This document shows, piece after piece, positions 1 to 49,312 of a DNA stretch of 49,312 nt. Position 1 is the first letter of the stretch; the number at the start of each line of letters is the position of its first letter. Where the stretch lies: NCBI GenBank assembly GCA_002308955.1, contig DBWJ01000046.1, positions 1 to 49,312 on the forward strand. The letters run 5' to 3'. Source of the stretch: Lachnoclostridium sp. UBA1241. Lineage in GTDB: Bacteria; Bacillota; Clostridia; Lachnospirales; Lachnospiraceae. Under the pieces are notes generated by a model. It saw nothing but the letters and a program-made list of their open reading frames with translations, was not told where the DNA came from and made no database searches. The position numbers and the translations under genes were made by a program.

Positions 1-90
1 TGGTTTATTAATCTCATAATCTTTTAACATCTGTCTCAACTCCTCTTATTTTCTAATCTTACTATGCTTTTCTGTCAGTCTTCATGCGCC

Positions 91-486
91 CTATTGCGGC
101 ATCCCGAAGAAAACAAAGTATACGATCATCGAGATCAGATCGATCAGCACAAGCGCTCCCAGCACTATGCCTGCAATCTTTAGCCCTTTCTTTGCTTTTT
201 TCTTATTATTTTCCGTTAACACATGCTCTTTAATATCACTGTACAAATCGGATTTTACTTTTTGTTCCGAAGCCTCGTCATTTTTTACGGCTTTATCAAG
301 CACAAGTTCATCCAGCGAGATGTCAAAAAGCTCACTGATCGCAACAAGCTTTTCCATGTCCGGCGTGGATTCTCCGACCTCCCATTTGGAAACCGTCTGG
401 CGGGAGACGTTCAAACGATTTGCGAGTTCTTCCTGCGAAAGTCCCTTTTGCTTACGAAGTTCATACAGTTTATTATTGAATTCCAT
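91..486 (-). CDS. XRE-family helix-turn-helix regulator with a C-terminal transmembrane anchor
   Basis: ORF 91..528(-). HTH_3-like stretch: LYELRKQKGLSQEELANRLNVSRQTVSKWEVGESTPDMEKLVAISELFDISLDEL. C-terminal hydrophobic helix: IAGIVLGALVLIDLISMIVYFVFF. Start placed at ATG 486 (MEFNN), where the HTH begins. Confidence 0.8.
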   Translation of the reverse strand: MEFNNKLYELRKQKGLSQEELANRLNVSRQTVSKWEVGESTPDMEKLVAISELFDISLDELVLDKAVKNDEASEQKVKSDLYSDIKEHVLTENNKKKAKKGLKIAGIVLGALVLIDLISMIVYFVFFGMPQ

Positions 487-1405
487 TATTATCGTTCCTG
501 CCTTTCCATTTATAAAGAATAACGCCAATCGTGATTATGGTTATAACCGTCGTCGCTATTCCTGCCTCAAATCCATATTTTGACCCGTTGAAAATGTTAA
601 GCCTGTTGATCCTGATCAGAAACACTCCATCCATCTTTGCATCATTTCCCGATACCGTAAGTCCCAGGATTATGTTCAAAACATAATTCCACGCTGCATG
701 GAGCCCGCAGGAAATCCATATGTTCCCACGCCATAAAACAATTACGGAAAACAGAACAGAAATGAGATATAGATTTACGATGCCGATCAATGCATATAAA
801 AGTCCCGAATCCAGAATAGGAGTCATGATCAGGTGCGGAACAACAAATGCCGTCGAGCTGATGAATACAGCCATCGGAAGAGATATCTTCTTTTTCAGGG
901 TATTCATCAAAAAGCCCCTGCAAAGAATCTCTTCCTCAGAGCCCTGAATGATGAAGGCCAACCCCCATAACAGCAATCCTTTCATGCTCACGTCCCGGTT
1001 TATTCCCAAAAAGGAAACGGAACCTGTTACTAAGCAGATGGCCACAACAAGTACAAGCATTGCCACGGCAATCAGGGCTCCAAGCAGAGAATCCGTCCCC
1101 CGCTTCGTAAGTCCGACATCCTGCATGCTGCGCTTCTCGATAAGTCTGCAATACAGTAACGCTATTATAGTAAACAGAATATATCCGTAATAAGGAATCA
1201 GGCCGGCAATCTGCCCCTCAGGCATTACTCCATGAAGCGGATCATAACCCATTCCCGTATATAATCCGATTACAACAGCCTCTCCTAAAACTCCTGCCAC
1301 GAAGAATATCAGGACAAATGCGAGAACTTTTTTAATTACATACTCCGTTCCCGACATTTCCGTTCTGTTATTAAAGGGCAACAAATTGATAACATGTGTT
1401 TTCAT
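473..1405 (-). CDS. CPBP family intramembrane glutamic endopeptidase (Abi / CAAX-protease-like)
   Basis: Polytopic membrane ORF carrying the three CPBP motifs: EEILCR (EExxxR), FVVPH (FxxxH) and HAAWN (HxxxN). Start at ATG 1405 (MKTHV) follows AAGGAGG. The 3' end overlaps the XRE gene start by 14 nt. Confidence 0.8.
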   Translation of the reverse strand: MKTHVINLLPFNNRTEMSGTEYVIKKVLAFVLIFFVAGVLGEAVVIGLYTGMGYDPLHGVMPEGQIAGLIPYYGYILFTIIALLYCRLIEKRSMQDVGLTKRGTDSLLGALIAVAMLVLVVAICLVTGSVSFLGINRDVSMKGLLLWGLAFIIQGSEEEILCRGFLMNTLKKKISLPMAVFISSTAFVVPHLIMTPILDSGLLYALIGIVNLYLISVLFSVIVLWRGNIWISCGLHAAWNYVLNIILGLTVSGNDAKMDGVFLIRINRLNIFNGSKYGFEAGIATTVITIITIGVILYKWKGRNDNNGIQ

Positions 1406-1530
1406 TGATGGTTCCTCCTTAGGATTGTTTTTATGTATCAATCATAAAGGAGGCCCGTAAAAAGCTCTACCAACCATGCCCGGCAATCTGTCAACGCCCG
1501 CTGACAATTATGTTAAAAACCGTTGCAATG

Positions 1531-2526
1531 CTAGCAGAACGCAAGATAATGCTTCGTACTGATCTCTATAACATTTGTCGCAATGTTATAACGGAATACA
1601 TCGCGGCAGAAAAGATTTCTGATCTGCGGTGAGTGCCTGGTTGTATTAAATGCGTCTGACGCCAGGTGAAGCATTCTCTTTACAGCTTTCTTATCATTCT
1701 CTGCCGCGAAGAAAACAAGGTCCTTCGCCGGTATCGCAATGACGATGTTGCTTCCGTTCTGATTGGCGATAGAACTCCAGAGGCCGGGGAGGAGTATCGA
1801 CTCCGCCTCAAAATCCCCGCCGCAGGCAATCGCATAAACATCAGGCATGTTCGTCTGACAGATTCGGTATTGAACGTCACGGATCAGATTCTCAAATGCT
1901 GCTTTCTGAACCATCTCGGGTGTCACATCATCCGGGATATTCGTTGTCCGAAGATAGCCGAGCACGTTCCCGAGATCCTCAACATAGCAAAGAATAAAGC
2001 TGTCATAGATACGGGTCGCCAACATATCGGGCAAAATGTCCTGCCCTCCGTTCAGTTCCGGCGGGAGAATGGTGGCATCCCTGTCCGGCTTTTTGGCCCA
2101 GTTCTTACGGATGCGCGGGTAAACCTTCGCAAGGTTAAACACATAATCATCGCAGAAGCCGTCATCGTATTGATACCCCTCCGGCAAATGCCAATCCGTC
2201 TCGAAGTACTCCGAGCTATGCCCCCATGCGATTACGCAGACATCCTTCAGCTGTTCTTTGACACGTTCCAGAAAATCAATTCCGTACCGACTGATGGAAA
2301 ACCGCAAAGCAACGAAGATTGTCAGGGAATATCCCTCATATTGCTTCCCCCACTCACCCTCGTACGCATCCAGATAGGCGTTAATCTTGTTTTGAAGGGT
2401 CGTCGCGTGCTGAACACGCACCGCGCAATTCCATTCCAGGTCATCGATGATCTGCATTTCCAGATACTTCTGCTCCGCATTCGCGACATACGAATCAATC
2501 ATGTTAAGATCAGTAACTGTTGACAT
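1531..2526 (-). CDS. Hypothetical protein; C-terminal half resembles the DUF1444/YtpQ family
   Basis: ORF 1531..2535(-). ATG at 2526 lies 9 nt after AAGGAG, whereas the GTG at 2535 abuts the RBS. The C-terminal segment YAIACGGDFEAESILLPGLW...IVIAIPAKDLVFF looks DUF1444-like. It is co-directional and tightly packed with the SUFU and SMI1 genes. Confidence 0.55.
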   Translation of the reverse strand: MSTVTDLNMIDSYVANAEQKYLEMQIIDDLEWNCAVRVQHATTLQNKINAYLDAYEGEWGKQYEGYSLTIFVALRFSISRYGIDFLERVKEQLKDVCVIAWGHSSEYFETDWHLPEGYQYDDGFCDDYVFNLAKVYPRIRKNWAKKPDRDATILPPELNGGQDILPDMLATRIYDSFILCYVEDLGNVLGYLRTTNIPDDVTPEMVQKAAFENLIRDVQYRICQTNMPDVYAIACGGDFEAESILLPGLWSSIANQNGSNIVIAIPAKDLVFFAAENDKKAVKRMLHLASDAFNTTRHSPQIRNLFCRDVFRYNIATNVIEISTKHYLAFC

Positions 2527-2615
2527 ACCACACACTCCTTTTAACTTTTATGTGAAATAAGGCTTATTCCTCCTGAAAACCATCAATGGTGTATTTCTTA
2601 AACACAACAGCCGTA

Positions 2616-3149
2616 TTACCTTCTCACTGCCGCGACATCGATCTCATTTTCCTCAAGATAAGTTTCAAATGCGTCGCTCCCGTGCTGTTTGAAGAACTCG
2701 GCCTCTTCCTTCGTCACGAAAAAACACATGTATATCTCACATCCCTTATCGACAACGGAGAACTCCTCCGGCAGTCCCGATACATCCGTAAAATACAATG
2801 CAGTTTTGCCGCATGAATCCGAGAAGCCGGGCACGATGTTATCGACGCCTTCGATCAGGATGCCGCGACCGAACTCCATCTTCTCCGCCACAATATGGCA
2901 TACCGTATTCGCGAGAATCTCAGAACATTCATCATACAAATCATCCACCGGCAGAACCACTTCACACAGGCGATGGATTTCTTCGGAAAACTTTGTCATT
3001 CCGAACGTGGCAAATACCATGCAGTCTTTAAAAACATTTGGAAAGCCGAGAATCTGCACGATCCGGTCTCCGAAACGATACTGTTCGGAACCGACGAAGT
3101 CCCCGAGATATTTCGCGTAATGATCAAGAATTTTGTCACCGATACCCAT
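2616..3149 (-). CDS. Suppressor-of-fused (SUFU)-like domain protein, a putative immunity protein
   Basis: ORF 2616..3194(-). SUFU-like layout: ILDHYAKYLG...ILGFPNVFKDCMVFATFGMTKF...CEVVLPVDD. ATG at 3149 has GGGGG 8 nt upstream. The longer start at 3194 has no RBS. Confidence 0.6.
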   Translation of the reverse strand: MGIGDKILDHYAKYLGDFVGSEQYRFGDRIVQILGFPNVFKDCMVFATFGMTKFSEEIHRLCEVVLPVDDLYDECSEILANTVCHIVAEKMEFGRGILIEGVDNIVPGFSDSCGKTALYFTDVSGLPEEFSVVDKGCEIYMCFFVTKEEAEFFKQHGSDAFETYLEENEIDVAAVRR

Positions 3150-3199
3150 AAGCATTTCCCCCTTGCGGTCGTGGCATTTGCCGGAAGTGTCCATCCGGA

Positions 3200-4180
3200 T
3201 TAATCTAAAACTTCTCCGCGTGTCGTCATCTCGCTGTCTGCAAGAACAATCTTGATAAACTCAACCAGGTTCTTCGCGGCAAATGTGACCTGAATCTCCG
3301 CCTCATTATCGATGTTGACAATCCTCGGCTCACCGTTCTCGTCAACCACGCGGTAATCCATATAGTACATATTATGTCCGCCGCCATCGGTCTCTCCGAA
3401 CGGGATTCCGATGTCCGGGTATTCCATATCGTTCTTCCAGTCGTCGAACATTGCCTCCAGGCTGTTTCGCGAATTCGGTTCCGGACCGATTCCGTAGATT
3501 GCCGTCAGCCAGCGCTTGTCGGACTCATCACGGATTTCACCGCCGTTTTGATACTCCAGCAGTTCTCTGTATGCGGGCGAAATCTTATAGCCGATTGCCT
3601 TCTCCGTCCGTTCGATCCACTCTTCCGTAATCTTCGGGAACTCATACTTACTTCGTTTCCCTCCCGGATTGTCAAACAGCAGGGATAAGTCCACTCCGGC
3701 GAACAATCCGGCAGGCTTCTGAATCCTGTCCGAATACATTGCTGCCTGTTCGGGAGTCTCAGGCTTCTCCGGTTCGGGCGCCCTGTACCAGTTATATGCT
3801 TCATCGTTAGCATTTGCGGCGGAAACAACTACATTGTTTTCGAGGACATCCACTAAAACGAACCAATTTGGATGGCTTTTATTTCTTCTGACCCGAAGGC
3901 GGTAATACTCATTTCGCAGAAAGCGAGGTGCGTACGGATATCCGAACAGTTTTTTCCTGCTAAACCAGTATACGGTTCCGACAGCCCCTATCGGATTCCC
4001 CGGATTCTCTATATTCTTCGTGGATAAGCATTGAATTTCCGCTCTCTCTTCCTTACCATATGTCTGAAAGGCGGAGCATCCCTTCTCCCATGCCCAGCGG
4101 ACCTTTACAACAATTTCCTCTGTTCCCTCCGAAAACTCCTGTAAGAATTCCTTCTTGTTCTCTTCTGTTAGTTTTTTCAT
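3200..4180 (-). CDS. SMI1/KNR4 (SUKH superfamily) domain protein with an unknown N-terminal domain
   Basis: C-terminal SUKH-like region: ITEEWIERTEKAIGYKISPAYRELLEYQNGGEI...IPFGETDGGGHNMYYMDY. A GGAGG RBS precedes ATG 4180. Confidence 0.75.
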   Translation of the reverse strand: MKKLTEENKKEFLQEFSEGTEEIVVKVRWAWEKGCSAFQTYGKEERAEIQCLSTKNIENPGNPIGAVGTVYWFSRKKLFGYPYAPRFLRNEYYRLRVRRNKSHPNWFVLVDVLENNVVVSAANANDEAYNWYRAPEPEKPETPEQAAMYSDRIQKPAGLFAGVDLSLLFDNPGGKRSKYEFPKITEEWIERTEKAIGYKISPAYRELLEYQNGGEIRDESDKRWLTAIYGIGPEPNSRNSLEAMFDDWKNDMEYPDIGIPFGETDGGGHNMYYMDYRVVDENGEPRIVNIDNEAEIQVTFAAKNLVEFIKIVLADSEMTTRGEVLD

Positions 4181-4212
4181 TCATCATTTACCTCCGCGAA
4201 AAGATTTAAAAT

Positions 4213-4242
4213 ATTATACCATACTCCTATGGCATTTGTCAC
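4213..4242 (-). promoter_or_regulatory. Candidate sigma-A promoter for the SMI1-SUFU-DUF1444 gene string
   Basis: Minus strand reads GTGACA-18 nt-TGgTATAAT (extended -10), upstream of the 4180 start. Confidence 0.4.
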
Positions 4243-4294
4243 GAAATACCATGTAAAAGCGTATGCTGTTTTAGTGGCGCAATCCGGTTCGGTA

Positions 4295-4303
4295 TGCTAT
4301 AAT
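4295..4303 (+). promoter_or_regulatory. Candidate extended -10 element (TGcTATAAT) for the small membrane protein gene
   Basis: TGCTATAAT lies about 30 nt upstream of ATG 4333. No good -35 was seen. Confidence 0.35.
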
Positions 4304-4332
4304 GTTTTAAATACGATATAGGGGGATGTGGC

Positions 4333-4656
4333 ATGATTATCGGATTTATCTTTTGGAGCATAATCGCGGCAGGACTTACTGTGATCGGAATCATTTCGTG
4401 GAGATCAAAAAAGCCCGTGGGATTCTTCGCGGGCGTTAAGCCTCCGGAAGTTACGGACACGGTAAAGTACAACCACGCCGTCGGGACAATCTGGTTCGTC
4501 TATGCGGCAGTCTTTGAACTGTGCGGTGTGCCGTTACTGTTTCTGAAGCGGAATTCCGCAGGGTTTGCCTTTATAATGCTCGGCGTCGTCGCCGCCTCCA
4601 TCGGGCTGGCGGTAGCATATACCGTTATTCAAACGAAATATGAAAAAAAGCCGTGA
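4333..4656 (+). CDS. Small three-helix membrane protein (DUF3784/SdpI-like appearance)
   Basis: 107 aa with three hydrophobic segments. GGGGGA RBS lies 6 nt upstream. Family assignment is tentative. Confidence 0.6.
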   Translation: MIIGFIFWSIIAAGLTVIGIISWRSKKPVGFFAGVKPPEVTDTVKYNHAVGTIWFVYAAVFELCGVPLLFLKRNSAGFAFIMLGVVAASIGLAVAYTVIQTKYEKKP

Positions 4657-4670
4657 CTCATGTCACGGCT
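4642..4670 (-). terminator. Rho-independent terminator for the flavoprotein gene
   Basis: Minus strand reads AGCCGUGAC-AUGA-GUCACGGCU followed by UUUUUUU. The hairpin overlaps the stop codon of the convergent + strand gene. Confidence 0.6.
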
Positions 4671-4677
4671 TTAGTAT

Positions 4678-5358
4678 TCAGCCTCCGTTCACATTCCGGA
4701 TGTATTCCTCCGCGGAAATCATCGGTTTTTCAAGTTCCGCTACGGTTTCGGCAGAAAGTGTCATCGTCGAAGCGTATTCCTCTCCGGCCTTTTCGAACTT
4801 CCTTAGAAGCGGGTCTGCAACCACTGCTGCCAAAGGAACGTTGAGAAGCGGCGTTTCGGGAACGCATACCATGTCGGGGTTGCAGAAACAGGTCTTGCAC
4901 TGAAGCTTTACGGCATCAAAATTACCTTCCCAGTGCGGGAATCCGCATCCGCAGATCACAAGTGTATGAATCCGTGAGAAATCAGCCAGCGCCTCATGCC
5001 GCACGGTTCCGTCCGAAAGCTGTTCCATCCGCATCTTTACAAGAGGAATGGTGCGGTCCAGCACCGCCTTCAGATGCGACGGCATGCCGTAACAATAAAG
5101 CGGGAAGCTCCAGATAATCAGATCCGAATCCCGGTATAAATCAAGAATCTCATTCTGGTCATCCTCAATCAGGCAGTGTCCATTCATCTGCTGCCAGCAA
5201 CCGAAACAGCCCCTGCAGGGCGCAATCTTCTTATCAATCACGTCGACAACGTGAACCTCATGCTCTCCATTACGGTTCAGTCCCTTAAGAAATGCGTCCG
5301 TCAGGCGGAAGGTGTCGCTTTTCTTCTTCGGACTTCCGTTCAGTACCAGTACTTTCAT
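4678..5358 (-). CDS. Iron-sulfur flavoprotein-like flavodoxin / NADPH-dependent FMN reductase family protein
   Basis: MKVLVLNGSPKKKS N-terminus. Compact Cys motif CRGCFGCWQQMNGHC (Cx2Cx2Cx7C), typical of Isf-type proteins. AGGAG lies 9 nt before ATG 5358. Confidence 0.75.
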   Translation of the reverse strand: MKVLVLNGSPKKKSDTFRLTDAFLKGLNRNGEHEVHVVDVIDKKIAPCRGCFGCWQQMNGHCLIEDDQNEILDLYRDSDLIIWSFPLYCYGMPSHLKAVLDRTIPLVKMRMEQLSDGTVRHEALADFSRIHTLVICGCGFPHWEGNFDAVKLQCKTCFCNPDMVCVPETPLLNVPLAAVVADPLLRKFEKAGEEYASTMTLSAETVAELEKPMISAEEYIRNVNGG

Positions 5359-5372
5359 GTGTGCATTCTCCT

Positions 5373-6308
5373 TTAAATTCCCAGTTTGCAATAAATCTTC
5401 TCAATGAACGGCGATTTGTACGCGATGTAGCCGTCGATATCGAAAGGATACCGCTTCGCGCCCTCTTCCTTCACCCGGCTGTATTCCGCCACCGCATCGG
5501 GATTTGCGCGCAGGTAATCGCGAAATGTGACATGCCGCTTCAGCTCGGACGAGTCCTTCGTACATACATACAGATGGTGCTTCCGAAGGTGTTCCTTGCC
5601 GTCGTAGGAGAACGCCTCCCGCCCCGGAATCTCTTTATTGCCTTCATGGGTATACCCGATCTTTCCGAGCGCCTCGATCACCGAAGGCAGCACCGCTTCC
5701 CCTTCGATTACCACATCAATGTCGATGATCGGCTTGGCGGAAAGTCCCGGAACGGATGTGCTTCCGACATGTTCAATCGAAATCGCAAGATCTCCGAGCG
5801 CGTCCTCGAGTTCTCCTTTAATCGCCTGAAAATCCTCTGCCCACGCGCTGTCATAAGGGCACACTTCCACGCGTTTATAGCCCCTCGGTGAAGTTTTAAG
5901 GACCTCCTCTATCCGCTTAAAGTCCGCCCGTTCCTCCGCGGGGTTATAGGTATAATTGTCCGGAACATCGTCGAACAAGGCGACGCGCTCCATCTCGCTC
6001 TCGGGAAGTTCTCCGAGCGCATGCGCATAGGCAAGAAACGCGCGTCCGTTATTCTTTCCGACGCCGTCGTCCCACAGCTGCTCATAGTCCCAAAGAGGAA
6101 TCATGTAGCAGTCCCGAATTCCGGTTTCCTCGAAAAGCTCCCGGAAAGCCGCTTCAAGCGCGGTCTCACCCGGCTCCACATGCCCGCCGGGATGCTCAAA
6201 ACTCTGTCTCCTCTTATGAAAGCTGTATACCCACTTGTCTGCATAACGGCCAAATATGACGACAAATTCGATATTCTCCAGTTCTCCCGCCCTATAATAG
6301 GTTTTCAT
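5373..6308 (-). CDS. NUDIX hydrolase fused to a GrpB (UPF0157) domain
   Basis: Nudix box GGHVEPGETALEAAFRELFEETG. C-terminal GrpB-like region AISIEHVGSTSVPGLSAKPIIDIDVV. ATG 6308 follows GGAGGG; the alternative TTG at 6353 has no RBS. Confidence 0.75.
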   Translation of the reverse strand: MKTYYRAGELENIEFVVIFGRYADKWVYSFHKRRQSFEHPGGHVEPGETALEAAFRELFEETGIRDCYMIPLWDYEQLWDDGVGKNNGRAFLAYAHALGELPESEMERVALFDDVPDNYTYNPAEERADFKRIEEVLKTSPRGYKRVEVCPYDSAWAEDFQAIKGELEDALGDLAISIEHVGSTSVPGLSAKPIIDIDVVIEGEAVLPSVIEALGKIGYTHEGNKEIPGREAFSYDGKEHLRKHHLYVCTKDSSELKRHVTFRDYLRANPDAVAEYSRVKEEGAKRYPFDIDGYIAYKSPFIEKIYCKLGI

Positions 6309-6349
6309 CTCGCCCTCCGTTGCTGCGCTTTGCGCCCGGCCGGATTCTT

Positions 6350-7237
6350 TCAATCCGGGTTTTCGGACAGCTTCTTATGCAGCGTATTCATAACATTTTT
6401 CTTGTCCGCGCACCACTGCGGCTCAATCAACAGTTTCTTCGGGCCGTCGCCGGTAATCCGGTGAATTACGGTTTCCTCCGGAAGCAGTCCGAGGGCCTTC
6501 TTAAGAAGCTCCGCATACTCCGTAAGCGTCATGACCGGCCACGGGTTCTTAAGATATTCCTCACCGAGCTTTGTGCCGCGAAGGATCTGCAACAGTTGAA
6601 GCTTTACGCCGTCCGGTGCCGGATTCAGTCCCGCAAGATAACGGACGGAGTTAAGCATATCCGCTTCGCTTTCCCCGGGAAGCCCGAATATTAAGTGCAC
6701 GATTACTGTAATCCCGGCCGCTTTAAGCCTCCGGTACGCATCCTCGAAAACGCTCCGGGGATAGCAGCGGTTGATCCGCTCCGCAGTTGCGTCACAGGCG
6801 GTCTGAAGCCCCAGCTCCACCCACACCGGCTTGATCCGGTTCAGCTCCGAAAGCATCGCGATCACCTCGTCCGAAACACAATCCGGACGGGTTCCGATTG
6901 AAAGAATAACGATATCCTCCCCGGAAATCGTCTCACGGTAGAGTTCGCGGAGCCTTGCGATATCGCCGTATGTATTCGTATAGGACTGAAAGTAGGCAAT
7001 GAAATGAGTGCCCTTCGTTTTCCTGCTTACAAGTTCCTTCGCCTTTTCGATCTGCTCTCTGATCGGTGCCGGAACCGTGGCGAAATCCCCGCTTCCGCCT
7101 TCCGAACAGAACGTGCAGCCGCCTACGCCGACGGTCCCGTCTCGGTTCGGGCAGGTACAGCCGCTGCTTAACGAAAGCCGGTAGATTTTCTCTCCATAAC
7201 GTTCCTTCAAAACGTCGGAAATAAAGCGGTTTCTCAT
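6350..7237 (-). CDS. TIGR01212-family radical SAM protein
   Basis: N-terminal GCTCPNRDGTVGVGGCTFCSEGGSGDF is characteristic of this family. There is a 4-nt ATGA overlap with the upstream NUDIX gene. Confidence 0.8.
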   Translation of the reverse strand: MRNRFISDVLKERYGEKIYRLSLSSGCTCPNRDGTVGVGGCTFCSEGGSGDFATVPAPIREQIEKAKELVSRKTKGTHFIAYFQSYTNTYGDIARLRELYRETISGEDIVILSIGTRPDCVSDEVIAMLSELNRIKPVWVELGLQTACDATAERINRCYPRSVFEDAYRRLKAAGITVIVHLIFGLPGESEADMLNSVRYLAGLNPAPDGVKLQLLQILRGTKLGEEYLKNPWPVMTLTEYAELLKKALGLLPEETVIHRITGDGPKKLLIEPQWCADKKNVMNTLHKKLSENPD

Positions 7238-7722
7238 CCTTCCACCGAAAGCCTTTCCCCGTTAAGAACGACCTCCGTGAGCCGGTCATCGGGCGTATAA
7301 ACAAGCTTTAAGGAAAAGAACGGCGCATCCTCCTTAAGAAGCCGGAAGAACACCTTGTCTCCCTCCCAGATCGGAAGTTCCTCCACGCGGTCCTTGTCAA
7401 TCCAGGTAAGCTCGCCCTCGTCGCACTCCCCGATTTCGCCTTCCCACCGGTCGGCCGTGTAAAGGTGCATGTATTCCGTCACATTTGCCCCATAGACAAA
7501 TGTGACGATTCCCCGCGCCCGGTACCCTTTAAGCGTCACGCCGGTCTCCTCGAAAACCTCGCGGAGCAGGCACTCGTCCGGGCTCTCGCCGAACAGAAAA
7601 TGCCCGCCGACGCCGATGTACTTATCGCGGTTAATGTCTTTCTCCTTCTTGACGCGGTGCAGCATCAGGTACTTTCCGTCCCGCTCAAGGTAACATAAGG
7701 TTGTAAGCTCCGGTACCGGCAT
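7234..7722 (-). CDS. NUDIX hydrolase (MutT / 8-oxo-dGTP diphosphatase-like)
   Basis: Nudix box GVGGHFLFGESPDECLLREVFEETG. ATG 7722 is preferred over TTG 7737. Confidence 0.75.
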   Translation of the reverse strand: MPVPELTTLCYLERDGKYLMLHRVKKEKDINRDKYIGVGGHFLFGESPDECLLREVFEETGVTLKGYRARGIVTFVYGANVTEYMHLYTADRWEGEIGECDEGELTWIDKDRVEELPIWEGDKVFFRLLKEDAPFFSLKLVYTPDDRLTEVVLNGERLSVEG

Positions 7723-7848
7723 GTTTTCACCCCGCAAAATGTGATAGATTCCCGTTCGGAATATAGCATTTTCCGAAGGGACCTGTCAAGGCGTGACGCC
7801 CCGGAGCCCCTGTTTTTCACCGATTTTTCCCGATTCCGTAACCTTTTG

Positions 7849-7877
7849 TTGCATTCTTTCCTTCTTACGGCTATAAT
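7849..7877 (+). promoter_or_regulatory. Candidate sigma-A promoter
   Basis: TTGCAT-17 nt-TATAAT, about 38 nt upstream of ATG 7915. Confidence 0.5.
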
Positions 7878-7914
7878 GCGGATATAATTTAGTAGAAAGG
7901 AGTACCTGTTTTTC

Positions 7915-9828
7915 ATGATCAGTGACGAGTATGAAAAAGCGATGCATCTGGGGCAGAAGGAATACAGTGCCTGCATTAACAAAGGTCTGCATCCTTACCT
8001 CACCTGCATGGAAGATATCATGGCTCCGTACGAGACCGAGTCCAAGGTAAAACTCGGCCTGCAGGAAATTCCGCTCAACCAGGTTGTGGGGACCTTCGCT
8101 GAGGGACGTTCCAGCGCATTTGCGCGAAATTTTATGCCGCTTCTCGAGCCCGAAACCGAGTTCGCTATGAAGTGGATGGCCCTTTACAGTTCGATGCTCG
8201 AGGAGGGACTCCGTGAGCCGATTATCGCTTACGAGTTCCTGAACAAGTTCTACGTGCAGGAAGGCAACAAGCGCGTCAGCGTGTCCAAGTATATCGGAGC
8301 CGTGACCATTGAGGCCCAGGTGACACGCATCATCCCGAAGCGCACCGACGCCAAGGAAATCCAGCTCTACTATGAGTTTCTGGAATTCTTTGAGAAGACC
8401 GGCGTCAACTACCTGACCTTCACGAAAACCGGAAGTTACGCCCTTCTTCTGAAGGAATTGAAGGAGAACCCGGAGAGCCCCTGGACCGAGGAAGACGCGA
8501 TGGACCTTCGTTCCATCTATGCCAGATTCCGTAAGGAATACCTCGCCGCGGGCGGCGACAAGCTCGTAACGACCGTTGCCGATGCTTTCCTCGTGTACCT
8601 TCATATCTTCGGCTATGCCGCAACGAAAGACGCGACTTCGGCAGAATTGTCGAAGAACATCTCCCGCGTTTGGAGTGAATTTAAGATTTACGGGCGGGAG
8701 CGGCAGGCTTCCATCTCGATGAATCCGGTGGAGGACCCGAAGAAGCATGTCTTCACGAACCTGATTCCGCAGAAGCAGCACGCGGTGGCATGGCTTCACG
8801 AGCGAAACCCGGAGGTGAGCGCCTGGACGTACAACCACGAACTGGGACGCGAGCATGTGGAGGATGTCTTCGGAAACCGTATCCGTACGGGTTCGTTCTA
8901 CGATGTTCCGGCTGACAAAGCCGACGAAGTCATTGCGGACGTAATTTCGAAGGGGTTCGACATTATCTTTGCCACCTCTCCGCAGCACATTGCGGCATGC
9001 GCGAAGGCAGCGGTTACGCATCCGGACGTCAAATTCCTGAACTGCTCGCTGAATACCTCTTATAAATCCGTCCGTTCCTATTATCTTCGGACGTATGAGG
9101 CGAAATTCATCATCGGCTGCATTGCCGGCGCCATGGCGGACAACAACCGTGTCGGATACATTGCGGACTACCCGGTATTCGGTTCGGTGGCGAGCATCAA
9201 CGCATTTGCCCTCGGGGCGAAATCCGTGAATCCGCGTGCCGAGATCTATCTGGACTGGTCGACGCTCAAGGAACGCACCGACGGCGATCTGTTCGACCGG
9301 AACGATGTTTATATTGTCAGCGACCGCGACCTGAACGCTCCGATAGCCGTCTCCCGTGAATTCGGCCTTTACGAGCGAGGCGAAACGCCGGTCAACTACG
9401 CCATGCCGGTATGGCACTGGGGCAAACTGTACGAAGAAATTCTCAGAAGTATTCTGAATAACAACTGGAAGGACGAGGAGGAATCAGCCGGCATTTACGC
9501 GCTGAACTATTGGTGGGGAATGTCCTCGGGCGCCATTGACGTAATTACTTCGCAGAAGCTTCCGCCGGAACTGCTTAGGCTTACGGAAACACTGAAGACC
9601 GCGATCATTAACCGGACGCTGATTCCGTTCTCCGGGCTTCTACGTTTTCAGGACGGTTCGTGTCTGGATGCCGGCGAGGGGCTTGCCCCTGAGGAACTGA
9701 TCCGGATGGACCGACTCGTGGAGGGCATCCACGGATACATTCCGGTTCCGGACGAGCTTCGGGACGAATTCCGTGACTTTATGAACTCGCAGGCCGTATT
9801 CCGGCCGGAGGCGGAGACGCAGTTGTAA
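7915..9828 (+). CDS. Cytoplasmic fusion of a ParB/Srx-like N-terminal domain with a BMP (PnrA-like) nucleoside-binding-type domain
   Basis: 637 aa with no signal peptide or lipobox. N-terminal region is ParB-N-like: IPLNQVVGT..GR...F and PIIAYEFLNKFYVQEGNKRVSVSKYIG. C-terminal half is BMP-like: GYIADYPVFGSVASINAFALGAKSVNPRAEIYLDWS. Confidence 0.7.
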   Translation: MISDEYEKAMHLGQKEYSACINKGLHPYLTCMEDIMAPYETESKVKLGLQEIPLNQVVGTFAEGRSSAFARNFMPLLEPETEFAMKWMALYSSMLEEGLREPIIAYEFLNKFYVQEGNKRVSVSKYIGAVTIEAQVTRIIPKRTDAKEIQLYYEFLEFFEKTGVNYLTFTKTGSYALLLKELKENPESPWTEEDAMDLRSIYARFRKEYLAAGGDKLVTTVADAFLVYLHIFGYAATKDATSAELSKNISRVWSEFKIYGRERQASISMNPVEDPKKHVFTNLIPQKQHAVAWLHERNPEVSAWTYNHELGREHVEDVFGNRIRTGSFYDVPADKADEVIADVISKGFDIIFATSPQHIAACAKAAVTHPDVKFLNCSLNTSYKSVRSYYLRTYEAKFIIGCIAGAMADNNRVGYIADYPVFGSVASINAFALGAKSVNPRAEIYLDWSTLKERTDGDLFDRNDVYIVSDRDLNAPIAVSREFGLYERGETPVNYAMPVWHWGKLYEEILRSILNNNWKDEEESAGIYALNYWWGMSSGAIDVITSQKLPPELLRLTETLKTAIINRTLIPFSGLLRFQDGSCLDAGEGLAPEELIRMDRLVEGIHGYIPVPDELRDEFRDFMNSQAVFRPEAETQL

Positions 9829-9860
9829 GAAGGACGATAATGTATTAAAGGGGTTTTATC

Positions 9861-10562
9861 GTGAAGATTCTGATTGTATCGGACAAGGAATCCAAGGCTT
9901 TGTGGGACTACTATACTCCGGGGATGTTAGATGAGTATGACCTCATCCTCTCCTGCGGCGACCTGGCCCCGCAGTACCTTTCCTTTCTCGCGACCTTTAC
10001 AAAGGTTCCGGTGCTGTATGTTCACGGAAACCATGATGACTGTTATGAAAAAACACCCCCGGAAGGCTGCGTCTGCATCGAGGACAAGGTCTTCCGCTAT
10101 AAGGGGCTTCGCATTCTCGGCCTCGGCGGCTCCAACCGCTACAAGCCGGGAATCCACCAGTATACACAGGCGGAAATGCGACACCGCATCCGATCGCTCC
10201 GTTTCCGGATGTTCCGAAGCGGAGGCATTGACATTCTCCTGACCCACTCGCCCGCCGAGGGGCTCGGAGACGCGGAGGACATTCCGCATCAGGGGTTTGC
10301 CGCATTTGTCGACCTTATGAACAAATACAAACCCAAGTACATGATCCACGGCCATGTGCATGCCAATTATACCCGCAACATGAAGCGTATCACCGCCTTC
10401 GGCGAGACGCAGATCGTAAACGGCTATGAAAAGTATGTTCTGGAGATACCGGACGAGGAAATCGCCCGCTGGGAGCAGGAGGTTCCCAAAAGAAGGAGAC
10501 ACCGCCGCCGCAGACGGAAGGGTGCCGCCGACAACAACCCGGTTCAGTCGTCCGAGCCGTAG
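9861..10562 (+). CDS. Metallophosphoesterase (YfcE/calcineurin-like) with a basic C-terminal tail
   Basis: MKILIVSD, CGDL, VHGNHD and GHVH motifs. GTG start. Tail reads KRRRHRRRRRKG. Confidence 0.8.
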   Translation: MKILIVSDKESKALWDYYTPGMLDEYDLILSCGDLAPQYLSFLATFTKVPVLYVHGNHDDCYEKTPPEGCVCIEDKVFRYKGLRILGLGGSNRYKPGIHQYTQAEMRHRIRSLRFRMFRSGGIDILLTHSPAEGLGDAEDIPHQGFAAFVDLMNKYKPKYMIHGHVHANYTRNMKRITAFGETQIVNGYEKYVLEIPDEEIARWEQEVPKRRRHRRRRRKGAADNNPVQSSEP

Positions 10563-10603
10563 AACGGACACCGGTCTGCCGTCCGAGCCGTAAATCGGAC
10601 AGA

Positions 10604-10647
10604 TGTGAGTTCGAAACCCATCCTCACATAAAACAAAACTAGGAGGA
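10604..10647 (+). promoter_or_regulatory. preQ1-I riboswitch aptamer
   Basis: UGUGAG-UUCGAAACCCAUC-CUCACA stem-loop followed by the A-rich tail UAAAACAAAACUAGGAGG. This is the classic preQ1-I layout and sits directly upstream of queT. Confidence 0.7.
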
Positions 10648-10674
10648 AGGGGCACCTTATGCCCCGCAGAAAAA

Positions 10675-11178
10675 ATGAAGAAAAAGACTTATTTCATCGC
10701 AGTGGCTGCAATCACTGCGGCACTCTACGTCGCTCTGACGTATTCAAGCAATGCCGTCGGCCTCGCAAGCGGCATGATCCAGTTCCGGCTTTCCGAAGCC
10801 CTCACCATTCTTCCGTACTTCACTCCGGCTGCAATTCCCGGGCTGACCATCGGATGCATTCTTTCGAACACCCTTACAGGCTGTGTAATCTGGGATATCA
10901 TCTTCGGTTCCGTAGCAACGCTTCTCGGCGCCGTAGGTACCTATCTGCTCTCAAAGCTTCCCTTATGTAAAAAAACAGAGGGCGCACTGTTATGCACCCT
11001 CCCGCCTGTTGTCGCCAATATGCTGATTGTTCCGTTTATCTTAAAATATGCCTATGAGCTTCCGGACGCCATTCCGTTCATGATGCTCACGGTCGGCATC
11101 GGTGAAGTCGTATGCTGCTGTATCCTCGGCGGAATCCTTCTTCTGTCCCTGAAGAAAACCGGCTTCCGCGTGGAGTAA
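10675..11178 (+). CDS. queT: Queuosine precursor transporter QueT (ECF S-component type)
   Basis: 167 aa, multi-pass membrane protein. AAITAALYVALTY...IQFRLSEALTILPYFTPAAIPGLTIGCILSN is typical of QueT. It is preceded by the preQ1 riboswitch. Confidence 0.8.
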   Translation: MKKKTYFIAVAAITAALYVALTYSSNAVGLASGMIQFRLSEALTILPYFTPAAIPGLTIGCILSNTLTGCVIWDIIFGSVATLLGAVGTYLLSKLPLCKKTEGALLCTLPPVVANMLIVPFILKYAYELPDAIPFMMLTVGIGEVVCCCILGGILLLSLKKTGFRVE

Positions 11179-11248
11179 GCGTCTGCCGTCACATTAAGCC
11201 GCCTCGGCTATCTCGTTTCGGCGGCGTCTGCCGTCACATTTGACGCGG

Positions 11249-12082
11249 TTACCGTCCCATCGCCTTTCCGGCTGCGGCAAATCCGGCGAAAAGCACGATG
11301 TCGCCTACCACGATGGTCGCTCCCGGAGGCGTGGACCAGAGGATCGAAAGAAGAATTCCGGTCACCGAACTGATAACAGCAAGTCCCGCCGCGCAAAGCA
11401 TTACCGCCCGGAACGAGCGGAACACGCGCATCGCGGAAAGCGCCGGGAAGATGATCAGGGCGGAAACCAGAAGCGAACCGACAAGATTCATCGCAAGAAC
11501 GATTACCACCGCCGTCACGACGGCAATCATCGTATTGTACGCCGCGACATGCAGCCCGGTACTTCTTGCGAAGTTTTCGTCAAATGTGACCGCGAAGATC
11601 TTTCTATACGAAAGCACAAACATCCCGATAACCAAAACCGAAAGCACAAGACACAGGATTGCGTCCGACGCGTTCAACGTTACCATGCCCTGCGAACCGA
11701 ACAGCGTTGTGCAGACGTCCCCGGAGATATTGGTGGAGGACGGACGCAGGTTCAGAAGGAAATATCCGACGGCCAGCGCGCTTACCGAAATCATGGCAAT
11801 CGCGGCATCGCCGTGAATCTTCTTGTTCTGCCCGGTCTTTAAAAGGATGACCGCCGAAAGAATTGTAATCGGAAACACGAAATACAGATTGTTCGTCAGC
11901 CGGATCACGGACGCGATCGCTATTGCGCCAAATGCCACGTGCGACAGTCCGTCACCGATGAAGGAAAAACGCTTCAGCACCAGAATCACGCCCAAAAGCG
12001 CCGAGCAGAGCGCAATCAGAACGCCCACGATCAGCGCGTAACGCACAAAGGGAAAGGTGAGGTAGTATCCCAGCTTCGCCAT
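11249..12082 (-). CDS. Metal ABC transporter permease (ABC-3 / ZnuB-MntB type)
   Basis: 277 aa polytopic protein. LKRFSFIGDGLSHVAFGAIA is typical of the ABC-3 family. No ATPase or binding-protein gene is adjacent. Confidence 0.8.
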   Translation of the reverse strand: MAKLGYYLTFPFVRYALIVGVLIALCSALLGVILVLKRFSFIGDGLSHVAFGAIAIASVIRLTNNLYFVFPITILSAVILLKTGQNKKIHGDAAIAMISVSALAVGYFLLNLRPSSTNISGDVCTTLFGSQGMVTLNASDAILCLVLSVLVIGMFVLSYRKIFAVTFDENFARSTGLHVAAYNTMIAVVTAVVIVLAMNLVGSLLVSALIIFPALSAMRVFRSFRAVMLCAAGLAVISSVTGILLSILWSTPPGATIVVGDIVLFAGFAAAGKAMGR

Positions 12083-12112
12083 CGGTTTTCCTCCCGGATC
12101 AATAATACTCTG

Positions 12113-12141
12113 AAAAAGGGGCTCCCCCTTCGGGGTGCCCC
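12113..12141 (-). terminator. Rho-independent terminator after asnS
   Basis: Minus strand reads GGGGCACCCC-GAA-GGGGGAGCCCC followed by UUUUU, immediately after the asnS stop. Confidence 0.7.
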
Positions 12142-12148
12142 GGATTGT

Positions 12149-13534
12149 TTAGAACTCGCAGTTTCTCGGTGTTCTCGGATAAGGGATTACGTCGCGGATG
12201 TTCTCAACACCCGTCAGATACATAATCAGACGCTCAAAGCCCATTCCGAATCCGCTGTGGATGCATCCGCCGTATCTTCTCGTATCAAGATACCAGTCGA
12301 TTCCGTCCTTATCCACACCCATCTCGTTCATTCTTTCAATCAGCTTGTCAAGATTCTCTTCTCTCTGGCTGCCGCCCATGAGCTCGCCTGCCTGAGGAAC
12401 AAGAAGGTCTACCGCCGCAACGGTCTTGTTGTCGGGGTTGACTTTCATGTAATATGCCTTGATCTCCTTCGGCCAGTCGGTTACGAATACGGGACCGTTG
12501 AAGTAATCCACGATGTATTTCTCGTGCTCCTTCGCAATGTCCTCTCCGTAATCGGGCTCGAATTCCCATTTCACGTCAGCTTTTTTGAGAATGTCGATGA
12601 CATCATGGTGGCTGATACGGGTAAACTCGGCATTAATAATGTTACTAAGCTTATCCTTTAAGCCCTTTGAGACAAACTTGTCGCAGAAGTCAATCTCCTC
12701 GGGGCATCGGTCGCAGACATACTGCACCACGAACTTGAGCATATCCTCTTCGATATCCATAAGACCCTGCAGATCGCAGAAGGCCATCTCGGGTTCAATC
12801 ATCCAGAACTCGTTGGCATGGGTCTGAGTGTTGGAATTTTCGGTTCGGAAGGTCGGTCCGAACGTATAAATATCGCCGAATGCCATCGCGAAAGTCTCGC
12901 CCTGCAGCTGGCCCGACCCGGTAATGAAGGACTGCTTTCCGAAAAGGTCCTTGCTGAAGTCCACTTTGCCGTCCTCGGTCTTCGGCAGATCGTTCATATT
13001 GAATGTCGTAATCTTAAACATCTGGTCGGAACCTTCACAGTCCGCGCCCGTAATCAGCGGAGTATGCACATAAACATATCCTCTGTCCTGAAAATACGTA
13101 TGAATCGCCATCGCGGCCACGCTTCGAATACGGAACACCGCGCTGAAGAGGTTGGTGCGGGGACGAAGATGCGCGACAGTACGAAGGAATTCCCTTGTAT
13201 GGCGCTTCGGCTGAATGGGATAGTTCTCGGGACAGTCGCCGAGAAGCTTAACGGCTGTTGCCTTCACCTCGAAAGGCTGCTGATGCTCGGGCGTAAGAAC
13301 CACGGTGCCGGTTACCTGTACGCTCGATCCGACTCTTATCTTGGAGATATCCTCGAAATTACTAAGTCCCTGCTCGTAAACAACCTGCAGATTCTCGAAG
13401 AACGAACCGTCGTTCACGTTAAGGAATCCAAACTGTGCCTGTGCGCGGTTCGTGCGGACCCATGCGCAGACAGTCACTTCTTTGGAAGCATATTCGGAAG
13501 TGTTTCCGAACAGCTCTTTAATTCTCGTTCTCAT
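12149..13534 (-). CDS. asnS: Asparagine--tRNA ligase
   Basis: 461 aa. N-terminal OB-fold region VTVCAWVRTNR. Class IIb core with FRTENSNTQTHANEFWMIEPE and GSQREE...GFGMGFERL. Confidence 0.93.
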   Translation of the reverse strand: MRTRIKELFGNTSEYASKEVTVCAWVRTNRAQAQFGFLNVNDGSFFENLQVVYEQGLSNFEDISKIRVGSSVQVTGTVVLTPEHQQPFEVKATAVKLLGDCPENYPIQPKRHTREFLRTVAHLRPRTNLFSAVFRIRSVAAMAIHTYFQDRGYVYVHTPLITGADCEGSDQMFKITTFNMNDLPKTEDGKVDFSKDLFGKQSFITGSGQLQGETFAMAFGDIYTFGPTFRTENSNTQTHANEFWMIEPEMAFCDLQGLMDIEEDMLKFVVQYVCDRCPEEIDFCDKFVSKGLKDKLSNIINAEFTRISHHDVIDILKKADVKWEFEPDYGEDIAKEHEKYIVDYFNGPVFVTDWPKEIKAYYMKVNPDNKTVAAVDLLVPQAGELMGGSQREENLDKLIERMNEMGVDKDGIDWYLDTRRYGGCIHSGFGMGFERLIMYLTGVENIRDVIPYPRTPRNCEF

Positions 13535-13601
13535 CTTGTTTCTCCTTGCAAATAAAATGCATGCGGAACCGGGCGTTCCCGTCCGTACATACTTATCTGC
13601 T

Positions 13602-13629
13602 ATAATAACAGTTTTTTCTGATATGTCAA
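13602..13629 (-). promoter_or_regulatory. Candidate sigma-A promoter of asnS
   Basis: Minus strand reads TTGACA-16 nt-TATTAT with a TGT extended -10, about 65 nt upstream of the start. Confidence 0.5.
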
Positions 13630-13636
13630 ATACGAA

Positions 13637-16411
13637 TCACGCCGAAGGCAGGAAGTGCTCCTTCAGGTACTTGTTCTCGAATTCCTCAAGGGGAATCGGG
13701 CGCTCGAAGAGATATCCCTGCGCCGTCGTGAAACCGCAGCCGGAAAGGAAATCGGCCTGCTCCTGCGTCTCCACGCCTTCGAATACGGCTTCCTTCTTCA
13801 CGGAGGAAATCATATCGCACATGCAGCGGACGTAATTCCGTTCCATTTCCCCCTGACCGATGCGCTGTAAGAAGCCGCGGCCGATCTTTACGATGTCAAC
13901 CGGAGCGTTGATCAGCATGGACAGGGACTCGCGGCCGGAACCGAAGTCGTCAAGCGTGATCTTGAAACCGCGGTTCTGCAGATCCCGGATGGAATCGGAA
14001 GCGCCTTCCTTCTCGGCAAGGAGCATCTCCTCGTTGACTTCGATTTCAATGTATTTGCTTTCCACGCCGTACTGCTCGGCAAGACGGCTGATTCGTTCGT
14101 CGAACTTAAGGAAGCTCTTGTTGTTCTTACCGAAATTGATGGAAATCGGAACCATCTTCGCGCCGGATTTCTTCCAGTTGCGAAGGGCCTGCAGCACGTT
14201 CGTGTAAATGCAGAAGTCGAGGTCCGTAACGTGACCGGTCTTTTCGAGAATCGGTACGAAATCCGCCGGATAGCGGTAGGTCCCGTCGTCCATGAGCCAG
14301 CGGGCAAGCGCCTCCGCGCCGATCAGTTCCTTCGTCTCAAGGGAGAACTTCGGCTGGAAGAATACCTCAATCTTGTTATTCTTAATTGCGTTCTGAATCT
14401 CACCGGCAATGGTCTGCTCGTGATTCCGCTGCGCGCGGAGCTCCTCGGAATAGATGCAGTAGGAATTCTCCTGTCCGGTCTTCGCCTGCTTACGGGCAAG
14501 GTTCGCGTTGTCCATCGCAAGCGGGATATCGTTATCATTTTTCTTCAGGAAATACACGCCGCTCGAGAGCTGGATGTCAATTCCCGGATACGCCTTCAGC
14601 TGATGCTCCACGAAAACCTTGGACCAGCTTCTAAGCTTGGCGATTACCTGCTCCTTCGACTCGCCGTTTACGTAAATCAGGAAGTAATCCGAGTGGATAC
14701 GGCAGGCAAAGCACTTCTTGCCCTTTCTCTGGAACATCGCGGCGAACTCACGAAGCATCCGGTCACCGGCCGGATAGCCGTACTTCTCGTTGATGTAGGA
14801 AAAGTCATTAATATCACAGTAAATAACGGCATGCACCGGCTCCATCTCCGGGTCGGAAAGCGTCTCCTGCAGTCTTGCGCGGAAGGCGGTGCGGTTGTAA
14901 AGGCCGGTCAGACGGTCGGTCGAGGACAGCCGGTTAATGAGCATCCGGTCGTTGCTGCGCTCCTTGCGGATCTTGCGCTCCTCGTCAATCTGGGCGATGC
15001 GGCCGTACAGATAGGAGATGTTACCCTCTTCGTCCTTGGCGCCGATGACGTTCATGCGGTACCAGCGGTACTCCTGTCCGTCCGTCTTAAGACGAACCTC
15101 GCCCTTCGTATTCTCACCTGTATTCTTTACGTTCTCAAGAAGGGACATACAGGTATCGTAGTCCTCCTCGTGAACGAACTTCCGGATCATGTTCTTCTCC
15201 AGAAAATGCGGGATCATGCTTTCCGTTCCGAGCATATTCGCCACCTTGGTCGGGAGGCTCACACGGTCGTCTGCGATGCTGTAGCCGAACTGGATATCGT
15301 CGGAGGTCTCCTCCAGCTGACGGTAATGGTCAAGCTGGTGCTTCATGGACATTTCCGCGTTAATCCGCTTTGTGATTTCGGTAAATGCACAGCTTACGAG
15401 GCTTGCGCCCTCGTCGTTCCGGCTTACCACAAGCGCGTTGCAGTGTACCCATGCAACGCTTCCGTCGAAACGGTTTACTCTAAATTCGGCCTCGAGCACG
15501 CTTCCGGGCTCGGTCTTCAGGTCGAAAAGACGTGTCACATTTTTCACATCGTCGGGCGCAACAATCTCGGAAAGGTAATTGTTATGAATCGAAGCGAACT
15601 GCTCGGCGGAGTGGCCGATTACCGCGTAGAAAGCGTCGTTCGCGTAATAAATCTCCGGCACGTTATCATGGGAGATGCGTCCCTGATAATCGAATACGGC
15701 GATGCCCACGGGAAGGGTGGTCAAAAGGCTCGTAACCTGACGCTTCCGAAGCATCTCACCGGTTACCTGCGTAATCGTGATGTCGAACAGGCCGTTCTTC
15801 ATCATCTTCTTCTGACGGCGCACAAAACACTGCACGGAAACGGTCTGCTGCTCGGCCGTCACGACACGGTGCTCAATGCAGACAACCATCTGCTTACGGA
15901 TCTTTTCATCGAGAATCTTGCGAATCGTCTCGCGGTCATCGGGATGAACCAGGGAAATGTATGTGCCGCCCTTGTTGTTCTTTGCGTGAATCCCGAACAG
16001 CTCCTCGACGCTTGCGTCACAGTCAACAATGGAATAATCCTTGTCGTCACGCACCGTGCAGGTTCCGAAGAAAATCTGACGGGCATATCCGCGTCCGGTG
16101 GAGATGTCCTTGCTCGTTCCGTCGCCCATCATTCCGGTAAGATAATGGAACAGCGTGTCTTCTCCGGCAAATGCGTTGAGAATCAGTTTCTTGGCGCGCA
16201 CGTGACTTGCGCAGATAAAAAGACAGGACAGAAAAATCGACCACGTCAGCGGATACGCGCCGCGCTCAATGGAACTGACCGTCTGTCTCGTGATGCCGAT
16301 CAGCACGCCGAATTCCTCCTGCGAAAGCTTCATCGCCTTCCGGTATGTGGCGAGATTGGCCGAGAAGATTTCCAGAAGTCTCTTTTTCTCATTTGCCTCG
16401 AGGTTCATCAT
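13637..16411 (-). CDS. XRE-HTH / PAS / degenerate GGDEF / EAL protein (c-di-GMP phosphodiesterase type)
   Basis: N-terminal HTH: MKLSQEEFGVLIGITRQTVSSIERG. GGDEF-domain body LTGLYNRTAF...DINDFSYINEKYGYPAGD, with the signature replaced by HSDYF. EAL domain carries EALAR, SINFG, DDFGSG, EGVETQEQ and AQGYLFERP. Confidence 0.85.
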   Translation of the reverse strand: MMNLEANEKKRLLEIFSANLATYRKAMKLSQEEFGVLIGITRQTVSSIERGAYPLTWSIFLSCLFICASHVRAKKLILNAFAGEDTLFHYLTGMMGDGTSKDISTGRGYARQIFFGTCTVRDDKDYSIVDCDASVEELFGIHAKNNKGGTYISLVHPDDRETIRKILDEKIRKQMVVCIEHRVVTAEQQTVSVQCFVRRQKKMMKNGLFDITITQVTGEMLRKRQVTSLLTTLPVGIAVFDYQGRISHDNVPEIYYANDAFYAVIGHSAEQFASIHNNYLSEIVAPDDVKNVTRLFDLKTEPGSVLEAEFRVNRFDGSVAWVHCNALVVSRNDEGASLVSCAFTEITKRINAEMSMKHQLDHYRQLEETSDDIQFGYSIADDRVSLPTKVANMLGTESMIPHFLEKNMIRKFVHEEDYDTCMSLLENVKNTGENTKGEVRLKTDGQEYRWYRMNVIGAKDEEGNISYLYGRIAQIDEERKIRKERSNDRMLINRLSSTDRLTGLYNRTAFRARLQETLSDPEMEPVHAVIYCDINDFSYINEKYGYPAGDRMLREFAAMFQRKGKKCFACRIHSDYFLIYVNGESKEQVIAKLRSWSKVFVEHQLKAYPGIDIQLSSGVYFLKKNDNDIPLAMDNANLARKQAKTGQENSYCIYSEELRAQRNHEQTIAGEIQNAIKNNKIEVFFQPKFSLETKELIGAEALARWLMDDGTYRYPADFVPILEKTGHVTDLDFCIYTNVLQALRNWKKSGAKMVPISINFGKNNKSFLKFDERISRLAEQYGVESKYIEIEVNEEMLLAEKEGASDSIRDLQNRGFKITLDDFGSGRESLSMLINAPVDIVKIGRGFLQRIGQGEMERNYVRCMCDMISSVKKEAVFEGVETQEQADFLSGCGFTTAQGYLFERPIPLEEFENKYLKEHFLPSA

Positions 16412-16437
16412 GGTAACTATCCCCTTTTTATGAATCT

Positions 16438-16507
16438 GTTATGACTTTCTTACCGGTCCATCCCCGGTTTCCGTTATGACTTCCTTACCGGTCCGTCCCC
16501 GGTCTGC
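16438..16507. repeat. 35-bp tandem duplication spanning the galK stop codon
   Basis: gttatgactttcttaccggtccatccccggtttcc (16438..16472) and gttatgacttccttaccggtccgtccccggtctgc (16473..16507) differ at 4 positions. Confidence 0.85.
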
Positions 16508-17634
16508 GCTACGTAGAAGGCGGCGTCGTATCCGATCTTACGCAGGTAGGCTTCGCCGACCTTAGCGGTAAATGCGGGAACCGCCTGCTCACGGACGAGT
16601 GCTACCGCGCAGCCGCCGAATCCTGCGCCGGTCATCCGCGCGCCGATTACGCCGTCCTGCTGCCAGGCTTCCGTAACAAGTGTATCTAACTCCTTCCCGG
16701 TCACTTCATAATCGTGACGGAGGGAGATGTGCGATTCGTTCATCAGCTGTCCGAACAAAGAAAGATTGCCGTCCCGAAGCGCTTCCGCTGCGCGGATCGT
16801 GCGGCGGTTTTCAAATACCGCGTGCTTTGCGCGTTTTCGGCACACCGGATCAACGATAGCGTCCTGCACCGCGAGGAAGCCTTCTTCGTCAAGGTCGCCG
16901 AGCGTCCTTATATCCCGGATCTTCTGAATATCGGCAAGCGCCCGCTCGCATTCGCTGCGGCGCTCGTTATACTTGGAATCGCCGAGCTTACGCTTCTTGT
17001 TGGTATTCATTATGACGATGCGCGCGCCCGTCAGGTCAAGCGGAACGTACTCATACTTAAGTGTTGCGGTATCGAGGAAGATTGCATGGTCCTTCTTCCC
17101 CATCGCGATCGCGAACTGGTCCATAATTCCGCAGTTCACGCCGATGAAGGAATTCTCCGCCGTCTGCCCGAGCTTCGCATTGGTAATCCCGTCGAAATCA
17201 AATCCGAACAGGTCCCGGATGATAAACCCGGTCAGCACCTCAATGGATGCCGAGGAGGAAAGCCCCGAGGAATTCGGAATCGTTCCGAAATACAGAATGT
17301 CCATTCCGGAATCGACTGCGTATCCGGCCTGCGCTGCTGCGAAGATCACGCCCCGCGGATAATTGCACCAGGAAAGCTCCTTCCGGTATTCCTTATCATC
17401 TAAAGATGTCTGAAGTATCCCCGCTTCCGGAAAATTGTCCGAGAAGAACCGGATGATCCGGTCATCCCTTTTCCTTGCCGCGGCATAGGTTCCGATTGTC
17501 AGCGCACACGGAAACACGTGCCCGCCGTTATAATCCGTGTGCTCTCCGATCAGATTCACACGTCCGGGGGCAAAATACTCCCGAATGTCCCCGTCAGACC
17601 CGAAGACCTGGCGGAACCGCTCTGTTATATCCAT
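16474..17634 (-). CDS. galK: Galactokinase
   Basis: FAPGRVNLIGEHTDYNGGHVFPCAL signature. GHMP kinase motif GLSSSASIE. Confidence 0.93.
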   Translation of the reverse strand: MDITERFRQVFGSDGDIREYFAPGRVNLIGEHTDYNGGHVFPCALTIGTYAAARKRDDRIIRFFSDNFPEAGILQTSLDDKEYRKELSWCNYPRGVIFAAAQAGYAVDSGMDILYFGTIPNSSGLSSSASIEVLTGFIIRDLFGFDFDGITNAKLGQTAENSFIGVNCGIMDQFAIAMGKKDHAIFLDTATLKYEYVPLDLTGARIVIMNTNKKRKLGDSKYNERRSECERALADIQKIRDIRTLGDLDEEGFLAVQDAIVDPVCRKRAKHAVFENRRTIRAAEALRDGNLSLFGQLMNESHISLRHDYEVTGKELDTLVTEAWQQDGVIGARMTGAGFGGCAVALVREQAVPAFTAKVGEAYLRKIGYDAAFYVAQTGDGPVRKS

Positions 17635-17642
17635 ACAAACTC

Positions 17643-19574
17643 CTACTTATTCGTCACGGCGGAAGGGTCGCGGATAATCTGCCGCGTCGCTCTGCGCGCA
17701 TTTTTCTCTTCGTACATGCGGTCGTCACTGATGGTCATCCATTCGCCGAGGGATTTGCCGGCGGCCGGATCCACAATCACGTACCCGAAGCTTGCCTGTA
17801 CGATATACGGTCTTCCCGACCGGCTGTTATAGTCATCAAGGAATGCCCGGAAACGTTCCCGGTATTCAAGAACCATCTCTTCGTTATAGTTCAGTGCAAG
17901 CATCTGGAATTCGTCGCCGCCGACCCGGTAACAGGTCTCGTTGCTGTAGCAGGCGGCCGACATGGCATTTGCAATCGCGCGAAGCGCAAGGTCTCCGAAG
18001 GAGTGGCCGAAGGAGTCATTGATGTCCTTAAGGCCGTCCATGTCGATTCCGACGATGGCCATCGGCTGCTTCCGACGCAGCGCCATCTCATAAAGGGTTT
18101 CACTTTTCTGCTCGAAACCGCGACGGTTGGAAAGGCCGGTCAAAACATCGCTTACATACAGATGCTGCAGCTCGTTAATCAGCGTTTCCTTCTTCATGTT
18201 CGAGCGGATTTCCTCAAGCGCCGAGCAGATATTGGTGATGAAGCACTGGAAGAAATTGTTCGGAAGGTTGTCGCCGGTATACGTCATAACGCCGTATCCG
18301 AGGCAGTCGTCGTGGTAATGAAGCGGCACAAGGTAATAGCCGCACGGATCATCGCACACATATTCCTCCGGCAGAATGTCCCCGATTTCGAAAACATGGT
18401 CCACGTGGCCGAGAAGACGGTTCTCGCGGATTGCCGTCCGAAGATGCATCATCGGTGTGAAGCCGCGGAATTCCTCCGGCTCCTGAGTCCGCCAGTCATA
18501 GTCGTTAAGGATCAGATAAAAATCCCTTACACCGTCGTTCTGGTTAACGGAGGAATAGATAACATTATTCAGTTCGTCGAGGTCTTTCGCTTTCTCGGCG
18601 TTGATGCTCATGAACATCGACTGGTAAAGAAGCGAGCGCATCCGCTGCCCGGACTCGTAGTATTTTCTTACCGTCGCCTCCAACTGCGCCTGGTTGCGCG
18701 TACCGCATCCGCAGGATTCACGGACAACGATATGCGTCGGGATGTAGGTAATCTCCGGAACCTTCTCGCCGTCTTCCATCAGACGGATTGCTTCGATGGC
18801 TTTCTCTGCCATTTCCGGCACGTTTACGCGAACGGATGTCAGCGTAGGCGCCGTCGCGTCGGTTTCCGAAATATCGTCAAATCCGGTAACCGCAATGTCC
18901 TGCGGAACCCGGATGCCGCGGCGCTGCAACTCGTTGATGACGGAGATTGCCATATAGTCGTTCGCACAGACGATTACCTGCGGGAATTTCTTCCGGTCCG
19001 TCAGAAGATAATCGAGCGCGTCCGGGCCGGTATCGCGCCAGAAGTTTCCGTAATAGATGTCTTCCTCGCCGACCGAAATCCCGTAGCGGTCCATCACGCG
19101 GAGGAAACAGCTCAGACGGTTCTTCGCGTCCACATGCTCCCGAGGTCCGTTGATGAAACAGATATCCCGGTAGTTGTGCTCCTCGACGAGATGCGTAAGA
19201 ATGCTCTCCATCGAGTTCTTGTCGTCCACAAGGATGCTGCAGTAATGCTCCACCTGACGGCGTACGCAGACGACCGGACATGTCGCCTGTTCCTTTACAC
19301 GCTGCACGATCTTATCGGCAACGGCTTTATTCTCAAAGGTATCAATCGCAAGAACGATACCGTCCATCTGCGAAAAATCAGGGAGGTCCGCAATATAGGA
19401 CTCACCGATATCGTAAGCTTCGTTATTGCCGTACTTGCCGAAGCACGAGTAAACAAGCGCGTAGTACCCGCACTCTCTCGCCTTCGACACCAGACGTCGA
19501 AGAAGCATATACTGATACTCCGCCGAGCCGCGGCTGATCAGAATCGCAATCTTCTTTTTCTGCCCCAAATTCAT
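17643..19574 (-). CDS. Cytoplasmic LacI/GalR-type ligand-binding core (no HTH) fused to a GGDEF diguanylate cyclase domain
   Basis: N-terminal PBP type-1 fold: KIAILISR...ICFINGP...VCANDYMAISVINELQRRGIRVPQDIAVTGFDDI...PTLTSV. C-terminal domain LTGLSNRRGF...YRVGGDEFQML has an intact GGDEF signature. No TM segment or signal peptide. Confidence 0.85.
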   Translation of the reverse strand: MNLGQKKKIAILISRGSAEYQYMLLRRLVSKARECGYYALVYSCFGKYGNNEAYDIGESYIADLPDFSQMDGIVLAIDTFENKAVADKIVQRVKEQATCPVVCVRRQVEHYCSILVDDKNSMESILTHLVEEHNYRDICFINGPREHVDAKNRLSCFLRVMDRYGISVGEEDIYYGNFWRDTGPDALDYLLTDRKKFPQVIVCANDYMAISVINELQRRGIRVPQDIAVTGFDDISETDATAPTLTSVRVNVPEMAEKAIEAIRLMEDGEKVPEITYIPTHIVVRESCGCGTRNQAQLEATVRKYYESGQRMRSLLYQSMFMSINAEKAKDLDELNNVIYSSVNQNDGVRDFYLILNDYDWRTQEPEEFRGFTPMMHLRTAIRENRLLGHVDHVFEIGDILPEEYVCDDPCGYYLVPLHYHDDCLGYGVMTYTGDNLPNNFFQCFITNICSALEEIRSNMKKETLINELQHLYVSDVLTGLSNRRGFEQKSETLYEMALRRKQPMAIVGIDMDGLKDINDSFGHSFGDLALRAIANAMSAACYSNETCYRVGGDEFQMLALNYNEEMVLEYRERFRAFLDDYNSRSGRPYIVQASFGYVIVDPAAGKSLGEWMTISDDRMYEEKNARRATRQIIRDPSAVTNK

Positions 19575-19781
19575 ACTCTATCCTCCAAAAACGGTCCCCA
19601 ACAGCCCCATCCGCGCAAAATGCCACAAAACACAGACGTTTCCGAGTACTATATTACAATGGAAATTCGGATAATTCAACTTAAAAATCGAAATTTTTAG
19701 GATTTTTTGCAATAAAAGTATACATTTTGGATTTTTGATGATATACTTTTTGAAAAAAGATATTGACAAAGGAGAAAAACC

Positions 19782-20303
19782 TTGTCCAATAAGGCTCGAG
19801 ACGACATTTATTATATGAAAAAAGCCCTTCATCAGGCGGAACGCGCCGCCGCAATGGGAGAAGTACCCATCGGTTGCGTCATTCTCTATGAAGGGCGTAT
19901 TATAGGACGCGGGTTCAACCTTCGGAAGACCAAGCACACAACGCTTGCCCACGCCGAGATCACGGCGATCCGTCAGGCCTGCAAGGTCATCGGCGACTGG
20001 CGGCTTGAGGGCTGCACCATGTATGTGACATTGGAACCTTGCCAGATGTGCGCCGGTGCCATCGTACAGTCGCGGCTCGACCGGGTTGTCATCGGTACCG
20101 ATAACCCGAAGGCAGGCTGCGCAGGCTCTATCCTGAACCTGCTTCAAATGAAAGAGTTCAACCATCAGGTGGAGATTACCCGCGGCGTATTAAAGGATTC
20201 CTGCAGCGAAATCCTGCAGACCTTCTTTAAGGAAATGCGGGCGCGCGAAGCAGAAAACCGCTCCGCTTCCGGTAGACTTTTCCCTGCGGAAGAGGTAGAA
20301 TAA
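19782..20303 (+). CDS. tadA: tRNA adenosine(34) deaminase
   Basis: HAEITAIRQA and LEPCQMCAGA zinc-binding motifs. TTG start lies 8 nt after AGGAG; ATG 19815 is an alternative. Confidence 0.9.
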   Translation: MSNKARDDIYYMKKALHQAERAAAMGEVPIGCVILYEGRIIGRGFNLRKTKHTTLAHAEITAIRQACKVIGDWRLEGCTMYVTLEPCQMCAGAIVQSRLDRVVIGTDNPKAGCAGSILNLLQMKEFNHQVEITRGVLKDSCSEILQTFFKEMRAREAENRSASGRLFPAEEVE

Positions 20304-20384
20304 CCTGTGTGGGGCTGTTCGGATGCGTCGGCTTAAGCCGGCGAGGCAGCACAGAAATGTTGCAATAAACTGAGAGGTTTTGTC

Positions 20385-21083
20385 ATGCAGATTCACGGCT
20401 TACAAAAACTGACTTTACTGGACTTTCCGGGGCATATCGCCTGCACCGTTTTCACGGGCGGGTGCAATTTCCGCTGCCCTTTCTGTCATAACGGCGGGCT
20501 CGTGCTCGAGCCCGAGAAGGCTCCGCTTATTCCCGAAGAGGAATTCTTCGCGTTCCTCGAAAGCCGCAAGGGACGGCTCGAGGGCGTTGCGGTGACCGGC
20601 GGGGAGCCGACCGTCAACGGAGATCTTCCGGAGTTTCTGAAACGGATAAAGGACATGGGATTTGCCGTCAAGCTGGACTCTAACGGCCAGAATCCCGACA
20701 TGCTTGAGCGGATTATAAAGGAAGGCCTTGCGGATTACGTCGCGATGGACATCAAAAACTCGCGGGAGCGCTACGGAGAGACCATCGGCATCCCGAACTT
20801 CCGCACCGACCGCGTGGAGAGAAGCGTCCGGCTCCTGATGGAGAGCGGCGTTTCGTACGAATTCCGTACGACGCTCACCGAGGAGCTGCATGACGAGGCT
20901 TCGATCGCCGCCATCGGACAGTGGATCGCGGGCGCGGAAGCTTACTTTCTCCAGTCCTACCGGGATTCCGAGGAGATTCTGATGCCCGGTAAATTCCATG
21001 CGCCTTCGAAGGAGACGCTGGAGCGTTACCTCGAAATCCTCCGACCGCTCGTGCCGTCGGTATCTTTACGAGGCAGGGACTAG
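20385..21083 (+). CDS. nrdG: Anaerobic ribonucleoside-triphosphate reductase activating protein-type radical SAM enzyme
   Basis: LTLLDFPGHIACTVFTGGCNFRCPFCHNGGLV and GVAVTGGEPT are typical of the roughly 230-aa NrdG family. No nrdD is present in the window. Confidence 0.75.
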   Translation: MQIHGLQKLTLLDFPGHIACTVFTGGCNFRCPFCHNGGLVLEPEKAPLIPEEEFFAFLESRKGRLEGVAVTGGEPTVNGDLPEFLKRIKDMGFAVKLDSNGQNPDMLERIIKEGLADYVAMDIKNSRERYGETIGIPNFRTDRVERSVRLLMESGVSYEFRTTLTEELHDEASIAAIGQWIAGAEAYFLQSYRDSEEILMPGKFHAPSKETLERYLEILRPLVPSVSLRGRD

Positions 21084-21382
21084 CTTTCTCTCGTTTCTCC
21101 GATGCTATAGAACGGCAAATTCCTACTGTTTTTCTATATTTGACATTTCGTGGGATTAAGGTTCTGTCTTTTTCCCACGAGATTGGCTCAACGAATAATA
21201 CCATGGGAACGCGGAAAATCGAGACCGCCCACTAAATGCTTCAAACCCTCTTTTTCGTAGGTATTTCCGTTTATTTCTGTCCTACGGAAAATGTGAAACC
21301 GCTTGTTTAGTGAGAAATTGAAAAAGAAGAGCACAGAAAATGAGCATAAACAGCCCGCAAAGGGCACAAAGGCAAGAAGAAT

Positions 21383-21416
21383 GGGCCGTCGCTTAATGCG
21401 ACGGCCCTATTGTTTC
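21383..21416. terminator. Bidirectional Rho-independent terminator
   Basis: GGGCCGUCGC-UUAA-UGCGACGGCCC followed by UAUUGUUU on the + strand and by AUUCUUCUU on the - strand. It sits just downstream of the AI-2E gene stop. Confidence 0.7.
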
Positions 21417-21440
21417 AGAACTTATTCGGTTTTCGAATTA

Positions 21441-23051
21441 TTACACGTTCTTCACGTCCGAATCCACAACTTCCACAGCGGCAGCTTCCTCAATTATTTC
21501 TTCCGCTATTTCTTCTGCGGCGGAAACTTCCTCAGCTATTACCTCTTCCGCTATTTCATCCGCATCGGGGTCTGCGATCACATTTTCCGCAATCAGGTCT
21601 TCTGCCGTGATCTCGGCGGAGGGTTCCGATGTGCCATCAAAGTCGTCCGTAAGGTCTTCCGCAAGGTCCTGCACCAGTGTCTGGTTGCTTTCCTTCACGA
21701 GAACCGCGCCGGGCGTTGTGATGTATGCTGAGGTGTCCTTCGGCAGGTTCTTCTCCACGAGTCTCACTTCAAGGTAAGACTTCAGGATCGAGTATACAAG
21801 GGCGAAGGTCGGAACCGCAATCAGCATTCCGAGAATACCCCAGAGTTTCGAGAACATCGTACATGCAAGGAGTACGTAAATCGGCTTCATGCCGACCTTC
21901 TTGCCGACAATGTGCGGATCCAGGTAGTTTCCGTCGAACTGCTGCAGCACAAGGATGAACGCCGCGAAGATCAGTCCGTCAAGCGGGTGTACGCAGAAAA
22001 TCAATAACGCACAGGGAATTCCTCCGATGAACGGTCCGAAGAACGGAATGACGTTCGTCACGCCGACTACGATACTTACAAGGCCTTTATACTGCGCGAT
22101 ACCTTCGAAGAAGATACCGAGGATGTTCGCTCCGATGAAACAGAGCATTCCGATAACCGCCGAGTCGAGAATCTTTCCGAGGATTGCCGTCGAGAAGATT
22201 CCGTTGGCCTTATGGAGCGTCTGCACCGTTACCTTTGCGGTCTTCTTCGGGAAGACTGCGAAAATGATCTTCTTGGCAAGACCGATCAGGTACTCTTTAT
22301 CCTTCAGCATATAGATAGCGAAGATGAGACCAATCAGCAGATTGAAGACGAGCTTCAAGGTTGCCGTAACGGCGTTCTTCAGAAGTCCGGCGGACATCGT
22401 CATGATGTCGGTCAGCCGGTTCTTCAGGAAATCTTCGAGGCCCTTCGTGAAGTTCTCGATAATCGGTGTAAGCGCGTCTTCAACAACCTTATTCCTTGCT
22501 ATGAGTTTCTCCATGAATTCACGGAGATATTCACCGTATTCAGGCAGGTTCTCAATCAGGGTGCCGATACTTGAAAGGAATTCCGGGATGATTGCGACGA
22601 ACAGGAGAACGAACAGCGTCAGCACCATAAAAACGGTGATCAGAATCGCAAATCCGCGGGAACGTCCGCGAACGCGGGCTTCTTTCTTCTCCGGCGTCTC
22701 ACCCTTCTTTGCCTTCCGGTTCATTCCGAGCCGGATGAAATGCTTTTCCAAAAAGCGGACAATCGGGTTCATCAAAAAGGCGATGCAGAAGCCCCAGATT
22801 GCCGTGGATATTGCCCCGACAAATCTCTTAAGTCCTGCGGCTACAGACGGAAGAGAATGCAGAAAATAATAGAATAAAAGCGCTCCTACAAGCACCAGAA
22901 AAGCCGCGGCAGCCTGTCCGCGGTATGCGCGTGCGCGGGAGAAGGCTCCCTTCAGCCCTTTCCGCTCCTTTCTTCTGCGTGACTGTTTGAAATCGTCGTC
23001 ATTCGGCGTTTCTTCCGTCACTTCCTGCTCCTGAAGTTTTTCGTCGTCCAT
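21441..23051 (-). CDS. AI-2E family transporter (UPF0118/PerM-like) with an acidic repetitive C-terminal tail
   Basis: Polytopic core with VIPFFGPFIGGIPCALL. C-terminal tail reads EEIAEEVIAEEVSAAEEIAEEIIEE. Confidence 0.85.
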   Translation of the reverse strand: MDDEKLQEQEVTEETPNDDDFKQSRRRKERKGLKGAFSRARAYRGQAAAAFLVLVGALLFYYFLHSLPSVAAGLKRFVGAISTAIWGFCIAFLMNPIVRFLEKHFIRLGMNRKAKKGETPEKKEARVRGRSRGFAILITVFMVLTLFVLLFVAIIPEFLSSIGTLIENLPEYGEYLREFMEKLIARNKVVEDALTPIIENFTKGLEDFLKNRLTDIMTMSAGLLKNAVTATLKLVFNLLIGLIFAIYMLKDKEYLIGLAKKIIFAVFPKKTAKVTVQTLHKANGIFSTAILGKILDSAVIGMLCFIGANILGIFFEGIAQYKGLVSIVVGVTNVIPFFGPFIGGIPCALLIFCVHPLDGLIFAAFILVLQQFDGNYLDPHIVGKKVGMKPIYVLLACTMFSKLWGILGMLIAVPTFALVYSILKSYLEVRLVEKNLPKDTSAYITTPGAVLVKESNQTLVQDLAEDLTDDFDGTSEPSAEITAEDLIAENVIADPDADEIAEEVIAEEVSAAEEIAEEIIEEAAAVEVVDSDVKNV

Positions 23052-23100
23052 GACTTCCTCCCCTGCCGCTTTCGGGCGGCAAATCTGTCTGCAGCGTAAC

Positions 23101-23232
23101 CCCGGCCCTGTCCGGGAATCTGACTATCCCGGTTCCGTCCCGGGAATTGAATCGTCCCGGCCCTGTCCGGGAATCTGACTATCCCGGTTCCGTCCCGGGA
23201 ATTGAATCGTCCCGGCTCAGTGCCGGAATCGT
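23101..23232. repeat. Tandem 55-bp repeat (2 identical copies plus a degenerate partial copy) made of short CCCGG..CCGGG hairpins
   Basis: 23101..23155 and 23156..23210 are identical. 23211..23232 is degenerate. Each unit contains two CCCGG-N6/7-CCGGGAAT sub-units. Confidence 0.9.
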
Positions 23233-23243
23233 TTTATCTCCTG

Positions 23244-23891
23244 TTATGCCCAGGGATTGGCTTCGTTGGCCGGGCGGATTCCCATCAGGAGTCCCTGCCA
23301 GGTATGAATGAACCACTCACCCGTGGACGGTTTCGTGCGAAGCGTTACCTTGCGGTCGTTGTCCGCTCCGCCGCTCGGAATGTAAAGGCTTACATAGCCC
23401 TCGTTCCGGGTATCGTAGCTGTACGGATTGTCGTGAACCGTAATTCTATAAGGAAGCTCAGGCGTGTAGTTGTTCTGCGGAGTCGCGCCCTTGAAGTAGG
23501 ACTTCACGGTGTACTTCGCGCTCTCCATGAACTGGTTCCGGATCAGCTGCTGGTCAATCACCGCAACGGCATCCGGGCCGTTCAGCCAGTCCATCATCCG
23601 GATGCACTCGTCCGGATTCTCTTCATATACGTTGAGGGCGAGAACCGTAAGCGCCGCCGTCTCGAAGAAATCCTGCGGGCTTACCTGCAAAGCCTTCAGC
23701 TCCTCAAGCGTCTTCGGAAGGGCGTTGTAGGTAAACTCCCTGGTAAGCATGGTATAGTTCTTGACAGCCTGGTTCACCGCCTGATTGACTTCTCCGGCAA
23801 CCTGATTCACTGCCTTTCGCTCCGCCTGGTTCACAACCTGCCTCGTAATGGCTTCTCCGGTTCTCTTCAGAATGCTGTCAAATAATCCCAT
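23244..23891 (-). CDS. Hypothetical protein, last gene of the SPFH/zinc-ribbon operon
   Basis: 215 aa. N-terminal amphipathic repeat region MGLFDSILKR...VNQAERKAVNQVAGEVNQAVNQAV followed by a globular part. I recognise no family. Confidence 0.6.
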   Translation of the reverse strand: MGLFDSILKRTGEAITRQVVNQAERKAVNQVAGEVNQAVNQAVKNYTMLTREFTYNALPKTLEELKALQVSPQDFFETAALTVLALNVYEENPDECIRMMDWLNGPDAVAVIDQQLIRNQFMESAKYTVKSYFKGATPQNNYTPELPYRITVHDNPYSYDTRNEGYVSLYIPSGGADNDRKVTLRTKPSTGEWFIHTWQGLLMGIRPANEANPWA

Positions 23892-23971
23892 AATCCGCTC
23901 CTTCTCCTTACGCTTTTATAACGCCGGCCGGACACAGCGCCCGGCCGGCAAATGTTACAATTCTTCTTTCT

Positions 23972-25267
23972 TTATGCCATCGGCTTGCCGCACTGCGGGC
24001 AGAACTTCGGGCTCTCGCCCTCGGGTGCCTGATATCCGCAGGAACCGCAAATCGCCTTCTTGGCTTCGGGCTTCTTCGTTCCGCAGTTGGTGCAGAAGTT
24101 GCCGTTTACTTCCTGGCCGCAGGTCGGGCAGGTCCAGCTTCCTGCAGGAGCGGGCTTCTTGGCGCCGCAGTTCGTGCAGAAGTTACCGGTTGCCGTAGCG
24201 CCGCAGTTCGGACAGGTCCAGCCGTTCTGAGCGGGAGCCTGCTGCTGTTGCTGCTGAGCACCCATAGCGTAAAGGTTGGCTGCGGTATTCGCTCCGCCGC
24301 CCATGCCGTTCACCATGCCAACGCCCATAAGACCGGCTGCTGCGCCGTTCGGGTTCTTGGCTGCGGCAACAACTGCCTCGGCCTGTGCGCCGATGGTAGC
24401 TGCAGCGCCCATCGTAGGATCACGGTACATAGCGTTACGCTGAGCAATCTTGATCATCTCGGCATCCTCATCCGGAAGGGTAACGGTACCGAGTGCTACG
24501 TTAACAACATTCAAACCGCGGAAGCTGCCCCATTTTGCGGAAAGAACTTCGTTCATGGCTTCCTCAAGGTCTGTGTTATGAGCAATAATCTGGTTCGGAC
24601 GAAGCTCCATATCGGAAAGCTTTGCAAGAGCCGGCTGAAGGGCGCTGATGAACTCGGTCTTCAGCATATTGTCAAGCTCGGAACGACGATATTCGCCGGT
24701 TACATTTCCGCAAACGTTCGTGTAGAACAGAAGCGGATCTGCGATTCTGTAGGAATATACGCCTGCGCAGCGAAGGGATACGTCTACGTCAAGACCGATC
24801 TTGGAATCCACAACACGGAACGGAACCGGATTCGGGGTACCGAATTTGTTGTCCAGGATTTCCTTGGTGTTGAAGTAGTAAACTCTCTGATCCTTTCCGG
24901 TGTCACCGCCGTAAGCGAAACGCTTTCCGATGGTCTTGAAGGTGTTCAGAATGCCCTGGCCGAGGCCGCCGGTGAAGATACTGGGCTCGGTGGAAGCGTC
25001 CCATGTGAATTCGCCGGGCTCTGCGCAGAACTCAACAACCTTACCCTGCTCAACAATGATCATGGCCTGGCCGTCTGCTACGGCGATGCCGGATCCGTTC
25101 GAGATAATGTTGTCGTTGCCCTTCGTGTTGGAGGAACGGCTGCCGATCTGCTTCTGGCCCTTGGTAACCAGAACGTCCTTATCCATTGCTTCGCAATAGA
25201 AGAACTCCTTCCACTGATCCGCAAGCGTGCCGCCTGCCGCACCCAATAAAGCTTTGATAAGTCCCAT
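23972..25267 (-). CDS. SPFH-superfamily protein of the YdjI ('virion core protein-like') type with three C-terminal zinc ribbons
   Basis: N-terminus MGLIKALLGAAGGTLADQWKEFFYCEAM...IISNGSGIAVADGQAMIIVEQGKVVEF is YdjI-like. C-terminal ribbons: CPNCG..FCTNCG, CPTCG..FCTNCG, CGSCG..FCPQCG. Confidence 0.8.
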   Translation of the reverse strand: MGLIKALLGAAGGTLADQWKEFFYCEAMDKDVLVTKGQKQIGSRSSNTKGNDNIISNGSGIAVADGQAMIIVEQGKVVEFCAEPGEFTWDASTEPSIFTGGLGQGILNTFKTIGKRFAYGGDTGKDQRVYYFNTKEILDNKFGTPNPVPFRVVDSKIGLDVDVSLRCAGVYSYRIADPLLFYTNVCGNVTGEYRRSELDNMLKTEFISALQPALAKLSDMELRPNQIIAHNTDLEEAMNEVLSAKWGSFRGLNVVNVALGTVTLPDEDAEMIKIAQRNAMYRDPTMGAAATIGAQAEAVVAAAKNPNGAAAGLMGVGMVNGMGGGANTAANLYAMGAQQQQQQAPAQNGWTCPNCGATATGNFCTNCGAKKPAPAGSWTCPTCGQEVNGNFCTNCGTKKPEAKKAICGSCGYQAPEGESPKFCPQCGKPMA

Positions 25268-25296
25268 AGTAAAAATCTCCTTTCAAAATCAAACCG

Positions 25297-25536
25297 TTAT
25301 GAGTTGGTTTGTTTCTTCGTTCTTTTTTCTTCCTTCCGGAGGAAGCGGTCATTGCTCGTCCGCAGCCGGAAGCTGTCTTTCGCGACATAATTGGCGGCGT
25401 TTCTGGATTTCGCCACGTTCTTCATGCCGCCCTTCATGATCGAGATGGTGATCAGGGCTACGATCAGTCCGATAACCGCCGCGATGATGTAGCTTTTCAC
25501 CGTAAAATCGGCGAATAAAAGAATCATACCGTACAT
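25297..25536 (-). CDS. Small single-pass membrane protein with a basic tail
   Basis: 79 aa. TM helix SYIIAAVIGLIVALITISIM. GGAGG lies 6 nt upstream of ATG 25536, overlapping the stop of the preceding gene. Confidence 0.55.
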   Translation of the reverse strand: MYGMILLFADFTVKSYIIAAVIGLIVALITISIMKGGMKNVAKSRNAANYVAKDSFRLRTSNDRFLRKEEKRTKKQTNS

Positions 25537-25546
25537 CCTGCACCTC

Positions 25547-26611
25547 CTACAGTAAACTCAGCAAAGTGCCGAGAATTACCGTGATCGCGCCGAACACGCC
25601 CCAGAAGTATGCGTTCTTGCGCTGCTTGCTGATCGGGAGCTCGCCGACCATCTTGCCGGTCTGCCCGTTGATCGCGTAGCGGTAATCCTTGCCGCCGTAC
25701 TTGCAGTTGATAATGTAAACCGGAAGCAAAACGTACTTCACGGAAGGTGACAGAAGCCGAAGGTTCTTGCCGGCCACGCGAAGATTCGAATAATCCTTCG
25801 CGGTGCTGCGGAACTTATCGACCGTGCTCGCGATCATCAGTTCCTCCGCCCTGCCGATGCTGGCGTCGGGATCCTGGTCAAAGCGGTCTGCCAGATAACC
25901 GGAAAGATAAGCGGTACGGAAGTCCGTAATCTCGTTAAAGTCGTACGGTCCGACCGACTCCATCAGCGCGTCGTCCATCTTCACCGCTCCGTCTACGGGA
26001 ACGTTCACGAACGCGAGCTGACCTTCGCGGTCCAGTTGGAAATAAGAGGTTTCCTCCACGCGATACTCGCCCTCGTCAAACCGGCGCTGCTTTTCGGCGT
26101 CAAATACGACTGCGCCGTCCACCGTGCCGTCAAACAGCCAGAACGGTACGTAAACACCCTGCACGTCCTGAATCCGCTTGTTGGTGAAGAAATCCCTGGG
26201 AAGAAGCTTCTTTCCCTTTCCGAAGGAATCCACAATGGATTTCATGCGGTCCTTCGTAATCTTGAACGGGATGATGCCGTTCGGTTGAAGTCCTCCGTCG
26301 AAAGCATCGTTGATGACAACTTCGCTGTCGCAATAAGGGCAGTGGGTTGCCGCCGTGTTGCCGTCCGTCAGAATCTGTGCCCCGCAGGACTTACAGATAT
26401 ATACCTTAGTGGACATATCCGTGATCTGCTGAAGATTCGCTTTGTAATCACCCCAGCTGAACGCGGAACGGCTCACTCCGCCCTGCGCCGCGGCTTCCAT
26501 GTCGGCAACTTCATATTGGTTACCGCAGGCCGCGCACTCGAGCTTTCCGCTCGCGGCGCTGTACTGGAGCGCTGTACCGCAGGCAGGACACTTATAAAAC
26601 GTGTTGTCCAT
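25547..26611 (-). CDS. YdjG-like zinc-ribbon protein with a C-terminal membrane anchor
   Basis: Two Cys4 ribbons: CPACG..CAACG and CKSCG..CPYCD. C-terminal TM helix FWGVFGAITVILGTLLSLL. ATG 26611 lies 5 nt after GAGGAGG. Confidence 0.7.
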   Translation of the reverse strand: MDNTFYKCPACGTALQYSAASGKLECAACGNQYEVADMEAAAQGGVSRSAFSWGDYKANLQQITDMSTKVYICKSCGAQILTDGNTAATHCPYCDSEVVINDAFDGGLQPNGIIPFKITKDRMKSIVDSFGKGKKLLPRDFFTNKRIQDVQGVYVPFWLFDGTVDGAVVFDAEKQRRFDEGEYRVEETSYFQLDREGQLAFVNVPVDGAVKMDDALMESVGPYDFNEITDFRTAYLSGYLADRFDQDPDASIGRAEELMIASTVDKFRSTAKDYSNLRVAGKNLRLLSPSVKYVLLPVYIINCKYGGKDYRYAINGQTGKMVGELPISKQRKNAYFWGVFGAITVILGTLLSLL

Positions 26612-26809
26612 TCCTACCTCCTCTTCCGTTTTCATCAGCATAATCGCTATGCTCGAAGTAAGTCTATTTTACCAAATTTAAAAAGAGAATTCAATAACAT
26701 TTAGCGCAAGAAGTATGACTTTTATGTGTCTTTGGCATTTGGCGCTTCCGATTGCACAAATTGTATAAACTTCTGTCAAAATCTTCTCATTTTTCGAACC
26801 TTATTACTC

Positions 26810-26839
26810 TTGACATTCCCTTCGGGAAAAGGCTATAAT
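26810..26839 (+). promoter_or_regulatory. Sigma-A promoter of the BMP ABC transporter operon
   Basis: TTGACA-18 nt-TATAAT. Confidence 0.6.
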
Positions 26840-26902
26840 TCTTACTGTAATCGGCTTCCGCCGATTGCTCACACTATACATGTTTTGAAGGAGAGAAAAC
26901 TT

Positions 26903-28117
26903 ATGAAAAAGTTTGTTGCCATGCTCCTTTCACTCGTAATGGTCCTCGCTCTTACCGCCTGTGGTTCCGGCAAGAAGGACTCCGAGGGAAGTGAAGAGTA
27001 CAAGAACATCAAGGTCGGTCTTATCTGCCTGCACAATGAGCAGTCCACTTACGACCTCAACTTCATCAACGCAATGAAGGACGCCTGCAAGCAGCTCGGT
27101 ATCCCGGAGAGCCGTATGATCATCGTAACCGGTATCGACGAGAGCAACGCCTGCTATGAGGCTGCCAAGGACCTTGTAGACCGCGGATGCAACATCATCT
27201 TCGCAGACTCGTTCGGTCATGAGGATTTCATGATCCAGGCTGCCAAGGAATTCCCGAAGGTTCAGTTCTGCCATGCAACCGGTACGAAGGCTCACACAGA
27301 GGGTCTTCCCAACTACCATAACGCTTTCGCAAGCATTTACGAAGGCCGTTACGCTGCCGGCGTTGCCGCAGGTCTCAAGCTGAACGAGATGATCGAGTCC
27401 GGCAAGATCACCGCTGACAAGGCCGTTATGGGTTATGTCGGTGCTTACACCTACGCCGAAGTTATCTCCGGTTACACCTCTTTCTATCTCGGTGCCAAGT
27501 CCGTATGTCCTTCCGTTACCATGAAGGTACAGTTCACCGGTTCCTGGTATGATGAGACTGCAGAGAAGGAAGCTGCCGAGAAGCTTATGAACTCCGGCTG
27601 CGTTCTGATCAGCCAGCATGCTGACTCCATGGGTGCTCCTACCGCATGTGAGAAGGCCGGCGTTCCGGACGTTTCCTACAACGGTTCCACCGTTTCCTCC
27701 TGCCCGAACACATTTATCGTATCCAGCCGTATCAACTGGGCTCCTTACTACATTTACGCAATCAACTGCGTAAAGGACGGCAAGGACATTGCCAAGGACT
27801 GGACCGGCGGTTTCGCTGAAGGTTCCGTAGAACTTTCCGAGATCAACGAGAAGGCTGCCGCAGCAGGCACCAAGGAAAAGATTGACGCTGTTGTTGCCGA
27901 TCTTAAGGCAGGCAAGATTAAAGTTTTCGCAACCGATACCTTTACCGTTAAGGGTGCTGCCATTACTTCCTATATGGCTGATATCGACAGCGATAAGGAT
28001 TATACCGGTGATACCGAGGTAATCAAGGACGGTTATTTCCATGAATCCGAGTTCCGCAGCGCTCCCGCTTTCGATCTCCAGATTGACGGCATCGAGCTTC
28101 TGAACTCCGCATTCTAA
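26903..28117 (+). CDS. BMP family (PnrA/Med-like) lipoprotein, ABC transporter substrate-binding protein
   Basis: Signal peptide and lipobox MKKFVAMLLSLVMVLALTAC. GAAGGAG RBS. BMP-like body. First gene of the ABC operon. Confidence 0.9.
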   Translation: MKKFVAMLLSLVMVLALTACGSGKKDSEGSEEYKNIKVGLICLHNEQSTYDLNFINAMKDACKQLGIPESRMIIVTGIDESNACYEAAKDLVDRGCNIIFADSFGHEDFMIQAAKEFPKVQFCHATGTKAHTEGLPNYHNAFASIYEGRYAAGVAAGLKLNEMIESGKITADKAVMGYVGAYTYAEVISGYTSFYLGAKSVCPSVTMKVQFTGSWYDETAEKEAAEKLMNSGCVLISQHADSMGAPTACEKAGVPDVSYNGSTVSSCPNTFIVSSRINWAPYYIYAINCVKDGKDIAKDWTGGFAEGSVELSEINEKAAAAGTKEKIDAVVADLKAGKIKVFATDTFTVKGAAITSYMADIDSDKDYTGDTEVIKDGYFHESEFRSAPAFDLQIDGIELLNSAF

Positions 28118-28166
28118 TTTCGGTTTTATAACTGCAAGACAGGAATAAGACCTGCGAAAGAAATCC

Positions 28167-28205
28167 ATCAGCGGGGCCGATAAGTGCCCCGCTGATATTC
28201 GTTTC
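28167..28205 (+). terminator. Intra-operon hairpin (possible attenuator) after the binding-protein gene
   Basis: AUCAGCGGGGC-CGAUAAGU-GCCCCGCUGAU followed by a weak AUUCGUUUC tract. Confidence 0.4.
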
Positions 28206-28232
28206 AGCAATAAGTAACAGGAGGGCTCCGAC

Positions 28233-29861
28233 GTGAGTGCAGTACCCGCCATAGAATTAAAGGGCATCACCAAAACCTTCGGGGACGTGATTGCCAACCA
28301 GGACATCGATCTTTCGGTATACCGCGGGGAGATTCTTTCCATTCTCGGAGAGAACGGAAGCGGCAAGACGACGCTGATGAATATGATTTCCGGCATCTAC
28401 TACCCGGATTCCGGGCATATCTTCATCGACGGCGAGGAGGTATTGATCCGTTCCCCGAAAGACGCGTTTCAATATAAGATCGGAATGATTCACCAGCACT
28501 TTAAGCTGATTGACGTCTTCACCGCGACCGAGAACATCGTCCTCGGTCTTACGGACGGCCGCTATGATCTTGCCGCTTATGAGAAGCGCGTGCAGGAGAT
28601 TTGCGACCGCTACGGGTTCAATCTTGACCCGAAGAAGAAAATCTACGACATGTCCGTATCCGAAAAGCAGACCGTGGAGATTATCAAGGTGCTGTTCCGC
28701 GGAGCTGACATTCTGATCCTCGATGAGCCCACCGCCGTTCTTACGCCGCAGGAGACCGACCGTCTCTTCGACGTGCTCCGTCATATGCGTGACGACGGCA
28801 AAGCCATTATCATCATCACCCACAAACTGCACGAGGTGCTTTCCCTCTCCGACCGCGTTTCCGTTCTCTGTAAAGGTCGTTATGTCGGTACGGTCGTTAC
28901 GAAAGAGACCGATGAGATGAAGCTGACCGAGATGATGGTTGGTGCCAAGGTGGACCTGAATATTCACCGGAGCGACCCGGTCAATCCGACGCCCCGCCTG
29001 ATCGTGAACGGCCTCAACTGTAAGAACGAGGACGGAATACCCGTACTTAAGAACATATCATTTACCGCAATGAGCGGAGAGATTCTCGGTATTGCCGGCA
29101 TCGCCGGAAGCGGCCAGAGGGAACTTTTAGAGTCCATCGCCGGTCTCCAGCAGCTGGAATCCGGAGAAATCTCTTATATGAATCCCGCCTCCGGCGAAAC
29201 GGAGGACCTACGGAACAAATCCCCGCGCCGCATCCGTGAACTCGGCGTACGGCTTTCCTTCGTTCCCGAGGACCGTCTCGGCATGGGCCTTGTCGGTAAC
29301 ATGGGCATCATCGACAACATGATGCTTCGAAGCTATGAAACCGGCCGCGGTTTCTTCCTGAACCGTACCGCTCCCGCATCGCTTGCCGACCAGATCATCA
29401 GCGACCTGCAGGTTGTTACCCCCGACGCGAAGACGCCCGTACGGCGCCTCTCCGGCGGTAACGTACAAAAGGTTCTTGTAGGACGTGAGATTGCCTCGGC
29501 ACCCACCGTTCTGATGGTTGCTTACCCCGTACGAGGGCTGGATATTAACTCTTCCTTTACGATCTACCGCCTTTTGAATGAACAGAAGGAGAAAGGCGTT
29601 TCGGTTATCTTCGTCGGCGAAGACCTGGACGTTCTGATCGAGCTCTGCGACCGGATTCTCGTCCTGAGTTCGGGAAGCATCTCCGGCATTGTCGACCCGC
29701 GAAGCACCGCCGATGAGAAGTCCTTAAAGGAGCAGATCGGACTTCTGATGACGAAGAAGGTGGAGGACGCTCCGGCAACTGCGGCAAATGTGAAGGCTGC
29801 GGAGGCTGCGGAAGCCGTGGAAGCACCGGAAACCGGAAAGGAGGAAACGGAACGTGAGTGA
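28233..29861 (+). CDS. ABC transporter ATP-binding protein with two fused nucleotide-binding domains (sugar/nucleoside importer type)
   Basis: Walker A GENGSGKTT and GIAGSGQRE. Signature LSGGNVQK. Walker B ILILDEPT. GTG start lies 7 nt after GGAGGG. Confidence 0.9.
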   Translation: MSAVPAIELKGITKTFGDVIANQDIDLSVYRGEILSILGENGSGKTTLMNMISGIYYPDSGHIFIDGEEVLIRSPKDAFQYKIGMIHQHFKLIDVFTATENIVLGLTDGRYDLAAYEKRVQEICDRYGFNLDPKKKIYDMSVSEKQTVEIIKVLFRGADILILDEPTAVLTPQETDRLFDVLRHMRDDGKAIIIITHKLHEVLSLSDRVSVLCKGRYVGTVVTKETDEMKLTEMMVGAKVDLNIHRSDPVNPTPRLIVNGLNCKNEDGIPVLKNISFTAMSGEILGIAGIAGSGQRELLESIAGLQQLESGEISYMNPASGETEDLRNKSPRRIRELGVRLSFVPEDRLGMGLVGNMGIIDNMMLRSYETGRGFFLNRTAPASLADQIISDLQVVTPDAKTPVRRLSGGNVQKVLVGREIASAPTVLMVAYPVRGLDINSSFTIYRLLNEQKEKGVSVIFVGEDLDVLIELCDRILVLSSGSISGIVDPRSTADEKSLKEQIGLLMTKKVEDAPATAANVKAAEAAEAVEAPETGKEETERE

Positions 29862-31044
29862 AGTTAAGAAACCAAAGAACGTTCGCGAGCCGCTCTTCCA
29901 TCTGGCAAAACGTGACAACCTTTCCGGGAAGAAAGCGCTTCTGATCCGGCTCAGTGCAATTGCCGTCGGCATTCTGATCACCTGTATCTTCGGTTTTCTG
30001 ATCGTCGGCTGGACGCCCCTTGACATTCTGCAGACCCTTATCGACGGTACCTTCGGAACTTCGAACCGCCGCTGGGATCTCATGGAGAAGACAGCGATTC
30101 TTCTGTGCATCTCCCTCGCCGTAACGCCCGCCTTCCGGATGCGTTTCTGGAACATCGGCGCGGAGGGCCAGACTTTGGTTGCCTGCCTCGTATCCGGCGC
30201 CTGCATGCTGAAGATCGGCGACAAAGTCCCGAATCCGCTTCTGCTTCTTATCATGCTTGTCGCATCGGTTGCGGCCGGCGCTCTGTGGGCGCTGATCCCC
30301 GCAATCTTCAAAGCGTTCTGGAATACCAACGAGACGCTGTTCACACTGATGATGAACTACGTTGCGGCGCAGATTACATCATATTACGTTTATATCTGGT
30401 CCGTCCCGAAGGGCTCCGGACACGTCGGCATCATAAACAGCACGACGAAGGCCGGATGGCTCGTGTCCATCGGCGACAAGCCCTACCTGCTGACAATCCT
30501 GATCGTCGCCGTGATGACCGTCATCTCGTACATCTATCTCAACCATTGCAAACACGGCTATGAGATTTCCGTCGTGGGCGAAAGCGAGAAGACGGCGCGC
30601 TACATCGGCATCAACGTGAAGAAGGTAATCCTCCGGACGATGATTATCTCCGGCGCCATCTGCGGACTGACCGGTTTCCTGATCGTATCCGGCGCCGATC
30701 ACACCTTCATCAAGGATTCCGTCGGCGGCCTCGGTTTTACCGCGATCATGGTATCGTGGCTTGCAAAGTTCAACCCGCTTGCGATGACATTTTTCGCATT
30801 CCTCATTGCCTTCCTCGGGAAGGGCTCCAATGAGATCACGACACTTACCGGCCTGGATTCTTCGTTCGCGAACATCGTTACCGGCCTCGTAATCTTCTGC
30901 GTAATCGGCTGTGAGTTCTTCATCAACTACACGATCCGGTTCCGGAAGAAGGAAACCCCGGCCGCGGAAAAGCCGGTAGCACCGGCGAAAACCGACGAGC
31001 CGGAAGCTGAAACCGAAACTACGGAAAAGGAGGCGCAGTCATGA
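29854..31044 (+). CDS. ABC transporter permease (BMP/nucleoside system) with a charged C-terminal tail
   Basis: Polytopic protein. GTG start overlaps the ATPase stop by 8 nt. RFWNIGAEGQ motif. Confidence 0.85.
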   Translation: MSEVKKPKNVREPLFHLAKRDNLSGKKALLIRLSAIAVGILITCIFGFLIVGWTPLDILQTLIDGTFGTSNRRWDLMEKTAILLCISLAVTPAFRMRFWNIGAEGQTLVACLVSGACMLKIGDKVPNPLLLLIMLVASVAAGALWALIPAIFKAFWNTNETLFTLMMNYVAAQITSYYVYIWSVPKGSGHVGIINSTTKAGWLVSIGDKPYLLTILIVAVMTVISYIYLNHCKHGYEISVVGESEKTARYIGINVKKVILRTMIISGAICGLTGFLIVSGADHTFIKDSVGGLGFTAIMVSWLAKFNPLAMTFFAFLIAFLGKGSNEITTLTGLDSSFANIVTGLVIFCVIGCEFFINYTIRFRKKETPAAEKPVAPAKTDEPEAETETTEKEAQS

Positions 31045-32072
31045 TTATATTTTCCTTTATTCGAAGAGCTGTCATGCAGGGCGTGCCGCTTCTGTACGGT
31101 TCCACCGGTGAGATCATCACCGAGAAGTCAGGTCACCTGAACCTCGGTATTCCCGGTATCATGTATATGGGCGCCATCGGCGGCGTTATCGGCGGCTTCT
31201 TCTTTGAACAGACCGGCGCCGATTTCAGTCATTGGTACATCCGTGTCCTCGCAATCCTAATCGCGCTGTTTTGCTCGCTGTTCTTCTCGTGCCTGATGGG
31301 ACTTCTGTACTGCTTCCTGACCGTATCGCTTCGCGCGAACCAGAACGTTACCGGTCTTGCCCTCACCACCTTCGGTGTCGGCGTCGGCAACTTCTTCGGC
31401 GGCTCACTGATCAAGATTTCCCACGCGGACGTTCCGACCGTTACGCTTACGAAGACAAGCAGCTGTTTCGCAAAGCATCTGCCGTTCGTGGATACGGTGA
31501 ATAAGATGGCTGCTGATAACAAATGCCCGAAGATTCTTGCGGAACTCTGCCAGACAATCTTCTCCTACAGTACGCTTGCCTATCTGTCCATCGTGATCGC
31601 GCTGATTGCGGCGCACGTTCTGATGAAGACACGCGTCGGCCTGACGCTTCGTGCCGTCGGTGAAGACCCGGCGACCGCGGATGCTGCCGGCATCAACGTA
31701 AACCGCTATAAGTACGTTGCCACCTGTCTCGGCAGCATGATTGCCGGCCTCGGCGGGCTTTACTACATCATGGACTACGCCTCGGGCGTATGGTCGAGCG
31801 ACGGTTTCGGCGACCGCGGATGGCTTTCCGTGGCACTCGTAATCTTCTCCCTCTGGAGACCGAATCTGGCCATCATCGGATCGTTCCTGTTCGGCGGTCT
31901 GTACATCGTGCACAACTACATCGGAGGCCTCTCCATGCAGGCTCAGGAGCTCTTCAAGATGTCTCCCTACGTGATGACGCTTCTCGTTCTGATCTTCGTA
32001 AGCATCAAGGAAAAGAAGGAAGCTCTCCCGCCCGCGCACCTCGGACTGAACTACTTCCGCGAAGAGCGGTAA
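31041..32072 (+). CDS. ABC transporter permease (BMP/nucleoside system)
   Basis: Polytopic protein with a 4-nt overlap with the preceding permease gene. GHLNLGIPGIMYMGA motif. Confidence 0.85.
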   Translation: MIIFSFIRRAVMQGVPLLYGSTGEIITEKSGHLNLGIPGIMYMGAIGGVIGGFFFEQTGADFSHWYIRVLAILIALFCSLFFSCLMGLLYCFLTVSLRANQNVTGLALTTFGVGVGNFFGGSLIKISHADVPTVTLTKTSSCFAKHLPFVDTVNKMAADNKCPKILAELCQTIFSYSTLAYLSIVIALIAAHVLMKTRVGLTLRAVGEDPATADAAGINVNRYKYVATCLGSMIAGLGGLYYIMDYASGVWSSDGFGDRGWLSVALVIFSLWRPNLAIIGSFLFGGLYIVHNYIGGLSMQAQELFKMSPYVMTLLVLIFVSIKEKKEALPPAHLGLNYFREER

Positions 32073-32089
32073 AACACCAAACATAGCAA

Positions 32090-32120
32090 GAGCCGTCGCT
32101 GCTGCGACGGCTCCTTTTTT
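32090..32120. terminator. Rho-independent terminator between convergent operons
   Basis: GAGCCGUCGC-UGCU-GCGACGGCUC followed by CUUUUUU on the + strand. A U-rich stretch is also present on the - strand side. Confidence 0.75.
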
Positions 32121-32135
32121 GCCCGTTGGCCCATA

Positions 32136-32975
32136 CTATAGTTCTTCGCTCCTTAATTGCTCCAACCGTTCACTCGGAGAGTCCCACTCTTCGGGCAGTT
32201 CCTCCTCGTGAGCAATCAGGACGGAATAGGCGCTTTCAAGCGTCTCCCGGATGGATTCCCGCTCGTCCTCGTCATCACTTTCATGAAAGGACTGCTCGGC
32301 GATGTTAATCAGATCGTACAGAACCGAATATTTTTCCACAGAAAACGGCTCCTGAGGGGTGGTTGTGGCATCCGGCGAATCGCCTTGCGCTGCTTTCTCC
32401 GAAGAGGAATCCGTCGGTACTTTCGCACTCTCCCGAATCTCCCGCGCCCGGTACTGTTTATAAGTCAGTCTTCGTACAAGGAAAAGGACCAGACAGCCGA
32501 TTCCTGCGAAAAGAACCGGGTTTTTAAGATCAGCAGGCAGGTCCGAAAGGAACGAGAGCTGCTCCGGCAGATCGGGCTGCAGGGCAATGACGCATTCCAT
32601 TCCGAACAACACTAGGATTACAAGAAGCAGCAGAACATCCACCGGTCCGAAGCGCCGCCTCGTAAAATCCACCCTGGGCATCAATTCGACCTGCAAGGAT
32701 TCCGCAAGCTCGATCGCGCCCTTGGTGAAGGTGGAATTGGTCATGACGATGGCGCGGTCGCATCCGTAATAGGTGGTGGCTGCATATACCTCCTGCACGG
32801 CCTTGTTTCCGACCGGCGACCGGTAGTATTTGCATTGCACCGCGCACTTTTCCTTCTTCCGAAAAGCAATGATGTCCGCTCCCTGATCCCTGCTCGCCTG
32901 CGTCACGGAAACGTCCCGAAAGCCCTTCTTTCGAAGGTACTCCGCACAGGCCAGTTCATATTCATATCCGTTCAT
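32136..32975 (-). CDS. Mrr-type restriction endonuclease domain protein with two transmembrane helices and an acidic C-terminal region
   Basis: Mrr_cat-like N-terminus: YELACAEYLRKKGF...DQGADIIAF...AVQCKYYRSPVGNKAVQEVYAA...AIVMTNSTFTKGAIELAE. TM helices VDVLLLLVILVLFGMECVIAL and VLFAGIGCLVLFLV. Only a 2-nt gap to the upstream rSAM gene. Confidence 0.75.
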   Translation of the reverse strand: MNGYEYELACAEYLRKKGFRDVSVTQASRDQGADIIAFRKKEKCAVQCKYYRSPVGNKAVQEVYAATTYYGCDRAIVMTNSTFTKGAIELAESLQVELMPRVDFTRRRFGPVDVLLLLVILVLFGMECVIALQPDLPEQLSFLSDLPADLKNPVLFAGIGCLVLFLVRRLTYKQYRAREIRESAKVPTDSSSEKAAQGDSPDATTTPQEPFSVEKYSVLYDLINIAEQSFHESDDEDERESIRETLESAYSVLIAHEEELPEEWDSPSERLEQLRSEEL

Positions 32976-32977
32976 AT

Positions 32978-34018
32978 TTACTTATCCATAGCGCTTGCGC
33001 ACCGGGGTGCCTCATACAGCTTCCCGTGCACGAAGAAATTGTAGGAACGGCAGCCGCCCGCGCAATACGCACCGTGTTTGCAGTCGGCGCAGGGCCCGGT
33101 CAGCATGCTTCTTTTGAATTTGCGGTTATACGAAAAGCCGTCCGGATTCTCCCAGATCTCGCGAAGGCTCTTCTTTCGGAGGTTGCCCTCGTTGAACCGC
33201 TCATCGTACATCGATTCGCAGCCGCGTACATTTCCGATGCTGTCGATTCCGACGGCGGAAATCCCGGCGCGGCATCCCGCGAAGACGGCCTGTCCGCTCA
33301 TGTTTCCGCGGATGCTGCCCTCCTCCGGCGTAAAATACCCGATATTGTCGGCGACTCCCAGAAGGAACGGCGCCGTACGCATATTCGTATCGACAAATCG
33401 GATGACCTCCCGCGGGTCAAACGCGTAATCCACGCCGTTGTTCGCCGCATTTCCCATCGGCGAACATGCCTGCAGTTGCCAGGCGAAAATCGGGTACTGT
33501 TTCAAGGTTTCGTATAGTTCCGGAAGCTTAGGGACATTCTCCCGGTTCAGCGTACTGATCACGGAAACCGGAATTCCGCTCTCGCCGAGCACCTGAATCG
33601 CCCGGATGGCGCGGTCGTAACTGCCCTCCTGGCGGTACTTATCGTGTACCTCGCGGGGTCCGTCCAAAGAAACCGAAACGGATTCGATTCCGACTTCCCG
33701 AAGGTCATCAATCAGGTTATCCGAAAAGAGAAATCCGTTGGTGATGATGTTGACGCGGACGCCGTTCTTCGTAAGGCGCGCGGTAATTTCCTTCCAGTCC
33801 TTCCGCATGAACACTTCGCCGCCGATCAGCGATACGCGGCGGCAGCCGAGTTCCGCAAGCCAGTCCGCGACATTCAGGCACTCCTCTGTCGAGAGTTCTC
33901 CTTCACGGGCGCGTCCGCCGCGGGAACCGCAGTACTTGCATGAGAAGCAGCAGGCAAGCGTAATTTCCCACACGCATCTTCTAAGCTTAAACTTCATAAT
34001 CCGGTGTCGGCTCAGCAA
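32978..34018 (-). CDS. Radical SAM / SPASM domain protein
   Basis: CxxxCxxC cluster in ITLACCFSCKYCGS. C-terminal SPASM pattern: FAGCRAGISAVGIDSIGNVRGC...GNLRKKSLREIW...CADCKHGAYCAGGCRS. The start is either TTG 34018 (GGAGGGGG upstream, overlapping the preceding stop) or ATG 33997. Confidence 0.85.
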   Translation of the reverse strand: MLSRHRIMKFKLRRCVWEITLACCFSCKYCGSRGGRAREGELSTEECLNVADWLAELGCRRVSLIGGEVFMRKDWKEITARLTKNGVRVNIITNGFLFSDNLIDDLREVGIESVSVSLDGPREVHDKYRQEGSYDRAIRAIQVLGESGIPVSVISTLNRENVPKLPELYETLKQYPIFAWQLQACSPMGNAANNGVDYAFDPREVIRFVDTNMRTAPFLLGVADNIGYFTPEEGSIRGNMSGQAVFAGCRAGISAVGIDSIGNVRGCESMYDERFNEGNLRKKSLREIWENPDGFSYNRKFKRSMLTGPCADCKHGAYCAGGCRSYNFFVHGKLYEAPRCASAMDK

Positions 34019-34509
34019 AGCGCCGTGCCGCCCCCTCCGTTCAGAATGTTTTTATAGCCGCAATAAGGGCAGAAACGGGCGGTTTTCGGGAATTTCCCGC
34101 CGCACATCGAGCAGAAGCACGTATCCTCGCTCGGTTCGGGATCAGCCTCCGGCTCCGCAGGAGTCCTCGGCCCGCCGTTGAAAGGATTCGGAAACGGCGG
34201 TGCCGCATATACAAGCATCATCGAAGGTCCGTTTCCGTTGAGGCCGGACATCTGCTGCGGGCCTGCCGGACCTGCATAAACCGTCATCATGGAATTCATC
34301 ATCGGGTTCATTCCGGGACCTGCATAGGCCATCAGCATCGAAGGATCGTCAAACCGCGGATTCCTCCGCCACTTTTCATTCTCCTCCTCAAGCTCTACAA
34401 CGTTATCCGGATATTCCTTCTTCTCCTCAGCGCTCACTTCTTCCGTGTTCACTTCTTCGGTGTTCACTTCCTCAGTGTTCACTTCTTCATTCCTCAATTC
34501 ATCGTCCAT
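34012..34509 (-). CDS. Acidic repeat protein with a C-terminal zinc ribbon
   Basis: ATG 34509 is preceded by AAAGGAGAAGG. The longer ORF to 34728 would overlap rsmA. Features: EEVNT repeats, three S-M-x-x-x-Y-A-G/A-P motifs, and CSMCG..CPYCG. Confidence 0.6.
   Translation of the reverse strand: MDDELRNEEVNTEEVNTEEVNTEEVSAEEKKEYPDNVVELEEENEKWRRNPRFDDPSMLMAYAGPGMNPMMNSMMTVYAGPAGPQQMSGLNGNGPSMMLVYAAPPFPNPFNGGPRTPAEPEADPEPSEDTCFCSMCGGKFPKTARFCPYCGYKNILNGGGGTALC
34430..34489. repeat. Four in-frame 15-nt tandem repeats inside the Zn-ribbon protein gene
   Basis: Units are gcgctcacttcttcc, gtgttcacttcttcg, gtgttcacttcctca and gtgttcacttcttca. They encode (E)EVNT/EVSA repeats on the minus strand. 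Confidence 0.85.
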
Positions 34510-34583
34510 AGCCTTCTCCTTTCTTTCCGGGGCTGCTTCCCGGCTGTTTCGGCAGCTTTCCGTTTGTATGGCATTTTCCGTTC

Positions 34584-35450
34584 TTATCGCATCTTCCCGA
34601 GCGCGTCCGCAAGCCGCGCAAAATCTGACAGCGTCAGCGTTTCTCCCCGGACCGTCGGAGAGAAGCCGAGCTCGGCAAGCGCTTCCGTCACCTGCTCCTT
34701 CGTAACCGTAAGCTCCTGCGCGTTGCAAAGTCCGTTCACAAGAGTCTTGCGGCGCTGGTTGAACGACGCGCGGATCAGGGCGAACATCAGCTTTTCATCC
34801 TGCACCGAAACCGGCGGCTTATCGTGCAGGGTGAGCCGTATCACCGCCGAGCCGACATTCGGGCGGGGCATGAAACAGTTCGGCGGGACATTGGCCGCCA
34901 GGTAGGGCTCCGCGTAGTACTGCACGGCCAAAGAAAGCGCGCCGTAGTCCTTCGTTCCGGGACCGGTTTCCATCCGCTCCGCAACCTCTTTCTGGACCAT
35001 AACCGTGATGCTTACGACCGGAAGCCTTTCTTCGAGAAGCTTCATAAGAATCGGCGTCGTAATGTAATACGGCAGGTTGGCAACCACCTTGACCGGGCGG
35101 AAGCCGTATTCGAACAGAACGTCTCTGAGGTCAAGCTTCAGAATGTCCTCGTTGATGACGCGGAGGTTTTTATAATCCTTACAGGTATCGCCGGTCAGGA
35201 TCGGGATCAGGTTCCGGTCAATCTCGACAGCGATCACGTCGCCGGCCTCCTCGCAGAGGCGCTGCGTCATCGTGCCGATGCCGGGACCGATCTCCAGAAC
35301 CACGTCGTCCTTCGTAATCTCCGCGGCCGCAATGATCTTGTCCACCACGTGCCCGTCAATCAGAAAGTTCTGTCCGAATTTCTTCTGAAAATTGAATTGA
35401 TACCGCTGTAAAACCGCTATGGTTTCCTTCGGATCGCTTAAATATGCCAT
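34584..35450 (-). CDS. rsmA: 16S rRNA (adenine1518/1519-N6)-dimethyltransferase
   Basis: KKFGQNFLIDGHVVDKII, VLEIGPGIGTMT and ANLPYYITTPI motifs. Confidence 0.93.
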   Translation of the reverse strand: MAYLSDPKETIAVLQRYQFNFQKKFGQNFLIDGHVVDKIIAAAEITKDDVVLEIGPGIGTMTQRLCEEAGDVIAVEIDRNLIPILTGDTCKDYKNLRVINEDILKLDLRDVLFEYGFRPVKVVANLPYYITTPILMKLLEERLPVVSITVMVQKEVAERMETGPGTKDYGALSLAVQYYAEPYLAANVPPNCFMPRPNVGSAVIRLTLHDKPPVSVQDEKLMFALIRASFNQRRKTLVNGLCNAQELTVTKEQVTEALAELGFSPTVRGETLTLSDFARLADALGKMR

Positions 35451-35516
35451 TTGTTCTCCTTACTGTCCGCCGCGCGGGATCTTCATCCACCTAGGGCTCT
35501 GCGCTTGCCCGGATTC

Positions 35517-36722
35517 TCATTTATCCCTGAGCCCGATGAAATAATCCATGATAAGCCGCGTGCCGTCGTCGTAATAATTCTCCTGCGAAACTTTCTCCTG
35601 CACGTCCCAGCCGGTGTCCGCAACCTCCGAAGCCGTATCCGCGTATTGCTCAAGCGGATGGTCGTCGGCTGCATAGGCCTCCTTGGCTGCCAGGAAGGCA
35701 TCCGTTTCGTCAAGATAGACCTGGTCGAAATCCGGCATGAACTCCGCGTCTTCTGCCTGGTACTCATCATACAGACGAGTGCCCTCTTCAAGACCGAATT
35801 CGCTCACCAGCGCATTGCACATTGCGGATTCGAGGGCATAATAGATATCGTCACAGCCGGAATACGCCGTAATCGGGTCATCGGAAAGGACGCAGGAAAG
35901 ATCTCCCATGAATTCCCCTTCGTTTTCCTTGTAGAACCCTTTCGAATGCGCGGCCTCGTGGGCAATCATCGTGTACCAGTACAGATTATCCACGTACTTG
36001 TTGTAAGTAATCTCCATCGTGTACGGGTAGGTGTATCCGCCGATATACATCCAATCGAGAACGTCCGAGCATTTTGCGGCCTTCGGCTGCCCGTAGAAAC
36101 CTTTAAGCCGCGGATACCGGTCGGAAAGGTTCTTTAGAGCGCGTACAACCTGCTCATACGCGGTTTTCTTATCGGGATAGATAATTCTTCCGTCCGCGTC
36201 TCTCGGAAGCGCCTCCTGGGCGGCACGGAAACGCGCGCCCACCAGATTCCTTACGTAGCGGTACTCCTCTGCCGTATAACCGCGCCGTTCCGGCTCCTCG
36301 CCGACGACGTGGCCGTTATAGGGAATCCACCAGTGGAACAGATAGGTCCAAAGGCACAAGGCGAAAACCGCCAGGAACACCTTCATGTAATTCCGATAGA
36401 ATGCGCTCTTCTTCCGCTCCTTCTTCCGAACCTTCCGCACAAGCCATCGCACCCCGTGAACAATCGAAAGGATCACGGTCACCACCACGAACACGAAGGT
36501 GAGATACATAACGATTTCTCCGACGGCAAATGGGAAGACATCGAACACTCTCGCGACAACACCGTGCAAAACCGGATGGATATGGTTCACGTACCAGTCA
36601 TCGAAAGACTTGATAAAGCTTAACACAAAGAACACCGCCCAGACCGCCGCCACGACGAGCAATATCCGCCAGTACAGGGTGAGCCGATGTTCCTTTGTTA
36701 CATTTTCCGCTTTTTTACTCAT
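35517..36722 (-). CDS. DUF3810 family membrane protein with an HExxH metalloprotease-like motif
   Basis: N-terminal TM helices. IAHEAAHSKGF contains HEAAH. Size and layout are typical of DUF3810. Confidence 0.75.
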   Translation of the reverse strand: MSKKAENVTKEHRLTLYWRILLVVAAVWAVFFVLSFIKSFDDWYVNHIHPVLHGVVARVFDVFPFAVGEIVMYLTFVFVVVTVILSIVHGVRWLVRKVRKKERKKSAFYRNYMKVFLAVFALCLWTYLFHWWIPYNGHVVGEEPERRGYTAEEYRYVRNLVGARFRAAQEALPRDADGRIIYPDKKTAYEQVVRALKNLSDRYPRLKGFYGQPKAAKCSDVLDWMYIGGYTYPYTMEITYNKYVDNLYWYTMIAHEAAHSKGFYKENEGEFMGDLSCVLSDDPITAYSGCDDIYYALESAMCNALVSEFGLEEGTRLYDEYQAEDAEFMPDFDQVYLDETDAFLAAKEAYAADDHPLEQYADTASEVADTGWDVQEKVSQENYYDDGTRLIMDYFIGLRDK

Positions 36723-37554
36723 TCTTTTCCTGCTCTTTAATTCCGAATAACTGCCTTGCGTTCGCGGCCGTCACCCGGATTACTTCCTCTTCGGTAATTC
36801 CTTTGATTTCGGCGATCTTCGCCACGACATAGCGTAACAGCGACGAATCGTTCCGCTCGCCGCGGTGCGGTACCGGCGCCAGGTAGGGGCAGTCGGTTTC
36901 GAGAACGATCTGCGAAAGCGGCGCAGCTGCCACTACGTCCGGAAGGCGTCTCGCGTTCTTAAAGGTTAAAACGCCGCCGACCCCGACGTGAAATCCGAGT
37001 CTCCGGTATTCCTCCGCAATCTCCGGGGAGCCGCTGAAACAGTGGATGATTCCCCCTCGGAAGCCGGGCTTCTTCGATGCGCCTTCCGCCCATTCCCGCA
37101 TGACCGAAAGCGTATCGCCGTCCGCGCCGCGGGAATGAATGATCACCGGAAGCGAAACCTCCTCCGCAAGCGCCAGCTGGCGCTTAAACCACAACTTCTG
37201 TGCCGCGCGCTTTGCGTCCCGCTCCGCCTCGGTAAGCTCCTCCTCGTGGCCGTAATCGAAGCCGATCTCGCCGATGGCAACCGTCTTCGCCTGCCGCGCA
37301 AGGCTCCGAAGCTCCTCAATATCCGCTTCCGTCATCTGCTGCGCATAGTCGGGATGCACGCCGACCGCCGCGTAAACGAACGGGTACTCCTCAGAAAGGG
37401 CAACCGAAGCGCGCGCCCCTTCCATGGAGGCGCCGACATTGACGACGGTACCGATGCTATGGGCCGCCAAAGAACGAAGCACCTCGTCCCGGTCCGCGTC
37501 GAACCAGTCGTCATCATAATGCGCGTGTGTGTCGAAAATCATACTTTTAACCAT
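36715..37554 (-). CDS. tatD: TatD family metal-dependent hydrolase
   Basis: IFDTHAHYDD, AIGEIGFDY, PVIIHSR and ETDCPYL motifs. Confidence 0.9.
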   Translation of the reverse strand: MVKSMIFDTHAHYDDDWFDADRDEVLRSLAAHSIGTVVNVGASMEGARASVALSEEYPFVYAAVGVHPDYAQQMTEADIEELRSLARQAKTVAIGEIGFDYGHEEELTEAERDAKRAAQKLWFKRQLALAEEVSLPVIIHSRGADGDTLSVMREWAEGASKKPGFRGGIIHCFSGSPEIAEEYRRLGFHVGVGGVLTFKNARRLPDVVAAAPLSQIVLETDCPYLAPVPHRGERNDSSLLRYVVAKIAEIKGITEEEVIRVTAANARQLFGIKEQEKNE

Positions 37555-37840
37555 GCAACCCGTTGGACTGGCGGATCATGTCCTCCACCACGATATCGTA
37601 AATCTCGCCGACGGTATTGCCGTACTCAAGGAGCTTCCACGGCTCATTCGTGTGGAAATGGATCTTGATCAGGTCCTCGTCCCCGGCTGCAATCAGCGAA
37701 TTGCCCTCAAAATGCGAGAGGATATAATCCGTAATCTCATCCTCGTCGAGATCCTTGTCCCTCCGGTCAATCAAAAACTGCGTGTCATAACGGTATGCGA
37801 AAGGATCGTCTTCCGCGTCAATGCTTCGAATCGGTTCCAT
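37547..37840 (-). CDS. Small protein resembling the start of the C-terminal (Dak1_2-like) domain of DAK2-fusion protein YloV; possibly a gene remnant
   Basis: 97 aa. YDTQFLI...GNSLIAAGDEDLIKIHFHTNEPWKLLEYGNTVGEIYDIVVEDM parallels the YloV pattern (CTEF.., GDSLVVVGD..KVHVHTN.P, ..IKIENM). There is an 8-nt overlap with tatD. Confidence 0.45.
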   Translation of the reverse strand: MEPIRSIDAEDDPFAYRYDTQFLIDRRDKDLDEDEITDYILSHFEGNSLIAAGDEDLIKIHFHTNEPWKLLEYGNTVGEIYDIVVEDMIRQSNGLHG

Positions 37841-37874
37841 AGCCCGCCTCCTTCATTTATTTTCGCGTTAAATG

Positions 37875-39656
37875 CTACCCCAAGTTGTACTTCTTGTCAA
37901 ATGCGTCATAAATCTGGTTGAACTCGAGGTTGCCGAATTTGACGCCGCTCAGGTATTCGTGGGTGTCGAAAGCGCCTCGGTCCACCTCGATGACGGCAAC
38001 GGCAATGTTGCTGCAGTGGTCGGAAATTCGCTTGTAATTATTCAGAATGTCCGAAAGGATAAAGCCCATCTCGATGGAGCATCCGCCCTTCTGGAGTCTT
38101 GCGATGTGATTGGTCTTGATTGTGTTGGTAAGCTTGTCGATGACCTGCTCAAGCGGTTCTACCCGGAACGCCAGCTCCGGATTTGCGTTCACATAGCACT
38201 CATGCGTCATCGTCAGAATCTCACGGATTGCTCCGGTCAGAACGCTGAGCTCCTCTTTCGCGGCAGGCGTGAAGGAAAGACCTTTCCGGTTAATTTCGGA
38301 TGCCGCATAGAAAAGATTCACGGCATGGTCTCCGAGACGCTCGAAATCCCCGAGCGCATGGAGAATCTTCGAAATCACGCGGCTGTCCTGCGCGGAAACC
38401 GACATCGTGGACAGCTTTACGAGATAGGTGCCGAGGCGGTCCTCATAACGGTCCAGCTTGTCCTCGATTTCCTTGATCTTCGAAACCGCCTCTTCGTCGA
38501 AATTATCGAACAAATCCATCGCGGCGAGCAGGTTCTCCCGCGCCAGTCTTGCCATATGTCCGGATACGTTGTTACATTCGGTTACGGCGATGGACGGGGA
38601 GCGAAGAAGTCGCTCATCCAGCCATTTGAGGTCGTCTTCGGTCTCTTCCTTCTTCTCGGAATCGCGGACCAGAAATTCGGTCAGCCTTACGAGCGGCTTC
38701 GTGAACGGAATCAGAAGGATTGTCGTCAGGATGTTAAATGCCGTATGGACGGCGGCAATCCCGACGCCGTTGATCGGCTTAGAAATAAGATCTTCAAAGA
38801 AGATTCCGCCGAGAACAACGAATACGGCAAGCCAGAACACCGCGCCGATAATCTTGATCATGACATGCACAACCGCCACGCGCTTCGCTTTCGTCTCCGT
38901 TCCGACGCAGGAAATCAGCGACGTCGCGCAGGTACCGATGTTCAAACCCATGATGATCGGAATCGCCATCTCAAACGTAATGCCCGTTCCGGCTACGGCA
39001 AATGACATAAGAATCGCGATTGTCGCCGCCGAGCTCTGGATTACCGCCGTCAGCAGAAGGCCGATCAGCAGACCGAACACGGGATTTTTGAACTGTACCA
39101 GAACGTCCTTAAACCATGCCGTATCCGCAAGCGGGCTCACGGCATTTTTCATCATCGTCATGCCCTGCATCAATACGGCAAATCCGACGAAAACCGTACC
39201 GATGCTGACCCGCCGGTCCTTCTTGCTGAACATGATCATGCCGATACCGATGAACGCAAGGATCGGGGAGAACACTTCCGGTTTCAGAATCGCCAGATAC
39301 CAGCGGGAGGAATTGATTCCGGAAAGCGTCAGCAGCCAGCCCGTGAACGTCGTTCCGATGTTGGCGCCGAAGATAACGCTGATGGTCTGCTCAAACTGCA
39401 TAATGCCCGAGTTTACAAGTCCGACGAGCATTACGGTCGTGGCGGAACTCGACTGCATGGCAACCGTAATCCCGGCGCCGAGCACAATCGAAAGAAGCGG
39501 CCTTGCGGTAACCTTTCTAAGGGTGTTTTCCAATTTACCGCCGGCCATTTTCTCAAGACTTGTCGACATGACCTTCATGCCGAACAGGAAAAATACCAAA
39601 CCGCCGATTAAGGTGACGGTAACCTCTAAAATATCGATTTTTATGGCGCGCCTCAC
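37875..39656 (-). CDS. Na/Pi cotransporter family protein with a C-terminal PhoU-like domain
   Basis: FLFGMKVMSTSLEKMAGGKL...AMQSSSATTVMLVGLV, with a duplicated half (IQSSAATIAILMS). C-terminal PhoU-like repeats ERLGDHAVN and KRISDHCSNIA. Confidence 0.9.
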   Translation of the reverse strand: MRRAIKIDILEVTVTLIGGLVFFLFGMKVMSTSLEKMAGGKLENTLRKVTARPLLSIVLGAGITVAMQSSSATTVMLVGLVNSGIMQFEQTISVIFGANIGTTFTGWLLTLSGINSSRWYLAILKPEVFSPILAFIGIGMIMFSKKDRRVSIGTVFVGFAVLMQGMTMMKNAVSPLADTAWFKDVLVQFKNPVFGLLIGLLLTAVIQSSAATIAILMSFAVAGTGITFEMAIPIIMGLNIGTCATSLISCVGTETKAKRVAVVHVMIKIIGAVFWLAVFVVLGGIFFEDLISKPINGVGIAAVHTAFNILTTILLIPFTKPLVRLTEFLVRDSEKKEETEDDLKWLDERLLRSPSIAVTECNNVSGHMARLARENLLAAMDLFDNFDEEAVSKIKEIEDKLDRYEDRLGTYLVKLSTMSVSAQDSRVISKILHALGDFERLGDHAVNLFYAASEINRKGLSFTPAAKEELSVLTGAIREILTMTHECYVNANPELAFRVEPLEQVIDKLTNTIKTNHIARLQKGGCSIEMGFILSDILNNYKRISDHCSNIAVAVIEVDRGAFDTHEYLSGVKFGNLEFNQIYDAFDKKYNLG

Positions 39657-39805
39657 TTTCGAGCCTAAGGCTCCGTGTCTTTCATCACCACTATAACAAC
39701 TGCTTGGTTAAATGCGCTTTCCCGCTTATGTAAAACTTATGTAAAAAAGAGGCAGCACGCATCCGGACAACACAAAAGGCCCCCGCACGGCGAAGGCCCC
39801 ATCTG

Positions 39806-40834
39806 TTATTTCGGAAAATGTACCGTCATTACCGTCCCTTTTCCGACCTCGCTCCTTGCGTCCACCGTCGCGCCGTGATAGGACGCGCCGTGCTTCACGA
39901 TGGAGAGACCAAGCCCGGTGCCGCCGACTTCCTTCGAATGGCTCTTGTCGACGCGGTAGAACCGCTCAAAGATGCGGGGCAGATCCGCCTTCGGGATGCC
40001 GATTCCGGTATCGCTCACCGTAAGGAGAACCTCGCTCTCCTGCTCCTCGGTCTTAACGGTTACCGTGCCGCCTTCGCGGTTATATTTGATTGCGTTATCA
40101 ATCAGGTTGTAGACCATCTCGCTGATAATCTGTTCAACCCCGTTAATGTGCGCTTCTTCGCCCTCCACCGTAATGCTGACGCCGTGACGCGCCGCAGGCT
40201 CGGAAAGAAGCTCAGCGGTTTCTTTACAAAGCTCTCTAAGCTCAATATCCTCCCGGACAGCCTCCGTTTCGCGGTCCTCAATCCTTGAAAGCCGCAGAAT
40301 ATCGCCCACCAGAACAACAAGCCGGTTGGCCTCGTCGTAAATCTTTCCGGCGAACCGCCCGACGTCCTCCTTCTGCGCAATACCGTCGCGGATGATCTCC
40401 GCATACCCTGAGATGGAGGTGAGGGGTGTCTTCAGCTCATGGGACACGTTGGCCGTGAATTCGCGGCGCATCCGGTCCTGCTTCTCGTGCTCCTCCCGAA
40501 GCTCCGTCATCTTATCGTAAAGTTCGCGGTTCTGGGCATTGATTTTCTGCACAAGCGGTCCGAGCTCCGGATAGGTATCCCGGGCGAGCGGACTCGACAC
40601 GTCAAGCTGGTTAATCGGCTTCAGCAGGTTATCGCTGACGCGGTTCGCTACGAAGAATGACACGACAAATGCCACCGTAACCAGACACGCGGACGGGAAC
40701 AGCATCGCAAGAACCACTTCCCCGAGCGTCACGCTTTCGATTGACCGCCAGAGTACAATAATCGTCACCAGGCCACCCACCAGAAAGGCCGCTAAGGTCA
40801 TTAAAAAGATTGTAAGAAACAGTCTTCGTTTCAT
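39806..40834 (-). CDS. Sensor histidine kinase (PhoR-like, short sensor)
   Basis: H-box FTANVSHELKTPLTSISGYAEI. N-box MVYNLIDNAIKY. G-boxes DTGIGI and GTGLGLSIV. Two N-terminal TM helices. ATG 40834 lies 1 nt after the regulator's stop. Confidence 0.85.
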   Translation of the reverse strand: MKRRLFLTIFLMTLAAFLVGGLVTIIVLWRSIESVTLGEVVLAMLFPSACLVTVAFVVSFFVANRVSDNLLKPINQLDVSSPLARDTYPELGPLVQKINAQNRELYDKMTELREEHEKQDRMRREFTANVSHELKTPLTSISGYAEIIRDGIAQKEDVGRFAGKIYDEANRLVVLVGDILRLSRIEDRETEAVREDIELRELCKETAELLSEPAARHGVSITVEGEEAHINGVEQIISEMVYNLIDNAIKYNREGGTVTVKTEEQESEVLLTVSDTGIGIPKADLPRIFERFYRVDKSHSKEVGGTGLGLSIVKHGASYHGATVDARSEVGKGTVMTVHFPK

Positions 40835-40835
40835 G

Positions 40836-41513
40836 TTATACCTCATCTGCGCGGATACAGTAACCGACTCCGCGAATCGTCTCCACATAAGAGCCTGCCG
40901 CCCCGAGTTTCTGCCGAAGCGTCCTCAGATGCACATCAACGGTGCGGCTTTCGCCCTCGAACGCATAGCCCCAGACTTCACTCAGAAGCCGTTCTCTCGT
41001 GACTACGTTCTGCCCGTTCTGCATCAGAAGCGCAAGCATGTCATACTCCTTCTTCGTAAGCTGCACCGGTTCTCCGTCCACCAGCACGCGGTGCGCGTCC
41101 AAAAGAAGCGTGAGCCGTCCTACCGTATAGGCGCTCTTCTCTCCGGTTTCGGCGGAGCGCCTTAGAAGCGCGCGGACTCTTGCCACCAGCTCCATCATCC
41201 CGAAGGGCTTCGCCACATAGTCGTCCGCTCCCATGTCAAGGCCGGTCACCTTATCGTATTCGCTCGCCTTCGCACTCAGGATCATAACCGGAACCTTGGC
41301 CGTATCGCGGCCCTCGCGAAGCTTTTTAAGAACCGATAATCCGTCCTCTTCGGGAAGCATGATGTCGAGTATCACAAGGGAAGGGAATGTCCCCTCTATC
41401 GCCTCGAAGAACGCGGACGGTTTCGAGAAGCCTGCCGCCTCGATTCCCGAGTGATTGAGCGTGTAAACGACCAGTTCACGGATATTGTCATCATCTTCGA
41501 CAAGATAGACCAT
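40836..41513 (-). CDS. OmpR/PhoB-family response regulator
   Basis: Receiver domain VYLVEDDDNIREL...LVILDIMLPEEDG...ILSAK. Winged-helix region LTKKEYDMLALLMQN...VDVHLRTLRQKL. ATG 41513 follows GGAGG. Confidence 0.9.
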   Translation of the reverse strand: MVYLVEDDDNIRELVVYTLNHSGIEAAGFSKPSAFFEAIEGTFPSLVILDIMLPEEDGLSVLKKLREGRDTAKVPVMILSAKASEYDKVTGLDMGADDYVAKPFGMMELVARVRALLRRSAETGEKSAYTVGRLTLLLDAHRVLVDGEPVQLTKKEYDMLALLMQNGQNVVTRERLLSEVWGYAFEGESRTVDVHLRTLRQKLGAAGSYVETIRGVGYCIRADEV

Positions 41514-41647
41514 TGCATTCCTCCGAAAGATTCTGCTTAATATAGGTATTATACCAAGAAAAAAGGGGGATTTCCACCTATTTTTCCTTTTCATTTGCCG
41601 GGAAATCGTCTATAATTCTTCTTGGAATCCGATTCGGGAGAGAATCT

Positions 41648-43381
41648 ATGCGTAAATTGCTCCGTTACATGAAAGGTTATGGCGGGAGGGCTTTGGCGGC
41701 GCCGCTTTTTAAGCTGCTGGAGGCCTCCATGGAACTGTGCGTTCCGCTGATTGTAAAGTCCATCATCGACCGCGGAATCGGGCAGGAGGACAAGCCCTTC
41801 CTGATCCGTATGGTCCTTTTGATGGTTCTGTTCGGCATACTCGGCTACGGCTTCGCGCTCTGCGCGCAGTATTTTGCCGCGAAGGTGGCGACCGAATTTA
41901 CCGGGCGGGTCCGCTATGCTCTTTTCGAGCATATCCAGGCCCTGAGCTTCTCTGACCTTGACAAGCAGGGTACCGCGACGCTGATCACCCGCATGACCAG
42001 CGACACGAACCAGATCCAGAATGGCGTCAACCTGACGCTTCGACTGCTGATGCGTTCGCCGTTCATCGTATTCGGCGCTTTGATCATGGCATTTAGCGTC
42101 GATGTAAAGGGCGCGCTTGTGTTCGCCGTGATCATCCCGCTTCTTTCAATCGTCGTATTCGGCATCATGCTGATTACCATACCGCTCTACCGCCGCGTGC
42201 AGGCAAAACTCGACTCCGTCCTTTCGAAAACCCGGGAGCATTTAAGCGGCGTCCGCGTGCTCCGGGCGTTTTGCAAGGAAGAGGAAGAGGTGCACAAATT
42301 CAACACGCGCCACGAAGCCCTCACGAAGGAGCAGCTTCTTGTGGGGCGCATCTCCGCTCTGATGAATCCCGTCACCTATGTGATGATCAATCTTGCGCTT
42401 CTCGTGCTCATCTACGTCGGCGCGCTCCGGGTCGATACCGGGCTTCTGACGCAGGGTGCCGTCATCGCGCTTTACAACTATATGTCCCAGATTCTCGTCG
42501 AGCTCATCAAGATGGCCAACCTGATCCTCACGCTGACGAAATCCTTCGCAAGCGCGGGCCGCGTGCAGAGCATTCTCGACCTGCCTGTTTCGATGACAAA
42601 TGGCACAGCCACGGAAGGCCAAACCGATGCCCCTGCCGTCGAGTTCCGGGACGTTTCGTTCCGCTACGCGGATGCTTCCGCGGAGGCTCTCAGTCATATC
42701 AGCTTCCGGCTGATGCCCGGTGAATCCCTCGGCATCATCGGCGGCACCGGCTCCGGCAAATCCTCCCTCGCAAGCCTGATATCCCGCTACTACGACGCCA
42801 CCGACGGCGAAGTTCTGGTGCAGGGCGTTCCGGTCAAAGAGTGGGATATGACGAAACTTCGTAAGCTCATCGGCGATGTTCCGCAGAAGGCGGTTCTGTT
42901 CTCCGGAACGGTCCGCTCCAACCTGTTGTGGGGCGATAAGAATGCCGAAGATAAAGACCTTTATGCCGCGCTTTCCGCTGCCCAGGCGGAAAGCTTTGTA
43001 AGAGAAAAGCCCGAAGGGCTTGACGCGCCGGTTACCGCAGGCGGCAAGAATTTCTCGGGCGGCCAGAGGCAGCGTCTTACAATCGCCCGCGCCCTTGTAG
43101 GCGCTCCGCCGATTCTTCTTTTAGATGACAGTTCATCTGCGCTCGACTATGCTACCGACGCCGCGCTTCGTAAGGCAATCGCGTCGCTTCCGAACAGCCC
43201 GAGCCGCATTATCGTATCCCAGCGGACCGTTTCGATCGCGGACTGCAACCACATCCTCGTTCTGGATGACGGCAATGCGGTCGGCTACGGCACCCACGGC
43301 GAACTTCTGAAAACCTGCCCGACCTATAAGGAAATCTGCCAGTCCCAGGAAGATGCCTCGGAGAACGGAGGTGCCGCATGA
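41648..43381 (+). CDS. ABC exporter half-transporter (TMD-NBD) with Asp in place of the catalytic Glu (degenerate-site subunit)
   Basis: Walker A GGTGSGKSS. Signature FSGGQRQRL. Walker B reads ILLLDDSSSALD, with D where the catalytic E normally sits. Confidence 0.9.
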   Translation: MRKLLRYMKGYGGRALAAPLFKLLEASMELCVPLIVKSIIDRGIGQEDKPFLIRMVLLMVLFGILGYGFALCAQYFAAKVATEFTGRVRYALFEHIQALSFSDLDKQGTATLITRMTSDTNQIQNGVNLTLRLLMRSPFIVFGALIMAFSVDVKGALVFAVIIPLLSIVVFGIMLITIPLYRRVQAKLDSVLSKTREHLSGVRVLRAFCKEEEEVHKFNTRHEALTKEQLLVGRISALMNPVTYVMINLALLVLIYVGALRVDTGLLTQGAVIALYNYMSQILVELIKMANLILTLTKSFASAGRVQSILDLPVSMTNGTATEGQTDAPAVEFRDVSFRYADASAEALSHISFRLMPGESLGIIGGTGSGKSSLASLISRYYDATDGEVLVQGVPVKEWDMTKLRKLIGDVPQKAVLFSGTVRSNLLWGDKNAEDKDLYAALSAAQAESFVREKPEGLDAPVTAGGKNFSGGQRQRLTIARALVGAPPILLLDDSSSALDYATDAALRKAIASLPNSPSRIIVSQRTVSIADCNHILVLDDGNAVGYGTHGELLKTCPTYKEICQSQEDASENGGAA

Positions 43382-45108
43382 AGAAACAGACCATGCGCCG
43401 CGTCCTTTCGTATCTCGGACACCAGAAGCTTTTCCTGACGTTATCGCTGTTACTTTCCGCCCTGTCGGTAGTCTGCTCTTTGTATGTACCGCTTCTTCTC
43501 GGCGATGCCATTGACGGCATCCTGGGCAAAGGGAACGTTGATTTCGATTTGCTTTGGAAAATTCTTCCGAAAGCGGCCGTCCTGATCGGCATCTCCGCGG
43601 TTGCCTCCTGGATCACGGCAACCATCAACAACGCCATCACATTTCGCGTTGTGAAAGAGATCCGCGAGGAATTCTTCGAAAAGATTACCCGCGTTCCGGT
43701 TTCCTATCTGGATTCAAGAGAGAACGGCGACCTTTTGAGCCGTATGATCACCGACGTTGACCAGTTCTCGGACGGTCTTCTGATGGGCTTCTCGCAGTTT
43801 TTCACCGGCGTTGTGACAATTCTCGGAACGCTGTTCTGCATGGTCCTTAAGAGCCCGCTGATCGCGGGACTCGTCGTCGTTCTGACGCCCGCTTCGCTGT
43901 TCCTCGCGAAGTTCATTGCGGGCCGTACCTTTAAGCTGTTCCGTGAGCAGGCTAAGGTAAGAAGCGAACAGACCGGCCTGATCGACGAGATGGTCGGAAA
44001 CCGCAAGGTGGTTACCGCTTTCTCGCACGAAGAGGAATCCCTCGAGGCGTTCCGCGAGGTGAACGACCGCCTGACGCACGCTTCGCTCCGTGCCACGTTC
44101 TTCTCGTCGCTCACAAACCCGAGCACAAGAATTATCAATAACACCGTATATGCCGTTGTCACATTTGCCGGAGCCTTATCCGTAATTGCCGGAAGGCTGA
44201 CGGTCGGAAGCCTGTCCGCGCTCCTCGGGTATGCCGGACAGTACGCGAAGCCGTTCAACGAAATCTCCGGCGTCATTACGGAGCTGCAGAACGCGCTTGC
44301 GTGCGCGGGACGCGTGTTCGACGTGCTCTCCTACGAGTGGGAAGAGCCTGCAGAGGAGAGTGTTACCGATTTCGTTCCCGAAGGCCGCGTAACCGCGGAG
44401 CATGTCGCATTTTCCTATCGGCCTGACCGCCCGCTGATCCGCGATATGAATATCGATGTAAAGCCCGGCGCGAAGATTGCGCTTGTCGGGCCCACCGGAT
44501 GCGGCAAGACAACCATGATCAACCTTCTGATGCGCTTCTACGACGTGAATTCCGGCGTGCTTTCGGTTGACGGCACGGATATCCGCACCATCCCGAAGCC
44601 TGTTCTTCGAAAGCAGTTCGGCATGGTTTTACAGGACACCTGGCTTGCCGAAGGATCGATCCGTGAGAATATCTGCATGGGACGTCCGGACGCGACCGAG
44701 GAGGAAATGATTGCGGCCGCCAAGGCTTCCCACGCGCATAGCTTTATAAGACGATTGCCGCAGGGCTACGATACCGTTCTGTCCCATGGCGGCGAGGAGC
44801 TTTCCGCAGGCCAGAAGCAGCTTCTCTGCATTGCCCGTGTTATGCTCGCGCTTCCGCCGATGCTGATCCTCGACGAGGCGACATCCTCAATCGATACCCG
44901 TACCGAACTGAAGATTCAGGACGCCTTCCAGACAATGATGAAGGGGCGCACCACTTTCATCGTGGCGCACCGCCTGTCGACCATCCGGAACGCAAACTGC
45001 ATCCTCGTTATGAAGGACGGCGACATTATCGAGCAGGGCAGCCACGACGAGCTGATGGAGAAGGGCGGCTTCTACAAGGAACTCGTGCTTGCAGGCAGGA
45101 ATGGCTGA
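43378..45108 (+). CDS. ABC exporter half-transporter (TMD-NBD), consensus-site subunit
   Basis: Walker A GPTGCGKTT. Walker B MLILDEATSSID. Signature LSAGQKQLL. There is a 4-nt overlap with the upstream partner gene. Confidence 0.9.
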   Translation: MKKQTMRRVLSYLGHQKLFLTLSLLLSALSVVCSLYVPLLLGDAIDGILGKGNVDFDLLWKILPKAAVLIGISAVASWITATINNAITFRVVKEIREEFFEKITRVPVSYLDSRENGDLLSRMITDVDQFSDGLLMGFSQFFTGVVTILGTLFCMVLKSPLIAGLVVVLTPASLFLAKFIAGRTFKLFREQAKVRSEQTGLIDEMVGNRKVVTAFSHEEESLEAFREVNDRLTHASLRATFFSSLTNPSTRIINNTVYAVVTFAGALSVIAGRLTVGSLSALLGYAGQYAKPFNEISGVITELQNALACAGRVFDVLSYEWEEPAEESVTDFVPEGRVTAEHVAFSYRPDRPLIRDMNIDVKPGAKIALVGPTGCGKTTMINLLMRFYDVNSGVLSVDGTDIRTIPKPVLRKQFGMVLQDTWLAEGSIRENICMGRPDATEEEMIAAAKASHAHSFIRRLPQGYDTVLSHGGEELSAGQKQLLCIARVMLALPPMLILDEATSSIDTRTELKIQDAFQTMMKGRTTFIVAHRLSTIRNANCILVMKDGDIIEQGSHDELMEKGGFYKELVLAGRNG

Positions 45109-45181
45109 TTATCCGGGAACGACTGATTGTCCGCGGTCCGGACGGACGGCACTCCCCGCCGGCACGGATTGTACGGGGGGC

Positions 45182-45210
45182 TTGTCTTTCCGTTTTCGAT
45201 ATCGTATAAT
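45182..45210 (+). promoter_or_regulatory. Candidate sigma-A promoter for the GH3-like gene
   Basis: TTGTCT-17 nt-TATAAT. Confidence 0.5.
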
Positions 45211-45257
45211 GAATATGTTTCGGGCATTTGCAGATCCGAAACAGGAGGTCCATCGGT

Positions 45258-46532
45258 TTGAATAAACAGAAGATCATCTCAATTGTATCCTTCGTTGTGA
45301 TTATCGCTCTGCTTGCAGTCACGCGGATTTACGGCGGAGGCCGCTCCAACGGGAATCCCGTGCCCGGCTCCGAGCCCGGAACGACCGTAACGCCGACCGA
45401 TGCTCCGACGCCTGTTCCGACGACGCCCGCGACACCGACTCCCAGTCCGGTACCGACCGATACGCCGACGCCCACTTTGAGCCCGACTCCGACGGCGACG
45501 CCTACACCGACCATGCCGCCGGTACCGACGATTGCCCGGGAATATACGGACGCCGCGAAGGCCGTCCTTGAAACCATGACGACCGACGAGAAGATTTACC
45601 AGCTCTTCCTCGTGACGCCCGAGCAGCTGACCGGCGTCTGGCCCGTCACCAATGCATATGATAAAACGAAAAATGCCATCCGGCAGAAACCGGTGGCAGG
45701 TATCGTATACGCCTCCCAGAACATCGTAGACCAGGGCCAGGTAATGCGGCTCCTTAGTAACAGCCAGGGCTACTCGAAGTTCGGCATGTTCCTTACGATT
45801 CACGATGAAACCGGCTCCCTGACGAGCCTTGCCGGAACAAGACGCGTCCGGAAGCCTTATGAGATCGGCAGCACCGGAGATACGAACAAGGCGTTCGAAA
45901 CCGCCGTTTCGCTCGGTACCGACCTTCTGAAGCTCGGCTTCAACCTGAACCTTTCTCCGACGGCGGACATCACCGTGAACGGCACCTCCTTCGGTTCCGA
46001 CGCGGAGCTTGTGGCCGGAATGGTAGAGGCTTATGTAAAAGGCGGTCTTTCGGTGGGAATGCCCAGTGTGCTGTGCCATTTTCCGCTGCCGGTCGCAGAC
46101 CGGAACGAGCGGACGCTCGAAGAGCTCCGTGAGGCGGAATTCAAGACCTTCACGGTCGGACTGGTTGCCGGCGCATCCTTCGTAATGGTAGGCTATACCG
46201 ACATGGCGGCGCTTTCCGAAACCGGACACCCGGCCTGTCTGAATCCGGATGTCATCGGCGTGCTCAGAAACGAGCTCGGATTTAACGGAATCGTCATGAC
46301 CGAGGCGCTCGATGCCAAGGCGATTACCGCACAGTACAACGCAGGCGAAGCCGCCGTTATGGCTATCCAGGCGGGGGCCGATATCATTTACCGCCCTGCC
46401 GATCTGATTGCCGCGGCAAATGCCATCCGTGACGCCCTCAACGACGGAACCCTCAGCGAAGAACGGCTGAATGAAAGCGTGCTTAGGATCCTTTCCGTCA
46501 AGGCGCAGTTCGGAATTTTGAAGGAGCAGTAA
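45258..46532 (+). CDS. Membrane-anchored glycoside hydrolase family 3 N-terminal-domain-like protein (NagZ-like fold, non-canonical catalytic motifs)
   Basis: TTG 45258 lies 9 nt after AGGAGG. TM helix IISIVSFVVIIALLAV. Pro/Thr-rich linker. GH3-like body: IHDETGS, FNLNLSPTAD, CHFP, LRNELGFNGIVMTEALD, AGADII. Confidence 0.75.
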   Translation: MNKQKIISIVSFVVIIALLAVTRIYGGGRSNGNPVPGSEPGTTVTPTDAPTPVPTTPATPTPSPVPTDTPTPTLSPTPTATPTPTMPPVPTIAREYTDAAKAVLETMTTDEKIYQLFLVTPEQLTGVWPVTNAYDKTKNAIRQKPVAGIVYASQNIVDQGQVMRLLSNSQGYSKFGMFLTIHDETGSLTSLAGTRRVRKPYEIGSTGDTNKAFETAVSLGTDLLKLGFNLNLSPTADITVNGTSFGSDAELVAGMVEAYVKGGLSVGMPSVLCHFPLPVADRNERTLEELREAEFKTFTVGLVAGASFVMVGYTDMAALSETGHPACLNPDVIGVLRNELGFNGIVMTEALDAKAITAQYNAGEAAVMAIQAGADIIYRPADLIAAANAIRDALNDGTLSEERLNESVLRILSVKAQFGILKEQ

Positions 46533-46574
46533 GTTTAGGCTTCCGGCCGCCGAGGCGCGGTACGGAATTCAAGC

Positions 46575-46638
46575 AGTAAGCTTCGGTTTGGGAGTTATGA
46601 AAATGAAGTAACCTCCGGTTTCGGAGTTATGAATAAAA
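46575..46638. repeat. 32-bp tandem duplication upstream of the 46661 gene
   Basis: agtaagcttcggtttgggagttatgaaaatga (46575..46606) and agtaacctccggtttcggagttatgaataaaa (46607..46638). Confidence 0.7.
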
Positions 46639-46660
46639 AACAAAAAGGAGAACCAATCAC

Positions 46661-47308
46661 ATGGACAACGAAATGACCCAGCAGAATGCGGACGGCGTCC
46701 TTGCCACTTGCATCAGCAAAAAGAACGACAAGACCCCTGTAGTTTTCTATGCGGACCGGATGAACTTCAAGGGGGAGACCATCCTGTACAGCGATGTTGA
46801 GACCATCAGATTTGCCAGCAGTCATACCGCTTACAGCCTCATTTTCGAGACCTATTCCGGAATCTGTAACCTCCGCCTGAAGGACGGTCGGAAGCTGAAA
46901 TGGAGAACCGGTTCCTGGGGCTTCCTTGGAATCCACAGCATTAAGCGCAAGAAAGAACTCTACAGCGAGTTCTTCAGAGCAATCCTTGCAACGGTTGCCA
47001 AGAAAATTGCCGCGGATTACATCTCCCAGATTAAACTCGGCGGAACCGTTAAGATCGGCGGAATCACCCTTACGCCTACCGAAATCAGCGGAAAGCATGC
47101 CATGAAGAGCATCACGCTTCCGTACAGCGAAATCAGCGGCGCCAACCTCAGCTCCGGAAACATTTACGTCAACAAGGTTGAGAAGAATCGCTCCGCTTTC
47201 AACGGAATGCCCTTAAGCGTTGACAACGCTATCTGCCTCCTCTACATCGTTAACTCTCTTTGCGGCGTAGAGACGAATCCCGATGAGGCTGCACAGGGCA
47301 ACGCATAA
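46661..47308 (+). CDS. Hypothetical protein
   Basis: 215-aa ORF. AAAGGAG RBS lies 10 nt upstream. A strong terminator follows. I recognise no family. Confidence 0.6.
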   Translation: MDNEMTQQNADGVLATCISKKNDKTPVVFYADRMNFKGETILYSDVETIRFASSHTAYSLIFETYSGICNLRLKDGRKLKWRTGSWGFLGIHSIKRKKELYSEFFRAILATVAKKIAADYISQIKLGGTVKIGGITLTPTEISGKHAMKSITLPYSEISGANLSSGNIYVNKVEKNRSAFNGMPLSVDNAICLLYIVNSLCGVETNPDEAAQGNA

Positions 47309-47355
47309 TTGCGCAGCCGGTAGTTTGAAGCTCAAAACCGAATACTTGATGAAAA

Positions 47356-47387
47356 GGGCCTTTCGCTTGTCAGCGACGGCCCTTTTT
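47356..47387 (+). terminator. Rho-independent terminator
   Basis: GGGCC-UU-UCGCU-UGUC-AGCGA-C-GGCCC followed by UUUUU. Confidence 0.75.
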
Positions 47388-47416
47388 GAATGCGAATGAT
47401 AATCTGATTTTTGACC

Positions 47417-47450
47417 ATCCGGTCCCTTTTGGAACCGGATGTTGTTTTTC
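47417..47450 (+). terminator. Second hairpin with a U-tract; its arms resemble the core of the downstream repeat array
   Basis: AUCCGGUCCC-UUUU-GGAACCGGAU followed by GUUGUUUUUC. Confidence 0.45.
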
Positions 47451-47457
47451 TGCCTTC

Positions 47458-47740
47458 CAATTCCAGTCTTCCGATGGTTCTTTGGAACTGAGAGCAAGAT
47501 TATCCCTTTTCAGTTCCAGTCTTCCGGCGATTCTTTGGAACTGAAAGCAAGATTATCCCCTTTCAGTTCCAGTCTTCTAGTGGTTCTTTGGAACTGAAGG
47601 CAAGATTATCTCTTTTCAGTTCCAATCTTCCGACGATTCTTTGGAACTGAAAGCAGGTTTTACTCTTTTCAGTTCCAATCCTACAACAAATCCCTGGAAC
47701 CAAAGGCAAGTTTTCCGCTTTTCGGTTCCAGTATATTAGC
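47458..47740. repeat. Tandem array of 5 full units plus 1 partial unit with an exact 53-nt period; each unit carries the 12-mer CTTTCAGTTCCA and its reverse complement
   Basis: Units at 47458, 47511, 47564, 47617 and 47670, with a partial unit from 47723. Sequence similarity decays toward the right. The array is intergenic between convergent genes. Confidence 0.9.
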
Positions 47741-47780
47741 AAAACCGATCCCCCACAAAAGAGCCTGAAAGCACAGAAGC

Positions 47781-47825
47781 GACAACGAGGGCCCATCGCA
47801 CTCGGTGCGACAGGCCCTCGTTGTC
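47781..47825 (-). terminator. Long hairpin downstream of the 47839..49017 gene
   Basis: GACAACGAGGGCC...GGCCCUCGUUGUC (13-bp arms) with an inner hairpin UCGCAC-UCG-GUGCGA. The U-tract on the minus strand is only moderate. Confidence 0.55.
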
Positions 47826-47838
47826 AGTCTATGTAGTT

Positions 47839-49017
47839 TCAGAACAGCTTCTCTTCGACATTCGAAAGCGATTCGGCGGCTGTCTCGGCAACCGTTTCAG
47901 CAGCAGCTTCCGTCGTCTCCGTTACGGCCTCAGCTGCAGTTGATGCAGTCTCTGCGGCGGCATCCGTTACGTCTTTTACTGTCCCGTTTAAGAAAGCGTT
48001 TACTTCATCTTCCGTCACATTCAAGGCGTCAGCTGCCGCATCAGCGGCCTTCGCGGCTGCCTCTTCGGTTGCTTCTGCCGGATCGTCATACTTGGCGAAA
48101 GGAAGCGGTTCTTCAGGTTCCTCTGCAGGAACTTCAGCGGGCGCCTCCGCAGTGGTCTCAGCGGATGCTTCGGCCGATACCTCGGCGGGTGCTTCAACAG
48201 AAGCCTCAACAAGTGCCGCTACGGGTGCCTCAGCAGGTGTCTCCGCCGGTGCCGTATTCACGGAAGCCGGAACTACCGGCTGTTCAGGTGCTGCCGGTTG
48301 TACGGGCGCTGCTTCCGGCTGCGTAGGATTCTTCGCTGCCTTCACCGCTGCCGCTTCATCAAGTCGTAAATCCATCCACTTGGCACCAAGCAGAACGATA
48401 AATGCCATCGGGATATATGCTATAAATCCGTCACACGGGAATTGATACCGGTCAATTGTATCGCTCCAGCTCTCCGCCGACCATTCCTTCGTAAGAAGCG
48501 GAAGAACGTCAAGCGTGATGCTTAACAGAATTCCGAGAATGATTGACGAGCGCATCAGGATGGTGAAGATGCCTGTGGCATTTGCCGCGCGAAGCAGCAG
48601 GAATGCGCCAATCAGCATGAACAGAAGCACCAGTCCGGTGATGGTGCTGCAATAGATGAGTCCGGTAATCCGCATGTCGCCCCAGGACCACTTGATGCCC
48701 TTGTTGTCGTGAATCCAGCGGTAGGTATAGATGCCGAACTCCGCCGTAACAAGCAGTGCGCCGAGGAAGAACAGGAACCGGTTATTGCTCACCATCGAAA
48801 GGAACAGCACGAGAAGTGCCGCAATAACCATTAACAGAGATACTGTAGACAGGCGGATGTCCTTGTCGAAAAACTCCCTGAGCGCCTTCAGAACGGATAT
48901 GTCTTCCGATTTCGCCGTGTACAGAACGGCATAAACAAACGAATACGCCAGCTGCACGAAAAGCAGAAGGAAGCCGAAGGATAGTACATATGAATACTTT
49001 TTACTCTTAACTGTCAT
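47839..49017 (-). CDS. Polytopic membrane protein with an Ala/Glu/Pro-rich low-complexity C-terminal region
   Basis: 392 aa with about 7 hydrophobic helices, followed by AEAPAEV-type repeats. I recognise no family. Confidence 0.65.
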   Translation of the reverse strand: MTVKSKKYSYVLSFGFLLLFVQLAYSFVYAVLYTAKSEDISVLKALREFFDKDIRLSTVSLLMVIAALLVLFLSMVSNNRFLFFLGALLVTAEFGIYTYRWIHDNKGIKWSWGDMRITGLIYCSTITGLVLLFMLIGAFLLLRAANATGIFTILMRSSIILGILLSITLDVLPLLTKEWSAESWSDTIDRYQFPCDGFIAYIPMAFIVLLGAKWMDLRLDEAAAVKAAKNPTQPEAAPVQPAAPEQPVVPASVNTAPAETPAEAPVAALVEASVEAPAEVSAEASAETTAEAPAEVPAEEPEEPLPFAKYDDPAEATEEAAAKAADAAADALNVTEDEVNAFLNGTVKDVTDAAAETASTAAEAVTETTEAAAETVAETAAESLSNVEEKLF

Positions 49018-49053
49018 AAGAAAACCCCCTTTGCATCGGTATTTGCAAGAATA

Positions 49054-49082
49054 ATTTTAGCATTTACCGCGGCAAATGTCAA
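49054..49082 (-). promoter_or_regulatory. Candidate sigma-A promoter for the 49017 gene
   Basis: Minus strand reads TTGACA-17 nt-TAAAAT. Confidence 0.5.
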
Positions 49083-49132
49083 TCCTCTTTACCTCAAGCC
49101 GCTTCCCACACAGTCTTCCGGTCGTTCCCCCG

Positions 49133-49312
49133 TTAGCGCGTAAAATTCGTCCAGACCCGGCTCTCCTCCTCGGGAAGACCGACCTGTTCCTTACCGAGTG
49201 CGATGCTCTTCATCAGAAAGACCATATTGCGGGCAAGGACACGCATCACCTGCATGCCTTCCGCATCCACGCGGCCCTCGCCGGGCTCCCAGCCGTAGAT
49301 GTTGTTCCAGTA
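49133..49312 (-). CDS. Partial (3' end only) flavodoxin / FMN-reductase family gene; the 5' end lies outside the window
   Basis: Manual translation of the minus strand gives an open frame from the window edge to TAA at 49133: YWNNIYGWEPGEGRVDAEGMQVMRVLARNMVFLMKSIALGKEQVGLPEEESRVWTNFTR*. The EG.Q.MR.L..NM.FL.K pattern is typical of the C-termini of Isf/WrbA-like flavoproteins. Confidence 0.5.
   Translation of the reverse strand, partial: YWNNIYGWEPGEGRVDAEGMQVMRVLARNMVFLMKSIALGKEQVGLPEEESRVWTNFTR

What the first reader, a model, noticed from the sequence alone, without database searches (positions are those of the whole stretch)
32136..34509. Tightly coupled trio: Zn-ribbon repeat protein, radical SAM/SPASM enzyme, membrane-anchored Mrr-type nuclease domain
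Seen in sequence:
- Three minus-strand genes are packed with a 7-nt overlap (34012-34018) and a 2-nt gap (32975/32978).
- No terminator appears until 32090..32120.
- The trio is wedged between housekeeping rsmA and the convergent nucleoside ABC operon.
- The middle gene has a CxxxCxxC cluster (CCFSCKYC) and a full SPASM Cys pattern.

Established knowledge: SPASM enzymes usually modify a peptide or protein encoded next door.

The upstream gene is repeat-rich and Cys-rich at its C-terminus. The downstream gene joins a PD-(D/E)xK Mrr_cat domain (GADII...VQCK) to two TM helices and an acidic tail. I do not recognise this combination as any described RiPP cluster or defence system.

Inference: it could be either a protein-maturation or RiPP-like module whose product acts with a membrane nuclease, or a novel defence or abortive-infection module.
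Basis: partly seen in the sequence, partly recalled or inferred. Interest (0 to 1): 0.72.

Follow-up and report, generated by a model that had tools for sequence, protein, structure and literature searches.

The report
Radical SAM enzyme with VYAGP-repeat substrate
Two of the three genes form a conserved enzyme–substrate pair in rumen and gut Lachnospiraceae, a radical SAM enzyme related to the backbone-cutting "spliceases" next to a protein carrying repeated VYAGP motifs, while the third gene, a membrane nuclease, is a lineage-specific neighbour.

Summary
The three minus-strand genes are real and tightly packed, but they are not a conserved trio.

**The conserved unit is a pair.** In 80 species-level genomes carrying a 66-88% identical radical SAM/SPASM enzyme, the ORF just upstream carries at least one Y[AGMN][GAS]P motif in 77 and at least two in 74. 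The motif consensus is MxxVYAGPxx(M/F). These proteins also share:
- a single KYP(E/D)RA-type motif (75 of 80 proteins);
- a C-terminal zinc ribbon (63 of 80 loci).

**The Mrr_cat/2-TM gene is not part of it.** It follows the enzyme only in the window's own sub-lineage. Its more distant homologues sit behind TPR and DUF4037 genes, with no radical SAM gene present.

**The enzyme is a distant splicease relative.** Its best curated match is TIGR04103, the PlpX tyramine-splicease family, at 249 bits against a cut-off of 725. Relatives at 32-47% identity are repeatedly adjacent to, or fused with, XYG-repeat substrates. The nearest outgroup pairs with VY(F/Y)GP or VY(A/F)SP proteins.

**Most likely reading.** This is a two-component, splicease-like maturase that modifies each VYxGP repeat. 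It departs from the canonical XYG motif, so the chemistry may differ. A defence-system reading is not supported.

**Verdict.** New variant of a known kind; moderately interesting.

The parts
34012..34509 (-). Gene for the presumed substrate. It is a 165-aa acidic protein, rich in Pro, Gly and Met, with no hydrophobic segment. It carries one YP motif, three VYAGP-type repeats and a C-terminal zinc ribbon.
   Evidence: ORF. An identical protein is called by NCBI (P0121). No Kyte-Doolittle segment reaches 1.6. Equivalent ORFs lie upstream of the enzyme in 77 of 80 loci.
34393..34422 (-). KKEYPDNVVE, the single-copy 'YP' motif. The family consensus is (K/P)(K/P)YP(E/D/Q)(R/N)(A/F/Y)x(E/D). It is a candidate docking or leader-like element.
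   Evidence: Present in 75 of 80 substrate proteins, usually N-terminal to the repeats. It also occurs in outgroup substrates L093-L095. Coordinates checked.
34306..34338 (-). Repeat 1, MLMAYAGPGMN.
   Evidence: The logo comes from 290 motif instances.
34258..34290 (-). Repeat 2, MMTVYAGPAGP.
34189..34221 (-). Repeat 3, MMLVYAAPPFP. This is the Y-A-A-P variant.
34051..34116 (-). C-terminal zinc ribbon, FCSMCGGKFPKTARFCPYCGYK.
   Evidence: Pfam Zn_Ribbon_1 scores 4.5e-4 in the window protein and passes the gathering score in homologues. A CxxC..CxxC pattern is present in 63 of 80 loci.
34434..34489 (-). 15-nt tandem repeat, 3.7 copies, encoding (EEVNT)n in the N-terminal acidic region. It is lineage-specific.
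   Evidence: Close homologues range from 157 to 184 aa.
32978..33997 (-). Radical SAM/SPASM enzyme of 339 aa (alternative TTG start at 34018). It has no N-terminal RRE domain.
   Evidence: Pfam Radical_SAM and SPASM. Best NCBIfam match is TIGR04103 at 249 bits against 725. There are 262 relatives in GTDB species genomes. The family forms a tight clade, with a drop to 36-47% identity outside it.
33929..33952 (-). CX3CX2C radical SAM cluster motif within CCFSCKYC.
   Evidence: C16, C20 and C23 are invariant.
32999..33274 (-). SPASM region holding the seven auxiliary-cluster cysteines: C242, C260, C303, C306, C312, C316 and C333.
   Evidence: Pfam SPASM covers residues 249-314.
32136..32975 (-). 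Mrr_cat nuclease domain, two TM helices and an acidic tail. It is probably co-transcribed here but is a lineage-specific neighbour, not part of the conserved module.
   Evidence: Pfam Mrr_cat 1.9e-27. D30, D34 and Q47-x-K49 are invariant. TM segments and tail charge. Distribution.
32088..32115 (.). Bidirectional terminator-like hairpin between the Mrr gene and the convergent ABC permease gene.

Best explanation
The functional unit is a two-gene cassette, not a trio.

The substrate (34012-34509) is a soluble, largely low-complexity protein. It carries one KYP(E/D)RA-type motif, 2-12 copies (three here) of MxxVYAGPxx(M/F), and usually one or two C-terminal zinc ribbons.

The enzyme (32978-33997) is a radical SAM/SPASM protein with all three Fe-S cluster cysteine sets and no RRE domain. 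It is translationally coupled to the substrate gene. It belongs to the wider clade that contains the tyramine spliceases (PlpX, TIGR04103).

Inferred mechanism:
1. The enzyme docks on the substrate, possibly through the YP motif or an N-terminal amphipathic segment.
2. It uses a 5'-deoxyadenosyl radical to modify the backbone at the invariant Tyr of each repeat in turn.
3. The most likely chemistry is splicease-type excision of a tyramine equivalent. This would turn each Val-Tyr into an alpha-keto-beta-valine (ketoamide) joined to Ala-Gly-Pro, with a loss of 135 Da per site.

What is shown: gene linkage, motif conservation, and enzyme kinship with XYG-associated enzymes.
What is inferred: that the repeats are the modification sites, the chemistry, and any role of the product (for example as a ketoamide protease inhibitor).

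The Mrr_cat/TM gene downstream is an accessory gene. It occupies a variable slot between the cassette and the ABC operon in this lineage only.
For: Linkage:
- In 80 species-level loci, the ORF ending next to the enzyme start carries at least one motif in 77 and at least two in 74. Gaps are often -4 or -1 nt.
- No other neighbour within 4 kb recurs in more than 6 loci.
- Outside that position, motif-rich ORFs are absent from 806 kb, apart from one tandem duplicate.

Motif:
- From 290 instances: V(-1) 83%, A(+1) 84%, G(+2) 91%, M(-4) 57%. Y at 0 and P at +3 are fixed by the search pattern, which also restricts +2 to G or A.
- The rest of the protein is hypervariable. A homologue search found only 13 hits, while the enzyme stays 66-88% identical. 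This is the usual pattern for a substrate and its enzyme.

Enzyme kinship:
- The best NCBIfam hits are TIGR04103, then TIGR03913, then TIGR04133, all peptide or protein maturases.
- A true TIGR04103 member (L132, 820 bits) sits beside a Nif11-leader precursor with LYG repeats.
- Many relatives at 35-41% identity are fused to (D/E)YG(V/I)xP repeats. Others are adjacent to XYG-repeat ORFs.
- The nearest outgroup, at 43-44% identity, pairs with proteins carrying VYFGP, VYYGP or VY(A/F)SP, plus a YP motif.
- In a rough NJ tree the VYAGP clade is monophyletic and nested among XYG-associated enzymes.

Literature: spliceases excise tyramine at XYG. Many are two-component systems, and in one of these (RhaXA) an alpha-helix of the precursor leader is predicted to bind the enzyme (PMC11414181, PMC10533398, PMC11002830, PMC11626197).
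Against: - The motif is Y-A-G, not the canonical Y-G. Only about 3% of instances have Gly directly after Tyr.
- In the nearest outgroup the +1 residue is F or Y. The Tyr-to-Gly register has therefore shifted, and the chemistry may not be tyramine excision.
- The enzyme scores far below the TIGR04103 cut-off (249 against 725). It also lacks that family's C-terminal ~70 residues, since the match covers model positions 3-342 of 412.
- No experiment and no complex model was possible. The AlphaFold2 model of the enzyme alone had mean pLDDT 61.
- No protease or exporter is conserved nearby. The fate of the product is unknown.
- The 2-nt (window) or overlapping (L089) junction with the Mrr gene leaves room for a lineage-specific functional link.
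Confidence: 0.62

Rival explanations
1. Same enzyme-substrate pair and same sites, but a different radical SAM chemistry at VYxGP. Examples are a Tyr-centred cross-link, epimerisation, or a side-chain or backbone oxidation, rather than tyramine excision.
For: - The motif departs from XYG at the position considered diagnostic.
- The clade is a separate branch, far below the splicease family cut-off.
- Conserved Met at -4 and Met/Phe at +6 have no stated role in splicing.
- SPASM enzymes as a group catalyse many different reactions. One search lists sactipeptide, WgkB and mycofactocin maturases as weaker hits.
Against: - Every relative with an identifiable partner pairs with a Tyr motif followed within two residues by Gly or Ser, and usually Pro at +3. 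This suggests one conserved reaction.
- Y-A or Y-M occasionally replaces Y-G at equivalent repeat positions in XYG-type substrates.
Confidence: 0.28
2. The three genes form one system. The modified protein would regulate or act with the membrane-anchored Mrr nuclease, as a defence or abortive-infection module.
For: - The genes are tightly packed, with no terminator before 32088-32115.
- The Mrr gene still abuts the enzyme gene in homologues at 87% and 60% Mrr identity, with a 4-nt overlap in L089.
- The Mrr_cat domain matches nuclease domains of ZorD and of type IV restriction enzymes in PADLOC.
Against: - The Mrr gene is absent after the enzyme in 79 of the 80 species loci. This includes the syntenic genome L005, where nothing lies between the enzyme and the ABC operon.
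- More distant full-length Mrr homologues lie behind TPR and DUF4037 genes, without the cassette.
- There is no system-level PADLOC match.
- The flanks are housekeeping, GC content is uniform, and there is no similarity to phage or plasmid DNA.
Confidence: 0.05
3. The enzyme serves an unrelated pathway, such as AhbD/NirJ-like tetrapyrrole chemistry, sulfatase maturation or a cofactor. The repeat protein would be only a neighbour or a non-substrate partner.
For: Weaker NCBIfam hits to heme b synthase AhbD (152 bits), NirJ, mycofactocin MftC and sulfatase maturase. The closest solved structures by sequence are SkfB, a cytosylglucuronate decarboxylase, PqqE and anSME.
Against: - All these scores are below the peptide-maturase hits and far below their cut-offs.
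- No tetrapyrrole, sulfatase or cofactor genes are conserved nearby.
- The only conserved neighbour is the repeat protein.
- Repeat number varies from 1 to 9 by the pattern count, as expected of substrates.
Confidence: 0.05

Closest known systems
Tyramine spliceases and spliceotides (PlpX/PlpA of Pleurocapsa, RhaX/RhaA of Rheinheimera; NCBIfam TIGR04103 / IPR026482)
   Same: - The enzyme is a radical SAM/SPASM protein whose best curated match is TIGR04103.
- The substrate gene lies directly upstream.
- The substrate carries a repeated, Tyr-centred short motif with Pro at +3 (PlpA cores LYGLP and GYGLP in PMC10533398; here YAGP).
- It is a two-component layout without an RRE protein, as in the type II and later spliceotide systems (PMC11414181).
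- Relatives of the window enzyme are adjacent to Nif11-leader XYG precursors or fused to XYG repeats.
   Different: - The motif is V-Y-A-G-P, so Gly is at +2 rather than +1.
- The substrate is a 120-400-aa zinc-ribbon protein with no Nif11 or NHLP leader.
- The enzyme scores 249 bits against a cut-off of 725 and lacks the family's C-terminal extension.
- No PlpY-type partner is present.
- The chemistry is untested.
GDL-motif peptide-associated radical SAM/SPASM maturase (TIGR03913) with DUF1843 peptides
   Same: It is the second-best curated match, at 220 bits. In Azospirillum its partner peptides carry a Tyr motif near the N-terminus, MLYGG, with a paralogue that has PMYMA. A non-Gly residue after Tyr therefore occurs there too.
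   Different: The cut-off of 592 bits is not reached. The partner here has no GDL motif or DUF1843 domain, carries multiple repeats, and comes from a different taxon.
TIGR04133 radical SAM/SPASM protein. From my memory, this is the Bacteroidota enzyme paired with a putative lipoprotein, TIGR04134.
   Same: It is the third-best curated match, at 160 bits. The pairing of the enzyme with a low-complexity partner protein is recalled from memory and was not tested here.
   Different: The cut-off of 425 bits is not reached. The window substrate has no lipoprotein signal. No TIGR04134 hit was found for the substrate.
Anaerobic sulfatase-maturating enzyme (anSME)
   Same: It is a SPASM enzyme without an RRE that recognises a short linear motif inside a full-length protein. 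It is detectable by sequence among solved structures (4k37, E = 4e-9).
   Different: Only 73 bits against a cut-off of 349 for TIGR03942. No sulfatase gene is nearby. The target motif and residue differ.
Mrr / type IV restriction endonuclease catalytic domain (Pfam PF04471). This applies to the third gene only.
   Same: The N-terminal 105 residues match Mrr_cat at 96 bits, with D..D..QxK invariant.
   Different: There is no N-terminal DNA-binding (winged-helix) domain. Instead the protein has two TM helices and an acidic tail. It has no conserved partnership with the radical SAM cassette.

Membership tests
Radical SAM / SPASM superfamily | CX3CX2C motif for the SAM-binding [4Fe-4S] cluster | tested here: met
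   C16-x3-C20-x2-C23 (CCFSCKYC, 33929-33952) is invariant in 20 homologues. Pfam Radical_SAM scores 101.5 bits against 29.5.
Radical SAM / SPASM superfamily | C-terminal SPASM domain with seven cysteines for two auxiliary clusters | tested here: met
   C242, C260, C303, C306, C312, C316 and C333 are invariant. Pfam SPASM scores 32.4 bits against 21.5.
TIGR04103 / PlpX-type (type I) tyramine splicease | Score at or above the curated family cut-off of 725 bits | tested here: not met
   249 bits, covering model positions 3-342 of 412. As a positive control, the L132 enzyme scores 820 bits.
TIGR04103 / PlpX-type (type I) tyramine splicease | Precursor with a Nif11 or NHLP leader | tested here: not met
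   There is no Nif11 hit for the window protein or for 10 homologues. The L132 precursor does hit TIGR03798.
TIGR04103 / PlpX-type (type I) tyramine splicease | Separate PlpY-like RRE protein | tested here: not met
   No third gene is conserved within 4 kb in 80 loci.
Spliceotide systems in the broad sense (radical SAM splicease plus XYG-containing precursor) | Enzyme homologous to characterised spliceases | tested here: met
   The best curated match is TIGR04103. In a rough NJ tree without support values, the enzyme nests among enzymes adjacent to or fused with XYG repeats.
Spliceotide systems in the broad sense (radical SAM splicease plus XYG-containing precursor) | X-Tyr-Gly splice motif in the substrate | tested here: not met
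   Position +1 after Tyr is Ala in 84%, Met in 7% and Gly in only 3% of cases. Gly sits at +2 in 91%.
Spliceotide systems in the broad sense (radical SAM splicease plus XYG-containing precursor) | [quoted passage not shown] | not testable with these tools
   This needs co-expression and mass spectrometry.
   TIGR03942 scores 72.9 bits against 349. The top score for any family is 249 bits and none reaches its cut-off. No sulfatase or six-Cys peptide is conserved nearby.
Known or candidate anti-phage defence systems (PADLOC-DB 2.0) | Match to system-specific protein models, with components conserved together | tested here: not met
   Hits are only at domain level: the ZorD nuclease domain and generic radical SAM similarity to pVip. 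The repeat protein gives none. The Mrr gene follows the enzyme in only 1 of the 80 species loci.
Mrr_cat (PF04471) nuclease domain, third gene | Pfam gathering score and the PD-(D/E/Q)xK-type catalytic residues | tested here: met
   96.1 bits against 21. D30, D34 and Q47-C-K49 are invariant in 11 homologues. Nuclease activity itself was not tested.

The most novel reading that the evidence does not exclude
The VYx(G/S)P-associated enzymes may carry out a radical SAM reaction that is not canonical tyramine splicing. This group is the Lachnospiraceae VYAGP clade plus its VYFGP, VYYGP and VY(A/F)SP sister clade. The Tyr-to-Gly register is shifted by one residue. The result would be an undescribed backbone or side-chain modification installed many times over in a zinc-ribbon protein. 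That protein is encoded in up to about 260 species-level rumen and gut genomes (262 enzyme relatives; the pairing was checked in the best 80).
Probability: 0.28. Interest if true: 0.8.

Novelty: new variant of a known kind. Interest (0 to 1): 0.55.

Why it matters
Spliceases are of interest because they write beta-amino acid and ketoamide residues into ribosomal products. These residues are protease-inhibitor pharmacophores and handles for protein labelling.

If this clade also splices, three things would follow:
- It would extend the known recognition rule from X-Y-G to V-Y-x-G-P.
- It would add a naturally multi-site protein substrate.
- It would point to abundant, uncharacterised modified proteins in rumen Lachnospiraceae.

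According to a review (PMC10849128), the published genome-mining screen ranked candidates by the frequency of YG motifs next to rSAM-SPASM genes. A YAG clade known mainly from metagenome-assembled genomes could therefore have been missed. I could not verify this.

If the clade does not splice, it marks a new reaction in a well-studied enzyme superfamily.

Either way, the analysis removes a tempting but unsupported 'new defence system' call.

Tried and rejected
- Homologue search with the repeat protein: only 13 hits, all close relatives but one. The protein is too variable and low in complexity for this tool. Its family was recovered instead from ORFs next to the enzyme.
- Literature search for VYAGP, YAGP and YGxP motifs: nothing relevant. 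A combined search on radical SAM, SPASM, zinc ribbon and Lachnospiraceae found nothing relevant. One badly framed search was wasted.
- The key genome-mining paper (Scott et al. 2022, Chem) is not held. I could not check whether this clade is among its 939 predicted systems.
- NCBIfam and Pfam on the window substrate and 10 homologues: no model covers the repeat region, only zinc-ribbon hits.
- AlphaFold2 of the enzyme with a 20-sequence alignment: mean pLDDT 61, with the cluster-binding regions below 50. It was not used for fold search.
- Promoter scan: no sigma-70-like site in 31900-34800. Whether the cassette has its own promoter or is read through from rsmA is open.
- Megablast of the whole finding against phages and plasmids: no match.
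- Mrr protein against viral contigs: two loci with similarity limited to the nuclease domain. The one examined, L085, has a different architecture, with the TM segment N-terminal.
- Three-residue cyclophane (triceptide) idea for Y-A-G: rejected from general knowledge, not tested. The third residue is Gly and has no beta-carbon.
- Glycyl-radical-enzyme activation idea: rejected from general knowledge, not tested. The motif does not resemble RVxG(F/W/Y), and the enzyme is of the SPASM type.


Full report
**1. What is in the window**

Three minus-strand ORFs occupy 32136-34509.

- The first (34012-34509, 165 aa) is identical to a protein called in an NCBI assembly on a contig of exactly the window's length (P0121).
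- The second is a radical SAM/SPASM enzyme. Logan and NCBI gene calls for this protein or its 90%-identity cluster start it at ATG 33997 (339 aa). This leaves a 14-nt gap after the first gene.
- The third gene (32136-32975, 279 aa) starts 2 nt after the enzyme's stop codon.

A 12-bp hairpin at 32088-32115 is the first terminator-like site. It is shared with the convergent ABC operon.

Pfam gives these scores:

| Domain | E-value |
|---|---|
| Radical_SAM | 7.5e-29 |
| SPASM | 1.2e-7 |
| Mrr_cat | 1.9e-27 |
| Zinc ribbon (first protein) | 4.5e-4, below the gathering score |

The CX3CX2C cysteines and all seven SPASM cysteines are invariant in 20 homologues. The Mrr protein has two hydrophobic segments and an acidic tail. 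The first protein has no hydrophobic segment.

**2. Which genes travel together**

A scan of one genome per GTDB species found 262 relatives of the enzyme. The best 80 are rumen and gut Lachnospiraceae MAGs at 66-88% identity, and I fetched these with flanks.

The Mrr gene is not conserved with the enzyme:
- tblastn with the window's neighbours found an Mrr homologue after the enzyme in only one locus, L004, the closest relative.
- The gene downstream of the enzyme differs in almost every locus.
- Clustering all neighbours within 4 kb found no family present in more than 6 loci, apart from the upstream protein.

The upstream protein is conserved:
- The ORF ending next to the enzyme's start has at least one Y[AGMN][GAS]P motif in 77 loci and at least two in 74.
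- It has a CxxC..CxxC zinc ribbon in 63 loci.
- The junction is often a 4-nt or 1-nt overlap.

As a specificity control, I searched 806 kb of these loci for stop-free ORFs with at least two motifs. They occur only in that position, except for one tandem second copy in L017. In the 49-kb window it is the only such ORF.

**3. Anatomy of the upstream protein**

A logo from 290 motif instances gives:

| Position | Residue | Frequency |
|---|---|---|
| -4 | M | 57% |
| -1 | V | 83% |
| 0 | Y | fixed by the search pattern |
| +1 | A | 84% |
| +2 | G | 91% (pattern allows G or A only) |
| +3 | P | fixed by the search pattern |
| +6 | M or F | 46% |

About half of all tyrosines in these proteins lie in the motif.

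A second, single-copy motif, (K/P)(K/P)YP(E/D/Q)(R/N)(A/F/Y)x(E/D), occurs in 75 of 80 proteins. It usually lies N-terminal to the repeats and is often preceded by an amphipathic MKNFFKKLFGKK segment.

Between these elements the sequences are acidic, low in complexity and hypervariable. A homologue search recovered only 13 proteins, whereas the enzyme is highly conserved. No Pfam or NCBIfam model covers the repeat region.

The window protein has:
- KKEYPDNVVE;
- three repeats, MLMAYAGPGMN, MMTVYAGPAGP and MMLVYAAPPFP;
- one zinc ribbon;
- a lineage-specific (EEVNT)n tract encoded by a 15-nt tandem repeat.

**4. What the enzyme is related to**

No NCBIfam cut-off is reached. The best matches are all peptide or protein maturases:

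| Family | Score (bits) | Cut-off (bits) |
|---|---|---|
| TIGR04103 | 249 | 725 |
| TIGR03913 | 220 | 592 |
| TIGR04133 | 160 | 425 |
| Sulfatase maturase (TIGR03942) | 73 | 349 |

TIGR04103 / IPR026482 is the family of PlpX, the founding tyramine splicease (PMC11002830). [quoted passage not shown]

An exhaustive profile search found 547 representatives at E <= 1e-30. The window's clade is tight, and identity then drops to 36-47%.

Many relatives at 35-41% identity are natural fusions. The enzyme is followed by a TM or lipobox-like segment and then repeats of (D/E)YG(V/I)xP.

A metagenome scan seeded with the nearest non-fused outgroups returned 80 loci:
- Many have adjacent XYG-repeat ORFs. 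Two of these are Nif11-leader precursors.
- One enzyme, L132, scores 820 bits on TIGR04103, and its neighbour passes the Nif11 leader model. This ties the family to XYG substrates within my own data.

The loci closest to the window enzyme (43-44% identity) are the most informative:
- L093 and L095 have small upstream proteins with VYFGP.
- L094 has VYYGP. Each of these three also has a YP(D/S) motif.
- L097 has a kinase-like protein whose tail carries VIYASP and TVYFSP and ends 8 nt before the enzyme.

In a rough neighbour-joining tree without support values:
- the VYAGP clade is monophyletic;
- its sister is the VY(F/Y)GP / VY(A/F)SP group;
- both are nested among XYG-associated enzymes.

**5. 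Interpretation**

Three lines of evidence agree: the linkage, the enzyme-versus-partner conservation pattern, and the behaviour of relatives. Together they make an enzyme-substrate relationship by far the best reading, with the VYxGP repeats as the sites.

The system resembles the two-component spliceotide systems, which lack a PlpY protein. In one of these (RhaXA), an alpha-helix of the precursor leader is predicted to occupy the enzyme site that the PlpY protein fills in three-component systems (PMC11414181). The YP motif or the N-terminal amphipathic segment is a candidate for that role. This is inference.

The chemistry cannot be read from sequence.
- Canonical spliceases need Gly directly after Tyr. 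Here Gly is one residue further on. In the sister clade the intervening residue is aromatic, so the conserved Tyr is the first one.
- Both motif types share Tyr and a Pro three residues later, with one Gly between them: Y-G-hydrophobic-P against Y-(A/F/Y/M)-G-P.
- Y-A or Y-M occasionally replaces Y-G at equivalent positions in XYG-type partners.

I therefore favour splicease-type tyramine excision, but I give a substantial share to a different reaction.

No protease or exporter is conserved nearby, so the modified product may act as a protein inside the cell. A role as a ketoamide protease inhibitor is only an analogy to characterised spliceotides.

**6. The Mrr gene**

The N-terminal domain is a well-conserved Mrr_cat domain, with D30, D34 and Q47-x-K49 invariant. 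It is followed by variable TM segments and a tail with a conserved helix.

Where its homologues sit:
- Homologues at 87% and 60% identity still follow the enzyme, in the same rsmA-to-ABC synteny.
- Full-length homologues at 46% and 37% identity follow TPR and DUF4037 genes, with no radical SAM gene.

In syntenic relatives, the slot between the enzyme and the ABC operon is empty (L005) or holds other genes (L007, L009, L014, L018).

PADLOC gives only domain-level hits. There is no phage or plasmid DNA similarity and no compositional anomaly.

The gene is best seen as an accessory gene in a variable slot, probably co-transcribed here. A lineage-specific functional link cannot be excluded, but nothing beyond adjacency supports it.

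**7. Novelty**

The kind of system, a splicease-like radical SAM/SPASM enzyme with a Tyr-motif substrate, is known.

The variant appears undescribed in what I could search: a V-Y-x-G-P register on multi-repeat zinc-ribbon proteins, in a large and mostly uncultured Lachnospiraceae clade.
- No paper mentions the motif.
- No curated model covers the repeat region.
- According to a review, the published mining screen used YG frequency next to rSAM-SPASM genes in UniProt reference proteomes (PMC10849128). That would tend to miss this clade.
- The primary paper is not held, so prior listing cannot be ruled out.

**8. Verdict**

- Observation: confirmed.
- Interpretation: partly supported. The maturation pair holds; the trio and the defence reading do not.
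- Classification: new variant of a known kind.
- Interest: moderate (0.55). This would rise to about 0.8 if the chemistry proves different from tyramine splicing.

Noticed in passing
window 34434-34489: A 15-nt tandem repeat (3.7 copies) encodes (EEVNT)n in the N-terminal acidic part of the repeat protein. Close homologues range from 157 to 184 aa, so copy number probably varies between strains.
   Followed up: partly
L007 4786-5973: In this horse-faeces Lachnospiraceae MAG, the rsmA reading frame continues in frame into the VYAAP/zinc-ribbon protein, giving a 395-aa ORF. This is either a natural RsmA-substrate fusion or a lost stop codon or assembly error.
   Followed up: no
P0153, P0156, P0159, P0182, P0186, P0187, P0195, P0202, P0222, P0254: Relatives of the enzyme at 35-41% identity are single polypeptides. 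A radical SAM/SPASM domain is followed by a TM or lipobox-like segment and then 4-10 repeats of (D/E)YG(V/I)xP, some with Cys-rich spacers. Enzyme and presumed substrate are fused across a membrane anchor.
   Followed up: partly
L097 2112-3002: A protein-kinase-like ORF ends 8 nt before a radical SAM/SPASM gene that is 44% identical to the window enzyme. Its C-terminal tail carries VIYASP and TVYFSP. The motif may therefore be appended to an otherwise ordinary enzyme.
   Followed up: partly
L090 2129-5164 and L092 2236-5044: Distant full-length homologues of the Mrr_cat/TM protein (46% and 37% identity) lie in a conserved order: TPR protein, DUF4037 protein, Mrr_cat/TM protein. This may be a separate three-gene unit.
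   Followed up: no
L173 2707-2913 (Agathobacter rectalis DFI.5.28, NZ_CP143948.1): An unannotated small ORF ending ...LFGPVMYGTGVRM lies just upstream of a 384-aa radical SAM/SPASM gene (38% identity) and an MFS transporter. It looks like an unannotated spliceotide-type precursor in a cultured human-gut Lachnospiraceae. The 'plasmid' record also carries fusA and tuf.
   Followed up: partly
L174 1525-2240 (Azospirillum oryzae plasmid): The DUF1843 'GDL-motif' peptides lie next to a TIGR03913 maturase. One has MLYGGAM near the N-terminus and a paralogue has PMYMATM at the same place. A non-Gly residue after the Tyr therefore also occurs in that family.
   Followed up: no
L017 4402-5001: A second substrate-like ORF with five motifs sits in tandem upstream of the one adjacent to the enzyme.
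   Followed up: no
L150 2228-2839: An ORF with repeats of KYMPP, LYMPP, KYMAP, KYSAPP and EYMAP lies next to a radical SAM/SPASM relative. This is another non-YG Tyr motif.
   Followed up: no
P0137 (731 aa) and P0150 (938 aa): P0137 has two complete radical SAM/SPASM modules in one polypeptide. P0150 has a SPASM-type module, a TPR-like middle region and a second radical SAM module.
   Followed up: no
window 35517-36722: A 401-aa membrane protein (DUF3810 in the homologous locus L086) lies between the TatD and rsmA genes. The order TatD, DUF3810, rsmA, cassette is conserved in the closest relatives.
   Followed up: no

Follow-up and report, generated by a model that had tools for sequence, protein, structure and literature searches.

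A tandem array of hairpin units that varies in copy number between strains at one locus of an uncultured Lachnospiraceae species

Introduction

BIME-2/REP elements of Enterobacteria, Xanthomonas and Stenotrophomonas and REPIN clusters of Pseudomonas are built from arms in alternating orientation and two types of linker, joined head to tail as modules, and they occupy extragenic sites 3′ of genes with a length that varies between strains. A REP is itself an imperfect palindrome of 20-40 nt with a conserved head, and >100 dispersed copies are present per genome. Protein binding and effects on termination have been reported for REP/BIME elements (PMC2817692). In the Firmicute Streptococcus pneumoniae, BOX elements (boxA-(boxB)n-boxC) combine unique ends with variable internal tandem modules of ~45-53 nt, which are predicted stem-loops, are enriched downstream of genes and differ in copy number between strains (PMC3049150). 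BOX elements, which are interspersed chromosome-wide and have terminal inverted repeats, are considered mobile. The MIRU-VNTR loci of Mycobacterium tuberculosis are tandem intergenic units of ~50 bp, which differ between strains by whole units and are used as strain markers. MIRUs are found within operons at ~40 loci and contain small ORFs. Repeated stem-loops over a few hundred non-coding nucleotides are also a feature of the CsrB/RsmY/RsmZ RNAs, which have GGA in most loops of one strand. To our knowledge, REP-like systems are poorly described in Clostridia.

Here we analysed a 53-bp tandem array in a 49,312-nt stretch of DNA from Lachnoclostridium sp. UBA1241 (assembly GCA_002308955.1, contig DBWJ01000046.1; the whole stretch is called the window below). 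An initial annotation, made from the sequence alone, had proposed that the array was a protein-binding iteron or centromere-like site, a structured multi-hairpin RNA or a recently expanding minisatellite. The array is a known kind of object, a palindromic-unit minisatellite, and such elements are little described in its host group. It has what characterizes a bacterial intergenic VNTR, namely head-to-tail units in the ~10-100-bp range, strain differences of whole units and a non-coding sequence.

With BIME-2/REP elements and REPIN clusters the array shares alternating arms, alternating linkers of 17 and 12 nt, head-to-tail modules, an extragenic site 3′ of genes and a strain-variable length, and its predicted hairpins, like those of REPs, could act on mRNA 3′ ends or termination (PMC2817692, PMC3116915). 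In contrast to REPs, it was found at one locus, with no high dispersed copy number in the 49-kb window or in a metagenome scan; its 12-nt arms are non-palindromic and make no headed palindromic element, and its host is a Firmicute with no RAYT gene seen among the 30 window proteins scanned. With BOX it shares the Firmicute host, the stem-loop modules and the A-Bn-C layout, here a leader and hairpin, n units (n = 5 or 3) and a tail. Unlike BOX, it has no terminal inverted repeats beyond a weak similarity of the ends and was found at a single locus, and the ends of its block are duplicated halves of a terminator. The resemblance to MIRU-VNTR loci extends to the tandem intergenic units of ~50 bp, their whole-unit differences between strains and their use as strain markers, but the unit of the array is a hairpin, present at one locus in a convergent intergenic region. 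The resemblance to CsrB-type RNAs lies in the repeated stem-loops over a few hundred non-coding nucleotides and in GGA in most loops of one strand; the array differs in having loops of 12-17 nt and units that are clear recent duplicates, and no promoter of its own, conserved GGA, Rfam match or conservation beyond one species was found.

Results

A directly repeated stem-loop forms the array

The array extends over positions 47454-47731 of the window, with units starting at 47454, 47507, 47560, 47613 and 47666; a terminal arm follows at 47719-47731. TRF called the repeat at 47461-47732 with a period of 53, 5.1 copies, 81% matches, 0% indels and a score of 311, and a repeat search spaced consecutive unit starts by 53, 53, 53 and 53 nt. 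These results agree with the period and extent given in the initial annotation, whose unit starts (47458 etc.) describe the same period in a different phase. The array is far above chance expectation. Each unit comprises, in order, a 12-nt arm, 17 nt, a 12-nt inverted arm and 12 nt; it can also be described as a stem-loop of 38 nt (13-bp stem, 12-nt loop) followed by a 15-17-nt linker. The simplest account of the array is one stem-loop, directly repeated head to tail.

The arms alternate in orientation as had been described, but they are not exact copies. The arm 12-mer CTTTCAGTTCCA is exact in 1 unit only and the inverted arm 12-mer TGGAACTGAAAG in 2 units only, with 1-2 mismatches in the remaining units in both cases, and the sole invariant cores, present in every unit, are GTTCCA and TGGAAC. 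The arms number 13 when the upstream hairpin and the terminal arm are included, instead of the "about 10 half-sites" counted before. Comparison of the units also showed that similarity falls off toward the right end of the array, in line with the earlier reading. Both linkers are conserved from unit to unit, and on this ground, together with the lack of cas domains in the window proteins, a CRISPR array was rejected. An invertible promoter or shufflon was rejected as well, as no unit has an inverted linker. A cre-like match (TGGAACTGAAAGCA vs TGNAANCGNWNNCA, central CG missing), a DnaA-box-like TTATCCC, a transposon end and a small-protein gene were considered by eye and rejected.

The related hairpin that had been noticed upstream was found at 47416-47441. 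This degenerate first hairpin (CATCCGGTCCC-TTTT-GGAACCGGATG) has arms of 11 nt (47416-47426 and 47431-47441) that are 91% complementary, of which the right-hand one is an array arm that has diverged. The fold energy of this hairpin is −20.4 kcal/mol for the minus strand and −16.4 kcal/mol for the plus strand, and its sequence is the same in every allele. A covariance model of the unit matched 47419-47473 weakly (E = 0.09).

The array hairpins fold about equally well in both registers and on both strands, at −14 to −19 kcal/mol each for the intact central units, the degenerate end units being weaker. Compared with shuffled sequences, the whole region is much more stably folded on both strands (z = −6.8 and −7.5), which says nothing about the strand. 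Both of the mutually exclusive registers pointed out earlier do fold, but they reflect no special design: the arms are reverse-complementary within a direct tandem repeat, so each can pair with either neighbour, and two registers arise automatically in any tandem repeat of palindromic units. The array is non-coding, as the initial annotation had held. Its period of 53 is not a multiple of 3, gene callers predicted no gene in the region on >15 contigs, and the 77-aa minus-strand ORF crossing it (47563-47796) is disrupted by a 1-nt indel in contig L044 and by the 106-nt deletion allele described below. No tRNA or tmRNA genes were found.

The array lies between convergent genes on a housekeeping chromosome

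The intergenic region is convergent, as annotated before. The gene to the left (46661-47308, plus strand) encodes a 215-aa protein of unknown function, for which Pfam gave a sub-threshold PH-like match only and for which homologues were found exclusively among Lachnospiraceae MAG proteins; this protein was the anchor for finding orthologous loci. The gene to the right (47839-49017, minus strand) encodes a 392-aa predicted membrane protein with no Pfam family, and its Ala/Glu/Pro-rich C-terminal tail is hypervariable, with variants of 389-415 aa. Exact-protein look-ups of the 392-aa and 424-aa proteins of the window returned no match. A Pfam scan of 30 window proteins identified ordinary chromosomal genes (among them ABC transporters, a GH3 hydrolase, a two-component system, TatD, KsgA, galactokinase, AsnRS and GGDEF/EAL proteins) and no rep, par, transposase, RAYT/IS200-like, recombinase or cas domains. 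The context is a housekeeping chromosome. A second, unrelated hairpin array is present in the window at 23101-23230.

Strains carry five units, three units or none

More than 20 independent contigs of the same species, every one representing this locus, came from exact-protein look-ups together with a single metagenome pattern scan. The MAGs GCA_016286655.1 and GCA_024692745.1 hold L042 and L049. Among them three alleles were found, with five units (5.1), three units (3.1) and none (0, the empty allele). Five copies are the commonest state. The five-unit allele is carried by the window and by contigs L011-14, L030, L034, L042, L044, L049 and L050/51 with very few SNPs, and also by the diverged strain L038, whose right-hand gene is 77% identical to that of the window. 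In L038 rearrangement has affected units 2-5, two of which are nearly identical, a sign of unit turnover, while the stretch 47339-47550, containing the terminator hairpin T1, the leader, the first hairpin and the first two units, is 97.6% identical, with flanks that are far more diverged.

The three-unit allele (L045-48) is exactly 106 nt, or 2 × 53, shorter than that of the window. Two internal units (47507-47612) are absent from it, and the breakpoints of the deletion fall within an identical arm. In the empty alleles (L020-23 and L052) the intergenic region is 97 nt long and contains a single perfect bidirectional hairpin, GGGCCTGTCGCAC-TCG-GTGCGACAGGCCC, with a U-tract on the minus strand. 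Compared with them, the window has 433 extra nt (47361-47793) between T1 and a second hairpin, T2; we call this stretch the accessory block. These results show that the array gains or loses whole units and that strains differ in having or lacking the whole block. The initial annotation had named absence from closely related strains as an observation that would speak against its proposal, and L020-23 and L052 indeed lack the block. Its suggestion of a minisatellite agrees with the 5.1, 3.1 and 0 units and the 106-nt step. That the minisatellite is "recently expanding" is unsupported, since the units are only ~81% alike, five copies are commonest and only contraction or loss was seen.

When the strains were ranked by flank identity, the empty ones were nested among the filled ones. 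In an NJ tree of the flanks one empty strain was basal and the empty strains were not monophyletic, so the allele was moved by recombination or was gained or lost more than once. Sister species (flank protein 84% and 77% identical) are without the array, and their intergenic sequence is unrelated. At the same position, sister species carry an unrelated 73-nt tandem repeat that is also variable in copy number.

On these grounds, the feature is very probably a single-locus, copy-number-variable minisatellite (VNTR) of hairpin units in one uncultured Lachnospiraceae species. Changes in unit number would arise by replication slippage or unequal recombination. Loss of the block may result from recombination of T1 with T2 between their GGGCC arms, by which its removal would be precise.

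The block is bounded by a duplicated terminator and may form a long 3′ UTR

T1 (47356-47387) consists of a GGGCC..GGCCC hairpin at 47356-47382, preceded by A4 (47352-47355) and followed by T5 (47383-47387), which gives it a U-tract on both strands; it folds at −16.3 kcal/mol on the plus strand and −17.8 kcal/mol on the minus strand. Its arms, GGGCCT(T/G)TCGC and GCGAC(A)GGCCC, also occur in the single terminator of the empty alleles. T2 (47781-47825, minus strand) is a hairpin of 21-22 bp directly past the stop codon of the minus-strand gene. In the window allele it has a U-tract on neither strand, and it folds at −41.9 kcal/mol on the minus strand and −36.9 kcal/mol on the plus strand, two C.A mismatches of the plus strand being G.U pairs on the minus strand. 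T1, T2 and the lone hairpin of the empty alleles all have paralogous arms, so the block is bounded by a duplicated terminator, and its breakpoints lie where the GGGCC arm is repeated, in T1 and in T2. An AT-rich unique leader (47388-47415) joins T1 to the first hairpin and is near-invariant across strains, with 1 SNP among 7 five-unit alleles and complete identity in L038. The unique tail (47732-47780), which leads from the array to T2, differs among 7 alleles by 2 SNPs and 1 indel.

This arrangement suggests a direction of transcription. Transcripts of the plus-strand gene should end at T1, short of the array. Because a U-tract is missing from T2 but present on both strands of T1, transcripts of the minus-strand gene probably pass T2 and the array and end at T1, and the array would then lie in a putative structured 3′ UTR of ~480 nt. 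Alternatively, the 21-bp stem of T2 may be able to terminate without a U-tract, in which case the array would not be transcribed. The pattern of wobble pairs was compared between the strands. In three structures, namely T2, the upstream hairpin and the first unit, C.A mismatches of the plus strand become G.U pairs when the minus strand is read, and all three fold better on the minus strand (−12.8 vs −7.9 kcal/mol for the first unit). Within the array, however, the asymmetry is mixed and several stems fold better on the plus strand, so the wobble pairs do not fix the RNA strand.

By analogy with REP/BIME-type elements of other bacteria, for which such a role has been shown, the stacked hairpins could block 3′-to-5′ exonucleases in cis and insulate the two convergent genes from each other. 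Such a cis role as 3′ UTR hairpins of the minus-strand gene is possible but somewhat short of probable. The explanation as a whole, a hairpin-unit VNTR with a putative 3′ UTR role, is one that we favour slightly.

The block shows signs of constraint

Ten units from two strains were compared with their consensus. Arms had 15/240 mismatches vs 55/290 in loops and linkers (Fisher p = 1.5e-5), the units being not independent of each other. Among seven five-unit alleles, 6 segregating sites were found in the 380 nt of 47356-47735, compared with 11/92 four-fold sites, 21/216 third positions and 31/648 sites overall in the adjacent gene (p = 4e-5, 1e-5 and 0.008, respectively). SNP density in the block is ~7-fold below that of the four-fold sites of the neighbouring gene. 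The block forms a sharp local minimum of diversity, bounded at ~47300 and ~47750 and seen in several backgrounds, and the adjoining intergenic region at 46533-46660 is hypervariable. The low SNP density, together with stems that are better kept than loops, suggests that some constraint on the block is likely. The diversity pattern fits purifying selection; it could also stem from a young allele spread by recombination, an account against which the sharp boundaries of the minimum argue mildly. Wild strains live without two units or without the entire block, which counts against a strong function.

These observations bear directly on the possibility that the array is a neutral by-product of a hairpin-prone intergenic region, duplicated by slippage or template switching and without function, its low diversity being that of a young allele carried from strain to strain by homologous recombination. 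The polymorphism in presence and copy number within one species is what such a process would leave. Sister species are without the array and have an unrelated variable repeat at the same position. The unrelated hairpin array at 23101-23230 suggests a general mutational tendency, and the scatter of empty-allele strains in the flank tree indicates that recombination moves alleles. Against neutrality stand the depth and sharpness of the diversity minimum across backgrounds and the greater conservation of stems than of loops, as well as the diverged strain L038, which keeps five units and in which the left half (47339-47550) is 97.6% identical while the flanking gene is 77% identical. Weighing both sides, we consider a purely neutral origin unlikely.

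A trans-acting RNA is quite unlikely

The array may be a structured multi-hairpin RNA, as the initial annotation suggested. A trans-acting multi-hairpin RNA, either derived from the 3′ UTR or an independent sRNA, could serve as a CsrB/RsmZ-like protein sponge or present repeated seed regions. The block is enclosed by terminator hairpins, of which T1 carries a U-tract on the minus strand. The best-conserved part is the minus-strand 3′ end, made up of units 0-1, the upstream hairpin, the AU-rich leader and T1. A conserved 3′ end of this layout is typical of 3′-UTR-derived sRNAs. GGA occurs in 7/10 minus-strand loops of the window allele, but it is not conserved at the orthologous loops (6/10 in L038), and its origin in a single ancestral unit means that the loops give no independent evidence. 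An independent transcription unit of the CsrB/RsmZ kind would have its own promoter, but no sigma-70-like promoter was detected in 46500-48200; a lone extended −10-like motif found by hand (TGCTAATAT, minus strand, ~47736-47744) was dropped, as it is not conserved in L038. Rfam gave 0 matches at the gathering threshold over the whole window, and miRNA/snoRNA-type noise only for 47300-47850 at E up to 5. Pattern scans and the loci of relatives revealed no homologue in any other species, and wild strains dispense with the block. A trans-acting RNA of this type is accordingly quite unlikely, and the more specific proposal of a modular regulatory RNA, 3′-UTR-derived or independent, that binds or titrates an RNA-binding protein is, if anything, a shade less likely still.

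The array was found at this locus only

The initial annotation had proposed a search for the 12-mer and the 53-nt unit beyond the array. When this was run on the 49-kb window, the loci of relatives and contig collections, the array was returned at this locus only. In the window, matches to the 12-mer at ≤1 mismatch were confined to the array, and the covariance model of the unit matched at E ≤ 5e-16 solely inside it; with filters off, the model found the array only, all other matches in the window having E > 2. On the loci of relatives it had no match. A whole-collection metagenome scan for the inverted arm pair in the 17-nt-spacer register recovered the array in three contigs, all of this locus and two of them from deposited metagenome assemblies, the remaining matches being single hairpins. 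Scans for the arm pair in species-representative genomes and viral contigs yielded chance single hairpins, mostly post-stop terminators, or nothing, and a scan of genome contigs for a 20-mer of the upstream hairpin matched in unrelated phyla only. No match was obtained by blastn of the 433-nt block against phage and plasmid collections. As far as can be tested with the window, the loci of relatives and the genome, viral and metagenome scans, the array is single-locus.

These searches weigh on the reading of the array as a local cluster of a dispersed mobile repeat family, such as REP/BIME-2, REPIN clusters or a BOX-like A-Bn-C composite MITE inserted in the terminator. In architecture the likeness is close: regularly spaced alternating arms and two alternating linkers run head to tail 3′ of convergent genes as in BIME-2 (PMC2817692), unique end modules enclose variable internal modules as in BOX (PMC3049150), filled and empty sites are located at a hairpin, and a weak inverted similarity (GGCCyT(T)CG(C)TTGTC) links the two ends of the block. 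Yet no further copy exists in the 49-kb window, the metagenome scan places the array at this locus only, no transposase or RAYT gene is present in the window, the arms are not palindromes themselves and are without a GTAG-type head, and the apparent terminal inverted repeats are accounted for by the T1/T2 terminator duplication. Membership of a mobile family is very unlikely.

A double-stranded DNA binding platform (iteron, centromere or nucleoid-protein array) on TGGAAC/GTTCCA half-sites every 53 bp would profit from the invariant 6-bp cores in each unit, a period of 53 bp equal to ~5.05 helical turns and the lack of a clear RNA-strand signature, but it is highly improbable on a housekeeping chromosome with no rep, par or recombinase genes in the window, with no plasmid or phage similarity, no adjacent rep/par on a plasmid or phage replicon as in plasmid iterons and parC/parS, and a site missing from some strains of the same species. 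Centre-to-centre distances between adjacent arms are 24 and 29 bp, or 2.3 and 2.8 helical turns, so the helical phase holds for arms of the same orientation only; the earlier statement that the sites face one side of the helix is right for these and wrong for neighbouring half-sites. We know of no dimer geometry that fits gaps of 12 or 17 nt. The iteron or centromere role suggested by the initial annotation is not supported, the half-site geometry also being unlike that of known iterons, and the array behaves as an ordinary variable minisatellite and not as a replication or partition site.

Discussion

The finding opens no long-standing question. If the VNTR reading is true, the array is mainly a strain marker, with 0, 3 or 5 units, for an uncultured Lachnospiraceae species. 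The locus is also a natural example of a filled/empty-site pair at a terminator, of the duplication of a terminator hairpin and of slippage by whole units. The low SNP density and the conservation of the stems hint at a role at the RNA level. Should the block prove to be a regulatory RNA, its dosage would be set by the number of units (5, 3 or 0) and would constitute a natural expression polymorphism within one rumen/gut population of Lachnospiraceae. The strains with 5, 3 and 0 units form a natural allelic series in which the effects of stacked 3′-UTR hairpins on mRNA stability and insulation could be followed in Clostridia.

Hairpin T2 and the adjacent 3' region

Pairing in hairpin T2 (47781-47825), just 3' of the stop codon of the minus-strand gene 47839-49017, was compared with that in the empty allele (conspecific contig L020, 3178-3206), which lacks the array block and retains a single terminator hairpin. 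In every array-bearing allele, the plus-strand form of the stem contained two mismatched C.A pairs (47794-47795 and 47811-47812), both of which are G.U pairs on the minus strand. The empty allele has TG in place of 47794-47795, resulting in a perfect Watson-Crick stem. This TG looks like a compensatory change where the single hairpin must serve both genes.

Comparison of the window with L030, L038 and L049, conspecific contigs with five-unit arrays, showed that the stretch separating T2 from the stop codon (47818-47837) takes one of two forms unrelated to each other, TCGTTGTCAGTCTATGTAG or TGCTGCCATAATTCTATTTGA.TTCCATCAG. Since only TCGTTGTCAGTCTATGTAG pairs with GACAACGA (47781-47788) and thereby lengthens the T2 stem, whereas TGCTGCCATAATTCTATTTGA.TTCCATCAG does not, the sequences are consistent with extension of the hairpin by template switching at a quasi-palindrome.

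The gene 47839-49017 itself encodes a 392-aa predicted membrane protein (389 to 415 aa among strains), whose Ala/Glu/Pro-rich C-terminal tail contains 24-nt repeats and is hypervariable across strains. Nucleotide identity between strains was 77-90% over this 3' part of the gene (47839-48400, minus strand), compared with 96-99% in adjacent genes.

A different repeat in a sister species

The orthologous convergent intergenic region of a sister species (84% flank identity; 4652-4857 of contig L024 and 2138-2416 of contig L028) carries a 73-nt tandem repeat unrelated to the 53-bp array. This repeat has inverted repeats of its own (GCATGCC..GGCATGC), and L028 holds one copy more than L024, with intergenic lengths of 279 nt and 206 nt, respectively. 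Hairpin repeats of variable copy number appear to have arisen at this site independently in the sister species.

Other repeats in the window

Two tandem repeats lie within minus-strand ORFs: an 84-nt unit (1.9 copies, 24067-24222) in an SPFH/zinc-ribbon protein ORF (23972-25267), and a 15-nt unit (3.7 copies, 90% match, 34434-34489) in a zinc-ribbon protein ORF (34012-34728). An Mrr-type restriction endonuclease gene (32136-32975) adjoins a radical SAM/SPASM gene (32978-34018), both on the minus strand (32136-34018 together).

Another tandem array of hairpin units, unrelated to the 53-bp array, was found at 23101-23230, bordered by the stop of a DUF6935 gene (23244-23891, minus) and the start of an AI-2E transporter gene (21441-23051, minus). 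Its period of 55 (94% match) comprises two subunits of 27/28 nt, each CCCGG-N6-CCGGG plus an AATyTGA.. linker. The presence of this second, unrelated hairpin array suggests that the genome is prone to palindromic-unit minisatellites.
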